Shown here: piece after piece, positions 1 through 64,000 of the stretch | How positions within the stretch are numbered: the first letter of the stretch is position 1 | How the letters are laid out: every line of letters starts with the position of its first letter | NCBI RefSeq assembly: GCF_023055435.1 | Contig: NW_025963890.1 | Coordinates: 52,576,001 to 52,640,000, forward strand | Direction: 5' to 3' | Origin: Haliotis rufescens | Lineage: Eukaryota | DNA length: 64,000 nt | The notes under the pieces: model-generated | Database searches by the model: none | What the model was told of the DNA's origin: nothing | Seen by the model: the letters and a program-made list of their open reading frames with translations, nothing else | Made by a program: the position numbers and the translations under genes

Positions 1-1108
1 CCTCCAGGAGGCAGAGTGCCGTGTCCAAGTGTGCTTTGTACTGCCTTGTGACTGCTGGCCAACTGAGCCAGAGACAGGCCTGGTGTGAGATTGCTCAGAC
101 CATGTGATCCTGTAGAGCTCCCAGAGACTAGCGCCTGTAAAGATAACCCTCTCCCCGATCCCTGAACTGTAGAGGAATTGTGTTGTTGAGCTAGAGCAGA
201 CAGAGAAAGTCCTCCTGCACTTTTGGTTGGAGAATGTTGTTTAGCAAGTTCAGCCAAGGACGATGAAGGAGAGTTGAATCCCTTGGAATGTGTCTGTTGG
301 TGTCTGGAAGCCAGTTCAGCCAGAGACAGTGAATCTGAACCTAAACTGGAGCTCTGAGACTTGGGACTTCCTGTGACGGCCTTGAAATGTGTGCTGGCCT
401 GACTGATGTTGATTCCAGCTGACACTGAAGACCCTAGGGCTACGCCCTCAGCTGATGCACAGTCCCCTGAGGATGGGCTTGGCCTTGGAGCTTGGATGCT
501 GAATTGGGTCTGTTTCTGCTGCTGATGCATTAACGCTAGCTGAGATAATGACACACCAGAGTCTGATCCAGCACTTGAACTCAATGAGGACTTTGGACTT
601 CTACCTTTAAGCTTTTGTTGAGAGGCAAGATCTTTAGGAAGTGATGTTTTATTGGGTTTGCAATCAAATTGTTCTGTGTCTGCTCCTTCAGAGCAATGAC
701 CTGATGTCAAATGAGCTTCATCAACTTTCATACTACCTAATGCCTGGGTTAGACCTGAAAGCTTTGGAATGTTAGAATTGAGGCACACATTATTCTTAAG
801 CCAATCCTGACTGGCCTTTATTCCCAACTGACCTTGATGACCTTTTGTAAGGTCAGCCAGTGACATGCCTACCTTACTTGAAACAGGTTTGGGTAATTCT
901 GAAATAGCAACAATGTGAGCCTTTGAAGAAATGCCTGACAATGGATTTGATTGTTTTTGACAGTGTCTCTGATTTGTCTCTTCAGAGGTCTCCCCGCTCC
1001 CCGGATCTGGAACCTCCCCGCTCCGTACGTCTGAAGCCTCCCCCCTCCCCGAGTCTGGAACCCTAACGTCAGACCCTGTGTCACTAGCTTCATCGCTATC
1101 ACTATCTC
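1..1108 (-). CDS. HBS1L: Large Ser-rich exon of HBS1L, likely the SKI7-like (HBS1LV3) alternative exon; truncated by the window edge
   Basis: Stop-free minus frame from 1108 to 1, phase-1 compatible with exon 4. There is an AAG acceptor at 1109 after a long pyrimidine-rich tract, and an alternative in-frame TTTCAG acceptor at 899. It encodes GDSDSDEASD...SLADLTKGH...SLSQLALMH...SLAELASRH...SLAELAKQH...SLSALAQQH...SLAQLASSH, i.e. repeated SLxxLA motifs like the vertebrate HBS1LV3 exon. Confidence 0.72.
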
Positions 1109-1261
1109 CTTACCTTACAAGCGCCAGACATCGTCACACAGAAACAGGCAGATGGATGACACCAAACACACACGGAACAGCAGATGGAAAGAAGAAAACA
1201 ACAGGCCACTGGTTAGACAATATTGTCACCCAAATATGAATATTTATAGCAAAAGTTGTAA

Positions 1262-4200
1262 ATTTTACAAAAACATTATACATTAATAATATTTATCCTA
1301 GCTCACACTGTGCATTTCTTCTTTCAAACCTATGTGGAAATGTGCTTCCAGCTTTTAATAAAAATTCACCCAAAACACATCCCAGCATCACCATGGTTAC
1401 AACCCGAACAAATCCTGTGCATAACAACCTACACGACACAATCACGTGATTGCCTCTGCCACATCGTTCTCCTTTGCAGAGCATATAGCCAAGAGGAGCT
1501 GTGACGCGGGGATGGTTGGGAGTGCACATAGCATGTGAGATTGGATAAGTATATAAATGTACAATTCACTGTGAAATTTACAAAATTTTAAACTTATCCT
1601 ATCTCACATTATGCATCCCATGGTTGGATGGTGGGAAGAAGGTGCTAAACAGATCGGGCAGATCACGCATGACGTGTTTTCATGTAGAATGAATGACTAT
1701 GTGGCTGTAAAAAATAACTGATACAACGTACGACTTATAATCGATCTGGAAGAGGTTTTCTGGCAAAGATAGGACACTGCTCTATCTCTCACGGACAATA
1801 GAGTGCATGCTAAGGAGAGGAACGATCGACAATATCCACAAGAGGATCTTCAAATCAATAACAGGCACATGAAGAAATCAGCCGTGAGCGGGTTAAGGAT
1901 TCAGGACACCGTCAAAATGGCCACATCAATTAATCCACCCTCCAGTCTGGGAACACAAATAATTAAACACAATAAACACAGGATGCAAAGTTCCAGGATT
2001 TATTTGGTATATACATGATTTGTAGTATGAAAAACCCGGAGCGGGTACGCATGTCTACCATCTGCGCTGTTGTGCAGTCATCGGCTGCTGAGCCAGGACC
2101 AAGGGCCCGAATTAGTGAAAACACTGGACGTCAGTAACAGAGATGTCACAGAGGTAGTGCGAGGCAAAGCTTCCAGAAGCAGCCTTCTTATAATAGCGGA
2201 GAGAGAACTGTTGCTATGTAGGGCCATGGTAGAAGCGACTGCCCGAAACTCGTGAGGATTGATATGACAGGTGGGATATAGGCCTGTGGGATGGTCAAGC
2301 GAAGCCAAAATAAAATCATAGTACGGGAAACTTCCGTTGGGGCCGCCGTGGTAAGTGAAATGAAGAGTCTCGGGAGCGACAAAGTGGTTGTGCAGCCTCA
2401 AGGTAGACCCGAAGCGCTCGAACCGGACACAAAGAAATGTCTGAACGGTCGGATGAACTCAGGATTTACGTCAGCAACAGGATGGTAGACAAACGATCTG
2501 GTTGGCCTGGAAGCAGATTTTTTTGCGATAAAAGTCCATCATAGTCACAGAGAAGCCTTCCCATTCTCTAAGCTCTTGAACTGGACCCTGTTAACATCCA
2601 GAGCATCCAACACACTAACTCATGCCGCAGTTGCAAGGGCCAGGAGGAAGGTCTTGAAGGTGATCAACTCCAAAGGATTGTCAGCAAGCATTCATATTCT
2701 CCCAAGAAGGCGTCCAGAAACGAAATGACTAGTCCACCAACTTGTAGGACAAACTTAGGGACTGAAGCTTAGCAACAGAGATATCTCTGATCCAGTTGTA
2801 GTTGCAATGACTGAGTTGATCGCAGCAAGAAAAGCAGCCAAAGTTGACCCTTTAAGTTTCCTGGTAAATGATGGGAGGTAATCAGCGATCTGTTGCGGAG
2901 AATAGGTGGGGGAAGTGGCGATGTCATGACGCGACAGTAGGCATCAAACATTTTCCATTTGTTGACATAGAGGATCTTAGCAGAGGAATGGTGAGCTTCC
3001 ATGATGGTCTTTGCTACTCTCTTGGAATACCTCTTGTCGATGAGTGACCTCTGGAGACGCACCAAACACAAAGATGGAGGGTTTTAGACGATGGCTTGAG
3101 CAGCTCAGAGTGAGGCTGAAGGGGAAGGTCATCACGTAGGTAGAATCTTCTTTCTGCGAGTTGGACCAATGAGGTGCACCAACTCCAAGTTGGTCAAAAG
3201 GACGCCGATGTCAGAAGGCCTGTTAGCAAGGATGTAAGAGCAGCTGTCGGAGACGCTACATCTTCAGCAACCAGTCCGTAGAATGAACTTCTTGCTGAGG
3301 CGTGTTTTCAAAAGGGCCTGATGAGGGTCGTCCCTGACTAGCCTATCTTGACAAGCCACCCGATTTGATGGAGAAGCCTTTGCATACACTCAAAATGATG
3401 CATGAGGACGTCTGGGTCTGCATTAGCCTGAAAGCAGTCGTCTATATAGGACTCGAACATGATCCCTCAGATGTGCAGGAACTGCGTGATGGGCTCAGTA
3501 GTATGGGTCAAGAGCCAAGGGGCCGAGGAAATTCCAAACGGGAGCACCTTCCATTGGTAGTGGAGGCCTTGGAAATAAACTGAAGGAAATGGCGGAGCTC
3601 CCGGTTGATGGGAACGTGCAGGTATGTATCTTGAAGGTTAAGGCTAACCATGAAATCGCTGGGACGAATGATCATACAGAGAAGCATCATACAGAGATGT
3701 GGTGGATTTGCTAGATACAATGCAAGATCTTAATGTTGAAGAAGTTGAGGCAGAGCTTCAGACAGGCTTTCATTGAGTGAACTCCAGGAGTCTCAGGTAT
3801 GGGACATAGACACTCTGTAGTGTGTTTTGCAAGATACATACCGATCATCTCCTTGAGCACTTTAAGCTGGCTGGCCAGATACAGGCGACGAGATGGCATG
3901 GACGTCACAGGTGGAGTTGCCGTGACCGTAAAAGCAACTTTTCCTGGAACGGCAACTCTTGAGGACTGACTGTTCTGGGACTATCTGACACCCACCCCAT
4001 TATAGGCTACCGAGAGCACAGGCAAGGCAGAATCCAAAGGTGGTTGGACAGCAACAGAGGGGACACCTGTCTAAAAAGGCCGTCTTGAATGATTTCTTAG
4101 GCCTTTTGGCAGACGAAGGTTTAGGCTTGTCCAAATCTTGTGACTGAGAGCGCCAATCAATCTCCCTCCTCTTACAGTTGTGTATATAGACAATAAAGGA

Positions 4201-4478
4201 CTCTTCTGTTCACATTCAGAGCAGCATTTGTCCAAACTACAAAATTTGTTAGGGTCAGATTTGGAAAAGTTATGGCAACATGATGGGGAAATGATGCGGC
4301 AGAGGCAATCACGTGATCATATCGTGTAGGTCGCTATTCACAGGTTAAAGTGTGTGATCCATTTGTTACGGTGCTTGGGTGAATTGTTTTTAGAAGCTGG
4401 AAACTTTGTTCCACATGGGATCGAAAGAAGGAAGAAATGCATAGTGTGAGATAGGATAAGTTTAAAATTAACATTTTA
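1262..4478 (-). mobile_element. Degenerate DIRS1-type tyrosine-recombinase retrotransposon in HBS1L intron 4
   Basis: Inverted terminal repeats at ~1288-1475 and ~4286-4468, with an internal complementary region at ~1524-1616. RT remnant SLNLQDTYLHVPINRELRHFLQF (~3580-3670). YR remnant HEFRAVASTMALHSNSSLSAII...TSSVFT (~2110-2260). Frames are broken. Confidence 0.85.
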
Positions 4479-5067
4479 TCAACAGAAATCAATGAACAGT
4501 TTCAATCCTGTTGATGGTTATTCACTTGCTTAACACAGTATCAAAATTTTTCAAAAATTTGAGTTGTAACACTGAGTATTTAAGTCCAGGAAACATCAAC
4601 AATGTGCCTCCAAATTACCTTGAGATTTGTTCCGTCGATTTTGTCGTGGTGCTCTCTGAGGCTTGGGTGCTTCTGAAAAGACCCAGGAAAATGAATGCAA
4701 TATGCATAAAATGTAAATTCAAAATTAGTGGCTTGGTATCGGCGCTTGTGTGGAATTCCTATATTATTCCTAACATATAAAATAAGGAATATCAAAAATG
4801 GGCGTCACACATTCAGGGTTTTACTTTGACCAACAAAACTGGAGGTCCAGGGGTCTCACACATAATTACTTTCAAGGGTCCATACAGAAAATATTACGAT
4901 CCTGTAAAGTATTTAACTTGTGTAGCATACTGTTCTTTACTGTAGATTTGATAATTACTTTAAATACAGGACCTATATATTTCTTGTCAAGAAATCAGGT
5001 GATGGATGCTTGGTTGTTACCAACCACATCAATATTCATACTTAGTAACAATTATGTGAACATAGCC

Positions 5068-6080
5068 ACCTTGCTGTGTCAGGTAAACCCCCACCTCGCT
5101 GTGACAGGTAAACCCCAACCTTGCTGTGTCAGGCAAACCCCCACCTCCCTGTGACAGGTAAACCCCAACCTTGCTGTGTCAGGTAAACCCCCACCTTGCT
5201 GTGACAGGTAAACCCCACCTTGCTGTGACAGGTAAACCCCCACCTTGCTGTGTCAGGTAAACCCCCACCTCGCTGTGTCAGGCAAACCCCCACCTCCCTG
5301 TGACAGGTAAACCCCAACCTTGCTGTGTCAGGTAAACCCCCACCTTGCTGTGACAGGTAAACCCCACCTTGCTGTGACAGGTAAACCCCCACCTTGCTGT
5401 GACAGGTAAACCCCACCTTTCTGTGTCAGGTGAATGAGCCCCACCTCGCTGTGACAGGCAAACCCCCACCTCCCTGTGACAGGTAAACCCCAACCTTGCT
5501 GTGTCAGGTAAACCCCCACCTTGCTGTGACAGGTAAACCCCCACCTTGCTGTGACAGGTAAACCCCCACCTTGCTGTGACAGGTAAACCCCCACCTTGCT
5601 GTGACAGGTAAACCCCCACCTTTCTGTGACAGGTAAACCCCACCTTTCTGTGTCAGGTGAATGAGCCCCACCTTTCTGTGACAGGTAACACCCCCCTTTC
5701 TGTGACAGGTAAACCCCTACCTTTCTGTGACAGGTAACCCCCCACCTTTCTGTGACAGGTAACCCCCCACCTTTCTGTGACAGGTCAACCCCTACGTTTC
5801 TGTGACAGGTAACACCCCCCTTTCTGTGACAGGTAAACCCCTACCTTTCTGTGACAGGTAACCCCCCACCTTTCTGTGACAGGTAAACCCCTACGTTTCT
5901 GTGACAGGTAAACCCCTACCTTTCTGTGACAGGTAAACCCCCACCTCACTGTGACAGGTAAACCCCCACCTTGCTGTGACAGGTAAACCCCCACCTTGCT
6001 GTGACAGGTAAACCCCCACCTTGCTGTGACAGGTAAACCCCCACCTTGCTATGACAGGTAACCCCACCTTTCTTTGACAG
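5068..6080. repeat. ~25-bp minisatellite (~40 copies) derived from the HBS1L exon 4 donor junction
   Basis: Minus-strand unit CTGTCACAGCAAG|GTGGGGGTTTAC versus the real junction CTGTCAAAGAAAG|GTGGGGTTAC. Confidence 0.92.
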
Positions 6081-9000
6081 CAGCTCATCCAGCGAAGCCT
6101 GCAGGTTGAACTTGTGTTTGATGATGATCTCCGTGTACACTGAGTCAGGGCGAGACTCCCCCAGTATGTTATGGACCTCCTCCAAACAGCTGTTTAGTTT
6201 AGCTGTTCCAAAATAAAATATCTATGAAGATCTATGTCCACTCCTTGAACTGCGGAGTAAATCCATGATTACTTCCATTAAATGGGAGAACAGTGTTTGA
6301 AAGGCTGCATGTTACACAGGAAATCCCAGAAAACACCCTACATTTCATCCCTAGGACGTTCTTGAATAGACATTCTTCATGTACTGCATTGTCTGGTAGT
6401 AGTGTAAGGGTATTTAATACATAGCAATCATGGGAATACGTTCCTTGTGAGTCTTCTACCTACCATGTACATTACTGAATGTCGTTTGCTTCAAGTGAAA
6501 CATTATTTTGCATCCAAACTAATTTACTTTCAAATTCTGTTTTATTTGTGTGTTTTTTTAACACTGCACCAAGCAATATTCCAGCTATCATATGGCGGTC
6601 TGTAAATAATCAAGTCTTGAGGAGACTCTTTTCAGTGATTGATATCACACAATTGGGATATGATGACATGATCAACCAAGTCACCAAGCCTGACCACCCG
6701 GTCCTGTTAGTCGCCTTATGCAGTGTTCGAAATACCTGCCTGCCCGACCGTCCGAGACGGGTTGATTTCACATTGGGCTGCCAGATTTTCAAATCCCCCT
6801 GCTCGACGGTCGGGTTATATTTCATATGTAAAAATATTCTAAACATTTCTTGATGATAAGCATTACAGTGATCGCTCGCTATTGCGCTCTTCGATAAAGC
6901 GCTACCTCGGTTACTACGCGCGGTAACACATGGCTCCCCAAATTTATGTACACTTTTATTACTGATAGTTTTACACAGACATAATTGTATTGTTGTTCGT
7001 TGTTCATTTGCACATAACTCTTCTCATTGCATAATCAACCGTTTATCGCTGAATGGAGTTCTAATAATCTGTTTGAAAACATCCGCGGCAAGTCCCGGAA
7101 ATACGATTGTTCAACTAGTTAACTTTTCACACTATACATCCTTTGATCTTAGAAGCGCATGCATGCAATAAAACAGAACCACAAGCGAAGTTTATATTCT
7201 TAATTAGTGGGCAATCCAATTTAAGGCTAAACTGTCACACACATGTAGCTGCTGTCACAACACGGCGGTCATTCATTTCGTAATCGCGCTTTCGTAACAT
7301 CGCCTGGTTTTTTTCCGTAGTTATAACAAGCGATTTCATTGGATTAAAATTTGTTTCTAATGACGTTTTCTTGCCGAAATCTGCTACAAGTTTCGTGATT
7401 GGTCAATTTTGAGCATGTGACCTCAGGCAGCCAATCAAATTATAGCTGTGATACCAAGCTCGTGTTTGATAAATTTCAGAAGTTAGCGAAAGATTTTTTG
7501 TTAAATCGTGTTATTCTGAACGTTTTAAGGAGGAAATCACGATATATATTAAAAATATGGAACTTCGCAAATGTATCGTGCTAGGTTACGAGCTGTGACA
7601 AAGATTTTTCATGCATATATTTTTGCTTTAAACGTTGTGTCCGAGCCGAGAATTCAAGGCGACGAAAGCCGAGATGTCATTTGACTTACATTACACGCGA
7701 TCGCACGAAACGATGGAAATAATAACTTAGATGTAAGTTTGATTACTTTTAGATATATTTTTGTTGATTTTATTTATCACTTTGTATAATATATTTAAAG
7801 ATTTGCTTAAAATAGTCTTTATTTTGCTCTTTGACATGTTCGATGCGGACCCGTTGTCGAAATGTGTGTCCGAGAATTTTATTTTCAATAACATCGCGGG
7901 AAATAGTGAATAATTTTTTGATTTATTGATAAAAAATGATAAATTAGAATGGAATACGTATTTCAGACATTGTGAAATGTGACAGATTTAATAAATGGAT
8001 GATATTACAGGTAGATCTAGGTCCATAAAAATATTTACTATTTTGACGTGACGTGAGATAAACACATATTGATGATTTGAGATTTGCCGAGCGCGCTCCC
8101 CCGCCTCGGCCTCGGTTAAACGGCTCATCGTCTATAACGCCCACCAATTATTTGGACCCCATTGGTAGCGTTGTAGCGAGGGACCACTGTATTTACATGA
8201 TGTATTCTAGGATATTAAATACAAATCTGACCTAAAAAGTGTTTGCTATTTCTTTTCTTGTATTACTTCATGTTCCATGAATTCGATTTAAAGTTTTAAT
8301 TAAATTATCCTGAGAAACATGATTATAGTGGGCTGGCAGGTTTTGGTCAGGGCTGGCAAGTATTTCTGCTAGCCAGTCAGTCATGTGGAAAATACCCTGC
8401 CTTATGCCAAGCATAATTTGCTGAAAATCAATTCTAAGCTGGCTATTCATGGGTAAATTCCATTCTGCCTGGTGAGTTTAAACTTTACCTCGATCAACAT
8501 CATTCAGTTTCTTGTCTGTCTGTCCTGATGACGCCCCCTGGTGGCCAGTGTCGTCGTCACTCTCCACCCCCTCCACCTCATCATCTCCGCCCATGTACGT
8601 GGCAAACGTGGTCTGGCCGCGGTTGAATGTGAACTGAGCAGCTGAAACAGGACTACTCTGGTCAGTCTTAACAAGCGATGGGACAATACACCCATGCATC
8701 GGTGGATTGTGATATTTTACTTCCTGATTCAAGTATCCATCACAGTCACACACTAGGTAAAAAGTATTGATTCATACCTTAAATGTTTGCTTCCATGGCT
8801 GTTACACCAAACACTAAATAGTAGTGAAAATAATCCAGCTATATGATGGCGGTCTGTAAACAATCGAGTCTGGATCAGAAAATTCAGTGATTGATATCAT
8901 GAGCATGGATCCATGCAATTGAGATACGATGACACACATCCACTAAGTCAGTGAGCCTGATCACCCGATCCTGTTCTTCATGGGGTACAAGTATGGGATG

Positions 9001-11318
9001 CTGAAAACCTTTTCTACCCCGCATCTTCACGGATCTCTACCCAGTCCTCTAAGTAGCTACCATTTTGGTGGACAAATGTGACTTAAATCTATGATTGGCA
9101 ACCTAGATTTATCTACTGCTCGCCACTTGGCTCCCTAAAAGTACGGTAACTGGCAAAAATATCTGTTTAAGATATCTGGAGGCTCCTAAAAACTCAGGTT
9201 TGGCTCCTAAAGTGTTCATGTTAAGAGCCACTTGGTTCCCTAACAAAAAAACGAACTTAGAGGGCTGCTACCACAGGACAAAAGGCACCCTACCTGTCCC
9301 TGGGGAGATACAGAAGTTGTCCTCCACAGACTGGCCATAGTACTCGTCATCATCATCGTACTCTGCAAAACACAACATAGTCCTGCATGTACAACTTCAA
9401 CATTACTGAGTGCATCATTACCCATGCTAACCCAAACAGCATTCCTACAAAGAAGACATAACATTTCTCCACAACTTGCCTCCATTTAGTTCCTAACTCA
9501 CACACAGATCAGATTCTATGTAACCAGTGTCTGATATGAAAGTGGTCCTGGGGACCTTCAGCATGTTCAGGTCTTCCATGGCGTTTGAATCAAGACACCC
9601 CTAAATCCTTCGGGATAACACAAGACATTTTAGCTTTCATACTTAAATTGGAATACTGCTGGTAATGATTACATGTACAAAGAGTACAGTTGTAGACATG
9701 GTAGAAGGCTTCAAGACGGCTTCATGTGTCACATGAACTTAAGCACGATTGGTAACATCCAGAGGAACCCATTCATCCAGACAGTACCATTCCCAGTGAA
9801 ATCAAGCAGACTAACAAATCCTGGATGAATGAATCTAACCATACATATAAATGTTCCTAACAGAACACGGCCAGACTGAGGCGCTTTCAGGGAAATGGGG
9901 TCCTCACAAACAAGGTTTCATAACAATTAAGTTTTTAACGTTAAGGTAATGAATTTCATCAAATTATATAAGCTGACATCTTTTGCTTGTAGTTTTGCAG
10001 ATAAGCATGCTAAGGACGACGGGAACAGTACCTAGCATTATGATGATTCCCACCACTGACTTCAAGTATATGTATGTACAAGTTATACCAGTATATCAGG
10101 AAATGACATAATAATTGAATTTCTAAAACATAACTCATAATTAACCAGATGATAAAATATCATGGCCTTAATCACACAGTCCACCTGAAAAGACAGTTTC
10201 AGATGTGGTGAGAGGGTTTAATAGATCAATTACACAATGCTCCATGAGTGATAAAATATATTTGTATTAACATGATTTATGTGCATTTGTAAGCGGTCTG
10301 ACAGTATTATCCGCATTAGAAATTGGCACTAGTACTGTAGTCCTTGCCAAACTGCCTAATAGTTAAGGTATCACAAGGACTAGTAGAAAATAGACATTTT
10401 AGGTTTTTTTCTATATGTTAACATCATAGAGTAAGGACTAGTGGACTGACACTGTTAGTTTCTACCACTGACTTTGAGTGTAGGAGGCCTACTCCAGCAG
10501 GTCACAAAGGTCTACGAAGCCCAATTTTATCATGTTTGTGAGGACTTATTATGAACTGTCAATTCACATATAGTGGGATATTAGTTTATAAATTTGGAAA
10601 GTGTATAATCTTGCCCTGAATCATTACCTATGTTTATCACACTAAACAATTATCGGAGGTTTTGAGTCATTATAGCACAAAAGTGCAGTTTATCAGAAAC
10701 AGCACTCTCTACAATATGATACGACACTTCTGTACAAACAGCCATTGTTCCATGTTGCACTGATCCCACTGTCGTAGCTGCTGCACATTCTAAACCGACT
10801 GAGATTTATGTTGCTTTATTCATTCCTTTACCATGTTTACAACCGTCCAGGATTGAGATCCCTTCATATGATGTCTTTAAAATCAATAAGGATAGGTATT
10901 TTTAATGTAATACTGTATGTCACACAGGGAAGAGCGTCCATAAAGTGTTCTACATTGTTCATATCGCAATAACATTTTTTTATTGTTGATCAGTACGATT
11001 AAGCCTGCGTGCTATTTAAAGGCTGAATTTCAATTGATCTTTCACCACATTCCACGTCTATAACGCTGCTGAGTTAGATCCATGTGTTGTATCGTGACGA
11101 ATTTGACACGGCAAACGTAGTTTTCTCCCTACAGATTTCTCTTTAGATGATGAAATATGAAGAAAACATCATCTGATGACACTGGCGCGGAAAGTTCCTT
11201 TCTATCGGATCCAGCATGTTTGGAATCGTCAGATCGAATTACAGGGGCACGCCATCCTTCTCTATTGATACTTACCATCATCTAGGTTCATGCCACGCAC
11301 AGCCCTGTGGCGGGACAT
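6068..11318 (-). CDS. HBS1L: HBS1-like protein, coding exons 1-4 (N-terminal domain); gene continues past the left edge
   Basis: Exons 11276-11318, 9294-9362, 8489-8641 and 6068-6202 have GT-AG phase-1 junctions. They splice to [46 protein letters not shown]...AKLNSCLEEVHNILGESRPDSVYTEIIIKHKFNLQASLDELLSKK, matching the conserved HBS1L N-terminus (MARHRNVRG...YGQSVEDDYCISPSTAAQF). Confidence 0.93.
6546..6720 (-). mobile_element. SINE family B copy, split by an insertion (resumes at ~8400-8416)
   Basis: Matches other B copies (cagcaatattccagctat...gaccacccg...ttagtcgcc); the continuation ccttatgccaagcat follows the insertion. Confidence 0.7.
6721..8399. mobile_element. Non-autonomous DNA transposon (CAG...CTG ends, 7-bp duplication; P or hAT type)
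   Basis: Interrupts a SINE. CCTTATG is duplicated at 6714-6720 and 8400-8406; ends are cagtgtt and taccctg. Confidence 0.55.
6866..8189. mobile_element. Tc1/mariner-pogo-type non-autonomous element nested in the previous element
   Basis: TA|CAGTGATCGCTCGCTA ... TAGCGAGGGACCACTG|TA terminal inverted repeats with a TA duplication; no transposase ORF. Confidence 0.7.
8800..9035 (-). mobile_element. SINE family B copy (diverged)
   Basis: Colinear with other B copies, ending ctaccccgcatcttcacgg. Confidence 0.7.
9042..9267. mobile_element. Small MITE
   Basis: TIRs CAGTCCTCTAAGT / ACTTAGAGGGCTG with CTACC on both flanks; internal ggctcctaaa subrepeats. Confidence 0.5.
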
Positions 11319-11700
11319 CGTGCATGAATATGTGATGGAAAAATATTTATTATTGCAAGCCTTCTCTTCGCATACGAAACATTTTCTCACCGGAAGATGG
11401 TTGTAGCCATACAAAGCTATTACCTTTCATGTGATTTTCATATCTTTTTCTTGCAATATCGTTTGGAAAGATTAATTACTATGTTAGTCGTATAATATAG
11501 CAATATTTCAGTAAACCCGTCAGAATAACAATGACATGTTGTTTCACAAAATACGAAACGTTTTCACTACCCACTCCACTAAGGGCAGATCATTTTGCGG
11601 GAAACGTAAACACGGATGTTCGACGTGCTGGCTACGTGTCTTTCCGAAGAACATAGTAGGAGCCTACAAAAGTTAACAGGGTACGATACAAGTATATTTT
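11319..11700. promoter_or_regulatory. Probable bidirectional promoter region of HBS1L and ITPA
   Basis: Divergent genes with ATGs 1.47 kb apart. The ITPA ATG exon is preceded by an acceptor (tgtcctcag, 12779), implying an upstream non-coding exon; most of 12027-12631 is transposon. TSS positions are inferred. Confidence 0.45.
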
Positions 11701-12026
11701 CTCCTAAGATCGGTCATCGTTAGTGTACTGCAACGACCTGAAACAAATGCTATGTCACTTTTAGTTTCCACAATTAATGAAGGTGAATTCGTAGCCATGG
11801 AGAATTTGTACATACTCCCTACTCGTAGACAACATTTACCATGAACTCGTAGACAACATTTACCATGAACTCGTAGACTAAACAAGTATAATTATGATGT
11901 GGTTAATAATCGACGTTCCCGCGCTAAGGGAAGCGTGCACCGACATGCCAACAGCTGATTTGACCGGCCTGGACAAAGTATCCTTGGATCTATCCCCGTG
12001 TTATGGGTTTTCGGACGCTTAGAAAC

Positions 12027-12430
12027 TTGGGCTTGGACGGGTAACTCGGGTCGGGTGGGTACTGAGGAGGACCCGGGTACCCACAGGACTACCCGGACAC
12101 GTGGTTAGTCACTTGATATATTGTTTAATGACAAAAAGTATCTAAAACTCTTATGATTAAACTACAAGTCACTAATGTTCACATTTCTACTACGCCAATT
12201 CCTTCTGACTTTTATATGTTTGAATAAAAATAAAACTTCCGTCAACTTCAGTATATACATCAGATCGTTTCATACATGTATCTAAACACATTTTACCAGA
12301 GCTACGGTCAAACCTTTCCCAATCGGACAGTTTGTACCTACCTCTTGAGACCTACAGCGGGTACCCAGGTAGGGTCGGGGAATAGGGGGGTGGGTACCCG
12401 AGTAGTAAATTTGGACTCGTCCCAGCCCTA
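12027..12430. mobile_element. hAT-type MITE
   Basis: Ends ttgggcttggacg and cgtcccagcccta; 8-bp TSD TTAGAAAC at 12019-12026 and 12431-12438. Second copy at ~61970-62332. Confidence 0.8.
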
Positions 12431-12462
12431 TTAGAAACACACATATTTTCTCTAATCATATG

Positions 12463-12631
12463 GGGCGGTCGGGTAGCCTAGTGGTTAAAGCGTTCGCTCG
12501 TCACGCCGAAGACCCGGGTTCGATTCCCCACATGGGTACAATGTGTGAAGCCCATATCTGGTGTCCCCCGCCGTGATATTGCTGGAATATTGCTAAAAGC
12601 AGCGTAAAACCACACTCACTCACTCACTCAC
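12463..12631 (+). mobile_element. tRNA-derived SINE family A
   Basis: A box TAGCCTAGTGG, B box GGTTCGATTCC, (ACTC)n tail; TSD tctct(a/g)atcatatg. Confidence 0.88.
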
Positions 12632-12788
12632 TCTCTGATCATATGAAGGAGTAAGTGTACACATCGAAACATTGTGTTCCTCATAATAAAGAAGTTGACA
12701 TCCACAAATTCTCTTCCTTATCTGTATCACTTCTAAATGCCTTTCAAAGACTTGAGTGAGTTGTTGGTGTTGTCCTCAGTGTGCGTGG

Positions 12789-14461
12789 ATGAAGAAGATG
12801 GCCAGACAGATCGTCCTCGTCACTGGGAACAAAAAGAAACTGGAAGAAGTTGTTCAAATCCTGGGGCCAGACTTTCCACACAAGGTAAGCATCCTGTATG
12901 AGTGAGTGAGTGAGTATGGTTTTACGCCGCTTTTAGCATTATTTCAGCAATATCACGGCGGTGGACACCAGAAATGGGCTTCACACATTGTACCCATGTC
13001 AGGAATCGAACCCCGGGTCTTCGGCGTGACGAGCGAACGCTTTAACCATTAGGCTACCCGACCGCCTCGCATCCTGTATGAGACGGCAGGTGATCATCAG
13101 CTTGATTAGCAGTAACTAGTTTTCTTGAAATTGTTCAAAATAGCATAAAACCAAACTCATTCTTACCATGACGGTCTTCCTCTTTCAGGTGACAAGTCAG
13201 GACATCGACTTGCCTGAGTATCAAGGAACCCCGGAGGAAATCGCCCGTGCTAAGTGTAAGCTTGCAGCGGAGCACATTAAGGGACCGGTCATTGTGGAGG
13301 ATACAAGTCTTTGTTTTAATGCTCTTGGAGGTCTCCCTGGACCGTATGTGAAGTGGTTCCTGAAGAGTGTGGGACCAACAGGTGATGGATGATAGGAGAG
13401 TTTATGATGTCAAGGATAGAGTATGTGCATCCTCAGGTTATTCAGAAGTGTTTGTCCGTTGTGAGTCAACTAGTGCTGTACTTCAAAATATCTCCAAAAC
13501 CACTTGCCACACTCTTCCATACATCTTCCCGAGGCAAGAGAGTTAACTGACTTAAAAGGTCAAGTTCTGTGCCTCTCCTGTGGACCAATCAGATTCCACC
13601 TCTCATATCACATGCATTTGCTTCAAACAAAATGGTGGTGCCCAGTCAAGACGATCTAATCGATAATCAAGATCTATATTGTGATAAAACGGGTCTTACA
13701 TTGAGAAGTGCATTAGATCACATGAGCACCTTGATCAAAAACAGGACAAGACTTGGCAATTATCTGTGGGCAACAAGTTGGCGGTGCACATGCTTTGCAA
13801 ATCCTGCAATCAACCGAAATCTGCATGACAGTTTATGAACCGGATTTCAAGTTCGTTGCGTACTTTTGATTAAACTATGCATAGACTCTTTAGTCCAAAA
13901 TGTAACTCCATAATACTAGCCTTGCTCAGCAAGGGTGGAAACTATACATTTATAGTCAGTTAATTCTCTTGCCTCAGGAAGATGTCTTCCATAAGACATG
14001 CTCTGCTTCTCCTTTGCTGCAAAGTAAACGGTTCCATTTAAGAAAATAATTTAAAAATACAATGCAGGGGTAAATTGCTCTGTTTTGTGGAACCCTTTAG
14101 ATGTCGTGTTTGTGTTAATGCCTTTCAACTGTCTCCACCCTTACAATGATCTTCTTTGTATTTTTCAGGTCTGCACAAAATGCTTGCTGGGTTCGAGGAC
14201 AAGACAGGATATGCACAGTGTGTATTCGCATACTCGTCTGGGGAGGAAGGTTCGGACATTCAGATATTTGACGGGAGGTGCCCTGGTTCCATTGTGGCTC
14301 CACGCGGCCCGACAGATTTCGGATGGGATCCGTGTTTCCAGCCAGATGGTTTTGACAAGACATACGCAGAAATGGACAAATCAGTGAAACACACTATATC
14401 CCATCGTGGAAAAGCTATGGACTTGCTTAAAAAGTATCTCACAAAGTTATCAGTCATATAA
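12789..14461 (+). CDS. ITPA: Inosine triphosphate pyrophosphatase (HAM1 family), 193 aa
   Basis: Exons 12789-12884, 13189-13381 and 14169-14461, GT-AG and in frame. Motifs [57 protein letters not shown] second possible ATG is at 12798. Confidence 0.96.
12899..13068 (-). mobile_element. tRNA-derived SINE family A in an ITPA intron
   Basis: Full-length reverse copy; 14-bp TSD GCATCCTGTATGAG (12889 and 13069). Confidence 0.9.
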
Positions 14462-14642
14462 TCTTACATGTATTTTACATGATTGACATGACCGTTTTTT
14501 ATGAGACTTTGATAAACGAGCTTCTGAATAGCCACTTGCTCAGTTCTTTTATTTTTTAACAGTTCCTGGCACCAGCTTGGCTTGCCTGCCACTGAATGAG
14601 GAAATTCACCATTCCATGACCATGGGTTTCACTACAAGTTGA

Positions 14643-14802
14643 GGGGCGGTGGGTAGCCTAGTGGTTAAAGTGTTCACTCGTCACGCCGAAGACCCGGGTT
14701 TGATTCCCCACATGGGTACAATGTGTGAAGCCCATTTCTGGTGTTCCCCGCCGTGATATTGCTGTAATATTGCTAAAAGCAGCGTAAAACCATACTCACT
14801 CA
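14643..14802 (+). mobile_element. tRNA-derived SINE family A in the ITPA 3' UTR
   Basis: Full-length copy; CAAGTTGA on both flanks. Confidence 0.88.
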
Positions 14803-15044
14803 CGGCAAGTTGATTTGAATTAAGACAAGATGTAACTAGGCTAACAGTCAGGTTGGAAAGGCTGATTGTATGTGATCAAACATAGTAGAACCCTGCAAAT
14901 ATTGCACCAGATCTCCTTAGGAAGCTGAGAATGTAAACTGAGTACACACTAATCCGTGACTGGGGTAATGCATGGATCTGTCATAGTCCAAGTGCATTTG
15001 AGCAGTTACAAAATTGGAAAGTGTGCCATATAAATTCATAATTT

Positions 15045-15050
15045 AATAAA
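15045..15050 (+). terminator. Candidate ITPA polyadenylation signal
   Basis: AATAAA ~580 nt after the stop, followed by T/GT-rich sequence. Confidence 0.45.
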
Positions 15051-15196
15051 TGCTATGCCTTTTTTTAGTATGGTTGTTTTGTGGTGCATTTGTGATATTC
15101 GCCTTGCTGTGTGGATATGCATGCATTGAAGGAATGCTTGCTTTGCTCCCATCACTGTATGACCGGGATATTGCCGATGCAACATACCTTCAACAC

Positions 15197-15685
15197 CAAT
15201 CTCATTAAAATCAGACCTTAGTTCTCCCTACCGCTAAACAAAGATCTGAAGACATCCAATTAGGGGTCACGTCAGAAAAACCTTTCATCCGACCAATCAG
15301 AGTGTCGCTTACCAGATTATTAAAGTGACAGTTGGAATGTGATTTCTAATCATGCAACCTCGAAAACTTTAACACAGGGTATTCCGAACAATTGTTACGG
15401 GTTTAACGACTGAATCCATACAATCTGGACCATCTGTTAGCCATTCCAGAATGTTTTTTTGTTGAGGTTTCAAATTTGTAATCGAGAATTTGTCAAAATA
15501 TGTTTCGAAGCGTAGTCGCCAATTTGAAATCAGTGCCATAAAGCACAAGAAAGCTGCCTTCTAATTGGTCATTCCATTGGTCGGTTAAAGTTCGCACAAG
15601 GTCGGTCTGACGTGACTCGTAATGGGATGTCCTCAGATCTTTGTTTAGCCGTAGTGAGAACTAACATCTGATTTTAATGAGATTG
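15197..15685. mobile_element. Mutator (MULE)-type MITE
   Basis: ~80-bp TIRs (CAATCTCATTAAAATCAGA... / ...TCTGATTTTAATGAGATTG); 9-bp TSD CTTCAACAC / CTTCAACTC. Confidence 0.8.
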
Positions 15686-15865
15686 CTTCAACTCTCACAC
15701 CCTCAGGCTGGTTATTGGACTACATTTATACCTTGATCAATGGATCAGTGATCAGTCCGATTTCTTTCTCAACTCCATGGGAATATACCACCTGAGCTAT
15801 GTGTTTGGAGCTAGATTTTACATTCAAATAACCGTTTCCAACCTCCAGTTCCTTTCACTCACACT

Positions 15866-16549
15866 TATCACCCAGACGTAAAACGGGGATATAGCGATCA
15901 CCATGTCCGTCCGTCAGCCGTCCATTTTCTGTTCTGGAGCAGAACTCCAAAACCATTAAATATGTCTTGTTGAAACTTTCTATACAGATCAGTGTAGTGG
16001 GGAACTCCTGAATTTGATGGTTTGAGATTTTTTATCTATTTCTTCTTCTTTTTTCATGACAAATTGGACTTTACTGAAATTGTGGGTTGTGCTTATTTCC
16101 GATCAGAACTCCAAAACCATGGAATACATTGTATTTCAAGATGAAACTTGCGATACAGTTCAGTCTTTTAAGTTGTAAACTGATGTCTTTTGATGATTTG
16201 GCATGTTTATTTTTTATATTTTTTATGTTGTCATGACGACAAGTTGGACTTTGCTGAAAATGAGGGTAGTCCTCGTTTGTGGAGCAGAACTCCAAAACCG
16301 TTGAATATGTTTGGATGAGACTTGCTATACAGATCAGTCTGTTGGTAAACTGGTGCCTATTGATGATTTGGGATTTTGAAAAATACTGAACAGCATTAAC
16401 TTTTTCTTCCCTGAACTGAAGGTATCAGATGTCAATGAACCAAAAGTGGGGTATAAGTAGCGCCAGACCATGGGGATATATCACCTCCTGTACAGATTCC
16501 AGGGAGTAGCTGATCCTCCAGATTGTTGACACTTTCTGTTTTCTAGTTT
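15866..16549 (+). mobile_element. Helentron-associated (HINE/DINE-1-like) non-autonomous element
   Basis: 5' ttatcacccc with an inverted ggggtataa near the 3' end, a GTCC microsatellite, three internal ~170-bp repeats (cagaactccaaaacc at ~15940, 16104 and 16285), and a 3' ttctagtt end. Confidence 0.6.
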
Positions 16550-16803
16550 AGAAAAAGTGCCTGCACCCTCTCCTGGTCGTCAACCATGGCTGGGGTTAGG
16601 GTCGGCATAATGGCTGCCGAGTGTGGAAGATATACTACTCAACTGTTGACAGGGATGTTGCTGGATGATACACCTGTTATATACTGAACAAACAAAATTA
16701 GATCCCCAGTGTCTGGCTATGGTGTGAACTGTGTGTTCTAGCAGCATCGGACATTGATCCAGCTGTCACACACGGAGTGTTTTCCGGGGTTTGACCTGAT
16801 GGT

Positions 16804-17088
16804 GGGGGCACGGGTAGCCCAGTCGTCTTAGGCTGCGATTCGCTGTGCAGAGTTGCGTCCCTTGGGCACGCCAGAAACCTATTATTGTGGGTTCGAATCC
16901 CGGTTCACCCCGATTTTGTTTCTAGGTTTGTCAGCACCATACCTGTGCTCGTTGGTTTAACCGAAATGGTAAACGTCTGTGACCTGCATCACTTCGGGCT
17001 TTCCTCCCACATTAAGCTGACACGCAGTGATATAACTGAAATACTGTTAAAAGCGGCTTTAAACCCAACTCACTCACTCACTCACAAC
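16804..17088 (+). mobile_element. tRNA-derived SINE family C
   Basis: B box GGTTCGAATCC, (ACTC)n tail, TSD TGACCTGATGGT. Confidence 0.85.
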
Positions 17089-17127
17089 TGACCTGATGGT
17101 CAGCACCTTTGTCAAACATGAATAAAC

Positions 17128-17320
17128 AGAGGATCTCACGCAAGTGTCTTGATATCAAATATATCAATATGAGTTGATAAAAGTGGAAAACTAAGGCTTG
17201 CTGAGGAGTTTTTCCACTTTGATCAACGAGTGTTGATATATTTGATATCAAAAGATGCAAGGGTGAGATATAATTTAGCATCCAACATCATTCTTCCAAC
17301 CTTTTCAGTTTGTAGACACT
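17128..17320. mobile_element. Palindromic MITE-like repeat
   Basis: Hairpin ttgatatcaaatatatcaa...ttgatatatttgatatcaa; a reverse-orientation copy is at ~54760-54942. Confidence 0.6.
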
Positions 17321-17577
17321 AATAAGCAGTGTCTAAGGGAACAAAGTACTGCTAACAACTTCAGTAGCAGAGCCATTGGTGAGGTCATTTGATTGTGACA
17401 TCATGGTAACCAAAGACGTGAAAGAGGGGGTTTGCAAAAACACCCACCCCCTGTAATAAATGTCCAGGGTGTCGTTGTACAAAGTGATTTTAGCGCTAAG
17501 GTGATCGTAACTCCCATACGTTAACATAGACTTAAGTCAGTCGTAGCGCTAAGGTTGTTTTGTACAACCACACCCAG

Positions 17578-17851
17578 GGGGGCACGGGTGGCCCAGTCGT
17601 CTAAGGCGCCGCGAATTGCTGTGCAGAGTCGCATCCCTTGGACACGCCAGAAACCTATGAGTGTGGGTTCGAATCCCGGTTTGCCCCGATTATGTTTCTA
17701 GGTTTGTCAGTACCATACCTGTGCTCGTGGGTTACACCGAAGTGGTAAACATCTGAGACGTGCATCACTTGGGGCTTTCCTCCCACATTAAGCTGACAGC
17801 GTGATATAACTGGAATACTGTTAAAAGCTGGGTTAAACCCAACTCACTCAC
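17578..17851 (+). mobile_element. tRNA-derived SINE family C
   Basis: Colinear with the 16804 copy; TSD ACCACACCCAG. Confidence 0.85.
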
Positions 17852-17975
17852 ACCACACCCAGACCCTAAGCTTGTAATAGGGTCATAAAATCACAGTATT
17901 TGTTTCGACGTGGTCTCCATTGACATGGCTCCTGTAATAAATAAAACAGTGAAGCTAGTTGTGTGACATAAACAT

Positions 17976-17981
17976 TTTATT
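17976..17981 (-). terminator. Candidate annexin polyadenylation signal
   Basis: AATAAA on the minus strand ~1.8 kb after the stop; other candidates exist. Confidence 0.35.
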
Positions 17982-18899
17982 TGTAACAGAACAGTAACAA
18001 GTAAAATTTGGTGAGGAAAACATACAAAAGGGAGCTCTGAACTACAAATCGTGCAGATAACATGTAAAAACTGCGTAGAAATGGGCCACCTAACATTGCA
18101 TCTTTAATTGCAAATGTTCCGATTCAGTATTCGTTGAGGACACCTTCTGACTTGTCAGGGCCATTGTTTCAATCCTTTGGTTGTGATAGGTCAGTGTTCA
18201 GACCAGTGAAATGGAAGCAAGGACGAGTCCAAGAGTTACCTCCCTTCCCACATCACGCAAGTTTGAACTACCTGTAGGCAGTTCTAAATGAATTCAGCTT
18301 GTTTTACAAGCATAAAGCCATAGCTTGTCTGTTGCAACACATTGAGTGTGTATTGAAAAAAACAAAGAATTAAATAATTATTTCGAATGTTTATCAAAAT
18401 AAATTTTTAACCATACGTTTATAAAAATCTGTTTATTGTGATGTACTTGAAACAAGTATATTTGTTTTGATAGTTTGATTGAAAGTTATTTTACGTTTCA
18501 AGGGGCCCTGTTCCTGTTCATATTGCTAGAGTTATGTGCCCTTGTGATGCATGATGGGAGGACAGTGTGCTCACTGAATACTGACATGGACCGGTAATAC
18601 TGAATAAACAAAAATGTTCAAGTATATACCACAAGTACAACACAAAACAGAAAGAAATATTTTGTAATCAATATCATTGCTCACCTGGGTGCAATGAATT
18701 ACAATATCATTAAAAGGTCATGGAATTGCAACATCTAGTACATAAATGTAAAGCTGTCTTCTTGAAGAGAGTGATAAACAATCCAGGCTTCCATTAGGTC
18801 CGACTTGGTCACATGTTGTATGCATCTGATTTAGGTTCTTCACATCTTTTGACATTTGACATAAAGTCAATTGTGAGAGTAAATTCTGACTCCATCACA

Positions 18900-19170
18900 C
18901 AATGGAAAGAGTGAGTGAGTATGGTTTTACACCGCCTTTAGCAATATTCCAGCAATATAACGGCGGGACCATGGAAAGAGCGGTGTCCGCAACCAAAGGG
19001 AGTGAGTGAGTGAGTATGGTTTTACGCCGCTTTTAGCAATATTCCAGCAATATCACGGCGGTACCATGGAAAGAGCGGTGTCCTCAGCCAAAGGGAGTGA
19101 GTGAGTGAGTATGGTTTTACGCCACTTTTAGCAACACTACAGCAATATCACGGCGAGGGACACCAGAAAT
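18900..19170 (-). repeat. Tandem trimer (~90 bp) of a SINE A 3' tail plus flank
   Basis: Three copies of gagtgagtatggttttacgccgcttttagcaat..., separated by accatggaaagagcggtgtcc. Confidence 0.75.
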
Positions 19171-19755
19171 CTCAACCTAAGGCTGGAGTAGAAGTGGCTA
19201 ATAGCTTGAAATGGCTTTGTGAACATTCTCACAGCTTCAAAATGTATGTAAATAATGTAAAGAAGAATTGCTGCAATACAATGACCAACAGTAATAAGTG
19301 GATATTGAGTAGTGTCTGAGCAGACCAAGGATGGGACTTCCTCGGATCACAATTCATAGTCGTGATATGTCACAATGCAAGCCCTATTTCTTCTAATAAA
19401 CGTAATTTCATGGTAGGTATATGATGCTCAACCAAGCGTTAGCGAAAAGATGAGTGTATCCTGCCCCACAGGTGGCATATCAAACACATGCAAAGGCAAG
19501 GTAAGTATTCACCTGAAAACAACGGGAACATGGTACAAGGCAAATTTATGTTATGTCACTAATTTCTGTATTCTACGTGATACATGTGTGATATGTTTCG
19601 TAACACCACGTGACCGGTAACCATGGGGACAGGTCAGAATGACCTGAGACAATCCCCCTTCCATATCCTATGTCTGGCAAACACTGCCCAATGCGACAGA
19701 ACATTAACATGTGTCTGCACAAGAAGTGATAACAGGATAATGCGGCAAGCTGACT

Positions 19756-22700
19756 TCAACTGGACTCCTTCACTCCATTGGTCCCCCCGCCCTGTGTGAG
19801 TTGGAGCAGCAGCTTGCGGTAGTCGCCGGAAGTGTCCTTCTTGATGTGTTCCACCAGGGTGGCCTTGTACTCCTTCTGATAGACCTCCGCCACATCCTGA
19901 AGATCCACCTGTCAACAACATTTGGTGTTTGTTGTTTAACGCCGCACTCGGTAATATTACAAATGTATATTGAGTAAGAGGCGACTAACAGGATCGGATG
20001 GTCAGACTCGATGTGGTTGATGCATGTCACGGTATCCCAAATGTGTCGATGGATGCGCATGAGGTCAATCACTGCATTGTCTGATCCAGACTCGATTGTT
20101 TACAGACCGAACACATATAGGTGGAGTATTGCCGAGTGCGGCGTTAAACATCAAAACATGCTGGTCTGTAAATAATCTGAACCAGACAATCCAGTGATTG
20201 AGAATAGGAACAACGACCCATGCTGTCGAGGAACGATGACGCCTAGGAAACAAGTCACGAGCCTGCCATCCGAACTATTTGGTCGCCCCTTACGACAAGC
20301 ATAGGTTGCTGGGGACCTATTCTTAGAGGATAAGCAGGTTGGCACCCCATTAACAGATCGGTCTAGGGCTACAGAGGTTGTAAGTAGTGCTTTTTGTCAA
20401 ACTGAGACCAACTCGTAGATATAAATTGGGTTTTCTAAGAGCGCTGTGAATGATTTTAATCCTACTTTCCGATAGAACTAGTTGGACTGACTATGGTCTT
20501 CCGTTAACTCCATCCACCCTACTTCCGCTTATCCTGTGTGGCTATCCAATGCCAACTGTGTCACGTGTCTGTTGTACACGGCAGCTAAATGGTGACGGGG
20601 TGACACTGTGTATCCTGGCTGTTCATGGGACGACGCGACGGGGTGGTTCATTGTTCATGCTGTCACCTGTATGCCTTCAGCTGAGTCTCCAGTATTCTCA
20701 GCCCCCGTGACACAGATGGAACACCCTCTCCCTCACTGCAAACCCACTATGTCCCGTTTTCAAAACACCCTAACCTGTCACCACTCCCCCTACGCCCGAT
20801 CTGACCCGTGAAGATTCCGGGGTAGAATATGTCTTCAGAAACCCATGCTTGCCGTAAAAGGTGACTATGCTTGTCATAAAAGGCGACTAACGGGATCAGG
20901 TGGTCAGGCTCACTGACTTGGTTGATGTATGTCATCGTGTCCCAATTGCGTGGATCGATGCTCATGATATTAATCACTGGATTGTCTGATCCAGACTCGA
21001 TTATTTACAGACCGCCGTCATATAGCTGGAATATTGCTGAGTGCGGCGTTAAACAACAAACCAACCAACCAACCAACCAACCCACGCCCGATCCATTCTT
21101 CACGTACCTACCGGTGGGACACTACCCGTGCATAAGACGCTCTCCCCACCCTCCCCCACCCTCCCCCACCCCACGTACCTCAGAGTGGGACACTACCCGT
21201 GCATAAGACGCCCTCCCCACCCTCCCCCACCCCACGTACCTCAGAGTGGGACACTACCCGTGCATAAGACGCCCTCCCCACCCTCCCCCACCCCACGTAC
21301 CTCAGAGTGGGACACAACCAGCTGCATCAGACGCTCGTCATCCGTCCCCGCCCCGTCCATACTGTCAAACAGACATTTGGCGAAGAACTTCAAGGGGTCC
21401 TTCACGTAATGCACTGGGAATAAATATTGTCAGCTCACATTGTGGAAGATTAACACACTTATTACAACAACATATTAATTTTATCTCACTGCCCCGGGGT
21501 CAAGACTGGCCGTGTCAAAGACGCAGTGATTCGCTGTGCAGAGTTGCGTCCCTCCTACATGCCAGAAACCATGGATCATGAGTTCAGTGCCAGATTCGCC
21601 TTCATTGTGTTCCTAGCACAGTCAGCCCCAAATCCATGCTCGAGGGTTTCAACCAAGACCTGCATCACTCTGGGCGTTCCTCATAAACGAGGTTGAGATA
21701 GAACTGAAATACTGTTCAAAGCAGCGTTGAACCAAACTCACTCACTCACTCACTCACTCACTCACTCACCCACTCACTCATTATTGCTCATTCCTATAAT
21801 GAAATATTTATAAAGCGTGTGTGCGTGTGCGGTGGCATCTAGCAATGTGTATTGACCCACCTATTGCCAGGAAAGCTTTCTGTGTATCGCCGCTCATCTC
21901 GCCGATGATGGCGCCCTCTATATCCTTGCTGGCGTACTCCTTGTAGAGCTCGAAGACCTTCCTGAGATGAGGGATGCTGCGTGTCACCAGCACCTTGTTG
22001 AAGACATCCTCGTCCGTGGAGAAACGCAGCCCCTCGCCCCCCTGGGAACATCGTTATATCAAGCATAGCACATCCAATCTTGCGTACAGCTGGAATACTA
22101 AAACTCACGTAAAACATACACCGTAAAACACACACCGAAAAACTCACCCGTAAAACACACACGGTAAAACATTTCATAAAACACACTGTGATCACACTGT
22201 AAAAAACACAGTAAAACATAGAGCATAAAACACTGACCGTAAGACACACGCCATAAAACACACTGTATAACACACCGTAAAACACATCGTAATCACACAC
22301 TATAAAACATACACCATAAAACACACACTGCAAAACTCACCGTAAAACACACACGGTAACACATTTCATAAAACACATCGTAATCACACACTGTAAAACA
22401 TACACCTTAGAACACACACTGTAAAACATTCAGTAAAACAAACACCGTAAAACATTTCATAAAACACACACACACACTGTAAAACAAACACCATAAAACA
22501 CATACCTTGAAAGATACACCGTAAAACACACACGTTAAAACATTTCATAAAACACACTGTAATTACAAACTAAAACATCCACCATAAAACGCACACACCG
22601 TACAACATATTTCATAAAACACACACTGTAAAACACACACCATAAAACACACTGTAAAACAGCGTAAAACGTACTCTGTAAAACACACACTATAAAACAC

Positions 22701-25700
22701 ACCGTAAAACAGAAACACACAATGTAAAACGGAGTTATTAATTTTCATAATGGCGTGAAAGAAACAAAACCCAAATCATTCGATTTCAGGAATTCATCTT
22801 CGAATATCATCTTTGTACATCATCCTTTCTTCACACCTGGAATGTGACCATCACTTGGACATGACACGCAGATATTCACGTTATACATCATGTCGGCCTT
22901 CGACAAGCAGATATTCACGTTATACACCTCCCCATGTCGACCTTGACATGGAGATACTCATGTTATACACCACCTCATGTCGACCTTGACATGCAGATAC
23001 CCACGTTATACACCTCCCCATGTCGACCTTGACATGCAGATATTCACGTTATACACCACCCTATGTCGACCTTGACATGCAGATACTCACGTTATACACC
23101 ACCCCGTGTCGACCTTGACATGCAGATACTCATGTTATACACCACCTCATGTCGACCTTGACATGCAGATACCGACGTTATACACCTCCCCATGTCGACC
23201 TTTACATGCATATACTCACGTTATGCACCTCCCCATGTCGACCTTGACAAGCAGATATTCACGTTATACACCACCCCATGTCGACCTTGACATGCAGATA
23301 CCCACGTTATACACCACCCCATGTCGACCTTGACAAGCAGATATTCACGTTATACACCACCCCATGTCGCGACCTTGACATGCAGATATCCACGTTATAC
23401 ACCGCCCCATGTCGACCTTGACATGCAGATGCTCACGTTATACACCTCCCTCATGTCGGCCTTGGCTGCCTCGTCATCCACCGCCTGCTCCTCCGATCTC
23501 CCGCCTTGCACGAGACCCACCAGCACGCGCTGGAAGTCACCTGACACCTCCGACTTGATGTCGTCTTCCAGGTCGGACTTGAACAACTCTGCGAAGCAGG
23601 GGACATGACGCTACGGTGATGAAGACAGACGAACGTATACACACTGCAGGACATATGTGGTGGAGATGGTTTTTGAAAAAAGCCCATTTAGAGAATTCCA
23701 GTCCACCAATCTATATTGTATGTACAAGATTTCAGGCAGGCTTTCGTTTACATCTGTGCAGAGACCATATCACGGTATCTGATCTGTGGTATCGTATGTA
23801 CAAGATTACAGACAGTGTGTCTACATCTGTGGTATCGTATGTACAAGATTACAGACAGTCTGTGTCTACATCTGTGGTATCGTATGTACAAGATTACAGA
23901 CAGCCTGTGTCTACATCTGTGGTATCGTATGAACAAGATTACAGACAGTGTGTCTACATCTGTGGTATCGTATGTACAAGATTACAGACAGTCTGTGTCT
24001 ACATCTGTGGTATTGTATGTACAAGATTACAGACAGTCTGTGTCTACATCTGTGGTATCGTATGTACAAGATTACAGACAGTGTGTCTACATCTGTGGTA
24101 TCGTATGTACGAGACTACAGACAGTCTGTGTCTACATCTGTGGTATCGTATGTACAAGATTACAGACAGTCTGTTTCTACATCTGTGGTATCGTATGTAC
24201 AAGATTACAGACAGTGTGTCTACATCTGTGGTATCGTATGTACAAGATTTCAGACAGTCTGTGTCTACATCTGTGGTATCGTATGTACAAGATTACAGAC
24301 AGTGTGTCTACATCTGTGGTATCGTATGTACAAGATTACAGACAGTCTGTGTCTACATCTGTGGTATCGTATGTACAAGATTGCAGACAGTGTGTCTACA
24401 TCTGTGGTATCGTATGTACAAGATTACAGACAGCCTGTGTCTACATCTGTGGTATGGTATGTACAAGATTACAGACAGTCTGTGTCTACATCTGTGGTAT
24501 CGTATGTACAAGATTACAGACAGTGTGTCTACATCTGTGGTATCGTATGTACAAGATTACAGACAGTCTGTGTCTACATCTGTGGTATCGTATGTACATG
24601 ATTACAGACAGTCTGTGTCTACATCTGTGGTATCGTATGTACAAGACTACAGACAGTCTGTGTCTACATCTGTGGTATCGTATGTACAAGACTACAGACA
24701 GTCTGTGTCTACATCTGTGGTATCGTATGTATAAGATTACAGACAGTGTGTCTACATCTGTGGTATCGTATGTACAAGACTACAGACAGTCTGTGTCTAC
24801 ATCTGTGGTATCGTATGTACAAGATTACAGACAGTCTATGTCTACATCTGTGGTATCGTATGTACAAGACTACAGACAGTCTGTGTCTTCATCTGTGGTA
24901 TCGTATGTACAAGATTACAGACAGTGTGTCTACATCTGTGGTATCGTATGTACAAGATTACAGACAGTGTGTCTACATCTGTGGTATCGTATGTACAAGA
25001 TTACAGACAGTCTGTGTCTACATCTGTGGTATCGTATGTACAAGATTACAGACAGTGTGTCTACATCTGTGGTATCGTATGTACAAGACTACAGACAGTC
25101 TGTGTCTACATCTGTGGTATCGTATGTACAAGATTACAGACAGTCTATGTCTACATCTGTGGTATCGTATGTACAAGACTACAGACAGTCTGTGTCTTCA
25201 TCTGTGGTATCGTATGTACAAGATTACAGACAGTGTGTCTACATCTGTGGTATCGTATGTACAATATTACATACAGTGTGTCTACATCTGTGGTATCGTA
25301 TGTACAAGATTACAGACAGCCTGTGTCTACATCTGTGGTATCGTATGTACAAGATTACAGACAGTGTGTCTACATCTGTGGTATCGTATGTACAAGATTA
25401 CAGACAGTCTGTGTCTACATCTGTGGTATCGTATGTACAAGATTACAGACAGTGTGTCTACATCTGTGGTATCGTATGTACAAGATTACAGACAGTCTGT
25501 GTCTACATCTGTGGTATCGTATGTACAAGATTACAGACAGCCTGTGTCTACATATGTGGTATCGTATGTACAAGATTACAGACAGTCTGTGTCTACATCT
25601 GTGGTATCGTATGTACAAGATTACAGACAGTCTGTGTCTACATCTGTGGTATCGTATGTACAAGACTACAGACAGTCTGTGTCTACATCTGTGGTATCGT

Positions 25701-28700
25701 ATGTACAAGACTACAGACAGTCTGTGTCTACATCTGTGGTATCGTATGTACACGATTACAGACAGTCTGTGTCTACATATGTGGTATCGTATGTACAAGA
25801 TTACAAACAGTGTGTCTACATCTGTGGTATCGTGTGTACAAGATTACAGACAGTCTGTGTCTACATCTGTGGTATCGTATGTACAAGATTACAGACAGTC
25901 TGTGTCTACATCTGTGGTATCGTATGAACAAGGTTACAGACAGCCTGTGTCTACATCTGTGGTATCGTATGTACAAGACTACAGACAGTCTGTGTCTACA
26001 TCTGTGGTATCGTATGTACAATATTACAGACAGTCTGTGTCTACATCTGTGGTATCGTATGTACAAGATTACAGACAGTCTGTGTCAACATCTGTGGTAT
26101 CGTATGTACAAGACTACAGACAGTCTGTGTCTACATCTGTGGTATCGTATGTACAAGATTACAGACAGTCTGTGTCTACATCTGTGGTATCGTATGTACA
26201 AGATTACAGACAGCCTGTGTCTACATCTGTGGTATCGTATGTACAAGACTACAGACAGTCTGTGTCTACATCTGTGGTATCGTATGTACAAGACTACAGA
26301 CAGTCTGTGTCTACATCTGTTGTATCGTATGTACAAGATTACAGACAGTCTGTGTCTACATCTGTGGTATCGTATGTACAAGATTACAGACAGTCTGTGT
26401 CTACATCTGTGGTATGGTACGTACAAGATTACAGACAGTCTGTGTCTACATCTGTGGTATCGTATGTACAAGATTACAGACAGTCTGTGTCTACATCTGT
26501 GGTATCGTATGTACAAGATTACAGACAGTCTGTGTCTACATCTGTGGTATCGTATGTACAAGACTACAGACAGTCTGTGTCTACATCTGTGGTATCGTAT
26601 GTACAAGATTACAGACAGTCTGTGTCTTCATCTGTGGTATCGTATGTACAAGATTACAGACAGTCTGTGTCTACATCTGTGGTATCGTATGTACAAGATT
26701 ACAGACAGCCTGTGTCTACATCTGTGGTATCGTATGTACAAGATTACAGACAGTGTGTCTACATCTGTGGTATCGTATGTACAAGATTACAGACAGTGTG
26801 TCTACATCTGTGGTATCGTATGTACAAGATTACAGACAGTCTATGTCTTCATCTGTGGTATCGTATGTACAAGATTACAGACAGTCTGTGTCTACATCTG
26901 TGGTATCGTATGTACAAGATTACAGACAGCCTGTGTCTACATCTGTGGTATCGTATGTACAAGATTACAGACAGTCTGTGTCTACATCTGTGGTATCGTA
27001 TGTACAAGATTACAGACAGTCTGTGTCTACATCTGTGGTATCGTATGTACAAGATTACAGACAGTCTGTGTCTACATCTGTGGTATCGTATGTACAAGAT
27101 TACAGACAGTCTGTGTCTACATCTGTGGTATCGTATGTACAAGATTACAGACAGTGTGTCTACATCTGTGGTATCGTATGTACAAGACTACAGACAGTCT
27201 GTGTCTACATCTGTGGTATCGTATGTACAAGATTACAGACAGTCTGTGTCTACATCTGTGGTATCGTCTGCCCAGCATCTGTTTCTATTGTCTTCTCACC
27301 TTTGTAGACAGCCTTGATGTCCTGGATCTCCATGTTGGACCTGGACACCAGGATGTCGATCAGGTGAGACTCCTTGGTGCCGAGTCTCTGAAACAACGCC
27401 ATCCTCATCATCAAAGTCAGTTCTGAGTAACCCAGCGTTCTTCAGACATTCATGTTACACAACACTAGGGTGTTACGCAGTCAACTAGTCACCTACCTTC
27501 ATGGCGTTCTTCAGACAGAACGCATCGAAGTACCTTGCCGGCATCAACAGATAGAGGCAGAGTGACTCGAAGTGACCCGCCAACTCCGACTTCAGGTCCT
27601 CAATCAGATCCTTGAAAAACAGAGAACTGTTTCAGTAAATAATAATTTAGTTCGCAGACAATACACTGTACAAATGTGTAGGAATGTGTTTAAATACTAA
27701 TCGGAATTTACATTTGGTGTGTTCTATCTAAACATGTGTAGGGTCTAAACACATGAAAGTATCTACAACAGTGCTCACAGAGTAATGGATGTCCAGGCTA
27801 GTATAACATGGCTCTGAATTTAAAACGACATGGTATCCTGGAACGACTGGAGTACCCTTTAAACATATTTTATTGACACATACTCCTTGCGTTGTGTTTT
27901 TATGAAATGTCAGTTAGTTCAGAAGATATATCATTCCGTCAATTCAGCAAATTAAAACCCGTCATTCGTTTCTCCTATAACACGGAAGTAAACGTACTGC
28001 TATACACAGTCATGCACACCGCTGTAGAGCTGTCTACGCCCTTGAAGGCAGACCTGCACATTGTAAGACAGTTTTAATACTTTTTCACACTCATGTTTTG
28101 TATTGCTTTACACACATACGAGGCGTGGATTCATTGCCCAACGTCTGTACTCCGTGCCTACAGAATAAAAGTACGTACCCTGCCGAAACATGTCTTGAAC
28201 TTGTCTTTGATCTCCTGCCGCTGGGCGTTATTGTGTTCCGTGAGAACCCGGATGATCTGGTGCTCGTCCGTGCCTGCAACAACCACGTCTCCATGTTCAC
28301 CGGCAGGCCAATGCATGGAGAGGGAAGGGTCAAGAAGCATATGCCATGCATCATTTTAAGGATGTTTCTTAAGTGGTCAGAGGCGCCGTAACTCAATGTG
28401 AAGAGTTGCGTCCCTTTACCGCCACTGACGGCGGTTGGCTCAATGTAAAGAGTTGCATCCCTTTACTGCCTGTTTCTTTGTTGTTTAACGCCGCACTCAG
28501 CAATATTCAAGATATATGACGGCGATCTGTAAATAATTGAGTCTGGACCAGACATTTCAGTGATTGACATCATGCGCATCGATCCACGCGATTGGGATTG
28601 ATCACATGCATCAACCAAGTCAGCGAGCCTGATACCCGATCCCGTTAGTCGCCTCTTAGGACAAGCATAGTCGCATAGCATGGGTTGCTGAAGACCTATT

Positions 28701-31172
28701 CTACCCCGGATCTTCACAGGTCCCTTTGTTAGGGCAGTGGGCTCAAGTTGCGTCCCTTTCCCGCCAGTATCTGACGGCGGTGGGTTTGACTCCTATGTAG
28801 GGATCCCATTTGAGTCTGTCAACACAATATTCGTGTTCGTGGGTTTGACAAAAGTGACATATAGATCTACTACCTGCGTCAAAAAAATTATCATAGCAAC
28901 AACCCAACTCACTCACGCAATGAATCTCATGCTGTTTTAGTGTAAGGAAATATAACCATGTGATGGCAGCTCAATGACTTAGTATTGTGTTGCCATACTC
29001 TACTGGACTGATGGGTAGCCAAGTAGTTATTAAAGCGTTCGCTTGTCAGGCAGAAGACCCAGGTGTAATTCCTCACATGGGTACAATGCGTGAAGCCCAT
29101 TTTTGTACTTCCCCGCCGTTAAACTGCTGGAATATGAGCTATAAAGATTTAAGTTCGCTAAAAATATTTGACTGTTTTGTTGACGATTTATTTTTGGAAT
29201 GGCAACAAAAAAATTTTTTTATTATTTATATATAAATGGCTTCCCAATCATGCAAATGGAAAAGTTAAAACGTGTTTTTGAACGTGAGATGAATGTATCA
29301 TATATACCTTTTGACCTAAACGGTAAGAGTTAAACACGGTTTGAGTTAAACTTCGTAGTTGTGGCGTTCACAGGCTATTTTAACCTACTCATAAACCAGA
29401 ATCTATATACGATATATGGTCTCTGCATTAACTAACCAAAAACAATTCCGACGAACAATAAAGAAAACTGAAGTGGTCTTACGTGTGGACGGACATGGGT
29501 GTCCAGTACACGAAGTATTGTTTGTTGTCTAACGCCGCATATCAGCAATATTCCAGCTAGATGACGGCGGTCTGTCAATAATCGAGTCTCGACCAGATAA
29601 TCCAGTGCTTGATACCATGAGCATCGACCCATGCAATTGGGATTGGATGACATGCATCAACTAAGTCCGCTGACCACCCGATCCCGTTAGTCGCCTCTTA
29701 CGACAAGAATGGGTTGCTAAAGACCTAGTGTAGCCCGGATCCTCAATGGTGAACGTAAGGCTGTCACGTGGCACTACACACAACGCACCACGTGTTGTAT
29801 TTTGGGATGAAGGTTGGACGCAGTGTTAAATTTACTCATTGTGGAAATACCAGGTCATTTCATACCATTAGGGACACCAACATTTAGAATTAGTACATGC
29901 ACAAACGTATGGCTTTGGACTGGTGAATGAACTCAGGGAACGGCTCTGTCGAGCGAAGCTTGTTGTGACAAAATATTCTGTGTGTTACACAAGAGCGCCT
30001 GGTGTTCTTTAGTCAGGTGTTGAACACACCCGATATTTCCATGTGGCGATGTGATATACAAAGCACATATCTTGACATCTTGATACATCTTCTGCAATAT
30101 TGGTCGCTATATGGCTGGAATAATGCTGATGCGACGTTAAATTTTAACTCACTCACTCTACAATATTGCCTCGTGTTCCTTATTTTCCGCCGTCAGTATA
30201 TGCGATAAATCTCACCCAGTCCCTTCATGGCCTTACGGAGGCGGCTAGCTGCATCCTCGGAGTTGAAGGAGGCGGGGTCCGTCCCTCGGATTGTACCCTG
30301 AAGCGAAATGAACACGTGGATACAGCAACGTCTTGAACTGCATCCCCTACATCTACTCCAGCTGCAGGTTTACATCTACATGATTGGATGGTAGTGGTAG
30401 AGATGAAAAATATATATAGATGTTTTTATCGACCTAGAATCTACATCCATATTTTTAAATATTATGTTAATTGTCAGAGACATGAATTGTTCCATGGAAG
30501 GGTCACTGATAACATAAAATTCGTTGAGGAAGAGGGTGGGTAGAAACTGTATCATTGTCGTTGTGTTGACGACAGGTGTTGCTTGCCAATTTCAATTGAG
30601 GACATTGCTTCTTAAAGACTTCCTCCCAGTATATACATATACACATAAAGATTATATCCTAACGCTGAACAGTGTCAAAATTTAACAGAAGTTGAAACTC
30701 TATACTTGGAAAAGGGCGTTCTAAAGTGTGAGCAATGATGCATAAATCGGATAAAAGGGAGACAACTGCGTGATCGCTGTGCGCATTCCTCCGTGGTTAC
30801 TGATGTGATATTGTGCAAGGATTAACGCGTATATTAGCGGCGCACGAGTATCAGGTCAGGTGTAATCCCGATATATTGTATCAGAAATCTGCGTTAAATA
30901 CGTACAGGGAGAATGTCAACTGTCAGTGGTTATTTTAGGGCCTTGTTTCCGCATTATCCAAACATTGTTTACATTAGCAACCAAATCTCCTCAGTGATCA
31001 CCCTTTCTGTCTCACTTGTACATCAAAAGCAGACGACAAACCCCACAGCAGACGACCCAACCACGTCACCCACGTGAGATAAGGCCTGTTATTACATGGT
31101 TTGATTGAGCATGTAAGTGGATGATTATGTCATATAGAATGTTTTACTCACTTGACAGTAGGAAGCAGCCAT
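19756..31172 (-). CDS. Annexin (four-repeat invertebrate annexin), 332 aa, 9 coding exons
   Basis: Exons 31152-31172, 30216-30297, 28179-28273, 27497-27610, 27300-27387, 23437-23588, 21861-22041, 21301-21413 and 19756-19908; GT-AG, 999 nt in frame. Motifs LRKAMKGLGTDE, DLIEDLKSELAGHFE, AMKRLGTKE, DLEDDIKSEVSGDFQRVL, GEGLRFSTDE, SMDGAGTDD, IKKDTSGDYRKLLL. Confidence 0.95.
19915..20325. mobile_element. Cluster of SINE family B fragments in both orientations
   Basis: Minus tail 19915-19965, plus copy ~19975-20157, minus copy ~20160-20325. Confidence 0.7.
20803..21082 (+). mobile_element. SINE family B, full length
   Basis: gacccgtgaagat...aggcgactaacgggatc...gctggaatattgctgagtgcggcgttaaac with a (CAAC)n tail. 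Confidence 0.85.
21105..21335. repeat. ~61-bp tandem repeat (3-4 copies) derived from the annexin exon 8 donor junction
   Basis: Minus-strand unit GCGTCTTATGCACGGGTAGTGTCCCACTCTGAG|GTACGTGGGG... versus exon end GCGTCTGATGCAGCTGGTTGTGTCCCACTCTGAG|GTACGTGGGG. Confidence 0.9.
21494..21780 (+). mobile_element. SINE family C (diverged)
   Basis: gattcgctgtgcagagttgcgtccc...gacctgcatcact...(ACTC)n. Confidence 0.7.
22100..22730. repeat. Degenerate CA-rich ~14-bp tandem repeat
   Basis: Recurrent taaaacacacaccg / taaaacacactg. Confidence 0.8.
22860..23465. repeat. 43-bp minisatellite (~14 copies) derived from the annexin exon 6 donor junction
   Basis: Minus-strand unit AAGGTCGACATGGGGTGGTGTATAAC|GTGAGTATCTGCATGTC versus the real junction AAGGCCGACATGAGGGAGGTGTATAAC|GTGAGCATCTGCATGTC. 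Confidence 0.92.
23715..27270. repeat. 45/43-bp minisatellite (~80 copies) filling annexin intron 5
   Basis: Unit ctacatctgtggtatcgtatgtacaagattacagacagtctgtgt, plus a 2-bp-deleted variant. Confidence 0.95.
28470..28722 (-). mobile_element. SINE family B, full length
   Basis: Reverse copy colinear with the 20803 copy. Confidence 0.85.
29010..29135 (+). mobile_element. Degenerate SINE family A
   Basis: gggtagcc...aaagcgttcgct...catgggtacaatgcgtgaagcccat. Confidence 0.65.
29518..29745 (-). mobile_element. SINE family B
   Basis: Reverse copy with ttagtcgcctcttacgacaag. Confidence 0.8.
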
Positions 31173-31431
31173 CGTTGCGTGTGGAACTGATCGATATCGT
31201 TCAGTCATGTGACCAGCCTGTTGTTCGGTGTTGCATAGTAAACCTGTCCATGGCTGTGGGATACACAGAATAACCTTCTAGTGCCTCTCCGTAGTGGGTC
31301 GAGAGGAGCGACATTGAACGCTTCACAACGCGGAGGGGGGACTCAAAGACGTAGCGACAATGATGTATTGAATTCGCCTCGAATTGAAATGATTGAAAAG
31401 TATTGACACACTATTAAATTAATAACCCAGT

Positions 31432-32710
31432 TTGTGTCAGCCTACAGGCGTATTACATTAACCCACTTTGTGTCAGCCTACAGACGTATTTCATTAACGC
31501 CTACTGTGTCAGCCTACAGACGTATTACATTATCGCTGACTGTGTCAGCCTACAGGCGTATTACATTAACCCACTTTGTGTCAGCCTACAGACGTATTTC
31601 ATTAACGCCTACTGTGTCAGCCTACAGGCGTATTACATTAACCCACTCTGTGTCAGCCTACAGACGTATTACATTAACCCTGACTGTCAGCCTACAGACG
31701 TTTTATATTAACCCTGACTGTGTCAGCCTACAGACGTATTACATTAACGCTGACTGTGTCAGCCTACAAACGTGTTACATTAACGCTGATTGTGTCAGCC
31801 TACAGACGTATTTCATTAACCCTGACTGTGTCAGCCTACAGACGTATTACATTAACCCACTCTGTGTCAGCCTACAGACGTATTACATTAACCCTGACTG
31901 TCAGCCTACAGACGTATTACATTAACCCTGACTGTGTCAGCCTACAGACGTATTACATTAACGCTGACTGTGTCAGCCTACAAACGTGTTACATTAACCC
32001 TGATTGTGTCAGCCTACAGACGTGTTACATTAACCCTGATTGTGTCAGCCTACATACGTATTACATTAACGCTGATTGTGTCAGCCTACAGGCGTATTAC
32101 ATTAACCCTGACTGTGTCAGCCTACAGACGTTTTATATTAACCCTGACTGTGTCAGCCTACAGACGTATTACATTAACCCTGACTGTGTCAGCCTACTGA
32201 CGTATTACATTAACGCTGATTGTGTCAGCCTACAGACGTATTTCATTAACCCTGACTGTGTCAGCCTACAGACGTATTACATTAACCCTGACTGTGTCAG
32301 CCTACAGACGTATTACATTAACCCTGACTGTCAGCCTACAGACGTATTACATTAACCCTGACTGTGTCAGCCTACTGACGTATTACATTAACGCTGATTG
32401 TGTCAGCCTACAGACGTATTTCATTAACCCTGACTGTGTCAGCCTACAGACGTATTACATTAACCCTGACTGTGTCAGCCTACAGACGTATTACATTAAC
32501 CCTGACTGTCAGCCTACAGACGTATTACATTAACCCTGACTGTGGCAGCCTACAGACGTATTACATTAACCCTGATTGTGTCAGCCTACAGACGTATTAC
32601 ATTAACCCTGACTGTGTCAGCCTACAGACGTATTACATTAACCCTGACTGTGTCAGCCTACAGACGTATTACATTAACCCTGATTGTGTCAGCCCACAGA
32701 CGTATTACAT
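31432..32710. repeat. 36-bp minisatellite (~35 copies) just upstream of the annexin start
   Basis: Unit tgtgtcagcctacagacgtattacattaaccctgac. Confidence 0.95.
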
Positions 32711-34254
32711 TTAGTGACAGGTTATGTATTGGAGCAGGGCGGAGGTCACATGATTATCAGGAGATGAGTTTCACAAGTGTTTGGGAATCAAACCCATTTT
32801 GTCTTCGAGATGAGCGTGCTCAACACCCATCCATCTGCAACCCAGTCCCGTAATGCCATTGTCTTTAAGACAAGTCGAAGCTAATACACGAGACCTCAAT
32901 AAAGGATATATTATAACACAGGTAAGTGGAATTATGTGTGGAATTACCAAGAATATTTGTTACATCTCTTCAAGTTAAACCACTCATGTTACATTCCTGC
33001 CCAATGACACACACGGACTGTTGCACGAATGTAATTATAGGATATGCACTCCCAGTGTAATATTGTCATGGAACACGCGATTTTTTAGCGTCTCTTCATC
33101 CATACTTAATACCCTAATGCTCGAGTGTGAAGTTCAGATGGGGGAATAACAGTTGGACCTGAACAATGTTTCAGTTCTTTACTTTAAATACACCCTTATT
33201 CTAAGTAGTGAACATCATGTAATAACATATTAATATGTATACAGTGAGATATAAGTAAGACAAGCCTCTCGCGTGCAGTTGGTGGGAGCTGCGTGTTTTA
33301 GGAACCATTTTCACCATCTAATCCTCCTTTTGTGAATGTAATGATTGCATGTTGTGTTACGACGTAAACAGAAATATTACAGCTATTCATCACGACAGTC
33401 TGGATGAGACATGGCCTTCCCAAGGGCGATGTTAGTGTCACGTAATCAATCCCCTGCACTAACGAGGATTCCATGGCAGCAGCGATAGCAGGATCTAGGG
33501 TCGATATGGAGAGCTCCAACCTAATGACACTAGAAAACACTGTCAGGAAGATTTGAGACCTCCATCGGTAAATGATTAAACCTTTTCTGTGAGGGTGGGG
33601 TGCCTAACATTTGAAGTTCCATTAGTGAAGAAATATCGAAAAAATAAGATATATAAAGGATTTATTTACGTACACAATTATATATTTTGAAAAGATGAAT
33701 ATGCGTCCCGCGTACCGCACAGCTGGGTTCCGAATACCCTCTAAATAGACCCCTGAATCGTTACAGCCAAGCCCCGGGAGACAACCTACGCCCAGGCTAC
33801 ACCCGAGCAACACCCTACATCCGACGACAAATAATACACAACCAATCACAGCAGTTAACTATTTTGATCAATGCAATTTACGTTTTAATCCACTATTGTT
33901 CCAGCACACCAGACGGAGACGGATCCCAGTCCTAGATAAACTGGCAGTGCGTCTTAACCTGAGTAGGGGTGTTAGTACATAGGACTGTGTACACGTATTT
34001 TCAGGATCCATGCGTCAACATTTGACTGAAAACACATGATGCCATTTAGCAAATGGTCAGATGTAACACATGTAATATTTGGGATAACACTTTCTTAGTA
34101 AAGTACAGGTTATAGTACTATTAAAGTACAAACATTTGTTACATATGACCACTTTCTAAAAGGCAATGTGCTCATATCTTTCGGCCATGGGAGCCGTGCC
34201 AATGTCCACTTATCAGAGGGCTTCACAAAGTGTCAGACTTTCATTTCTTGTGGA

Positions 34255-34400
34255 AGCCTTGGTGGCTGAGTGGGTTAGATCGCTAACTTTATGAGCTGGG
34301 GAGTAGGTGCCTCAGTGTGGGTTCGAATCCGGGATGGAACTCAAACCCAGAAGCACTAGTGTCTATAAGACAGTGTTATCCCATTTTACTGAGTAAAATG
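34255..34400 (+). mobile_element. tRNA-derived SINE-like element (different family)
   Basis: A box TGGCTGAGTGG and B box GGTTCGAATCC; no clean cloverleaf. Confidence 0.45.
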
Positions 34401-35939
34401 TGTCAATGTCTATCACTTTTACTGACATCAGCCTGAAAAGTACAAACTAGATTTTGGCAAGTGCCTGTCAAACGTGTAGGCACGTTGAGACTGAAGGCGC
34501 TTTGAGACTGTAGGCAATTTGAGACTGTAGGCACGTTGAGAAGACACCTGGTGCTGTGTCCAGGCGAGCTGCAATGCCACTGTCGTTGCTGCTGCTGCTG
34601 CTGGCAAGCGATGTGGGTTATTATATACGGCATATTATATTACGGCATCAGTAACTGCCCTACCGCCACGACGTTCACACCACCCCGTGTGATATTCAGG
34701 TGATCTTGATACGTTGTTTTGACGACGCAAACCGCCTGGTTACATAGCTATTTCTTGGACCAGGGAATCTGGATACGGGAGTGCTGTGAAGGTGCATGCC
34801 AGTAACGATGGCTTGCCAACTGTAACACTGATTCTGGCGACACACTGATGTTGCAACTGTCACTGCGACCTTGTTACCGTATTAAGTGATTTCACACCAT
34901 AAGTAAACCAGGTTTTAATGTGCACGAAAACCTCGAGTTCTTCGCTGATGATGTAATTTGGTATTCATGACCTTCTGCATCTCGTTGCAACAGGTATTGG
35001 AAAACAAAACGCAACTCTCTCACGATAAATTTGCCCTAAACCATGTTCTCAGCGCTTAATTATACAAGCTCATGCACGGAATAATTCCTGTATTGAAACA
35101 GTCCACGTGGAGATGTGGAGTGCCTGGGAACGGGTATTAAAGGGGTGCACAGTCCCCTCTCCTGGGAAACTCATTATGACGCAGGGGAGGTAATATGTAT
35201 TGATCAGGGGGTATTGATACAGGGAAGAATTCCATGCAACTGAAAGCGACAGTATCGGCGTGGCCATTACCAACAGATTAGGGTGGTATTAAACCAGAGT
35301 ATGTATGATATGATCCATGTGCAAGGGTTGTGGACGACTTGAGATTTATGCCACCCACATGCAAGGGTTGTGGACGGTATGAGATGTTTGCCATCCACAT
35401 GCAAGGGTTGTGAACAACAGCCAACTAGAAAATGAGAAATCATCTTTAAACATTGATTGTGAAGGCGTTACGTGAAAATGTAACAATTGTGAGATGGCGA
35501 AAGCAGTGTTTTAAATCAGATCTGGGCCAGGATAAAGTGTTCCATGAAATATGAAGACTTCCTGGTTGTAATGAAGCTTGTTGAGGAGAGGCAATGATAG
35601 ATGGTGTGTGCTGCCAACTGGATGTTTATATTGAATGGTATTCAGGCAAAGTGTGGGTATTCGAGTGTTTGATAAAGACGTGTTTTGGTTTCGCTGACAG
35701 CGGCCATAGCTCGGAGTGATAAACTGTGCTGGTCAGCTGAACATTCCTCAATGGCGAGGAACACAGTCCCCTTGAATGCATATGACAGAGAGTAATACTG
35801 TCACATGCATGTACTCCTATTGACCGCAGGTAAACAGAACCATTGATATCCATATTCCGCGCAACCAGCAGCAAAAACCAACATTGTGCGTGGTCAGAAT
35901 TGCCTGGTCACCTGTGGTGTGCCATAGTTTCCAGATATC

Positions 35940-36632
35940 AACAGGCTTGTCGCTAGGAGAAACACGTTCTTGCCAGACACCAACAGGCTTGTCGCTAGGA
36001 GAAACACGTTCTTGCCAGACACCAACAGGCTATCGCTAGGAGAAACACGTTCTTGTCAGACACCAACAGGCTATCGCTAGGAGGAACACGTTCTTGCCAG
36101 ACACCAACAGCCTGTCGCTAGGAGGAACATGTTCTTGCCAGAAACCAACACGCTGTCTTTAGGAGGAACACGTTCTTGCCAGATACAAACAGCCTGTCGC
36201 TAGGAGGAACATGTTCTTGTCAGATACAAACAGCCTGTCGCTAGGAGGAACATGTTCTTGCCAGAAACCAACACGCTGTCTTTAGGAGGAACACGTTCTT
36301 GCCAGATACAAACAGCCTGTCGCTAGGAGGAACATGTTCTTGTCAGATACAAACAGCCTGTCGCTAGGAGGAACATGTTCTTGTCAGATACAAACAGGCT
36401 GTCGTTAGAAGGAACACGTTCTTGCCAGATACAAACAGCCTGTCGCTAGGAGGAACATGTTCTTGTCAGATACAAACAGCCTGTCGCTAGGAGGAACATG
36501 TTCTTGTCAGATACAAACAGGCTGTCGTTAGAAAGAACACGTTCTTGCCAGATACAAACAGGCTGTCGGTGGGAGGAACACGTTCTTGCCAGATACAAAC
36601 AGGCTGTCGCTAGGAGAAACACGTTCTTTCAG
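35940..36632. repeat. 41-bp minisatellite (~17 copies) ending at a putative splice acceptor
   Basis: Unit aacaggctgtcgctaggaggaacacgttcttgccagatac; the last copy ends ttctttcag before a candidate exon 36633-36819. Confidence 0.9.
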
Positions 36633-37156
36633 CGTATCCGGAGGAAACCGGAAGTGAAGGACAGTGACGGTAACACCACGGAATATGTTTTGAAATGGAG
36701 TTTTCTATTATCTGTCTCAAAGGAACAACTTTCGAACCGTGTTTTACAAAGAGTATTTCGACATGAACTACATGTGCATGTTCAGGTGAACATATCGACT
36801 TGGACACGTCGCCATCAAGGTAAGAGTATGTTCACGAACGTTTTAATGTGTAAACCTAATAGCATATTCAAAGAAGGAAGGCATTTAAAAACGGCTCTGG
36901 AAACATGTGCTGAGAATCACCCTATAGTTTAGCCTTGGAGCAGTTTATTATTATGCATGTACAAAAGCCTTCCCCTTTTCTTTTCGCGAACACCTGGTGT
37001 CATCACTGATTTTCTGTGGTCCATTCATATAATTTCCACAGCTGTTTGTTCTTTATGCCAAATGGAATCTATTTCGGCAAAGAATCTTGGCTGCTTATTC
37101 TCTTGCATTGACAATTTATATATATTCGATAACGAGTTTTTATACCATAGGACATC

Positions 37157-40100
37157 ATGAGACGTTGCCAGGATCGGAACACCTTTGTCGGACCGCTCTC
37201 TGAGCGATACATCGTCATCCCCGAGGACCTGTTCCAGGACCTGACCAGAACACCGACGACCATCGACCTGACCCTGCAGCGGTACCGCCATGGTACCCAC
37301 AGGACCGCCGGAACCTACCCCCGGCCTCGGCCCCTCCCCCCACTAGACAGGACCAGACACCGCCCCAGGGCTAAAGCTTATGGAGTGGTCGGGGTGCACA
37401 CGTCTGGAGAGTTCAGGTAGGTTAATTCACCTGAAGATATTCACAATGAGAGAGTTCGTGTTTAGTATTTAAGGAAAACACGGCGATTGACATAAAAAAA
37501 AGGTTTCATGTAGCGTGCCCTTGGGATTCGAACCGAGTCTTCGGCTGTTCACATGGAGCCTTATGGTTGTATATTGTACTTATCCCCTCGAAAAAAGTCA
37601 AGAAGTTGGAGAAAAAGACTTGAGAGGGTCCGGACTAGTACAAGCAGCACACACACGCGACGTTCAACCCAATTTCACCTCACCTGAGAGGGTTTCATGG
37701 AAAATAACTTCATTATTGTTGGTAACGAGATTTCAGGGTTACTTCTCATCCGGTGAACATCAGGTGAGGGATGATGGGGTGCGTGAGATATCGGTTCCCA
37801 GGCCGATGCTCCGTTTCCAGGATCATTCCATCATTTTTAGCAGTGACAGACAAGCTTCAGTGTACCTCCCGACCTCCTGCTGGCAAAGATTGACATATTG
37901 GTTTGTTAGAGGTACACGTATTTCAAGTTCCCGTTCTATACGGACCATCTACCCGTGTCATACAGAGAGACTGTACTATATGGCCTTCTACCCGTGTCAT
38001 ACAGAGAGACTGTACTATATGGCCTTCTACCCGTGTCATACAGAGAGACTGTGCTATACGGACCATCTACCCGTGTCATACAGAGAGACCGTACTATACG
38101 GCCTTCTACCCGTGTGATACAGAGAGACTGTACTATATGGCCTTCTACCCGTGTCATACAGAGAGACTGTACTATATGGCCTTCTACCCGTGTCATACAG
38201 AGAGACTGTTCTATACGGACCATCTACCCGTGTCATACAGAGAGACTGTACTATATGGCCTTCTACCCGTGTCATACAGAGAGACTGTGCTATAAGGACC
38301 ATCTACCCGTGTCATACAGAGAGACCGTACTATACGGCCTTCTACCCGTGTGATACAGAGAGACTGTACTATATGGCCTTCTACCCGTGTCATACAGAGA
38401 GACTGTACTATATGGCCTTCTACCCGTGTCATACAGAGAGACTGTTCTATACGGACCATCTACCCGTGTCATACAGAGAGACTGTACTATATGGCCTTCT
38501 ACCCGTGTCATACAGAGAGACTGTACTATATGGCCTTCTACCCGTGTCATACAGAGAGACTGTTCTATACGGACCATCTACCCGTGTCATACAGAGAGAC
38601 TGTACTATATGGCCGGCCTTCTACCCGTGTCATACAGAGAGACTGTTCTATACGGACCATCTACCCGTGTCATACTGAGAGACTGTACTATACGGACCAT
38701 CTACCCGTGTCATACAGAGAGACTGTTCTATACGGACCATCTACCCGTGTCAGAACAGAGAGACTGTACTATACGGACCATCTACCCGTGTCATACAGAG
38801 AGACTGTACTATGCGGACCATGTACCCGTGTCATACAGAGAGACTGTTCTATACGGACAATCTACCCGTGTCATACAGAGAGACTGTACTATACGGACCA
38901 TCTACCCGTGTCATACAGCGAGACTGTACTATACGGCCTTCTACCCGTGTCATACAGAGAGACTGTACTATACGGACCATCTACCCGTGTCATACAGAGA
39001 GACTGTTCTATACGGACCATCTACCCGTGTCATACAAAGAGACTGTACTATACGGACCATCTACCCGTGTCATACAGAGAGACTGTTCTATACGGACCAT
39101 CTACCCGTGTCATACAGAGAGGCTGGTCTATACGGGCCATCTACCAGTGTCATACAGAGAGACTGTTCTATACGGACCATCTACCCGTGTCATACAGAGA
39201 GACTGTTCTATACGGACCATCTACCCGTGTCATACAGAGAGACTGTTCTATACAGACCATCTACCAGTGTCATACAGAGAGACTGTACTATACGGACCAT
39301 CTACCCGTGTCATACTGAGAGACTGTTCTATACGGACCATCTACCAGTGTCATACAGAGAGACTGTACTATACGGACCATCTACCCGTGTCATACAGAGA
39401 GACTGTACAATACGGACCATCTACCCGTGTCATACAGAGAGACTGTTCTATACGGACCATCTACCCGTGTCATACAGAGAGACTGTTCTATACGGACCAT
39501 CTACCCGTGTCATACAGAGAGACTGTACTATACGGACCATCTACCCGTGTCATACAGAGAGACTGTTCTATACGGACCATCGACCAGTGTCATACAGAGA
39601 GACTGTACTATACGGACCATCTACCCGTGTCATACAGAGAGACTGTACTATACGGACCATCTACCCCGTCATACAGAGAGGCTCTACTATACGGACCATC
39701 TACCCGTGTCATACAGAGAGACTCTACTATACGGACCATCTACCCGTGTCATACAGAGTGACCGTTCTATACGGGCCATCTACCCATGTCATACAGAGTG
39801 ACTTACTAAACGGCCTTCTATCCGTACTACAGACGGCCTCTACTAGATTGGACACCTTCCCGTACTACAGACGGCCTCTACTACATTGGACACCTTCCCA
39901 TACTACAGACGGCCTCTACTACATTGGACACCTACCCGTACTACAGACGGCCTCTTCTACATTGGACACCTTCCCGTACTACAGACGGCCTCTAATAAAT
40001 TGGACACCTTCCCGTACTACAGACGGCCTCTACTACATTGGACACCTACCCGTACTACAGACGGCCTCTAATAAATTGGACACCTTCCCGTACTACAGAC

Positions 40101-43100
40101 GGCCTCTACTTTTGGACACCTTCCCGTACTACAGACGGCCTCTACTACATTGGACACCTACCCGTACTACAGACGGCCGCTACTACATTGGACACCTTCC
40201 CATACTAAAGACGGCCTCTTCTACATTGGACACCTTCCCGTGCTACAGACGGCCTCTACTACACTGGACACCTACCCGTACCACAGACGACCTCTACTAC
40301 ATTGGACACCTTCCCGTACTACAGACGGCCTCTACTACATAGGACACCTTCCCGTACTACAGACGGCCTCGTCTACATAGGACACCTTCCCGTACTACAG
40401 ACGGCCGCTGCTATATTGGACACCTTCCCGTACGACAGATGGCCTCTACTACATTGGACACCATCCCATACTACAGACGACCTCTACTACAAAAGACACC
40501 TTCCCGTACTACAGACGGCCTCTGCTACATTGGGCACCTTCCAGTCCTACGAACCCGTGAAGATCTGGGGTAGAATAGGTCTTCAGCAACCCATGCTTGT
40601 CGTAAACGGCGATGATGCTTGCTGTAAGAGGCGACTAACGGGATCGGGTGGTCAGACTCGATGACTTGGTTGATGCATGTCATCGTATCCCAATTGCGTG
40701 GATCGAGGCTTATGATGCCAATCACTGGATTGTCTGGCCCAGACTCGATTATTTACAGACCGCCGTCATATAGCTGGAATATTGCTGAGTGCGTCGTTAA
40801 ACAACAAACAAACAAACTAAAGATATAGACTGCCTCTCAATACGCCACCTTTGCTGACACTTCTGATCTCACGGGCACCATCACCATTGCGTAGCATCAT
40901 CTGCTTACACTGAAACCACCCGCAGCATCAGATGTGAGTGTCGTGTCGTGTCAGAGGTGACAGATGGTGTTGTTAGGAGGTGTTAGGAGGTGTGGTGAAC
41001 TACTCTGTACAGGTGTCACTGGTGTTTGTCTGTCTGTCGGACCTTTCCCAAATCGGTTTGTCTCCACCGGGTCGGACACTGTTTATTCATGATTGCTATA
41101 AGCTGCGCTGCCAGGACGGTGTATAAGGTACCCCCATACCCTAAACACGTACGTACCCCCATACCCCCAACACCCGCGTACCCCATTACCCTAAATACCC
41201 ACGTAACCAAATAACCTAAACACCCACGTACCCCATACCCTAAATACCCATCTACCCCCATACCCCCAACACCCAATTCCCCCCGTACTCCCCATACTCG
41301 TAACACCCACGTACCCCATAACCTAAACACCCACGTACCCCATACCCTAAACACGTACGTACCCCTATACCCCCAACACCCACGTACCCCCATACCCTAA
41401 ACACTCACGTACCCCCATAACCTAAAAACCTACCTACCCCCGTACCCCCAACACCCACGTGACGCCAGACATTACCTTACTACAAGCTACCTTACTGCAC
41501 TCTGTGACGGCGCCCCTCATTCTGCCATAACTCTTTTCAAACTTTTATGGCTTTATGAAAATCTTTTCAGTTAACATCGATAAGATTTGATAAATGATTT
41601 GAACGAACTCTTGCGAGATAAACTCAACCTGGGGGTCGTTTCGAGAAGACGTGTTCAGTGACGGCCTCCGCGTGTGATAACAAGGTATTTTAGCCATGGT
41701 CAATCGGTGCTATGATCGCAAGACGGGGAACAGAGGTCAAAGTATCCATGATGCTAATTGATCGAAAGCTGCCACACGTGGAACATTGGGTAAAGTATCC
41801 ATTAGGCTATGGAACTATAGTCCCTGGTTGGGTCATGGAAGCCATTTGGCTAAGGTAAAGGTAAAGTTCCCAGACAGGTCAAAGAATCCACTTGGCATGT
41901 AGTAAACTAAGCACTTTTGAAATGGCCCCCGTTGGAAAGAAACTGTCGTCTGCTCGCCTGCCGACCTGGTAGATTATCGTCGATGACTGTTTACCAAACT
42001 GTTACATAGGTAATAATCACAGAGGCGGAAAATATGCGAGCCTCTTTTCAACCTCGTAACTCGTTCAATAGACTTGTCGAAATTACAAATCTAATCCCCG
42101 CCTAAAGCAGACGACAATACAGCGCGGCGTAATCACTGGCCCTTTCCGTACCATGAGAGCTGGACGTAGTTTGTACAGCAGGAACGTGTAGGGATGTATC
42201 GGCTTAACGAGGTGCCCCACGAGCCCCTAGAGGAGAAGGATAGAGGCAGGTAAGTCTGGGCCTCACCTCAGATGCTTCACCGATGTAGCTGGGTCCACCA
42301 ATATTGATTCAAATATCTCAGCGTATCAAATAACACGTTAAGGTACCAGGGATCCCACTTGTAATTTCAACAGTCTTAAGTATTGATGATACTCGCATCA
42401 TCTGACATTTTACGAAGATGGTGTGGGTGTGTTGTGATAGACGCGTGTCTTCATTGGCTTTGACAGAGCTCCTGCTAAACACTGAAACTATACTATACTC
42501 ATGTCCTAAAAGTAGTCTGAGTGAGTGAGTGAGTATGGTTTTACGCCGCTTTTAGCAATATTCCAGCAATATCACGGCGGGGGAGACCAGAAATTGGCTT
42601 CACACAATGTGCCCGGGTCGGGAATCGAACCCTGGTCTTCGGCGTGACGAGCGAACGCTTTAACCACTAGGCTACCCGACCGCCCTCCTAAAAGTAGCAT
42701 TACAGTACCCTAACACAGCCATCTGACTGTCCTGCACTGGGACATAGACCTTGGTACACCTGGCACCAGGCTCAAGGCCCATGTAAGGTCTCTGGTAGCT
42801 GAGTGTCCCCATATTGCTCCACGGTCCTCTGTCCTCCGCCAGAGAAGACAGGCATGCTGGTGTTCAGGTCCTGCCAACAAAATACTGGACACAGACAACA
42901 ACTGGAATACTGGACACGTACGTACTGGAATACTGGACACATAAGTACTGGGATACTGGACACAGACAAGAACTGGAATACTGGACATATAAGTACTGGA
43001 ATACTGGACACATAAGTACTGGAATACTGGACACATAAGCACTGGAATACTGGACACATAAGCACTGGAATACTGGACACATAAGTACTGGAATACTGGA

Positions 43101-46100
43101 CACATAAGTACTGGAATGATGGACACATAAGTACTGGAATATTGGACACATAAGCACTGGAATACTGGACACATAAGCACTGGAATACTGGACACATAAG
43201 TACTGGAATATTGGACACATAAGTACTGGAATGATGGACACATAAGTACTGGAATACTGGACACATAAGCACTGGAATACTGGACACATAAGCACTGGAA
43301 TACTGGACACATAAGTACTGGAGTACTGGACACAGACAAGTACTGGAGTACTAGAAACGGGTATTAGCAGTGACATGGCCCACCCCATGCAGGTTGTGAT
43401 TTTCAACATGCATAATTCATCCGTTAACAATATGGCTGTTGTGTTGTGCGACAGCAATAAACGGACTCTGACAGGCAGAGTGAGTCGTACAAGCGCCGCC
43501 AACAGACATCAAATATTCACAGAGGGAAAGAGACGGACATTAACGAGACAAAGGTGTTAGGTGAATTGTGTATTTTCAATCAACCTATTTGAACTAAATC
43601 CTATTTGAAAAGCAGAAAGATATATCGATCCCAGTATGTGACAATGCTACACGCCAGCGTTTAAGGAAAGTCTATTGCCGTAGTGGCTTGTCTGTTTGTT
43701 TGTCCCTTGTTCGGATCTAGTGAGTCGTTAAACGTCCTGTGAAGGAGCACGGGTTTTCATGCCCGTCATCGTTTTAAAACAAGGTAGGTTTGCGCCTATA
43801 ACTATCAACATGGCCGAATTGATGTCAGATTTGTATTTGTAATTACAGTTTACACATTTAGTCCATGGATACAATTGATAATTGTATTATAATTATGCTA
43901 TGTTGTGCTATAGGTCTACACGAGTATACATACGCCATGTACTCAATCACTGTGGTATAAGCCTGTTATCGCCTGCCTGTGAGTGTATACCTTGTGCTCC
44001 GGGCAATATTGCATTAAAACACCTGTACACAAGTGTGTGGTGAACAACATATGAGGGGAACAACCAATAGAATAAACTGCTACTCGAACACCTTTGTGTC
44101 ATGAACGTATATCCGTAGCCCTTTAAGTCTTCATAATTTGAAAATACAAAAAAATACAGTTACAGTAAACTACGCTTATAACGAACACGCTTATAACGAA
44201 CTTATTTTTTAGACCCGGCCATTTGTTGCATATATGCTGTATGTATGCTTATAACGAACTACGGTTATTACGAACTAAAATTAGTGGTCCCTTTGAGTTC
44301 GTTATAACCGTAGTTTACTGTATGTTTCTTATCCGAAAATATCTATTGACACCGGTCAATGTGATCATGACTTTCTACACACAGACCTTATAGGTCCTGC
44401 TTGGGCAAGACTGGTTAGATATTATAGGTGTTTCTGTGTGGGAGTGGGACATACATAATACCTCTTACTTGTAATAAGGAGAGAGTAGGTTTACCGGTAT
44501 ACGGTTGGCCCTGTGTGTTTAGCTATACAGTACGGACAACAGTGTCACGGCAGTACCCCGACTCCGTATAGGAAATCAATGGGCCCGTATATGCGGGCTG
44601 TGCTCGACAACCGGGCGCCTATACATGTACATTGTATATGAGAACTACTAAGCACCTATGCACGTACAGTAAACTACCTTTATAACGAACACGCTTATAA
44701 CGAACTGTCAGATATAACGAACTTATGTTTTGGTCCCGTCAATTGGCTATATATTTGCTGTATCAGAGACCATATATGGTCTCTGGCTGTATATATGCAT
44801 ATAACGAACTGCGGTTATAACGAACTAAAAATAGTGGTCCCTTTGAATTCGTTATAACCGTAGTTTTCTGTATATGTGTACACTGCATGATGACCAAACA
44901 CGAGACTAACATCTAGTCTTTGAAATGAACATATTGTACAGTAAAAGCAGAAATATGATAAAAAGGAGCCCAGAGACTTTCTTCGTGTTCCTGATACTGC
45001 AGTAATCTAGACTTGCCAAACATTATAGACTTGCATGGGCTGTATTGGATATATTTGTTTCAGGGTCTGTATGGCAGACTAACCAAGTACCAAAATATGT
45101 ATATGCAAACTGCGTTCGACGACCGATCACATATGCAGGTATATGCAAACTGCGTTCGACGACCGATCACATATACATGTATATGTGAACTGTGCTTGAC
45201 GACTCATCACCTATACATGTATATGCGAACTGTGTTTGACGAATAGGCACCTACACATGTATATGCGAACTGCGTTCGACGACCGATCACCTATACATGT
45301 ATATGCGAACTGTGCTTGACGACTAGGCACCTTTACATGTGTATGCGAAATGTGCTTCGCGACCAGCACATATACATGTATGTGCGAACTGTGCTCGACG
45401 ACCGAGCACATATAAATGTATATGCGAACAGTATACCCCCACCAAGCACCTATACATGTAAATGTGAACAGTGTTCAACCACCAAATACCTATACATGTA
45501 TATGCGAACAGTATTCAACCACCAAACACCTATATTATATGTGCACTGTGTTCGTCGACCGATCACATATACGTGTGTATGCGAACTGTATTCAAGCACC
45601 AAGCACCAAGCACCTGCACCGGGTTCGCACACAATCAGAGGGTGACAGGCTGACGGCGCCTCGGTTTCAGTTATACAACAGGCTGGTGGTGTTTATACAC
45701 TTATATAACCCTCACACGGCGCTCGGCTACTACTTACTCAAGCTGTTCTTAATTCTAATATCCCGTATTGTTTGTGCTTGCGTCCATTTACGTATAGGTT
45801 TTTACCCTAGATTTGGAATGTGGTGTTGAAGAGATTTCTACTTCAGACGGAACACTTAATATGTTTGTACAATTCAAGCAAGTCGCAGATAGGGAAATAC
45901 GGAGGTGGGTTGGGGTGAGGGCGAACTTCAAATGTTGTCATGGTTGTACAGTGACGTCATTCATTGCTATACCCCTTGTCCCCACAGTCGGACAATAGGC
46001 ATATTCCGCCACGGGGTCAAAGAAAAAATCCAGATAAATATATATCTGACATGTATACTTAATATGTTCTTAATACTCTTCCAGAAACTTAAACAACTAG

Positions 46101-49100
46101 GGGCGGTCGGGTAGCCTAGTGGTTAAAGCGTTCGCTCGTCACGCCGAAGACCCCGGGTTCGATTCCCGACATGGGTACAGTGTGTGAAGCCAATTTCTGG
46201 TGCATTCACATGCAACACGACCATTGGACGACAAGTGCCATATATCCTGTTACGTTTAATTCACATGTAACACGACTATTGGACGACAAGACACGTACCC
46301 AATATCATGCTACGTTTATATTATATGTAACACGACCATTGGACGACAAGACACGTACCATATATCATGTTTCGTTTATATCATATGTAACACGACCATT
46401 GGACGACAAGACACGTACCATATATCGGTTACGTTTATATCACATGCAACACGACCATTGGACGACAAGACACCTGCCATATAACATGTTACGTTTAATT
46501 AACATGCAACACGACCTTTGGACGACAAGACACGTACCATATATCATGTTTCGTTTATATCATATGTAACACGACCATTGGACGACAAGACACGTACCAT
46601 ATATCATGTTACGTTTATATCATATGTAACACGACCAGTGGACGACAAGACACGTACCATATATCGGTTACGTTTAATTCACATGTAACACGACCATTGG
46701 ACGACAAGACACGTACCATATATCATGTTACGTTTACATCATATGTAACACGACCAGTGGACGACAAGACACGTACCATATATCGGTTACGTTTATATCA
46801 CATGCAACACGACCATTGGACGACAAGACACGTGCCATATAACATGTTACGTTTATATCACATGTAACACGACCATTGGACAAGCCAAGTGCCATATATC
46901 ATGTTACGTTTATATCACATGTAACACGACCATTGGACGACAAGACACGTACCATATATCATGTTACGTTTACATCATATGTAACACTGCCTTTGAACGA
47001 CAAGACACGTACCATATATCATGTTACGTTTACATCATATGTAACACGACCATTGGACGACAAGACACGTGCCATATAACATGTTACGTTTATATCACAT
47101 GCAACACGACCATTGGACGACAAGACACGTGCCATATATCATGTTACGTTTATATCACATGTAACACGACCATTGGACGACAAGACACGTGCCATATAAC
47201 ATGTTACGTTTATATCACATGTAACACGACCATTGGACGACAAGACACGTTCCATATATCATGTTACGTTTATATCACATGTAACACGACCATTGGACGA
47301 CAAGACACGTGCCATATATCATGTTACGTTTATATCACATGTAACACGACCATTGGACGACAAGACACGTGCCATATATCATGTTACGTTTCTATCACAT
47401 GTAACACGACCATTGGACGACAAGACACGTGCCATATATCATGTTACGTTTATATCACATGTAACACGACCATTGGACGACAAGACACCTGCCATATATC
47501 ATGTTACGTTTATATCACATGTAACACGACCATTGGACGACAAGACACGTGCCATATAACATGTTACGTTTATATCACGTGTAACACGACTATTGGACGA
47601 CAAGACACGTTCCATATATCATGTTACGTTTATATCACATGTAACACGACCATTGGACGACAAGACACGTGCCATATATCATGTTACGTTTATATCACAT
47701 GTAACACGACCATTGGACAAGATAAGCCACGTGCCATATATCATGTTACGTTTATATCACATGTAATACGACCTTTGGACAAGACAAGTGCCATATATCA
47801 TGTTACGTTTCTATCACATGCAACACGACCATTGGACAAGACAAGTGCCAAATATCATGTTACGTTTATATCACATGTAACACGGCCATTGGACAAGACA
47901 AGTGCAATATATCATGTTACGTTTATATCACATGTAACACGACCATTGGACAAGACAAGTGCCAAATATCATGTTACGTTTATATCACATGTAACACGGC
48001 CATTGGACAAGACAAGTGCAATATATCATGTTACGTTTATATCACATGTAACACGACCATTGGACAAGACAAGTGCCATATATCATGTTACGTTTATATC
48101 ACATGTAACACGACCATTGGACAAGACAAGTGCCAAATATCATGTTACGTTTCTATCACATGTAACACGATATCACTGGTACCACAACCATTGGACAAGT
48201 ATGAAGAATATATAACGTGTTTAATATGCCCAATAGAAACACAATGGTTGGCAAATAAGGTGGTGTCCTGGGTATCATTCTCGCTCTGTGAATCCCGCGT
48301 GTCTTAGCTTGAGATTTTGTTCTCTTAGAATTGAGACTAACAGGCATGTGGCAAGCAACTTCTGTCAGCGCAACAACACACAACACACAACACACAACAC
48401 AAGGCAATCGCTAATGCCTGGCCCCGTACAAAGCCCAGGGCGCGTGCCGCTATAGATCTGTAGTTCGATACTAGCTGTAATTGATTACATATCGATAAGG
48501 CGTGGTATTGAAGTAATGAGATTATCAGATTTTGTGATCGATCCGCTGATGAACCATTACCGCGGAAACAATGATAAAGTGAAAGTGGTTTCATATTACG
48601 TGTAGGCTGACGGTGTACAGGTGGTTGTTTCATATTACGTGAAGGCTGACGGTGTACAGAAGGTGATTGTTTCATATCACGTGAAGGCTGACGGAGTACA
48701 GGAAGTGATTGTTTCATATTACGTGTAGGCTGACGGTGTACAGAAGGTGGTTGTTTCATATTACGTGTAGGCTGACGGTGTACAGGTGGTTGTTTCATAT
48801 TACGTGAAGGCTGACGGTGTACAGGAGGTGATTGTTTCATATTACGTGAAGGCTGACGGTGTACAGGAAGTGATTGTTTCACATTACGTGTAGGCTGACG
48901 GTGTACAGAAGGTGGTTGTTTCATATTACGCGAAGGCTGACGGTGTACAGGAAGTGATTGTTTCATATTATGTGTAGGCTGACGGTGTACAGAAGGTGGT
49001 TGTTTCATATTACGTGTAGGCTGACGGTGTACAGGAGGTGGTTGTTTCATATTACGTGTAGGCTGACGGTGTACAGCAGGTGGTTGTTTCATATTACGTG

Positions 49101-50883
49101 TAGGCTGACGGTGTACAGGAGGTGATTGTTTCATATTACGTGTAGGCTGACGGTGTACAACAGGTGGTTGTTTCATATTACGTGTAGGCTGACGGTGTAC
49201 AGGAGGTGGTTGTTTCATATTATGTGTAGGCTGACGGTTGAAGAAGGTGGTTGTTTCATATTACGTGTAGGCTGACGGAGTACAGGAGGTGGTTGTTTCA
49301 TATTACGTTTAGGCTGACGGTGTACAGGAGGTGGTTGTTTCATATTATGTGTAGGCTGACGGTGTACAGGAGGTGGTTGTTTCATATTATGTGTAGGCTG
49401 ACGGTTGAAGAAGGTGGTTGTTTCATATTACGTGTAGGCTGACGGTGTACAGGAGGTGGTTGTTTCATATTATGTGTAGGCTGACGGTTGAAGAAGGTGG
49501 TTGTTTCATATTATGTGTAGGCTGACGGTTGAAGAAGGTGGTTGTTTCATATTACGTGAAGGCTGACGGTGTACAGGAGGTGGTTGTTTCATATTACGTG
49601 TAGGCTGACGGTGTACAGGAGGTGGTTGTTTCATATTATGTGTAGGCTGACGGTTGAAGAAGGTGGTTGTTTCATATTACGTGAAGGCTGACGGTCTACA
49701 GGTGATTGTTGCATATTACGTGTAGGCTGACGGTGTACAGAAGATGGTTGTTTCATATTACGTTTAGGCTGACGGTGTACAGGTGGTTGCTTCATATTAC
49801 GTGTAGGCTGACGGTCTATAGAAGGTGGTTGTTTTATATTACGTGTAGGCTGACGGTGTACAGAAGGTGGTTGTTTCATATTACGTGTAGGCTGACGGTG
49901 TACAGGTGGTTGTTTCATATTACGTGTAGGCTGACGGTCTATAGAAGGTGGTTGTTTTATATTACGTGTAGGCTGACGGTGTACAGAAGGTGGTTGTTTC
50001 ATATTACGTGTAGGCTGACGGTGTACAGAAGGTGGTTGTTTCATATTACGTTTAGGCTGACGGTGTACATGTGGTGGTTTCATATTACGTGTAGGCTGAC
50101 GGTCTACAGAAGGTGGTGGTTTCATATTACGTGTAGGCTGACGGTGTACAGAAGGTGGTGGTTTCATATTACGTGTAGGCTGACGGTGTACAGAAGGTGG
50201 TTGTTTCATATTACGTGTAGCCAGCATGTAATACAACAAGTAATATTGTTTGAGAATTGATGTGTGTTTTACGAGTTTCACCACGGCGATACAACATATA
50301 CTATTGTTTGAGGATAGTGACTTGATGGATCTCGATGGATCTCACTGAGGTCACTGTTCAGTACCTAACGTTTGTCTTGGTATGTTTCAGCGCGATGGAT
50401 CTCGGCACTGATCATAATGAGGATTCAGAGGACGTCATCAGTCAAGTGGCTCGTGCAAACTTCTTGAGGGATGACCCTTCCAACATTTTGCCTCAAATCC
50501 GAGCGTCGCCATGTTTGATGCATTCCAAACAAGGCAGACGACAAGATCTGATTTACTCCACAAACAATCAAGGCGGCAAGGTTCCTAGTCACCTTGGTCA
50601 AAGCTCAAGGTCATTCATAGACAAATCAGTGAGACAAAGTGTTCATAAATTTAATTTTGAAACAAAACAACATGAAAGTCTGACCACGAAGCACCCCCCA
50701 GTTGTGGCGCACAAGCGCCCCAGACTGCCTGGACAGTACCCGTCCCAAGACTTGGTCATGTCCTGGCTCCTCCACGGCTCCGCACCAGTTGAACAGAACC
50801 ACTTCCCGGATATTGTAAAAGACGGACAGAAAACCAAAACGTCCAAAAAACAACGACATATGAATTCTTTGCTCAGTGAATAA
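37157..50883 (+). CDS. Hypothetical uncharacterised protein (~250 aa), possibly with an alternative first coding exon
   Basis: Exon 37151-37416 (acceptor ccatag, ATG 37157, donor AG|gtaggt, phase 2) splices in frame to exon 50391-50883 (acceptor tgtttcag; SAMDLGTDHNED...LLSE*). A short exon 42194-42249 (MYRLNEVPHEPLEEKDRG, AG|gtaagt) is also phase 2. No domain recognised. Confidence 0.45.
37935..39800. repeat. 39/40-bp minisatellite (~47 copies)
   Basis: Unit tacccgtgtcatacagagagactgttctatacggaccatc. Confidence 0.95.
39801..40550. repeat. 38-bp minisatellite (~20 copies), related to the preceding array
   Basis: Unit cccgtactacagacggcctctactacattggacacctt. Confidence 0.93.
40553..40816 (+). 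mobile_element. SINE family B, full length
   Basis: Colinear with the 20803 copy; (CAAA)n tail. Confidence 0.85.
41128..41462. repeat. C-rich ~22-bp degenerate tandem repeat
   Basis: Recurrent cacgtaccccataccctaaacac. Confidence 0.8.
42518..42685 (-). mobile_element. tRNA-derived SINE family A
   Basis: Full-length reverse copy; TSD TCCTAAAAGTAG. Confidence 0.88.
42880..43355. repeat. 23-bp minisatellite (~20 copies)
   Basis: Unit ggaatactggacacataagtact. Confidence 0.92.
44163..44320. mobile_element. Tc1/mariner-pogo-type MITE
   Basis: TA|CAGTAAACTACGCTTATAACGAAC ... GTTCGTTATAACCGTAGTTTACTG|TA. Confidence 0.85.
44667..44870. mobile_element. Second copy of the same MITE, carrying a 22-bp palindromic insertion
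   Basis: Same TIRs with TA flanks; insertion at 44764-44785. Confidence 0.85.
45095..45600. repeat. ~40-bp diverged minisatellite
   Basis: Unit approximately tatatgcgaactgtgttcgacgaccgatcacctatacatg. Confidence 0.85.
46100..46202 (+). mobile_element. 3'-truncated SINE family A
   Basis: Intact tRNA-like head; the body stops at tttctggtg where a satellite begins. Confidence 0.8.
46205..48200. repeat. 60/57-bp minisatellite (~34 copies)
   Basis: Unit gtaacacgaccattggacgacaagacacgtgccatatatcatgttacgtttatatcacat. Confidence 0.95.
48585..50220. repeat. 42-bp minisatellite with 39/41-bp variants (~39 copies)
   Basis: Unit gtttcatattacgtgtaggctgacggtgtacagaaggtggtt. Confidence 0.95.
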
Positions 50884-51132
50884 TGAACTAAGAAACGTTG
50901 GCATTACATTTGTCATTCCCTATTACACATCCCTCCATTGATGCTATCATGAACTCCCCTGACGAAACAGGCAAGACCTGTGTGGAGCGGGCGATGCTCT
51001 AGGTACGAGTGTTCACTGTGTCTGTATATGTGCAGTGTGCATTCGTCAGACTCGTTCAGTGTGACTGTGATTATGACGATTGTTAGTGCAAACGAAAACG
51101 TTGATCACACCGTGTGTGAGCTGACCTACATG

Positions 51133-51430
51133 TTGAACCCGGAAGTGAAATGACCGGGGTGTCGAACCCGGAAGTGAGTTGACCGGGGTGTCGATCCCGG
51201 AAGTGAGGTGAACGGGGTATCGAACCCGGAAGTGAGATGGCTAAGGTGTCGAACCCGAAAGTGAGATGGCTTGGGTGTCGAACACGGAAGTGAGATGTGG
51301 GGGTTGTCGAACCCGGAAGTGAGATGACGGGGTGTCGAACCCGGAAATGAGAAGACCGGGGTGTCGAACCCTTTAAGTATGATGCTCAGTGTGTCGAATC
51401 CGGAAGTGAGATGAAGGGGGTTTCGAATAC
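51133..51430. repeat. 29-bp tandem repeat (~9 copies) containing CCGGAAGTG
   Basis: Unit gtcgaacccggaagtgagatgaccggggt. Confidence 0.85.
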
Positions 51431-51739
51431 CGACGTGAAGCGAATGTCTTGTTGCATATTAATGACCATGACCTGGATATAAACATGTCTCGAGATGTCC
51501 AACAGGAGCGGGTAATAATGTGTGATGAAGGAAACATGTCAGCGCCTGAAACTAAAGCTACAGAAACTATCAACACGCGGCACTAGAACATGCTATAGTC
51601 TCTGTGCTAAGACATTTGCTTGAGACATTTCCCTTAAGTACCAACTTGAAGGTGTAATGATGTACATATTTATTAAAAACATGAACATACTGAATTATAT
51701 TTCGGCATTGTGTGCTGGGCACACCCGTCCCATCCGAGT

Positions 51740-52010
51740 CAGTGAGTTTGAGTTTTAGGTCACTTTGAACAGTATTCCAGTTATATCACGGCGTGTCAGC
51801 ACAGGGGGACTATCGAAAATGATGCAGGTCTTAGACGTTTACCAAGAAATTCATTAAAACTGGTAGGTTGCTGCTAAACCAAGAAATATAATCAAGGCGA
51901 ACCTGGATTCGAACCCATGAATATTGGGTTTCAGGCTCGCCCAAAGGACACAATACTACATAGCGAATTGAGGTGCCTTATACAACTGGACCGACAAGCA
52001 GGCAAGGCTA
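51740..52010 (-). mobile_element. Diverged SINE family C
   Basis: Reverse B box ggattcgaacc at ~51905, gatgcaggtc core, cagtattccagttatatcac tail. Confidence 0.6.
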
Positions 52011-52194
52011 GCTAAATATAATGTTTATTCCTAATACAGGATAATTACCATCCCCAAACAAACTCGCGTGATAACCTCTATGTATCTACATGAAACACTG
52101 CTTAATTCTTGAAAGAATATATTAATTTACGTATATCCTCCTATAACAACGACAGTCACCGTTGTGTCGCTTAGATAATTGTTTGACATTCATC

Positions 52195-53105
52195 ACACCG
52201 ACCTGTAGTCAGCGATATTCAAGCTAAGTCGCACAGACCTGTAGTCAGCAGTATTCCAGTTATATCACTACTATACGACCTGTGGTCAGCAATATTCCAG
52301 CTATATCACACCGACCTGTAGTCAGCAATATTCCAGCCATATCACACCGACCTGTAGTCAGCAATATTCCAGCTATATCACACCGACCTGTAGTCAGCAA
52401 TATTCCAGCTATATCACACCGACCTGTAGTCAGCAATATTCCAGCTATATCACACCGACCTGTAGTCAGCAATATTCCAGCCATATCACACCGACCTGTA
52501 GTCAGCAATATTCCAGCTATATCACACCGACCTGTAGTCAGCAATATTCCAGCTATATCACACCGACCTGTAGTCAGCAATATTCCAGCTATATCACACC
52601 GACCTGTAGACAGCAATATTCCAGCTATATCACACCGACCTGGAGTCAGCAATATTCCAGCTATATCACACCGACCTGGAGTCAGCAATATTCCAGCTAT
52701 ATCACACCGACCTGTAGACAGCAATATTCCAGCTATATCACACCGACCTATAGCCAGCAATATTCCAACTATATCACACCGACCTGTAGTCAGCAATATT
52801 CCAGCTATATCACACCGACCTGTAGACAGCAATATTCCAGCTATATCACACCGACCTGTAGACAGCAATATTCCAGCTATATCACACCGATCTGTGGTCA
52901 GCAATATTCCAGCTATATCACACCGACCTGTAGACAGCAATATTCCAGCTATATCACACCGACCTATAGCCAGCAATATTCCAGCTATATCACACCGACC
53001 TGTAGTCAGCAATATTCCAGCTATATCACACCGATCTGTAGACAGCAATATTCCAGCTATATCACACCGACCTATAGCCAGCAATATTCCAGCTATATCA
53101 CAGGC
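52195..53105. repeat. 36-bp minisatellite (~25 copies) derived from the SINE 3' tail
   Basis: Unit gtcagcaatattccagctatatcacaccgacctgta versus the SINE B reverse tail cagcaatattccagctatatgacggcggtctgta. Confidence 0.92.
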
Positions 53106-53383
53106 GAACCAGTGATCGACAGCAAGAACCTCTCCTGATATATCACGGAGGTCTATCGTCAATGGCAGTCATATGACATAGGCCTGCAGTCAGAGCTCTA
53201 ACTGATAAATCAGGGCGGCTCACAAAGTGTTATCGAGCCTTGGTCTGACAAACCAGCGACTGACGGTAAGGCCACAGAGACCTGCCCCGCACAATGACAC
53301 ATAGCAGGACTCCGACCGGGGGACGTCATAGTTTCCACTGGTAACCGATTCCTACCATATTCAGATGCCTTGTAGTGACCTCG

Positions 53384-53550
53384 AGTGAGTGAGGTAGTAT
53401 GGTTTTACGCCGCTTTTAGCAATATTCCAGCAATATCACGGCGGGGGACACCAGAAATGGGCTTCACACATTGTACCCATGTCGGGAATCGAACCCGGAT
53501 CTTCGGCGTGACGAGCGAACGCTTTAACCACAAGGCTACCCGACTGCCCC
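53384..53550 (-). mobile_element. tRNA-derived SINE family A
   Basis: Full-length reverse copy; gt(g/c)acctcgag flanks. Confidence 0.88.
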
Positions 53551-53889
53551 GTTGTCACCTCGAGGTAGTCGACATGTAGTCACCTCGAGGTAGTCGACAG
53601 TTACATCCAACACTGATTTTTGACCGCGCTTGTTTCAGAGGCCGATCTCCTATCTTGTTCGTTTTCAGAAATTGCTAACAAATATTTACTTATTTTTCCG
53701 AATATGATGAGGAAACTCCAAAGAAGAAATAATGAATTTGCTGCTGCCAAGCTTGTGTTGGTTGCCAATACGTACTTCTTGTGATAGCAATCAGCTAAAC
53801 ATTTTACGTGCGTTTCGTTCACTACTTCCTTCAGTTCGCACGAACGTCAATAATCAACGACTGCAAGTGCGTTCAATGTCGTGGCTGTG

Positions 53890-54131
53890 TTTATTTGTGT
53901 GTTGTTAACGCTGCACTCAGCAATATTCCAGCTATACGGCGGCGGTCTGTAAATAATCGAGTCTGGATCAGACAATCCAGTGATTGACATCGTGCGCATC
54001 GATCCGCGCAATTGGGGTACGATGACATGCATCAATAAAGTCAGCGAGTCTCACCACCCGATCCCGTTAGTCGCCCCTTACTGCAAGTATGGGTTGCTGA
54101 AGACCACTTCTAAGCATGATCTTCACGGGTC
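53890..54131 (-). mobile_element. SINE family B
   Basis: Reverse full-length copy. Confidence 0.82.
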
Positions 54132-54759
54132 TCGGGGCTGTGCTGCCAGACTCACTATCGATATGATCTCTTGGCTTTGTCATAATAGAGGGTTCCACCG
54201 TTGTCGAGTACGTTATATACGTCGTCAGCTGGTATACTGTTGAATGTGACATGGCTGAAAATTCTGTTAAATACGGCTCAAAATGAAATATTGTTCGACA
54301 TACGTAACTCTCTTTAGTATAAATCCTGTATGATGTGTTGTGCACTAATAATTAGTCGACATACCATGTCGAGAAGCTGTTACAAGGTCACTATGACGTA
54401 AACAATGATGCACTGTTATGTCATTACTAATATGACGTCATAACACGAGGAGGTTTGTATGCAGTGGACAGTGGTATTGTATTACGTCGACAATGCAGTA
54501 CAGTATAGAGAGCGTGAAACAATTATTTCAATGCATGAATGTAGTAACACACTTTTATCATCCAAAACTGGCCCCCACAGGATATATCGCTTGGGTGAGA
54601 TCAAGCGATAGCTACATTGTAGATATCGCGGCAATGAAATTGCATCAAAATATTTTGCGAACCATCGTGACGTCATTGTTACCATGACGTCACAATCAAA
54701 TGACATCACCAATGCTTCACTGGAGCTGTCAGCAGTACTTTTTTACAAGACACTGCGTA

Positions 54760-54942
54760 TTACTGTCTACAAACTGAAAAAGTTGGAAGAATGATGTTGG
54801 ATGATAAGTAAAATCTTACCCTCGTGTCTTTTGATATCAAATATATCAACACTCGTTGAAAAAAAGTGGAAAAAAAATTCCACATTTATCAACTCGTGTT
54901 GATATATTTGATATCAAAATGCACTCGAGTGAGATTCTCTAT
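54760..54942. mobile_element. Palindromic MITE-like repeat (same family as 17128-17320)
   Basis: Reverse-complement match to 17128-17320. Confidence 0.6.
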
Positions 54943-55580
54943 ATCAATCATGAAGCACGTTCTTAACCGTTAACACCACCCACCCTTTGCGCATAAAAAC
55001 AAAACAAACAAAAAACTATACATGACAAGTTATTAGATCATTCCTGAGGTAAATGTATTTTCAAAGCGATCATATCACTACCACTGAGGCGATGTTTTCC
55101 TCGTTTTAAACCTACGTCACAATGCATGTAAATAAAAACAAAGTGGCGAGAGTTACTGTTCCTGACTCAGGTTATTTCCGGCTACAGGTGCGCGCTGAAA
55201 AAACAACAGCGTCTTGCACGGTGTTGACAGGTGATCGTAGCCACACATCAGAGGAAGTTGAATGTAAGTTTGTATATGTTTGTATCACAAGTAAGATAAG
55301 CGCAATATGTGGGCAGCACTTGTAGCGACCTCTGACTGAGAATGATGTATCCAGACACTAAGGTGGTGTGTTTTGGCGAACAAATACGGGTGGATTGTTT
55401 CCGTTAAGAGTCGGTGTTTTAGCGGGCAGACATTACAATTTGCAACCATCACTATACATCGTACATACTGTCACATTGATTGATGTCTTTATTGGTGATT
55501 ATAAACCTTATAAAACCCTTTATAATATTTAAATATTTTTTATTCTATTTCTGTATGTGCAAAACATATATAGCCGTAGC

Positions 55581-55817
55581 TTTGTTTGTTTCTTGTTTAA
55601 CGCCGCACTCAGCAATATTCCAACTAGCCTATATGACGGTGGTCTGTAAATAATCAAGTTTGGACCAGACAAACCTGTGATTGACATCATGATATTGGGA
55701 TACGATGACATGCATCAACCAAGTCAGCGAACCTGACCACCCAACCCTGTTAGTCGCCTCTTAGATAAGCATAGTTGGGTTGCTGAAGACCTATTCTACC
55801 CCGGATCTTCACGGGTC
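55581..55817 (-). mobile_element. SINE family B
   Basis: Reverse copy with a small internal deletion. Confidence 0.82.
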
Positions 55818-56705
55818 CGCTGTGACCTGTACTCACATTTATTATAACTATTATTATCAAGACTACTTCACAGCTGGCAAGTCCAAATTTAGAGATACAT
55901 TCTCACTTTCTATTTTCCTAACAATGCATATTTTAATTGTATGCTGACCAGTTAATGCTTTTTTATTTGTGTTTTTCTCTTTGAAATTCCCTGTATACAA
56001 CTGACTGTTTTTTGTGAAACTATGAGCAAATACACTGATTTCTGTTTGTTGAAAATAGTTTGAGCAGATGCCTGTTATAACACGACGAGAGGGAATCAAA
56101 TGCTAAACAGTGGAAATAGAGCTTTTCCATTGACTATCTGTACCAGTTACTGCCAGTGTTTAACATAGCATGTGCCATGTGATCACGCTTCAGGTATACA
56201 AATTACATTTTTTGTTATCTCTGATATTGTACTCAATTATTTTATTCATTATACTTAATATGGAATGTTTTTTATCAATTTGTCGTCTGCCAACTGACAT
56301 AAACCATCATCCCCAAAATTCAATCTACATATGCTTACCCAAAACACTGATTACTATGGATTTCATGATATATACAGTTTTGGAAAAATAGCTAAATTAG
56401 ATTTCACTCACTCACTCACTCACTCACTCTTTCACTCACTCACTCACTCACTCAACTTCTTTATTCTTTCAATGCGATATTTCGAAACAGGTGCAAGAAT
56501 CTTTATCGAGTAAGTGCTTCAAAGTTATTATGATAAATTGTCTAGGTGTTATCATGGTAATGCAAGTCAGACATTTCTATGAATATGATTCTGAAGAATG
56601 TTCTCTTGTTTGAACATATTTATTCCATGAGAACATACATGGCCGGATCGGCAAATAAACTTAGTGAGCTTATTTGAATGCCTCTCTGGATAACATGATT
56701 AGCTT

Positions 56706-57023
56706 GATCCAGGTTAGAATAGGTCTTCGACAACCCATGCTTGCCGTAAAAGGTGACTATGCTTGTTGTAAGAGGCGACTAGTGGGATCGGGTGGTCAGG
56801 CTCGCTGACTTGGTTGATGCTTGTCATCGTATCCTAGTTGCCTGTGAAAAAATGCTGATGCAACATTGAAATTTGATTCACTCACCTAATTGCATGGATC
56901 GGTGCTCATGTTATCAATCACTGGATTGTCTGGTCCAAACTTGATTATTTACAGACTGCCGTCCCATAGCTGAATAATTGATGAGTGCGGTGTTAAACAA
57001 CGGCTGAATGAACGAACAAACGA
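56706..57023 (+). mobile_element. SINE family B with a small internal insertion
   Basis: Colinear with other B copies except ~56842-56886. Confidence 0.78.
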
Positions 57024-57284
57024 ACATCCATAGAGTCAAGGAATACAATGATATGGTCTGGAAAGAAATAGTGACAAATCAAGTTATGGCTGTTTAAGTC
57101 TGTCTGAAAACAAGATAAATCATGCACAGATTGAAGCATTTTTGTGTTAGTTTCTTTAGATTTATGCGGGTTGCCGTACAAAACCGAGTTAAGATCATAT
57201 CCATTCAGATAATAACACATGTTCTGTCTCATATCATCATATGAAGGGCAAACAAAAAAGTAGTGGACAGAATATTCACACTGT

Positions 57285-58160
57285 AACCACAGAGAGAGTT
57301 AGAGTGAGGCTCTAGATGTCGAGTAAACATGTTCCTATCTAAATCACTACACCATCTAAGACCTGCATCACTTGGGGCTTTCCTCCCATATGACACTGAT
57401 GACCACAGAGACAGTTAGAGTGAGGCAATAGATGTCGAGTAAACATGTTCCTATCTAAATCACTACACCATCTAAGACCTGCATCACATGGGGCTTTCCT
57501 CCCATATGACACTGATGACCACAGAGACAGTTAGAGTGAGGCTATAGATGTCGAGTAAACATGTTCCTATCTAAATCACTACACCATCTAAGACCTGCAT
57601 CACTTGCGGCTTTCCTCCCATATGACACTGATGACCACAGAGACAGAGTGAGGCAATAGATGTTGAGTAAACATGTTCCTATCTAAATCACTACACCATC
57701 TAAGACCTGCATCACTTGGGGCTTTCCTCCCATATGACACTGATGACCACAGAGACAGTTAGAGTGAGGCTATAGATGTCGAGTAAACATGTTCCTATCT
57801 AAATCACTACACCATCTAAGACCTGCATCACTTGGGGCTTTCCTCCCATATGACACTGATGACCACAGAGACAGTTATAGTGAGGCTATAGATGTCGAGT
57901 AAACATGTTCCAATCTATATTGCTACACCATCTAAGACCTGCATCACTTGGGGCTTTCCTCCCATATGACACTGATGACCACAGAGACAGTTATAGTGAG
58001 GCTATAGATGTCGAGTAAACATGTTCCAATCTATATCGCTACACCATCTAAGACCTGCATCACTTGGGGCTTTCCTCCCATATGACACTGATGACCACAG
58101 AGACAGTTAGAGTGAGGCAATAGATGTTGAGTAAACATGTTCAATTTAACTCGCTACACC
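57285..58160. repeat. 116-bp tandem repeat (~7.5 copies) containing a SINE C core fragment
   Basis: The unit contains gacctgcatcacttggggctttcctccca, shared with SINE C (16981-17008). Confidence 0.92.
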
Positions 58161-58189
58161 GGAGTCTGAGACGACCATGTATCGTTTGA

Positions 58190-59710
58190 CAAAACTGTGT
58201 TCCATAATTAACATCACAGTAAAAGCTTTGTTCAAACTTTTAAATTGGAAGGTTCTTTAAGCCTGAAAGCATTGAGCAATTTCTAGTTTCATTCAGCAGT
58301 AACTTCCATAGTCTAAGAGTACCAGGAAGTAAGGTCTTAGCAAAAAACGTTGTCTTGCAGTGGATAAGTTGCAAGCTACCTTGATTTCTTAGATGATAAA
58401 GAAGATGATTCTGAAACGGTTTCAGGAATAAGTTGTCATAAGTAATTTGGTGTCAAGTTATGCATAATTTTATTAAACATTGTTAATTTAAAAATATTTC
58501 TTCTCACGGTTATTTAAATTTGGTTTCAATGTATAACTTATGATTTGTACTCTGGACAGCTCCAAAGATGGTCCTTAATGCATCCAGGTGCACTTTCTCA
58601 AACTTATTACGTTGCTCAACAGTGCAATTATCCCAACTGTTGAGGCAGTCTGTGGCTTCTTTTGGATTATTATTATGAAATAAAGTGAATTATTGTCTGC
58701 AAAAAAGCAGATTTTACTTTTGGTGCCTTCAACAATGTCATTGACATATACAGTGAACAGTCCCAGGCCCAAGACACATCCCGGGGGCACACCGGCTTTA
58801 ACTGTTTTAGTATCAGATTAGGAACCCTGTACAACAGTATGTTGTATTCAATTTAAAGAAATGAGTGTAAGCTTTTGAGAAGTTACCAGTAATTCCATAT
58901 TTTTATAGTTTAAATAACAGACCCTTATGCCAAACTTTATTGAAAGTTTTATTAATGTCAATGAATACGTCCCTGAGCTCCTTTCCAATATCTAAAGCAT
59001 TAGCGATAGTATTATATAAATAAGTTAACTGGTTTGCTGTAGAGTCACCAGGCATAAATCCCGACTATACATTAGTTAGAACACCATTATCTCTGAGGTA
59101 ATTAGAAATATATTTCAATACACATTTATTGAGACCTTGGACAAGCAGCTTGTAGGAGCTAGCGGCCTAGAACTGCTACATTTTTATTTCCTGTCTTGTG
59201 ATAAGAATTACTGAGGCTTCTTTCCATATGGAGGGAAATATGGATTGTTTACGAGATTCATTGAACAGGCAAGGGAGGGGATTAGCAATATCCATCGCTA
59301 TCAATTTCAAGATTTTATTACTTATGCCATCCGGAAATTGTAATGGATTTGCCCGTGTCAACAGAAAGCAGAATGTCGCATTCTTCTTCTGTGGAAAAGT
59401 TGATGTGACCTAACGGGTCATATGGTAATGTGTCAATACTATCAGTAATAATTTTATCAGGAAATTTCAAGGTTGACTTTTCAGTGAAATAATTATTAAG
59501 AGCTTCAGAAATTGATTGGGGGTCGTCGTACAAGATGTCATTGTAATTAATTGGTGGAAAATAACCATCGTTATTATATGGGGTGCTCTCTGATTCTTAC
59601 GTTGCAATGCTCTTCTCCAAACTTGTTCAGGAGACACGAGAGGAAGTTTGCTCAAAGAAATAATCACATTACCCAGGTTTACATCCAATACTTTTAATTT
59701 CGCTAAATGA
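58190..59710 (-). mobile_element. Decayed LINE (CR1/L2-like) reverse transcriptase fragment
   Basis: Broken-frame motifs PDGISNKILK, FPSIWKEASV, PPGCVLGLGLFTVYVND (cf. PQGSVLGPLLF.IYIND) and FFADNN (cf. FADD). Confidence 0.85.
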
Positions 59711-59719
59711 CACTAAAGC

Positions 59720-59930
59720 AGCCCATGCTTGCCATAAGAGGCGACTAATAGGATCAGGTGGCCAGGCTTGCTGACTTGGTTGATGCATGTCATCGTATCC
59801 CAGTTGTGTGGATCGATGTTAATAATGTCAAGCACTGGATTGTCCAGTCCAGACCCGAATGTTTACAGACTGCCATCATATAGCTGGAATATTGTTGAGT
59901 ATGGTGTTAAACAACAAACAAACAAACAAA
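59720..59930 (+). mobile_element. SINE family B
   Basis: cccatgcttgccataagaggcgactaa...gttaaacaacaaac. Confidence 0.82.
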
Positions 59931-60221
59931 GATATAGTCGAAGTGATTGTCATCCTTTTTGGTGTTTTTTCTTCGCTGATCAAGGGAAATAACTGTGAAC
60001 CCCCTATCTTAGTCATGTCACCAGGATCTCAATTTGTTGACCTGGTTTAAAGTCATATCAGCCTTTCTATGATTGTGGTTGTTTTTGTTAATGGGATGTA
60101 ATATGATCAAGATATCCTTGTACAGGATCACACAAGGAAATCTGATCATTGAGCATGTTGGTTATCTGTCAGACCAGGAACTATTCTCATGACGACACAT
60201 ATGATCAGTTCCCAGTGGACG

Positions 60222-61975
60222 TAGGGAATATTCAGTGTGATGTCTGTAATTGTGGGTCTCCCAGGCATGGAATAATCAGCGTGATGTCTGTAATTGTGGG
60301 TCTCCCAGGCAGGGAATATTCAGTGTGATGTCTGTAATTGTGGGTCTCCCAGGCAGGGAATATTCAGTGTGATGTCTGTAATTGTGAGTCTCCCAGGCAG
60401 GGAATATTCAGTGTGATGTCTGTAATTGTGGGTCTCCCAGGCAGGGAATATTCAGTGTGATGTCTGTAATTGTGGGTCTCCCAGGTAGGGAATATTCAGT
60501 GTGATGTCTGTAATTGTGGGTCTCCCAGGCAGGGAATATTCAGCGTGATGTCTGTAATTGTGGGTCTCCCAGGCAGGGAATATTCAGTGTGATGTCTGTA
60601 ATTGTGGGTCTCCCAGGCAGGGAATATTCAGTGTGATGTCTGTAATTGTGAGTCTCCCAGGCAGGGAATATTCAGTGTGATGTCTGTAATTGTGGGTCTC
60701 CCAGGCAGGGAATATTCAGTGTGATGTCTGTAATTGTGGGTCTCTCAGGCAGGGAATATTCAGTGTGATGTCTGTAATTGTGGGTCTCCCAGGCAGGGAA
60801 TATTCAGTGTGATGTCTGTAATTGTGGGTCTCCCAGGCAGGGAATATTCAGTGTGATGTCTGTAATTGTGGGTCTCCCAGGCAGGGAATATTCAGTGTGA
60901 TGTCTGTAATTGTGGGTCTCCCAGGCAGAGAATATTCAGTGTGATGTCTGTAATTGTGGGTCTCCCAGGCAGGGAATATTCAGTGTGATGTCTGTAATTG
61001 TGGGTCTCCCAGGCAGGGAATATTCAGTGTGATGTCTGTAATTGTGGGTCTCCCAGGCAGGGAATATTCAGTGTGATGTCTGTAATTGTGGGTCTCCCAG
61101 GCAGGGAATATTTAGTGTGATGTCTGTAATTGTGAGTCTCCCAGGCAGGGAATATTCAGTGTGATGTCTGTAATTGTGGGTCTCCCAGGCAGGGAATATT
61201 CAGTGTGATGTCTGTAATTGTGGGTCTCCCAGGCAGGGAATATTCAGTGTGATGTCTGTAATTGTGGGTCTCCCAGGCAGGGAATATTTAGTGTGGTGTC
61301 TGTAATTGTGAGTCTCCCAGGCAGGGAATATTCAGTGTGATGTCTGTAATTGTGGGTCTCCCAGGCAGGGAATATTCAGTGTGATGTCTGTAATTGTGGG
61401 TCTCCCAGGCAGGGAATATTCAGTGTGATGTCTGTAATTGTGGGTCTCCCAAGCAGGGAATATTCAGTGTGATGTCTGTAATTGTGGGTCTCCCAGGTAG
61501 GGAATATTCAGTGTGATGTCTGTAATTGTGAGTCTCCCAGGCAGGGAATATTTAGTGTGATGTCTGTAATTGTGGGTCTCCCAGGCAGGGAATATTCAGT
61601 GTGATGTCTGTAATTGTGGGTCTCCCAGGCAGGGAATATTCAGTGTGATGTCTGTAATTGTGGGTCTCCCAGGCAGGGAATATTTAGTGTGGTGTCTGTA
61701 ATTGTGAGTCTCCCAGGCAGGGAATATTCAGTGTGATGTCTGTAATTGTTGGTCTCCCAGGCAGGGAATATTCAGTGTGATGTCTGTAATTGTGGGTCTC
61801 CCAGGCAGGGAATATTCAGTGTGATGTCTGTAATTGTGGGTCTCCCAGGCAGGGAATATTCAGTGTGATGTCTGTAATTGTGGGTCTCCCAGGTAGGGAA
61901 TATTCAGTGTGATGTCTGTAATTGTGAGTCTCCCAGGCAGGGAATATTTAGTGTGGTGTCTGTATTTGTGGGTCA
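60222..61975. repeat. 44-bp minisatellite (~40 copies)
   Basis: Unit ggaatattcagtgtgatgtctgtaattgtgggtctcccaggcag. Confidence 0.95.
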
Positions 61976-62332
61976 GGTGGGTACTTAGTAGGACCTGGGT
62001 ACCCACAGGTCATGTGATATGTTATTTAATGATAATGACAATAAAACTCCATGGTTACACTGAAAGTCACTAATATTTGCATTTCTTTCTGACTATGCAT
62101 GCATCCGTTCTGACTTTTATATGTTTGAAATATGATAGAGCTTCAGTCAACTTCAGTGCATACGTGATCAGCATGTTTCACACGTGTATCTAAATAGTTT
62201 TCTCCATGGCTTCAGTAAAACAGTTCCCAACTAAATATTTTGTACCAACTCTTGAGACCTACAGTGGCAACCGGGTAGGTTCGAGTAATAGTGGGTCGGG
62301 TACACAGTAAATTTGGACTCATCCCAGCCCTA
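61970..62332. mobile_element. hAT-type MITE, left end missing
   Basis: Colinear with 12050-12430, ending aaatttggactcatcccagcccta. Confidence 0.75.
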
Positions 62333-62344
62333 GTTGGAGCATCT

Positions 62345-62975
62345 GTGTATCCATGTGTCGGCGGGTTCTTCATTTTAGAGGGTCCTTTTGTTGGAGGGTT
62401 CTTTATTTTGGAGGGTCCATGTGTCGGAGGGTTCTTTATTTTGGAGGGTCAATGTGTCGGAGGGTTCTATATTTTGGAAGGTCCATGTGTCAAAGGATCC
62501 ATGTGTTGGAGGGTCAGTGTGTCGGAGGGTTCTTTATTTTGGAGGGTCAATGTGTCGGAGGGTTCTATATTTTGGAAGGTCCATGTGTCAAAGGATCCAT
62601 GTGTTGGAGGGTCAGTGTGTCGGAGGGTTCTATATTTTGGAGGGTCTATGTGTCAAAGGGTCAGTGTGTCGGAGGGTTCTATATTTTTTAGGGTCCTTGT
62701 GTTGGCGGGTCCATGTGTCGGAGGGTTCTATATTTTGGAGGGTTCATGTGTCGGAGGGTCCATGTGTCGGAGGGTTCTATATTTTTTAGGGTCCATGTGT
62801 CGGAGGGTCCATGTGTCGAAGTATCAATGTGTCAGAGGGTTCTATATTTTGGAGGGTCAATGTGTCGGATGGTCCATGTGTTAGAGGGTTCTATATTTTG
62901 GAGGGTCCATGTGTCGGAGGGTCAGTGTATCAGAGGGTTCTACATATTGGAGGGTCCATGTGTCGGAGGGTCCCA
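62345..62975. repeat. Composite tandem repeat (ggagggtccatgtgtc / ggagggttctatatttt subunits)
   Basis: Alternating ~16-17-bp subunits. Confidence 0.88.
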
Positions 62976-62991
62976 GGTAAGCAGCTATATC

Positions 62992-63371
62992 AGCCACAGG
63001 ATTCATATGTAGGGCATGTAATGTTGCCATCTGAGCAGTAGCATAATGGTGATTTATTCACTGAAAAAGTGTTCATAATGATGTCTATGGTTTGACAAAG
63101 TCTATTATCTGCAGATATTTACACTGGAAGTTTATTTCTCAGAAATGTTCAGTCTGATAGTTGCTGACCATTGTGTAACATGGTTATTCCTGCAGCTCCC
63201 TGGCAGCTGTATCCAGTTTGGCTGCAAGAACGTGTTTGATAGGCATCATATGTTTCTGGAATTAAAGGCCTCTGACACTGCGTCACCCTACAAACATCCC
63301 TGAACATTTTTTTTACCTTGTAAAACATAGCATTTCCTTCTATAAATGTCAGACAGTGTGGGTGAAGCCAG
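62992..63371 (-). CDS. Candidate 3' exons of an unidentified gene entering from the right edge
   Basis: Exon 63317-63371 (cag acceptor, AAG|gtaaaa donor) and an acceptor ttccag at 63256. One reading is WLHPHCLTFIEGNAMFYK-KHMMPIKHVLAAKLDTAARELQE* (stop 63184, AATAAA nearby). The other is a phase-1 Cys-rich reading that continues through an acceptor at 63061 to ...CYCSDGNITCPTYESCG*. Confidence 0.33.
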
Positions 63372-63479
63372 CTGCCGGTACATGTCAAGACATCAGCAGG
63401 GGCTGGGAGCACTCGCTCTACTCCACCCCTCCCTAACCCACCCCAAGCCCATCCCAAGCCAACCCCACCCCACCCTCCC

Positions 63480-64000
63480 TGGGGACCTATTCTGCACAGG
63501 AATCCTCATGGGGAGACAAGCATTGGGTACTGGGGAACTATTCTGCCCAGGAATACTCATGGGGAGACAAGCATTGGGTACTGGGGAACTATTCTGCCCA
63601 GGAATCCTCATGGGGAGACAAGCATTGGGTACTGGGGAACTATTCTGCCCAGGAATACTCATGGGGAGACAAGCATTGGGTACTGGGGAACTATTCTGCC
63701 CAGGAATACTCATGGGGAGACAAGCATTGGGTACTGGGGAACTATTCTGCCCAGGAATACTCATGGGGAGACAAGCATTGGGTACTGGGGAACTATTCTG
63801 CCCAGGAATACTCATGGGGAGACAAGCATTGGGTACTGGGGAACTATTCTGCCCAGGAATATTCATGGGGAGACAAGCATTGGGTACTGGGGAACTATTC
63901 TGCCCAGGAATCCTCATGGGGAGACAAGCATTGGGTACTGGGGAACTATTCTGCCCAGGAATATTCATGGGGAGACAAGCATTGGGTACTGGGGAACTAT
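63480..64000. repeat. 51-bp minisatellite running off the right edge
   Basis: Unit ggaatactcatggggagacaagcattgggtactggggaactattctgccca. Confidence 0.93.

Follow-up and report, generated by a model that had tools for sequence, protein, structure and literature searches.

A perfect 22-bp palindrome between two copies of the heptamer GCTGTAT lies at positions 44757–44792 of the 64-kb stretch of Haliotis rufescens DNA analysed here (the window), inside a MITE. Its position raises the question of whether it is the footprint of an excised P-type transposon, as the earlier note proposed, and what such a footprint would reveal about the enzyme that made it. The coordinates and the sequence were confirmed: the palindrome (44764–44785) is preceded by the left target copy (44757–44763) and followed by the right one (44786–44792), both copies being kept with a 7/7 match. 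The host MITE (44667–44870) is TA-flanked with CAGT ends, and we take it to be of the Tc1/mariner type. Its sister at 44163–44320 has the empty target site, with one GCTGTAT and without the 29 extra bases, as had been noticed. The target is likewise single in the other sister MITEs, and a remnant of the scar was found in none of 29 further copies of the family fetched from the genome. The window copy is the sole scarred one among those checked, and none of the MITE copies checked contained a full element at this site. The junction of the target with the TIR occurs three times in the whole genome, and the other two occurrences lie outside the host MITE family. This family is very high-copy (2530 first-look candidates), and the host MITE also carries a 17-bp extra internal segment relative to the sister at 44163–44320.

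The 64-kb window includes only two perfect palindromes of at least 16 bp, the scar being one. The other (45167–45188), also of 22 bp and about 400 bp away, lies within a tandem repeat and is unrelated to P ends. Its presence would suit an origin of the palindrome at 44764–44785 by chance or as a locally templated hairpin insertion. Against such an origin, a genome-wide search for the two-arm pattern with 0–20 bases between the arms, of the kind the earlier note had suggested, revealed 882 exact stubs of 22–42 bp in the 1.33-Gb genome as compared with 0 for the control, so that further copies are far from few. The arms are identical with the ends of long elements, and in one family of stubs they differ from each other (see below). 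A chance palindrome is ruled out by these three observations, and chance or local templating together can be regarded as practically inconceivable.

The exact 13-mer end alone occurs 3270 times in the genome, as compared with 62 times for the control. The first 30 ends listed, all from a single contig rather than randomly sampled, comprise 17 from 13 two-armed stubs, 2 from a long element and 11 that lack a second arm. Scaling from these 30 ends and the total of 3270 gives roughly 1,400 two-armed stubs, or about one per Mb. The claim that three inserts in 64 kb imply very many scars thus stands in that the copies are many, but they number in the low thousands and not in the tens of thousands. 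The window has three exact 13-mer ends versus ~0.16 expected (from 3270 in 1.33 Gb), and is unusually scar-rich as compared with the genome.

Both related inserts that had been reported in the window are real, though one arm is damaged in each. The second scar (insert 23759–23781, 23 bp; 23752–23788 including the duplications) is flanked by ATCTGTG with a 7/7 match, and has one arm internally deleted and a core similar to that of family B described below. It lies in the first of 14 listed units of a 43–45-bp satellite, the other units being without it. The third scar (insert 29397–29425, 29 bp; 29390–29432 including the duplications) is decayed and resembles the commonest family B form, 17+13 bases of the two ends; its duplication, taken to be of 7 bp, matches at only 6/7 positions.

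The family PF21787 matched 28 places in the genome, and 10 kb was fetched around each of 19 of these. Longer elements with the ends of the stubs, as sought, were found in three families, A, B and C, and are 7–8 kb in length. The family A parent (L069:1760–9783, 8024 bp) has a 30-bp TIR and a perfect 7-bp target-site duplication. In the TIR of its sister, the family B parent (L073:1230–8289, 7060 bp), bases 1–13 are the same as in A and are followed by three bases, as compared with four in A, before a common AGGGAC motif. The TIR of the family C parent (L067:2131–9456) differs from those of A and B and is itself unequal, the left and right copies differing at bases 8–10. The inner motif is present at 236 ends, the first 100 of which include 85 of A, 10 of B and 5 variants, and these ends belong mostly to non-autonomous copies of 1.5–2.8 kb; a perfect 7-bp duplication flanks 7 of the 9 pairs of non-autonomous ends checked. 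The 882 exact stubs compare with 236 parent ends, and a further 131 stubs belong to family C. Family D (L070 and L071) has the catalytic gene as well as the second gene described below; a search of 25 kb around each copy revealed no TIR pair. More distant P-like transposases, with ~25–27% identity to that of family A, are present at five other loci (L075, L078 and L081–L083).

The A and C transposases match the TNP-like RNaseH_N, GBD and RNaseH_C domains (PF21787, PF21788 and PF21789) over the Pfam cut-offs; the family B frame is broken after PF21787. The sole PDB match of the family A transposase is the fly P transposase (6p5a_A, E 1.5e-13), with which the acidic motifs align. The DDE RNase H core with a GTP-binding insertion and the D(2)H motif are present in the A and C parents; the core with its insertion is shared with the Drosophila P transposase (PDB 6p5a) and zebrafish THAP9/Pdre2, as described in PMC10983969. 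The parents also have the TIRs and the target duplication within the 7–8 bp by which the P superfamily is recognised. Judged from the scar lengths only, they would perform GTP-dependent cleavage with long 3′ extensions.

Scars of each family were collected for analysis of their flanks and junctions. For A, 65 listed places were taken in order out of 420 matches, with two places at one locus (L084) omitted, and 3 flank duplicates were dropped to give 62 sites; for B, 62 listed places taken in order out of 301 matches gave 61 after removal of 1 flank duplicate; and for C, 43 places out of 131, with seven further tandem copies omitted, gave 42 after removal of 1 flank duplicate. A perfect 7-bp duplication was found in 12 of the first 15 exact stubs and flanks 50/62 A, 39/61 B and 31/42 C scars; consistent duplications of this length, as had been predicted, are therefore borne out. 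When lengths of 4–10 bp were tried, only 7 fitted, and no perfect 5-, 6-, 8- or 9-bp duplication was found in the 62 A, 61 B and 42 C scars. At seven sites the duplications match after a one-base shift, which suggests small junction indels or, now and then, a stagger of another length. Across 100 perfect duplications the target bias is GT-N3-AC-like (G83, T134..A134, C83 of 200 symmetrised counts). A 7-bp duplication with a palindromic target (GTANTAC) is shared with Galileo, another member of the P superfamily, as described in PMC4168063. In Galileo, according to that text, the TIRs are long foldback structures and a THAP domain is present, whereas the parents described here have TIRs of ~30 bp and no THAP was found in them.

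The stubs could be tiny non-autonomous hairpins moved in trans by a P transposase, the alternative that the earlier note itself had named. They do consist of TIR tips with a proper 7-bp duplication and the same target bias, and a few forms recur with different duplications at unrelated sites, a pattern which repair bias would also explain. The family C scars, in which the two ends can be told apart, speak otherwise. Among 42 of them, 36 join a left to a right end, 1 is left+left, 2 are right+right, and 3 are ambiguous (36/39, p 4e-8). A self-made palindrome has identical arms, whereas the C arms are unequal and joined left to right; hence the stubs represent the two ends of one element. A–B hybrid stubs were not found genome-wide (0), although both arms reach base 16 in 33/62 A and 26/61 B scars.

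The junctions are heterogeneous, with 35 distinct forms among the 62 A sites and 24 among the 61 B sites and no homogeneous master sequence. Inserts that consist of (TA)n or are templated by the TIR occur frequently in A and B, and blunt joins and microhomologies of 1–4 bases are present as well. The commonest B forms are 17+13 (18/61) and a 16+16 form with a CG overlap (13/61). The first 50 of the 60 stubs of 20–23 bp include 29 of 20 bp, 17 identical to the 22-mer of the window, 1 variant of 22 bp, 3 of 23 bp and none of 21 bp. The 20-mer corresponds to a product of annealing at ATAT (12+12−4) and the 22-mer to one of annealing at TATA (13+13−4), these two forms making up 46/50 of the short scars; the recurrent forms thus include microhomology products of the tails. 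Further points against mobile hairpins are that the stubs lack any internal binding site and the inner TIR half, which is contacted by the HTH domain of the fly enzyme in the part of PMC7776569 describing the structure, that a stub of 20–34 bp could not remain paired if it were cut 17 nt in from each end, and that the copy in the window is unchanged under other organism labels (see below). Mobile hairpins are thus disfavoured, above all by the left+right joins in C and the lack of A–B hybrids, and are very improbable indeed.

Excision scars are, in contrast, expected to have this anatomy. Excision junctions of the fly P element, as described in PMC2895639 and PMC7776569, contain the target duplication and at most 17 nt from either end, joined blunt, by microhomology or with a templated insertion, and the scars described here share the duplication and TIR tips joined blunt, by short microhomology or with templated insertions. 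The fly junctions were induced and have an 8-bp duplication and 17 nt, whereas those in H. rufescens are natural, kept by the thousand, and have a 7-bp duplication and 18 nt in A.

The stub arms are prefixes of the parent TIRs in A, B and C, and their maximum lengths, read from repaired products and not from cuts, differ between the families. In A, 67 of the 76 arms reaching base 17 match base 18, and only 6/67 of those match base 19. In B, base 18 is matched by 1/55 arms reaching base 17, and in C by 3/13. The difference between A and B is highly significant (Fisher p 5e-26). Only 10/330 arms go beyond the ceiling of their own family, and in 8 of the 10 the excess is one or two bases. The deeper stubs are 2/165, one of A (30 nt) and one of C (25 nt), besides which base 19 is reached by 5 A arms and 1 B arm. 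Hence the ceilings are 18 in A, 17 in B and 17 in C, that of A falling short of full proof, and in all three families the ceiling is one base before a GGA motif. Four one-armed sequences match family A over exactly 18 bases, without a second arm or a duplication; possibly they are scars whose opposite side was lost to a deletion.

These ceilings bear on an origin of the stubs as extreme internal deletions, produced by aborted gap repair or by deletion between paired TIRs with no long staggered cut. Internally deleted copies of 1.5–2.8 kb are indeed common, and the two deeper stubs keep 25–30 nt of one end. However, an internal deletion would not be expected to end at base 17 or 18 of a 30-bp repeat, nor to end one base apart in sister families, and it is at odds with the rarity of arms that exceed the ceiling. 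Such an origin is very improbable.

The earlier note cited the 17-nt overhangs of Drosophila, a length which fits B and C; in A the ceiling is 18. It could be argued that the stubs are scars of a fixed 17-nt cut in every family and that the 18th base of A was added in repair, since 17 is the figure obtained in B, in C and in the fly. The commonest A scar, of 32 bp, is readable either as 18+15 with a 1-base overlap or as 17+15 blunt, and since the 18th base of A is an adenine, some junctions could derive it from the other arm. On the other hand, no plain 17+17 join is present among the 62 A scars, as compared with 2/61 in B and 1/42 in C, and 7 A scars keep 18 bases on both arms, with or without a variable insert between them. 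Family A also includes scars in which the arms are joined directly as 18+17, 18+16 and 18+13. A cut fixed at 17 nt in A is therefore considered unlikely.

Taken together, these data indicate with high confidence that the palindrome in the window is a real, old and repaired germ-line excision scar of a P-superfamily element. Among the observations that point the other way are the 3/39 C scars with like ends and the 11/30 TIR ends without a second arm. As the 22-mer keeps only bases 1–13, which are common to families A and B, an origin from A and one from B are indistinguishable. In the proposed mechanism, the transposase would cleave one strand exactly at the 3′ ends of the element and the other strand 17 or 18 bases further in, so that a single-stranded 3′ tail of TIR sequence would remain on each flank. 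In the case of the window scar, the tails would have annealed at TATA (bases 10–13), and trimming of the flaps and filling of the gaps would give 13+13−4 = 22 bp. Polymerase theta is a likely candidate contributor to the end joining.

Some scars have had a later history as sequences in their own right. A tandem array (G000:C41:209161 onward) has a 41-bp unit consisting of a family C scar and one target copy, with at least eight exact matches among those listed; a family C scar seeded this minisatellite. An identical 32-bp scar with identical flanks is present at four places, having been copied along with its host repeat. Family A elements themselves carry a passenger 35-bp scar with its own 7-bp duplication, in five copies (L069:8579–8613, L068, L072, L077 and L079).

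Contigs from three sequencing runs, X11 and X12 of organism B and X15 of organism C, include the scar together with its MITE context; they show 2 differences, and no gap interrupts the scar. The unique left flank in those contigs differs at 25/366 and 10/~360 bases. Only 23–30 letters are present to the right of the scar in the three pieces, and the X11 scar contig does not continue into the left flank of the window; the site is likely orthologous under the other organism labels. No full-element allele at the scar was listed in 7 runs, 3 of which include the scar and three of which (X1 and X2 of organism A, and X19) gave no listed piece that spans it, and no locus in both the full and the scarred state was found among the MITE copies and the 7 runs checked.

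The position of the inner cut would be determined by sequence, one base before the GGA motif. The five bases that follow the cut nearly repeat TIR bases 3–7; thus, the freed 5′ end could form five Watson–Crick or G–T pairs near the tip of the transferred strand. In each of A, B and C the best register is that of cut minus 2 (shuffle p ~0.01 per family and 0.2 for any register), A and B not being independent. The 23 outermost bases of the fly end, as given in PMC11368186, also allow five pairs at the cut-minus-2 register, as well as six mostly G–T pairs at another offset. Re-pairing in the fly structure is described as required for transposition in PMC7776569.

The supposition that the parent is P/THAP9-like holds for the long elements with these ends and their P-type transposase; the layout, however, is not that of THAP9. 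The A and C catalytic frames stop ~40–50 residues past the RNaseH_C match, and the C-terminal domain is not in the catalytic chain of A and C but on the opposite strand. It is assigned to a second, convergent gene (L069:6657–7598 and 9057–9470, minus strand), present also in the B and C parents and in both family D copies. The gene has an acidic start, a C2H2 finger exon and a 310-residue exon, and is kept in families A, B, C and D at 38–52% identity. Near the five more distant transposases, no match to it was found in the 10 kb fetched.

By single sequence, the second protein gave Pfam matches only below the cut-off, and a 5-sequence profile matched no P chain. Its nearest named homologue is an uncharacterised Haliotis rubra protein (52% identical), and it has 1668 relatives at E ≤0.001, the best 150 of which are all shorter than 481 residues. 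A profile of 114 sequences had as its sole match 6p5a_B, the fly C-terminal domain (E 3e-4), and PF12596 was matched in 6/114 profile members. The structural model (pLDDT 92), when compared with 6p5a_B, gave Z 10.8 and rmsd 2.5 over 117/118 residues (VIA-align), the next row being at 6.9. Foldseek ranked 6p5a_B first, with E 0.62, and Atlas gave only scores below 0.8. The product of the second gene is thus predicted from modelling to fold as the C-terminal domain of P transposase. According to PMC7776569, the domain in the fly enzyme is in contact with the single strand that loops out. We infer that the catalytic protein and the second-gene protein act together, and in the proposed mechanism the enzyme would work with this second element-encoded protein.

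No THAP match was found in the long frames, in 10 plus-strand frames of A or in 71 of 83 short upstream frames of A, B and C, where small exons could hide one. The canonical P/THAP9 transposase is one polypeptide with an N-terminal THAP domain, whereas in four families here the C-terminal domain belongs to a separate convergent gene that has a C2H2 finger exon. The parents are not canonical P/THAP9 elements.

Overall, it is probable, though less firmly so than the scar itself, that the inner cut of these P-type enzymes is set by sequence and not by a 17-base ruler. It would lie one base ahead of GGA, where a 5-base sequence begins that nearly repeats TIR bases 3–7 and would allow re-pairing with the tip, and a one-base indel between sister families would shift the overhang from 17 to 18. 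At the same strength, the enzyme here would be a two-subunit P transposase without THAP, receiving its C-terminal domain and a C2H2 finger from a second gene, and the scars would outnumber the surviving copies several-fold. The scar type is already known from fly experiments, and the mechanism proposed here is a variation on it. No report of natural P-type scars, of other overhang lengths or of two-gene P elements was found in a literature search whose coverage leaves out most subscription journals and Repbase reports.

The scars reveal, from the genome alone, where uncharacterised enzymes cut. Sister families A and B, one TIR base and one ceiling base apart, amount to a natural experiment for telling a ruler from a sequence signal. 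Past excisions that left no element can also be counted from the scars, which preserve a record of how an animal germ line repaired long 3′ overhangs and link P-type cleavage to an architecture split over two genes.
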